Origin: Candidatus Hodarchaeum mangrovi
GTDB lineage: Archaea > Asgardarchaeota > Heimdallarchaeia > Hodarchaeales > Hodarchaeaceae
Direction of reading: 5' to 3'
Length of the DNA stretch: 11,614 nt
NCBI GenBank assembly: GCA_016839515.1
Contig: JAEOUE010000050.1
Span: 1-11,614, forward strand
Both the position numbers and the translations under genes were made by a program. Below are positions 1-11,614 of the stretch, in pieces (position 1 is the stretch's first letter; every line of letters begins with the position of its first letter). The notes under the pieces are model-generated. The model saw only the letters and a program-made list of their open reading frames with translations, searched no databases and had not been told where the DNA came from.

Positions 1-111
1 AGTCCACCCAAATGATTAAATTTATTTGAAGATACAACCGTGAGATTAATAAGTTGATAGAATTAGGAAATGGGAAAATTGTATCTTTAACAACATTGAA
101 GGAATAAGAAA

Positions 112-963
112 ATGAAAGACAAAGTATGTTTGATCACTGGTGCGACCTCAGGTATTGGTAAAGCCACTGCCTTAGCTTTGGCAAGTACAGGGGCAACAAT
201 AGTTATTATTGGTCGGAATGAAGAGAAATTAAAAACAATTATGAAAGAACTTCAGCAAAAAACAGGAAATCAACAGATTGATTTTATTATTGCTGATCTT
301 TCTTCGCAAAAGGATGTTCATAACCTTGTTCAAACATTTAAAACAAGGTATCAAAAATTACATGTGTTGATTAATAATGCGGGCCTCGCATTAACAAAAA
401 GACAGGTCACGGTCGACGGATTAGAGATGACTCTTGCTGTCAACTATTTGAGTCGATTTTTACTCACGAATTTATTAATAGACGTGTTGAAAAGGAGTTC
501 TCCTGCTCGAATCATAAATGTTGCCGGTGCTTATCATGCTAAAGGGGAGATTCACTTTGAAGATATTAATTTAGAACATGGTTACACTAGTTCAAGAGCG
601 AACAGTCAAACCAAATTAGCAGATGTACTCTTTACATACAAGCTCGCTCGTCAATTAGAAGGATCTAAGGTTACAGTGAATTGTTTGCATCCTGGAGCAG
701 TAAGAACAGGATCTATATATAAAGATGAAAACACTCCACATTATATGAAATTCATGTATAAGCTCTTCAGTCCATTCTTTCAATCTCCAGAGAAGGGAGC
801 TGAAACTACTATTTTTTTAGCTACCTCACCTGAAGTAGATGGAATAACTGGAAAATATTTTGTAAATAAAAAAATAAAAAAAAGTGCTGAGAAGACTTAT
901 GATACAGATCTTCAAAATCGACTTTGGAAGATCAGTAGTCAATTAACAAACTTAGCAGAGTAA
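112..963 (+). CDS. SDR family NAD(P)-dependent oxidoreductase (retinol dehydrogenase/WWOX-like subgroup) with atypical active site
   Basis: TGATSGIG Rossmann motif, ADLSS, LINNAG, AVNYL, VTVNCLHPGAV and SPEKGAET are typical of this SDR subgroup. The YxxxK position reads NSQTK and the NVSS position reads NVAG. Confidence 0.93.
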   Translation: MKDKVCLITGATSGIGKATALALASTGATIVIIGRNEEKLKTIMKELQQKTGNQQIDFIIADLSSQKDVHNLVQTFKTRYQKLHVLINNAGLALTKRQVTVDGLEMTLAVNYLSRFLLTNLLIDVLKRSSPARIINVAGAYHAKGEIHFEDINLEHGYTSSRANSQTKLADVLFTYKLARQLEGSKVTVNCLHPGAVRTGSIYKDENTPHYMKFMYKLFSPFFQSPEKGAETTIFLATSPEVDGITGKYFVNKKIKKSAEKTYDTDLQNRLWKISSQLTNLAE

Positions 964-1041
964 ACCACTAAAAGCTAAGAATAATCCACTATTGATTTAA
1001 TAGATTTTTCAATCTTATTTTACAAAGAAAAACATAATCTT

Positions 1042-3438
1042 TCACGAGACCATTCGATTACGAAGCATGTTAGCAAGAGAAGTATTCCAAGTTTTCCAAA
1101 CATAAACACATGTGGAGAAGAATACACACAAAATGATGGTTCCTACAACTACTCCCCAGAGCTCCAGAGGAACTTCTCCTGGGATATACCAATTAGGGAT
1201 TAAATAACTATATGTAGGCTTTAGTATAGCTAAACTGATCGGAACACCTATCAAAAGCCCCGCTATTCCATACATAAGATTTTCTACAAAAATTATCTTG
1301 ATAATCGTTCTACGTTTAGCTCCTAATGCTCGTAGTGCCAAAAATTCTAATTCACGGCCTAGAAGGGCCATTGACATGCTTGAGAAGGAGAAAAGTACAA
1401 GTGTTCCTAGTCCCAGTGCAGCAATTACTAATAAAATAGCAAAAGATGCTTCAACTATTTGTTTGATACCTTTCAAGGTTTCACTAGTCTCAATATAGGC
1501 ATAAGGTTGGAGAAATTCCTGGATAGAGCTCTGGATTTCTTCTTTCTCTTCTTCTTCAATAGAGTCTTCATAAGTAAAAATGATTCCACTAACAAAATCA
1601 TTAAGTGGAGTATGCATTCCTAATGCTTCAATTGACCAAAGAAGACTCATATCAGCCATTTCTCCTGTAACTCCTATAATTTCAACAGTAATATTTGAAA
1701 TTAAATCTAAGCTAAAGGTGATTGTATCTCCAAGAGTTAAATTCAGGTTTTTGAATAAAACACTGCCTATTAAAATTTCATTTTCTGAAAAATCCTTCGA
1801 TCCTTCAATAATATTATAATTTCTCAATTCACTATCCTCATGGAAAGCATTTAACAAAACTCGCTCAGTTCCTATCCAAACATAAGTAGAAATGAATCCT
1901 TCAGCTCGGTTAATCCCTGAAATATTCGCATTTATCCATTCGAGTAGAATTAGTTCGGATGTAGGTTGTCTTAAGACAATCTGAACATCATATTTTTCAT
2001 TTTGAATATAATTTCGATCCATGCCTAAAATGTAGTCATAAGCTAAGCTACTGGAAATAATTAAGATTATCATGGACGCAGTGATCGCAATACTTGTTGT
2101 AAATGATCGTTTTTTATTCATAAAGACTGATCGTAAGGGAATTTTTGAAGTGAACTTGCTTAACAACCCAATGGGGGATATAATTGTCTCTAGTACTGGA
2201 ACTTTCCCTAATTCACTGCTAGAATAAGGAGCACTCAGGGCCTCAACTGGAGTCAAACGAAAAATGGGAAGAATTGCAAGAAACGATGAAATCAATACTA
2301 CAGTGAAAGCAAGAATTACACCTATGACACATATACTTGGATCGAGAATTGATTTTGTCACAACTAGCCCCACTAATACATTAACATTTACTTGTTCCAA
2401 TATAACAGTAACAAGAAAACCTGCACCAATTAATCCAAGGAATATTCCTATAGTGGAGAGAATGATACTAAAACTTAAATAAACTCTTAATAATTCTCTT
2501 TTTTGAGCTCCTAATGCTCCAAATAATCCTATATGAGTTTTTTGAGATACAATTAGCTTTGATATAGAATTATAGATTGCTATAGCTCCTGTTATTAAAC
2601 CAAATAGACCAAAAACCATGCCTAGTTTATCAAAGGTATTCATTCGTAAATCGAAGAATTTTCCATCAGGAGTATTATCCCAATGAATTACTTTTTTAAT
2701 TTTATCCGACCCAATAGCACTTGAAATTATTCTATCGGCTTCTTGACTTGCTTCATGTGAACGTTCACTGATTTTGACCAGAATTTCATTTATACCATTA
2801 ACTTGAAGCATAGATTGTAGACGCTCAAGGGGAAAATAAATAATACATAGCTCTCCAAGAGATGGGACATCAGTTTGTTCATTAACAACGAAAGAGTAAT
2901 CACTATCAGCAACTATTCCTCCAATGAATACATTAACGGTCGAATTCAGGAAATTAATGGTAAGAGAATCATTTAATTCAGCATTTTCTCCAACAGCAAT
3001 TTGTTTAGTAAAATGTTGTTCAACTAAAATTTCATTCGCAAGAAGCTGTTTTGTCCCCTTTAAGAGATGTAATTTATTTATTTGATTATTTTCAAGATCA
3101 ACACCAATTAGATAAGCACTATGAATCTCTTCTTCAAAAATTACTGAAGAATAAAGAAATATTCTTCCTTCGAAATCTAAAATATCCGCACTTTGTTTAT
3201 CTAACTCACTTATTGTACTTGTTATGTTTTCAAGGGTATCAAAATTATTTAATCTTATTCGAAGATCTGCATTAGATAATTCTTTGTTATTAGCTGCTCG
3301 TGAAGCTACTGCGGAGCTTTTTAAATTAATTAAGCCTACTCCCATTGAAATTGTTACAAATATTATTAATATAATAATTAAAGAGCGAAATTTATGGAGT
3401 CTGATCTCACGAAGAATCTTTTTAGTAAGGATTCTCAA
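1042..3438 (-). CDS. ABC transporter permease, MacB/FtsX-like with two fused repeats
   Basis: About 800 aa with two repeats of TM + large extracytoplasmic loop + 3 TMs; the FtsX-type signatures IGLFGALGAQKREL and LALRALGAKRRTI occur once per repeat. It overlaps the ATPase gene end. AGGTGA (3450-3445) sits 6 nt before TTG 3438, favouring that start over TTG 3444. Confidence 0.92.
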   Translation of the reverse strand: MRILTKKILREIRLHKFRSLIIILIIFVTISMGVGLINLKSSAVASRAANNKELSNADLRIRLNNFDTLENITSTISELDKQSADILDFEGRIFLYSSVIFEEEIHSAYLIGVDLENNQINKLHLLKGTKQLLANEILVEQHFTKQIAVGENAELNDSLTINFLNSTVNVFIGGIVADSDYSFVVNEQTDVPSLGELCIIYFPLERLQSMLQVNGINEILVKISERSHEASQEADRIISSAIGSDKIKKVIHWDNTPDGKFFDLRMNTFDKLGMVFGLFGLITGAIAIYNSISKLIVSQKTHIGLFGALGAQKRELLRVYLSFSIILSTIGIFLGLIGAGFLVTVILEQVNVNVLVGLVVTKSILDPSICVIGVILAFTVVLISSFLAILPIFRLTPVEALSAPYSSSELGKVPVLETIISPIGLLSKFTSKIPLRSVFMNKKRSFTTSIAITASMIILIISSSLAYDYILGMDRNYIQNEKYDVQIVLRQPTSELILLEWINANISGINRAEGFISTYVWIGTERVLLNAFHEDSELRNYNIIEGSKDFSENEILIGSVLFKNLNLTLGDTITFSLDLISNITVEIIGVTGEMADMSLLWSIEALGMHTPLNDFVSGIIFTYEDSIEEEEKEEIQSSIQEFLQPYAYIETSETLKGIKQIVEASFAILLVIAALGLGTLVLFSFSSMSMALLGRELEFLALRALGAKRRTIIKIIFVENLMYGIAGLLIGVPISLAILKPTYSYLIPNWYIPGEVPLELWGVVVGTIILCVFFSTCVYVWKTWNTSLANMLRNRMVS

Positions 3439-4144
3439 CTGCAATCACCTTATTTGATTCAAAGGATTCAATATGACCGTCTCGCAGATGAAAAACACGG
3501 TCTGCTTTTTTTGTCATGCTCACATCATGACTTACTACAATATACGTTCCCCCAAATTCTTGATTAAGCTCCTTCATTAAATTAGCTATTTTTTGTCCTG
3601 TTACAAAATCCAAATTTCCCGTTGGTTCATCAGCGACTATCAAATCAGGATTTTTTACAAGTGCACGTGCAATAGCTACTCTTTGCTGTTCACCACCTGA
3701 CAATTGACTTGGAAATCTATCAATCTTATCACCAAGCCCAACAGCGTCTAAAATGGATATACAATGAGTTTTTATCATTTTTCTCTTCCCTTGAAATTCT
3801 AGGGCTAATCCAACATTTTCCCACACTCTTAAAGAAGGAATGAGATTAAAAAATTGAAATATCCATCCTACTTTGTTTCTCCTATATTCCGCTAATTTAT
3901 TAGCAGACCATTCAGTAATTTCAATTCCTTTAATTTTGATACTCCCATGGGTGGGGGAATCGATACCACCAATTTGATTTAAGAGGGTAGTTTTACCTGA
4001 CCCACTAGGTCCAAGTACTACAACAAATTCCCCTTTATAGATCTCCATCGATATTCCACGAAGTGCCTTTACTACGATACCATCTCCCATTTGAAATTCA
4101 CGATGGAGATCTGATATCGATATAAGTATTTCTTTTGACTCCAT
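3422..4144 (-). CDS. ABC transporter ATP-binding protein, LolD/MacB/FtsE-like
   Basis: Walker [10 protein letters not shown]-loop IFQFFNL, signature [15 protein letters not shown], Walker B/D-loop [12 protein letters not shown]-loop VVSHD. AGTGA lies 6 nt before the ATG. Confidence 0.96.
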
Positions 4145-4253
4145 ATTTAGTCACTAGGTCTTTCTAGTTATTTAATGACCTGATTGCCTTATTCCTATTT
4201 TTGGAATAAATACATTTTGTTTTCGGTAATTAATAAAAATAGTTTAAAAACAT

Positions 4254-4312
4254 AGAAATATCGTGTTTTAGCATTTTTTTTGGCAAAACTATACCTTTAG
4301 AGCGATATTTCG
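4254..4312. promoter_or_regulatory. Candidate operator pair in the ABC/PadR-like divergent promoter
   Basis: GAAATATCG (4255-4263) is the exact reverse complement of CGATATTTC (4303-4311); each site resembles the quasi-palindrome CGA-N4-TCG. Confidence 0.35.
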
Positions 4313-4351
4313 AAAAGTATAATAAGTAAAGATAGAATATAGAAACCAAAC

Positions 4352-5251
4352 TTGGAGGAGAATATACTGGATAGAACACGAGCAGTTTCATTTACAGATT
4401 TTGCAGACATATCATTTCTTCAATTATACATCATTTCATTATTAATTTCATTAGGACCTAAGGAGCCTATCAGATTTGAACTATTGAATCAAATTAATGA
4501 CGTTCTTTTTAAAGATAAACCGATCTCCCCCTCAAAATTTTACAATGAAATGAATAAACTAAAAAAAAAGGGATTAATAGACTATCAGGAGGAAACAGGC
4601 AATATTAAACGAGTTAAGGGAACTTCACTTGCAAAGAGGTTAGTAAAACAATTTAATTTCCTAATGCTTTTAGGAAGTATTGATTTTGAAGAGATCCTAA
4701 CAGAAATCCTTCCAGAATTGACAATTTTTACTAAAATGGAACCAGTTCAGAGTTTTTTGATAATACATTTTCAAGAGCTATTAGTAGATGTGATATTCAG
4801 AGATTTCTATTTAAAATATTCGAAAGAACTTTATATTCTGGCTACTGATCAGGCTTATGAAAGATATATAAAGAGAGGAGTTCCTGTTCATCAATCGAGG
4901 TTTCACGATACCAAAAAGATGATTCGTGAAGTCACCCATACCTTTGATGCAACTTTTTTAGTCCGCTATCATCCAACGACTCAGAATTTTGGCCTGTCTG
5001 AAAGAGAACTTCTAAAGGAGGGTATGCGAGTAACCAAATCCAAAGGAAAAGTTATTATAATTGCACTAGAGGAAATTCCTTTTCAAAAAAATGTCTTTCT
5101 TGAAGGGTTTCGAAATTCTATCCAAACATATCCATTATTTCCTTCTATTACTGAGGAACGCCTTAGAGCTGATTTGACGGAATCAGGTTTAAATATGGTT
5201 CAGCTTCGGAATTTTGGGGGATTACTTGTTGGTTGGGGAATAAATCCTTAA
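4352..5251 (+). CDS. PadR-like winged-helix regulator fused to a degenerate class I methyltransferase-like domain
   Basis: The N-terminal LYIISLL...FELLNQIN...ISPSKFYNEMNKLKKKGLI...GTSLAK resembles a PadR/wHTH. The C-terminal TFDATF...LLKEGMRVTKSKGKVIII...LRADLTESGL resembles the class I SAM-MTase C-terminal half but has no Gly-rich motif I. Divergent from the ABC operon. Start uncertain (TTG 4352 or CTG 4367). Confidence 0.7.
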   Translation: MEENILDRTRAVSFTDFADISFLQLYIISLLISLGPKEPIRFELLNQINDVLFKDKPISPSKFYNEMNKLKKKGLIDYQEETGNIKRVKGTSLAKRLVKQFNFLMLLGSIDFEEILTEILPELTIFTKMEPVQSFLIIHFQELLVDVIFRDFYLKYSKELYILATDQAYERYIKRGVPVHQSRFHDTKKMIREVTHTFDATFLVRYHPTTQNFGLSERELLKEGMRVTKSKGKVIIIALEEIPFQKNVFLEGFRNSIQTYPLFPSITEERLRADLTESGLNMVQLRNFGGLLVGWGINP

Positions 5252-5393
5252 ATAACTGAAGACTTTGGAGAAAAAAGCTTTTTAAAAATTGATAAGGATA
5301 ATTTTCTTCTTCTTTCACAATTTTTATTTCTAAGAGTTCAGGGAAAAGATAATGATAGATAAAAATCTTTTCAGCTAATAAGGTCTCTTATAT

Positions 5394-5852
5394 TTATAAA
5401 CTCTCATTCTCTAAGAGTTTTTTAAGATTTTCACCTTCTTCCCTCATATGATTTGCTACCATTTCAATCCTATTTTTGGCAAATTTTTGGAAGAACCACC
5501 CAAACCTAAATGAAAGTGTAGCTGTAAATATAGATCTTTCTTCCTCTGGTTCGATGATAAATGAACCTTTGGGACATATAAGTGACATTGGGAATAGAAC
5601 TTTAAACTCAATATTGTTGTATGGCTCTTTTTTTGTACTTTGAAATTTCATTTTATGGAGGTCATGATGTAAATATTCTTCACAATAAAGAATAGATCCA
5701 ACCTCAAATGGTTGTCCCTTAATCCAGTTGCATTTGACATGGTCTTTATGCCATTTTTTATAATCATCCTCTGATGAAAATGCTTTAATCAGACCATTGA
5801 ACACTTTTTCAGGAGTTGTTCTAATTTCTATAGAATCTTTTAGAGTTACCAT
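5394..5852 (-). CDS. SRPBCC (START/polyketide cyclase-like) family protein
   Basis: LKDSIEIRTTPEKVF start, YKKWHKDH, beta-rich middle and a C-terminal helix HMREEGENLKKLLE are typical of SRPBCC. ATG 5852 is preferred over TTG 5867. Confidence 0.85.
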   Translation of the reverse strand: MVTLKDSIEIRTTPEKVFNGLIKAFSSEDDYKKWHKDHVKCNWIKGQPFEVGSILYCEEYLHHDLHKMKFQSTKKEPYNNIEFKVLFPMSLICPKGSFIIEPEEERSIFTATLSFRFGWFFQKFAKNRIEMVANHMREEGENLKKLLENESL

Positions 5853-5878
5853 AAAACTCAAACTCAATAAGTAAAAAT

Positions 5879-6667
5879 CTATTTTAAAATCATAGGGGCA
5901 CCGATTAATGCAAAATCTTCTGCAATTTGCGATACTTCATGACGTAATCCATTCAGAAAGTCCTCATTCCTCCAAGGTTTGGGGAAAATCTTCATAAGAT
6001 TAGGTTTGATTCTCCGGATACCTGGAATATTCTCTTCATATGTTGTATTTTTGGATTCTATTGCAATTTCATTTAAAAATATCTCATTAAAAAATTCACA
6101 CATTAAGACTCTCATTGGTGAAGGAACATAATAGAATTCTTCATATTTCTCCGCTGCCTTCCTCAACATAACCAATGGTTCTTTTAGTGGCAAAATGAGT
6201 TGTGTAAGCATTCTACCCCGAGCAAAAGCTTGACGACTTTGTCCAGTATAGTTATTTTGAATATGCAATGCAGAAAAAGAAAATTCTAGTAGATTTTCAC
6301 TGGCAATCATAAAAGTATTAAAAGAAGGAAATACAAATGGTTCAGTATTGAAATGATTATCAAGCCATTTTTTCTCTGGAATGACAAACCCAGTTAAATA
6401 TCTGAAATCTGTTGATATAATTTTTTCTTTTAATGAAAATTTGGTATAAAATATTCCTATACCATGAAATAAAAGATATGAATATCTATAAAGAATTAAA
6501 CGTGAAAAATCTACAGGAATAAATATGACACTAGATGTTTCAATGGAATTAACAGTCTTATCTTTATAAATCCATTTTAAATCTGATGGTTTGTCAGGAT
6601 CAGCAAAAGAAATCCAATCTGGTATTACGATTAATGATCTTAGCATTCCTAGAGGTTGTTTTTTCAT
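5879..6667 (-). CDS. Hypothetical protein (262 aa, no recognised family)
   Basis: Long ATG-initiated ORF in AT-rich DNA with no competing ORF; AGGT is upstream of the ATG and a TTTTTAAT TATA-like box lies near 6709-6702. Confidence 0.75.
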   Translation of the reverse strand: MKKQPLGMLRSLIVIPDWISFADPDKPSDLKWIYKDKTVNSIETSSVIFIPVDFSRLILYRYSYLLFHGIGIFYTKFSLKEKIISTDFRYLTGFVIPEKKWLDNHFNTEPFVFPSFNTFMIASENLLEFSFSALHIQNNYTGQSRQAFARGRMLTQLILPLKEPLVMLRKAAEKYEEFYYVPSPMRVLMCEFFNEIFLNEIAIESKNTTYEENIPGIRRIKPNLMKIFPKPWRNEDFLNGLRHEVSQIAEDFALIGAPMILK

Positions 6668-6738
6668 ATTAAATCTACCTTTTTAGAACTTTACGTACTT
6701 GATTAAAAAGGTTTAGAGCAACGAGTAGAGAATAATAA

Positions 6739-6824
6739 GATATTGCTTTTATCAGCCTTATAAACAATTTTGAAGCTGTTGTTTTAATTTCTATTGAATC
6801 TTTTCGTGTTATCCTAAAACTCAA
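6739..6824 (-). pseudogene. Degenerate duplicate of the SRPBCC 5' end
   Basis: Gapless match to 5776-5861 (67/86 nt by manual count). It translates RITRKDSIEIKTTASKLFIRLIKAIS versus MVTLKDSIEIRTTPEKVFNGLIKAFS; the ATG has become AGG (6815-6813). Confidence 0.85.
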
Positions 6825-6885
6825 CTCCTTCATATATTATAATATATAAATGGCTTTTTAGATAAACAAACACGCGTCCATCCTT

Positions 6886-7213
6886 CTTTCAGGTGACCCC
6901 TATACCAACAAGGAAGGGCCCGATAAAGAAGCCCCGATCAGTGCCACACATAGAGCAAAAACCCCGGTACTTTTTCAACACGGAGAAAACGATTCACAGG
7001 TTCCAGTAATAAGCGCCATGGAAATGTTCAGGGCATTGAAATCTAGGTTGTTGAAACGAAGCTAATCGTGTATCCAAGTATGGGCCATGTGATACTGAAA
7101 CTGCGTAAAACTATGCTCTCATGGTTCAGAACTACCGCTGGTTTACACATTACTTGCTAGGAGAAGAAATCGATCTGTTCATAGATGATACAGGTGCTAA
7201 ACTTTCGAAATGA
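6886..7213 (+). pseudogene. 3' remnant of an S9 (prolyl oligopeptidase/acylaminoacyl peptidase family) serine peptidase with two frameshifts
   Basis: Stitched translation: LSGDPYTNKEGPDKEAPISATHRAKTPVLFQHGENDSQVPVISAMEMFRALKS / VVETKLIVYPSMGHVILKLR / NYALMVQNYRWFTHYLLGEEIDLFIDDTGAKLSK*. The catalytic Asp (HGEND) and His (YPxMGH) motifs are present. Frame shifts of -1 occur near 7046 and 7108. An in-frame TAG lies at 6859-6861, and no GxSxG or N-terminal domain is present. Confidence 0.85.
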
Positions 7214-7419
7214 ACAGGTTCGTCGGTTTGAAAAGGCCAACCTCACTATCTATCCAATCTATGCATTTATTTTCAAGTAACACGTTAAGTATCACTGATG
7301 ACCCTTTTTCTATCCAGAATAAATCTGCAAATTTGGCCACTACGCCTGGCTTGAGTAGCAGCGTGCTTCTAATAGCACTTGCAATGTTGATAGGGGTAAA
7401 GAAAAGCAGGAAAAAGTAA
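7210..7419 (+). pseudogene. Short ORF or fragment ending in a PGF-CTERM-like sorting signal
   Basis: The C-terminus TTPGLSSSVLLIALAMLIGVKKSRKK* has the tripartite TPG motif + hydrophobic helix + basic tail layout. No evident signal peptide, so it is probably the tail of a lost surface-protein gene. Confidence 0.45.
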
Positions 7420-7740
7420 CTTCACATCTCTACTAACCAAGGCACCAAACATTATCAACGAAAAGCTGCAACTGAACTGAATTGTTATGAACAGTAATTG
7501 ACTTGACCAACTGGATGATGATTTTTGTTGACGGGATTTGGAGAATTTCTATTCTTCCACCATCATTTTATCAATTTTTTCAGCTTTTTCACTCCATTAG
7601 TTAGCCTATATTACTTTATCCTGCTGAGTAACAGGACACGCGTGACCAAGGTACTTCAATAACATCAGACCTGTTGCCAGTAGAAGAGGTTTAATGTTTT
7701 TATATTCAGTTAATAGAATTATTCAATAGTTAATAAAGAA

Positions 7741-8142
7741 TTATATTTCGTGACATGCGTGAACAGTCCATTCAATAAGTGGTAGGAGACTGTTTCGTAG
7801 TCCTATGCCTCTTGGAGTTAAAAAATACTCAACTCGGGGAGGAATTTCAGTAAATTGTTCTCTATTGAGGAGTTTGATTTCTTCAAGCTCTCTCAGTCGA
7901 GAAGATAATGTTGTATCGCTTATCACATCTGAAGTTATCCCGTTAACTCGTGTTTTAATCTCTGAATATCTTAATCTTTTAATTGTACCCCTAGATTCAT
8001 CAGATTCAATGGGAAAAATCATTATAATAAATATCATCCATTTTTTACTTATTGATCGTAAGTATTTTATAAGTGGTTTTAAGCAAATACCATTAATATT
8101 AACTGGTAAGCATTTTTGAACCATTTGTAGTTGAGTATCCAA
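7741..8142 (-). CDS. HxlR family (MarR/DUF24) winged-helix transcriptional regulator
   Basis: SKKWMIFII, LRYSEI, ISDTTLSSRLRELEE, REQFTEIPPRVEYFLTPRG and LLPLIEW are hallmark HxlR motifs. TTG start preceded by GGTGGA. Cys11, Cys20 and Cys130 are present. Confidence 0.93.
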   Translation of the reverse strand: MDTQLQMVQKCLPVNINGICLKPLIKYLRSISKKWMIFIIMIFPIESDESRGTIKRLRYSEIKTRVNGITSDVISDTTLSSRLRELEEIKLLNREQFTEIPPRVEYFLTPRGIGLRNSLLPLIEWTVHACHEI

Positions 8143-8216
8143 TTCTTAATTCCACCAAAGAAACTAACAATGTTATTAGTAAAGGATTTATTAAGCTTTA
8201 GTTTTTAAAGCTAATC

Positions 8217-8229
8217 ACTTTATTAAAGT
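8217..8229. promoter_or_regulatory. Candidate HxlR operator ACTTTA-T-TAAAGT
   Basis: Perfect 6-1-6 palindrome (ACT-N7-AGT layout) in the divergent HxlR/small-ORF promoter, downstream of the TATA-like TTTATTAA (8187-8194). Confidence 0.45.
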
Positions 8230-8248
8230 TTGTAAAAAGTGAATGAAA

Positions 8249-8410
8249 ATGTCAATAAAGAAAGAATGTTCTTGTGGAAAACATGAAAAAAGTCATCATA
8301 AAGAAATGAACCGTTCAGAAAGGATTAAGCACCTTAATGAATGTCTTAAGGATGTCATAGAAAGACTTGAATGTATTAAAGAGATAGCAGCAGAGCTATC
8401 ATCAGATTAG
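8249..8410 (+). CDS. Small CxC/His-rich coiled-coil protein (53 aa), not in the ORF track
   Basis: MSIKKECSCGKHEKSHHKEMNRSERIKHLNECLKDVIERLECIKEIAAELSSD*. AGTGA lies 6 nt before the ATG, the same geometry as the ABC ATPase gene. It fills the gap exactly, ending 3 nt from the convergent DUF134 stop, and has a clean heptad pattern. Confidence 0.75.
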   Translation: MSIKKECSCGKHEKSHHKEMNRSERIKHLNECLKDVIERLECIKEIAAELSSD

Positions 8411-8413
8411 AAA

Positions 8414-8749
8414 TCAAGAGGCTTCGAGATTCGATATGGACAGATGAATGAGTGTTTTGCCTGAAGTCAGAGCAAATATAACCTTCCGTCGAGCCTCTTG
8501 TAAAATTCTCCAAAAAGTACCACGAGAAATGTGCATTTTTTCAGCTGCTTGTTCTTGGGTAAAATTTTCCCTATCCACAAGTAAAAGTGCTTCTAACTCG
8601 ACCTTTGTAAGAACCAAATCGACTTTTCCTTCTGAAGATTCCCAATTTCGTCCAACATAAGGTTCTATCCTTGGTCTTCCTCCTCTAAATCGTCTTCCTC
8701 TACCACCACCACGCCCCCTACCAGAATTAGGGTCTGTAATTCTAAACAC
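8414..8749 (-). CDS. DUF134 (UPF0251) family putative DNA-binding protein
   Basis: GRPR...LVLTKVELEALLLVDRENFTQEQAAEKMHISRGTFWRILQEARRKVIFALTSGK matches the DUF134 sigma70-region-4-like HTH pattern. The start is likely GTG 8749 or ATT 8740 rather than TTG 8800, which lies inside an operator-like box. Confidence 0.9.
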   Translation of the reverse strand: MFRITDPNSGRGRGGGRGRRFRGGRPRIEPYVGRNWESSEGKVDLVLTKVELEALLLVDRENFTQEQAAEKMHISRGTFWRILQEARRKVIFALTSGKTLIHLSISNLEAS

Positions 8750-8785
8750 ACTCCAATTAGACTCTTGAGAGTTTTTTTGTTTGTT

Positions 8786-8803
8786 TTCGAGCGAATGCAA
8801 AAA
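8786..8803. promoter_or_regulatory. Operator-like palindrome, copy 3 (upstream of DUF134)
   Basis: TTCGAGC-GAAT-GCAAAAA matches TTTGWGC-N4-GCWCAAA at 12 of 14 arm positions and is adjacent to a minus-strand AATATAAG TATA-like element. Confidence 0.5.
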
Positions 8804-8933
8804 AACTTATATTGCGTATCTGTGATATCTTGTACTTAATTAATTTTTCGTATATCTTAATATCAAAAATGTCTTTATATAACTAAAAGAAATATTAGAA
8901 AAAGAATGATTGAAAATTCGAAAATATATTACT

Positions 8934-8982
8934 TTTGTGCAATAGCACAAATTTTATATAGCTTTTTGTGCAATAGCTCATT
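8934..8982. promoter_or_regulatory. Two operator-like palindromes flanking a TATA box upstream of DUF5320
   Basis: TTTGTGC-AATA-GCACAAA (8934-8951, perfect arms), TTTATATA (8953-8960) and TTTGTGC-AATA-GCTCATT (8965-8982). The 14-bp direct repeat TTTTGTGCAATAGC recurs with a 31-bp period. Confidence 0.75.
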
Positions 8983-8983
8983 G

Positions 8984-9331
8984 GTGATAAAAATTCCAAG
9001 AGGAAATAGAACTGGTCCATGGGGACAAGGCCCAAGGACTGGACGAGCTTTAGGGTACTGTGCTGGTTATCCCACACCTGGTTATACAAAAGGACCCAGA
9101 ATGGGGTGGGGAAGTGGTATTAGAGGAGGACGGGGACGAGGTTGGTGGAATTATCCAGGATTTTTTAATCAACCAATAGAACTACCATCAATAGCTTTAC
9201 CACCTTGGACACCCCAGTATAGTCCAGAAGATGAATCAAAATATTTAGAAGAATCACTAAATGTTTTGAAAAAGGAAATAGAAATGATTGAGAAAAGATT
9301 AGAAGAATTATCTGGAAAAAAAAAGGAATAA
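8984..9331 (+). CDS. DUF5320 family protein (Gly/Arg-rich N-terminus, C-terminal coiled coil)
   Basis: PRGNRTGPWGQGPRTGRALGYCAGYPTPGY...GRGRG...PEDESKYLEESLNVLKKEIEMIEKRLEEL is the recognisable DUF5320 layout. The ORF-track extension from 8906 runs through the promoter and is unlikely. Start is GTG 8984 or ATT 8993. Confidence 0.88.
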   Translation: MIKIPRGNRTGPWGQGPRTGRALGYCAGYPTPGYTKGPRMGWGSGIRGGRGRGWWNYPGFFNQPIELPSIALPPWTPQYSPEDESKYLEESLNVLKKEIEMIEKRLEELSGKKKE

Positions 9332-9363
9332 TCTCTTTTCTATCTAATCTTTTCTTTTTTTTC
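9332..9363 (+). terminator. Archaeal-type oligo-T terminator region
   Basis: Pyrimidine/T-run tract (tctcttttctatctaatcttttcttttttttc) immediately after the DUF5320 stop, with no hairpin. Confidence 0.45.
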
Positions 9364-9446
9364 AAAAATATTTAATTAGAACGAACCATTTCACCAAAAA
9401 AATTGCTATTATAGAAATTATTGACATTGCTCTGAGTAGATGACCA

Positions 9447-10244
9447 ATGCAAACCAAATTACAAAAGGATATTGATGAAATGAAGGAAAACATTAAGCAA
9501 ATTAAACATAAGATTGTTATTCTTTCAGGTAAAGGTGGTGTAGGCAAATCAACGGTAGCTGCGAACCTAGCTTTGGCATTTGCTAAAAAATTTCCTAATA
9601 AAGTAGGAATAGCAGATCTTGATTTTTCAGGCCCAAATATCCCTAAAATATTAGGAGTAGAGAACGAAAGAATCTCATCAAAAAAAGGAGACAAGTATGA
9701 ACCTGTAGAAGGACCTTTAGGACTAAAAATTATCTCAATGGCATTTTTTCTTGACTCCAAAACCACTCCTGTTATTTGGCGTGGTCCTTTAAAAATTAAA
9801 GCACTCCAACAATTCCTGACTGATTTTGCTTGGGGAGATCTAGAGTTCTTAATTTTTGATATGCCTCCAGGTACAGGAGATGAGGCAATATCAATCATGC
9901 AATTGATCCCTGAGATGGAAGGTGTTGTTATAGTTACTACCCCTCAAGAAGTGTCTTTACTAGACACAGGAAAATCTTTGGTTATGTCTCGTAAAATGGA
10001 TCGTCCAATCTTAGGGATTATTGAGAATATGTCGACCTTCAAATGTCCCACGTGTGAGACAGAATCACCTATCTTTGGAACAGGTGGAGGTGCCCAAATG
10101 GCTAAAGAATTTAGTACTGAACTTATTGGGCAGATTCCAATTGACCCAATGATTAGAATTCAAGAAGATAAAGGGATTTCGGAAGCTTTTGAATATTTCA
10201 ATCCTATAGTTAAAGTTTTACTTGCAAAATTTAATAAAAAATAA
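9447..10244 (+). CDS. mrp: Mrp/NBP35 (ApbC) family P-loop ATPase, iron-sulfur cluster carrier
   Basis: Deviant Walker A SGKGGVGKST, DLDFSGPNIP, PVIWRGP, WGDLEFLIFDMPPGTGD, VTTPQEVS and ENMSTFKCPTC (cluster-binding CxxC). Confidence 0.96.
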   Translation: MQTKLQKDIDEMKENIKQIKHKIVILSGKGGVGKSTVAANLALAFAKKFPNKVGIADLDFSGPNIPKILGVENERISSKKGDKYEPVEGPLGLKIISMAFFLDSKTTPVIWRGPLKIKALQQFLTDFAWGDLEFLIFDMPPGTGDEAISIMQLIPEMEGVVIVTTPQEVSLLDTGKSLVMSRKMDRPILGIIENMSTFKCPTCETESPIFGTGGGAQMAKEFSTELIGQIPIDPMIRIQEDKGISEAFEYFNPIVKVLLAKFNKK

Positions 10245-10402
10245 ATTTAATAGGGTCAATGCCAAGTGGAAAATTCTTTATATTCATACTAATATGATGA
10301 AGTACCTTATTTTCGACTTTATTTTGTTCTAGGCAGTTTACTATCGAAAAACATTACTTAGATTGTTACAAGAACTCTTATCATGAATCATCATTAATTA
10401 TT

Positions 10403-11614
10403 TCAAATTGTCTTAATATTAAAAAGGTGACTTTGATAAGGTTGCAGGTCAATAAAAAGTCCATTTTGTTTTAATTCTTCTATTTTTCTGTTGTAAATTT
10501 TTTCATTCAAAATATCGTTAAGTTCTAAATATTCATTAACCTTAAATTCTTTCTCTAAGTGAAGGAAGACATTTCCTTGGGTTTGAATTGCTGTATAATT
10601 CACTATTACTATAGCTAATTTCTTAGAATGAGGGATAAACCACTCCCATGCCAAGATATTCCCTGTTGAAGTCTCTAATAATAACCATTGACCATTTTGA
10701 ATGGTATATTGATTTGTAAATTTTAATATTCGTTCATAATCATTTTGAATGTTTTTATCTAAGCTTTCTTTTTGTTTTCGTTTTAATTGAATAGGTAATT
10801 TGATTTTTTCGCCCTCTAACTGTCCTTGATGATATAAACTCAATCCTGGAATTGTTCCCATGATGATGGCAGCCGCAATTGATCGTCCATATCCAAAAAC
10901 ATTAATGGCTCGTTGTTCATCATGGTTCTCAATGAACCTCATACTCTTTCTCTGGTAATTTATGTCTGCAGTAAGATGACCTCGTATTAAAGCGATATCT
11001 TCTTGCATTAATCGGTCGTAGAGTCTTTTATCATAAGTGTAGTCAAATCCAAGAGATTGTAATTTCCATCCTAGATCCCAATATACTTCTGCTAGAAAAA
11101 TAAAGTCTGGATGGTTAGATTTCACTTTTTTTATCGCATCTACCCAGAATTCTGATTTAAGGCTTTCTAGTGCTTTTTCTTGAAAATAAAACCCCCATGT
11201 TTTGTTTATGATGTCATTTAAACAAAGCATCGCCATATCACAGCGAATACCATCACAAACTCTAGCTATCTGATTTTGGAGTATTTCTATCATATATTTA
11301 CGCGTTTTTTCATTAAAATAATTCATCTGAAACGTATCAGTCCATGGAGAAAAGTATGGATCCTTTCCATAAGCAATCCACTGAATTCCTTTCTTTGTAA
11401 CTACTTCCTTAAATAAAGCCTTTTCTTCTGGAACATTTCCTAATGAGATAAAGTATTCAGGATTCGTAATAACAAGTTCAGAAGCATTTCCAAAATGGTT
11501 TGGGACAAAATCCAGCATTAATTTTGTACCCAAATCGTTTAATTTTCGTTTAAGAAGGATTAAATCCTCATGAAATCCTAATTGCGGATTTATTTCATAT
11601 TTAATAATAGAATA
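10403..11614 (-). CDS. Alpha-amylase family glycoside hydrolase (GH13), 5'-truncated by the window edge
   Basis: Region I MLDFVPNH, nucleophile DGIRCDMA, acid/base FLAEVYW, region IV RFIENHDE. The frame is open to position 11614 (YSIIKYEINPQLGFHEDL...), so 11533 is not the true start. Confidence 0.93.
   Translation of the reverse strand, partial: YSIIKYEINPQLGFHEDLILLKRKLNDLGTKLMLDFVPNHFGNASELVITNPEYFISLGNVPEEKALFKEVVTKKGIQWIAYGKDPYFSPWTDTFQMNYFNEKTRKYMIEILQNQIARVCDGIRCDMAMLCLNDIINKTWGFYFQEKALESLKSEFWVDAIKKVKSNHPDFIFLAEVYWDLGWKLQSLGFDYTYDKRLYDRLMQEDIALIRGHLTADINYQRKSMRFIENHDEQRAINVFGYGRSIAAAIIMGTIPGLSLYHQGQLEGEKIKLPIQLKRKQKESLDKNIQNDYERILKFTNQYTIQNGQWLLLETSTGNILAWEWFIPHSKKLAIVIVNYTAIQTQGNVFLHLEKEFKVNEYLELNDILNEKIYNRKIEELKQNGLFIDLQPYQSHLFNIKTI

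Follow-up and report, generated by a model that had tools for sequence, protein, structure and literature searches.

Candidate DUF134 operators flanking the TATA box of a DUF5320 gene in Candidatus Hodarchaeum mangrovi

Genes of the locus and their start codons

The window analysed here is an 11,614-nucleotide stretch of contig JAEOUE010000050.1 of Candidatus Hodarchaeum mangrovi, and the region of interest within it lies between two divergent genes. The minus-strand gene (8414–8749) encodes a DUF134 protein of 111 aa with matches to PF02001, Sigma70_r4_2 and HTH_23. Its PF02001 score (60.2 bits, cut-off 27; E 3e-16) places it in the family, and a whole-genome profile search for DUF134 returned the same place with 60 bits. 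The plus-strand gene (8984–9331) encodes a DUF5320 protein of 115 aa that matches PF17253 over profile positions 2–99 of 99 (94.5 bits, cut-off 27; E 9.7e-27) and is likewise a member of its family; its N-terminus carries the conserved PRGNRTGP...GYCAG, its middle is rich in Gly, Trp and Arg, and its C-terminal segment is coiled-coil-like. Downstream of DUF5320 on the same strand is an Mrp/NBP35-type P-loop ATPase gene (9447–10244; PF10609, E 2.9e-86), preceded by a T-rich tract at 9350–9362, and a minus-strand open reading frame at 7741–8142 was assigned to HxlR by Pfam. Among named loci, those closest to this one are labelled Candidatus Hodarchaeota, Heimdallarchaeota, Hermodarchaeota and Promethearchaeota, all of them Asgard.

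The limits of both central genes differ from those of the original open reading frames, which ran from 8414 to 8800 (minus strand) for DUF134 and from 8906 to 9331 (plus strand) for DUF5320. DUF134 starts at GTG 8749 and not at TTG 8800, a position shared by its orthologues, with ATG in locus L013. A preliminary description of the window had placed the DUF5320 start at ATG 8906, which comparison with orthologues replaces by GTG 8984: the orthologues have an ATG right before the conserved PRG and behind a GGTGAT box, and the window has ATT there and an in-frame GTG at 8984. A near-identical strain from another study's metagenome (run X4) has A at 8984, making the codon ATG; its contig differs from the window at 8 positions over 1201 bp, none of them within the three sites described below. 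Since DUF5320 starts at GTG 8984, these sites are non-coding promoter DNA. The locus had no read cover in RNA run X23, a single run.

Three palindromic sites and their frequency in the genome

Three copies of the palindrome TTTGWGC-N4-GCWCAAA, with 0, 2 and 2 mismatches, lie where the preliminary description had put them. The distal site O1 (8934–8951, no strand assigned) reads TTTGTGCAATAGCACAAA and is a perfect 7-N4-7 palindrome, TTTGTGC-AATA-GCACAAA. The proximal site O2 (8965–8982, plus strand, TTTGTGCAATAGCTCATT) is located between the TATA box and the predicted start; its left half fits the consensus and its right half is GCTCATT in place of GCACAAA. The starts of O1 and O2 are 31 bp apart with TTTATATA in between, as had also been claimed. 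The third copy, O3 (8786–8803, minus strand, TTCGAGCGAATGCAAAAA; TTTTTGCATTCGCTCGAA when read on the DUF134 strand), is located 37 nt 5′ of the DUF134 GTG start.

These three are the only matches with at most two mismatches in the window, where 0.20 (sd 0.42) are expected by chance and where none of 200 shuffles reached three. In the whole genome (4,006,905 bp in 348 contigs, 32.9% GC) we found one perfect match, which is O1, no one-mismatch match and 45 two-mismatch matches, compared with zero-order expectations of 0.05, 2.2 and 43, respectively. The two-mismatch matches are thus at the genome-wide noise level, 45 being seen vs 43 expected. Three of the 46 matches of the genome fall inside 200 bp at this locus, and a 13-mer common to O1 and O2 (TTTGTGCAATAGC, at 8934 and 8965) is absent elsewhere in the genome. 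A degenerate 15-mer derived from proximal-type sites has three genomic matches, two of them here and one within a coding gene, inside a 468-aa open reading frame on contig C323.

O3 is weak by itself and degenerate in this genome, and its support is positional conservation. It has 3 mismatches to the strict palindrome, a level reached by 167 sites in the genome (about one per 24 kb), and its 6 mismatches in 18 positions to the proximal-site consensus are what the best match in a random window of 270 bp typically has by chance.

No further promoter sites and no wider regulon were found in our motif scans of the organism's own genome, so that the genome-wide scan proposed earlier recovered this locus and detected no other regulon members. 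There is no copy of the motif near the genome's own two other DUF134 genes (contig C92) or its second DUF5320 copy (contig C176), and a TGAAT-N4-ATTCA palindrome sought near the C92 genes was not there either. The Mrp gene is likewise without a site or motif match.

Promoter architecture

The TATA box of the DUF5320 promoter is the octamer TTTATATA at 8953–8960 (plus strand), and a TATA-like octamer stands at the same place in the aligned promoters. Archaeal TATA boxes are centred about 26–27 bp before the start, and from this usual geometry the transcription start of DUF5320 is predicted near 8983. O1 abuts the TATA box, so that its right arm occupies the BRE position, and O2 fills the interval towards the predicted start. 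The claimed placement of the sites at the BRE and the predicted start, on either side of the TATA box, is conserved across the aligned promoters. TBP is encoded in the genome, which marks it as archaeal.

On the DUF134 side, the TATA-like element mentioned earlier is present (AATATAAG, 8806–8813, minus strand) directly 5′ of O3 on the DUF134 strand. The third copy beside it is degenerate, however, and the box is poorly conserved, an A/T-rich box occurring at this position in four of the five divergent loci of the genus. A second candidate is a conserved block at 8835–8843 (no strand assigned, CTTAATTAA), kept in four of the five divergent loci and not in L007. It contains TTAATTAA at 8836–8843, which also occurs 5′ of the DUF134 gene in L062, a locus from another family. 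This block may be an alternative DUF134 TATA box or a site for another factor; as the TATA box it would put O3 at about +8 to +27. The two candidates place O3 just before or just after the start, and either placement suggests mild autorepression.

A bacterial sigma-70 promoter scan, which is not applicable to an archaeon, gave 4 promoters where 3.4 were expected, which is noise. A literature search for Asgard promoters with mapped start sites returned nothing pertinent.

Conservation within the genus

We found DUF5320 in 17 of the other 21 genus genomes. Two sites are carried by 20 of the 23 DUF5320 genes (18 genomes, with the two genes of the organism itself counted), in 19 cases in the order O1-TATA-O2. 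The common layout of these 19 genes is TTTTGTGC-N4-GCACAAAA, a TATA-like octamer, TTTTGTGCAATAGCTCAT(T/A), GGTGAT and the start codon. Genome G015 has a different geometry with two O2-type sites 24 bp apart in opposite orientation. The pair is missing in three genes: the organism's own second copy on C176, a gene with a degenerate promoter in G010 and a copy in G014 that lies directly behind Mrp. Since related genomes are not independent samples, all conservation counts given here should be read with this in mind.

The promoter alignment has 21 rows, two of which represent one G021 promoter on two overlapping contig ends. O1 has no mismatch to the strict palindrome in 15 rows, one in 4 rows, two in 1 row and seven in 1 row. 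O2 is nearly invariant, including its spacer, and its asymmetric right half GCTCAT(T/A) is always kept. The spacing between O1 and O2 is 31 bp in 8 rows, 32 bp in 12 and 33 bp in 1, which corresponds to three helical turns. Among the matches listed for the 22 genus genomes (the organism itself included), all 15 perfect palindromes sit just 5′ of DUF5320, two of the 15 again being the single G021 promoter on overlapping contig ends.

The alignment also bears on a reading in which the palindromes are nucleic-acid structures or general promoter parts, such as a hairpin terminator or leader or a duplicated inverted BRE, with no regulator involved. A bacterial-type terminator scan does flag O1 with the T run that follows it, and the TATA box together with the two site arms that face it (right arm of O1, left arm of O2) makes up a nearly symmetric stretch. 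However, the arms are conserved as sequence without compensatory changes and it is the 4-bp spacer that varies, the conserved asymmetric right half of O2 could not pair, and the element occurs at DUF5320 and DUF134 promoters only and so is no general promoter feature. There is also no co-directional plus-strand gene that ends upstream of O1, and an intrinsic terminator at O1 was rejected on this ground together with the behavior of the arms. We give a reading without a regulator almost no credence.

The sites are kept at DUF5320 genes that do not adjoin DUF134, with DUF134 encoded elsewhere in those genomes. Five loci in the genus are divergent, and the four others all have a counterpart of O3: TTTTTGCAATAGCTCAAA in L007, TTTTTGCAATCGCTCATT in L008, TTTGTGCAATCGTTCTCT in L011 and TTTGTTCAATCGCTCAGC in L013. 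With 2, 3, 4 and 4 mismatches to the proximal consensus, these counterparts are better than the organism's own O3. DUF134 orthologues that are not divergent from DUF5320 (tandem or unlinked) have no site within 270 bp upstream, their best matches of 5–8 mismatches being like those of random windows, and autoregulation through an own site is thus not general. The proposal that DUF134 autoregulates is therefore supported in part, with an O3-type site in the five divergent loci and no own site at the other orthologues.

Conservation in other archaea

In 70 archaeal loci with a DUF134 relative (324 kb) we found 52 matches at two mismatches or fewer, where about 4 would be expected at the rate of the organism's own genome (46 in 4.0 Mb). 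Nearly all of them lie 100–250 bp 5′ of the DUF134 match, and in many cases a divergent DUF5320 gene is on the other side. A related palindrome separates the DUF134 from the DUF5320 gene in loci of Heimdall, Bathyarchaeota and other archaea. In the Bathyarchaeota it has the form TTTGTGCTTATGCACACA and often occurs as two copies 23–25 bp apart. In locus L062, which belongs to another family of the same class, DUF134 is divergent from a DUF5320-like gene that has two NifX-like genes behind it, and the 135-bp spacer contains TTTTGTGCATATGAACAAAA and a second, degenerate palindrome. The co-occurrence of the motif with DUF134 and DUF5320 loci, proposed earlier as a check, therefore holds both in the genus and across archaeal phyla. 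No simple common palindrome was found in six Thermoplasmatota, Methanobacteriota and Altiarchaeales loci with different DUF134 helices.

The DUF134 protein

DUF134 begins with an Arg/Gly-rich arm that is disordered and contains an invariant R-x-G-R-P; a three-helix HTH follows, with the recognition helix ISRGTFWRIL at residues 74–83, and two beta-strands are predicted to serve as a dimer interface. The AlphaFold model has a mean pLDDT of 75, with values above 95 in the HTH and disorder in residues 1–40. The Sigma70_r4_2 match scores 27.4 bits against a cut-off of 25.7. In a profile search of the PDB, DUF134 matched the DNA-binding domain of Bacillus subtilis DeoR (7bhy_A, E 2.9e-6; 8r7y_A, E 5.8e-5), and the profile alignment sets ISRGTxWR of DUF134 opposite ISRPTVSR of DeoR. 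The best fold match is the same domain on its operator (7bhy_A, rmsd 0.7 Å over 42 columns with 38% identity, at a weak Foldseek E of 0.029), with many sigma region 4 structures next. By profile and fold match, DUF134 thus has an N-terminal HTH of the type found in the SorC/DeoR family. A SorC-type domain for binding a sugar-phosphate effector and forming the tetramer is absent: Pfam gives only DUF134 and HTH matches, the PDB matches are confined to the HTH, and just 25 residues follow it. DUF134 is therefore not a SorC-family member, the effector-binding domain being missing, and no sensor domain is recognisable in it.

Structure modelling predicts that DUF134 is a symmetric dimer. The homodimer prediction scored 0.76 vs 0.00 for the best control, with contact agreement of at least 96% among runs and a partner pLDDT of at least 80; 20 of 30 proteins with structures solved as one-chain pairs and 1 of 23 with structures solved as single chains reached this mark. 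In the prediction the two chains meet through residues 42–60 and 87–104, and the recognition helix stays exposed over its first half. Structures of DeoR-domain dimers on DNA have been solved before, so that part of this result may stem from resemblance to them. In B. subtilis DeoR, R34 and R39 are described as contacting bases (PMC11229326), and because of their spacing of five we tentatively take them to be the two Arg of ISRPTVSR.

The probable binding protein

Taken together, the three sites are a conserved regulatory element with DUF134 as its most likely binder. Several observations point to DUF134, among them its DeoR-like HTH, the predicted symmetric dimer, its occurrence in the same genomes as DUF5320 and a co-variation of site and recognition helix. 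An exact TGTG-N6-CACA core is found within 270 bp upstream of 37 of the 61 DUF134 genes whose helix is SRG[TS]xWR and of none of the 22 genes with other helices, the two helix groups having been defined after seeing the data. The set started from 103 hits, of which 87 were kept after duplicate removal and 83 had at least 150 bp upstream. Among the 24 SRG[TS]xWR genes without the exact core nearby, some have one-mismatch variants or an unlinked target. Several DUF134 genes with other helices carry different palindromes of the same 7-N4-7 shape: helix LSKTALWRLI goes with TTTGGGTTATTTCCCAAA (one of two sites of this type), TSRNTIWRIV with TTTGTGATATATCATAAA and ISRASFWRLL with TTTGAGATATTTCTCAAT.

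The operators could instead belong to another regulator, a DtxR-family iron repressor, the HxlR protein or some other factor, with DUF134 merely a co-regulated neighbor. Such a reading would fit the site-bearing DUF5320 genes that are not beside DUF134 in several genomes, and the DtxR-like gene that lies between DUF5320 and DUF134 in G011, G007 and G017, with FeoA and FeoB then following in G011. However, five genomes with the sites (the organism's own, G003, G010, G015 and G019) gave no DtxR-like protein when searched, whereas three genomes without the sites (G001, G002 and G016) do have it. As this phyletic pattern contradicts that of the motif, a DtxR-family operator was rejected. The HxlR protein, which the preliminary description had named as a rival, was checked with tblastn and found among the related loci only at the window's own locus, and so is no conserved neighbor. 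The palindrome adjoins DUF134 genes in distant taxa, and across phyla its core and the recognition helix of DUF134 change together, both of which speak against a different regulator. We regard this reading as clearly unlikely.

Binding and autoregulation by the DUF5320 protein itself, alone or in a complex with DUF134, is harder to separate by gene content. Of the 21 other genomes of the genus, 16 have both DUF5320 and a close DUF134 orthologue (E 1e-25 or better), and in four neither was found (G001, G002, G006 and G016). In the remaining one, G008 (80% complete), DUF5320 and its sites are present and we could find no close DUF134 orthologue. Because of this near-perfect co-occurrence, the phyletic pattern cannot tell DUF134 from DUF5320 as the binder. 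The sites accompany the DUF5320 gene wherever it is located, and the Arg/Gly-rich composition of the DUF5320 protein and its coiled-coil-like tail would fit this reading. On the other hand, PF17253 is its sole Pfam match and it has no recognised DNA-binding domain, and the co-variation of the sites with the DUF134 helix would be left unexplained. None of the four longer DUF134 homologues found is a fusion to DUF5320, which is weak evidence, and two of the four are fusions with a NifX-like domain. We consider DUF5320 a very unlikely binder.

Discussion

We propose that the three sites are operators of a dimer of the adjacent DUF134 protein, with O1 and O2 serving repression of DUF5320 and O3 a milder autorepression in a single-locus regulon, and we put the probability of this reading at roughly 0.6. 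As a mechanism this would be an ordinary local pair of HTH repressor and operator. The 111-aa DUF134 protein would bind its operators as a symmetric dimer through its sigma-region-4/DeoR-type HTH. A first dimer would sit on O1, whose right arm covers the BRE position beside the TATA box, and a second on O2, in the interval from the TATA box to the predicted transcription start. Three helical turns apart, the two would lie on the same face of the DNA and may hinder both the binding of TFB and TBP and the recruitment of RNA polymerase, so that DUF5320 would be repressed. O3 at the DUF134 promoter would be weaker and its autorepression correspondingly milder. The regulon in the organism's own genome would be this single locus, and in relatives DUF134 would act in trans on unlinked DUF5320 genes. 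The earlier proposal that DUF134 both binds here and represses is thus supported, binding by the evidence above and repression, more tentatively, by the position of the sites.

The direction of the effect is suggested by where the sites lie. Archaeal regulators bound inside the promoter are described as hindering TBP and TFB and those bound further downstream as hindering the recruitment of RNA polymerase, both acting as repressors (PMC5937170). Repression is the likelier direction because of the positions of O1 and O2 together with these statements on bound regulators. The alternative is that DUF134 binds and activates, or has a dual role, helping TFB and TBP to assemble through O1, with O2 serving some other purpose. 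The BRE consensus is purine/A-rich, and the right arm of O1, CACAAA(A/T), resembles it and ends right at the TATA box. In L062 the palindrome lies upstream of a candidate DUF134 TATA box, and archaeal activators work by promoting the binding of TBP or TFB (PMC5937170). However, O1 overlaps the BRE position and does not lie upstream of it, and in 19 of the 23 promoters O2 occupies the interval from the TATA box to the predicted start, a position at which RNA polymerase would be blocked according to the same source (PMC5937170). We consider activation unlikely.

The closest solved relative of the DUF134 HTH is B. subtilis DeoR of the SorC family (7bhy, 8r7y), and the recognition helices of the two align. 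The arrangement of the sites is also similar, since the dra-nupC-pdp operator of DeoR combines a palindrome with a degenerate second half-operator that overlaps the promoter, and in both systems the regulator gene adjoins its target, with DeoR acting as a repressor (PMC11229326). The two differ in oligomerization: DeoR is described as a tetramer formed through its effector domain (PMC11229326), whereas DUF134 is predicted to dimerize through its beta-strands and helix 3. They also differ in their half-sites (TTGAA for DeoR vs TTTGTGC here) and in promoter type, which is sigma-70 for DeoR and archaeal TATA/BRE here. DUF134 shares its three-helix HTH fold with region 4 of sigma-70 and ECF factors. 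Unlike these it has no region 2, and its archaeal host has no bacterial RNA polymerase. Because of the palindromic sites and the predicted homodimer, DUF134 would be a classical regulator and not an initiation factor.

Among archaeal regulators, Lrp and Phr of Pyrococcus furiosus have other protein folds than DUF134 and carry sensor parts. Their sites are comparable in being semi-palindromic and in lying in or just downstream of the core promoter, where they block TBP/TFB or RNA polymerase, and Lrp represses its own gene (PMC5937170). Two sites that flank the TATA box three turns apart distinguish the present element from the Lrp and Phr sites as they are summarised there (PMC5937170).

A parallel of another kind is offered by bacteria. 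The orp genes include Mrp-type ATPases and a NifX-like protein, as DUF134 neighborhoods do. OrpR of Desulfovibrio vulgaris has a local regulon that is described as consisting of the adjacent divergent operons only, and responds to redox through an Fe-S cluster (PMC8359166). Unlike DUF134, OrpR is a large sigma-54 enhancer-binding activator with PAS and AAA+ domains (PMC8359166).

The DUF134 family of small HTH proteins is old and is widely distributed among anaerobes. We know of no function assigned to it, and to our knowledge gene regulation in Asgard archaea is almost unstudied. Judged from titles and abstracts, our literature search found no paper on the function of DUF134 (UPF0251, PF02001) or DUF5320. 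With the present analysis DUF134 gains a predicted binding site, TTTGTGC-N4-GCACAAA, together with a target gene, a promoter architecture and a testable role, and recognition-helix residues can be named whose change should alter its specificity. The element would also be a simple starting point for in vitro work on Asgard regulation. What is added here beyond the sites themselves is the Hodarchaeota-type pair that flanks the TATA box, the probable control in trans of unlinked DUF5320 copies, the counts for co-variation of helix and site, and the exclusion of the HxlR and DtxR-like proteins as binders.

A wider reading, which we hold to be improbable, sees DUF134 and DUF5320 as a conserved feedback module of two genes that anaerobic archaea (Asgard, Bathyarchaeia and others) share and that responds to metal through a signal supplied in trans. 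Here the sensor-less DUF134 dimer would shut off DUF5320, its R-x-G-R-P arm perhaps reading the A/T-rich spacer or flanks in the manner of an AT-hook. The signal might come from DUF5320, which has one conserved Cys besides its Gly/Arg/Trp-rich region and coiled-coil-like tail, or from a NifX-like metal-cluster carrier, and either would report iron or iron-sulfur-cluster status. If this reading were true, the module would represent a so far undescribed kind of metal-responsive circuit. For the operator reading preferred here, the gene neighborhoods of relatives and the NifX-like fusions suggest, as a lead only, that iron or iron-sulfur status is the releasing signal. The neighbors that point to iron and iron-sulfur handling are the Mrp gene in the window, the NifX-like genes in L062, the DtxR-like gene in G011, G007 and G017, and FeoA and FeoB in G011.

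Genomic context of DUF134 and DUF5320

Certain members of the genus have the gene order DUF5320, a DtxR-like gene (PF02742) and DUF134 (locus L012 of genome G011; locus L014 of genome G007), and in G011 these three genes are followed by FeoA and FeoB. The presence of a DtxR-like gene and FeoA/FeoB beside DUF5320 and DUF134 suggests a link between the module and ferrous iron uptake. DUF134 is also found naturally fused to a NifX-like domain (PF02579) in two longer homologues, P0004 and P0005, where this metal-cluster-binding domain may act as the sensor.

The genome of Candidatus Hodarchaeum mangrovi itself (G000) carries two further DUF134 paralogues, which face each other on contig C92 at about 9800-11150 (loci L001 and L003) with a 166-aa gene between them. 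Both have Cys-rich C-terminal extensions and a recognition helix that differs from that of the window protein, being ISQSSVSRHL in one of them. Neither the TTTGTGC-N4-GCACAAA-type palindrome of the window nor a TGAAT-N4-ATTCA palindrome was found at these paralogues when each was looked for. Downstream of them lies a gene that, judged by eye, is NifX-like in appearance.

Variation in promoters and intergenic regions

A second DUF5320-like gene is located at the end of contig C176 of the same genome (2907-3212; loci L005 and L160). The A/T-rich promoter in front of it lacks the operator, and its match to the DUF5320 profile is interrupted by two stop codons, a TGA and a TAG; this copy may represent a pseudogene or else a short paralogue. 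In G015, another member of the genus, the DUF5320 promoter departs from the layout in which O1 and O2 flank the TATA box: it contains two directly repeated O2-type sites (locus L149, about 1874-1930) at a distance of 24 bp, with their orientation reversed relative to that layout. Within the divergent spacer, the CTTAATTAA block at 8835-8843 is conserved in four of the five DUF134/DUF5320 spacers of this type. Two relatives have ACTTAATTAAGT at this position, a perfect 12-bp palindrome, and in a locus from a different family TTAATTAA is likewise present upstream of DUF134; the block may serve as the TATA box of DUF134 or be bound by another factor. On the other side of DUF134, a 55-aa open reading frame (8243-8410, + strand) lies between the HxlR gene and the DUF134 3′ end, convergent with DUF134, and had no match among Pfam profiles.

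DUF5320 start codon and protein conservation

Comparison of orthologues places ATT, within 8981-8998 of the window, where most have the DUF5320 start ATG and one relative has TTG. An in-frame GTG is present at 8984; a near-identical strain, recovered in the metagenome of a separate study, has A at this position, giving ATG. The start codon seems to have shifted four codons upstream in the window lineage. In the protein alignment, the N-terminal PRG..TGP...TGRGLGYC(A/S)G, which includes the single conserved Cys, is invariant across orthologues, followed by a low-complexity Gly/Trp/Arg-rich middle, which varies in length and is shortest in the window copy, and a conserved C-terminal EDESKYLE...IEKRLEEL segment.
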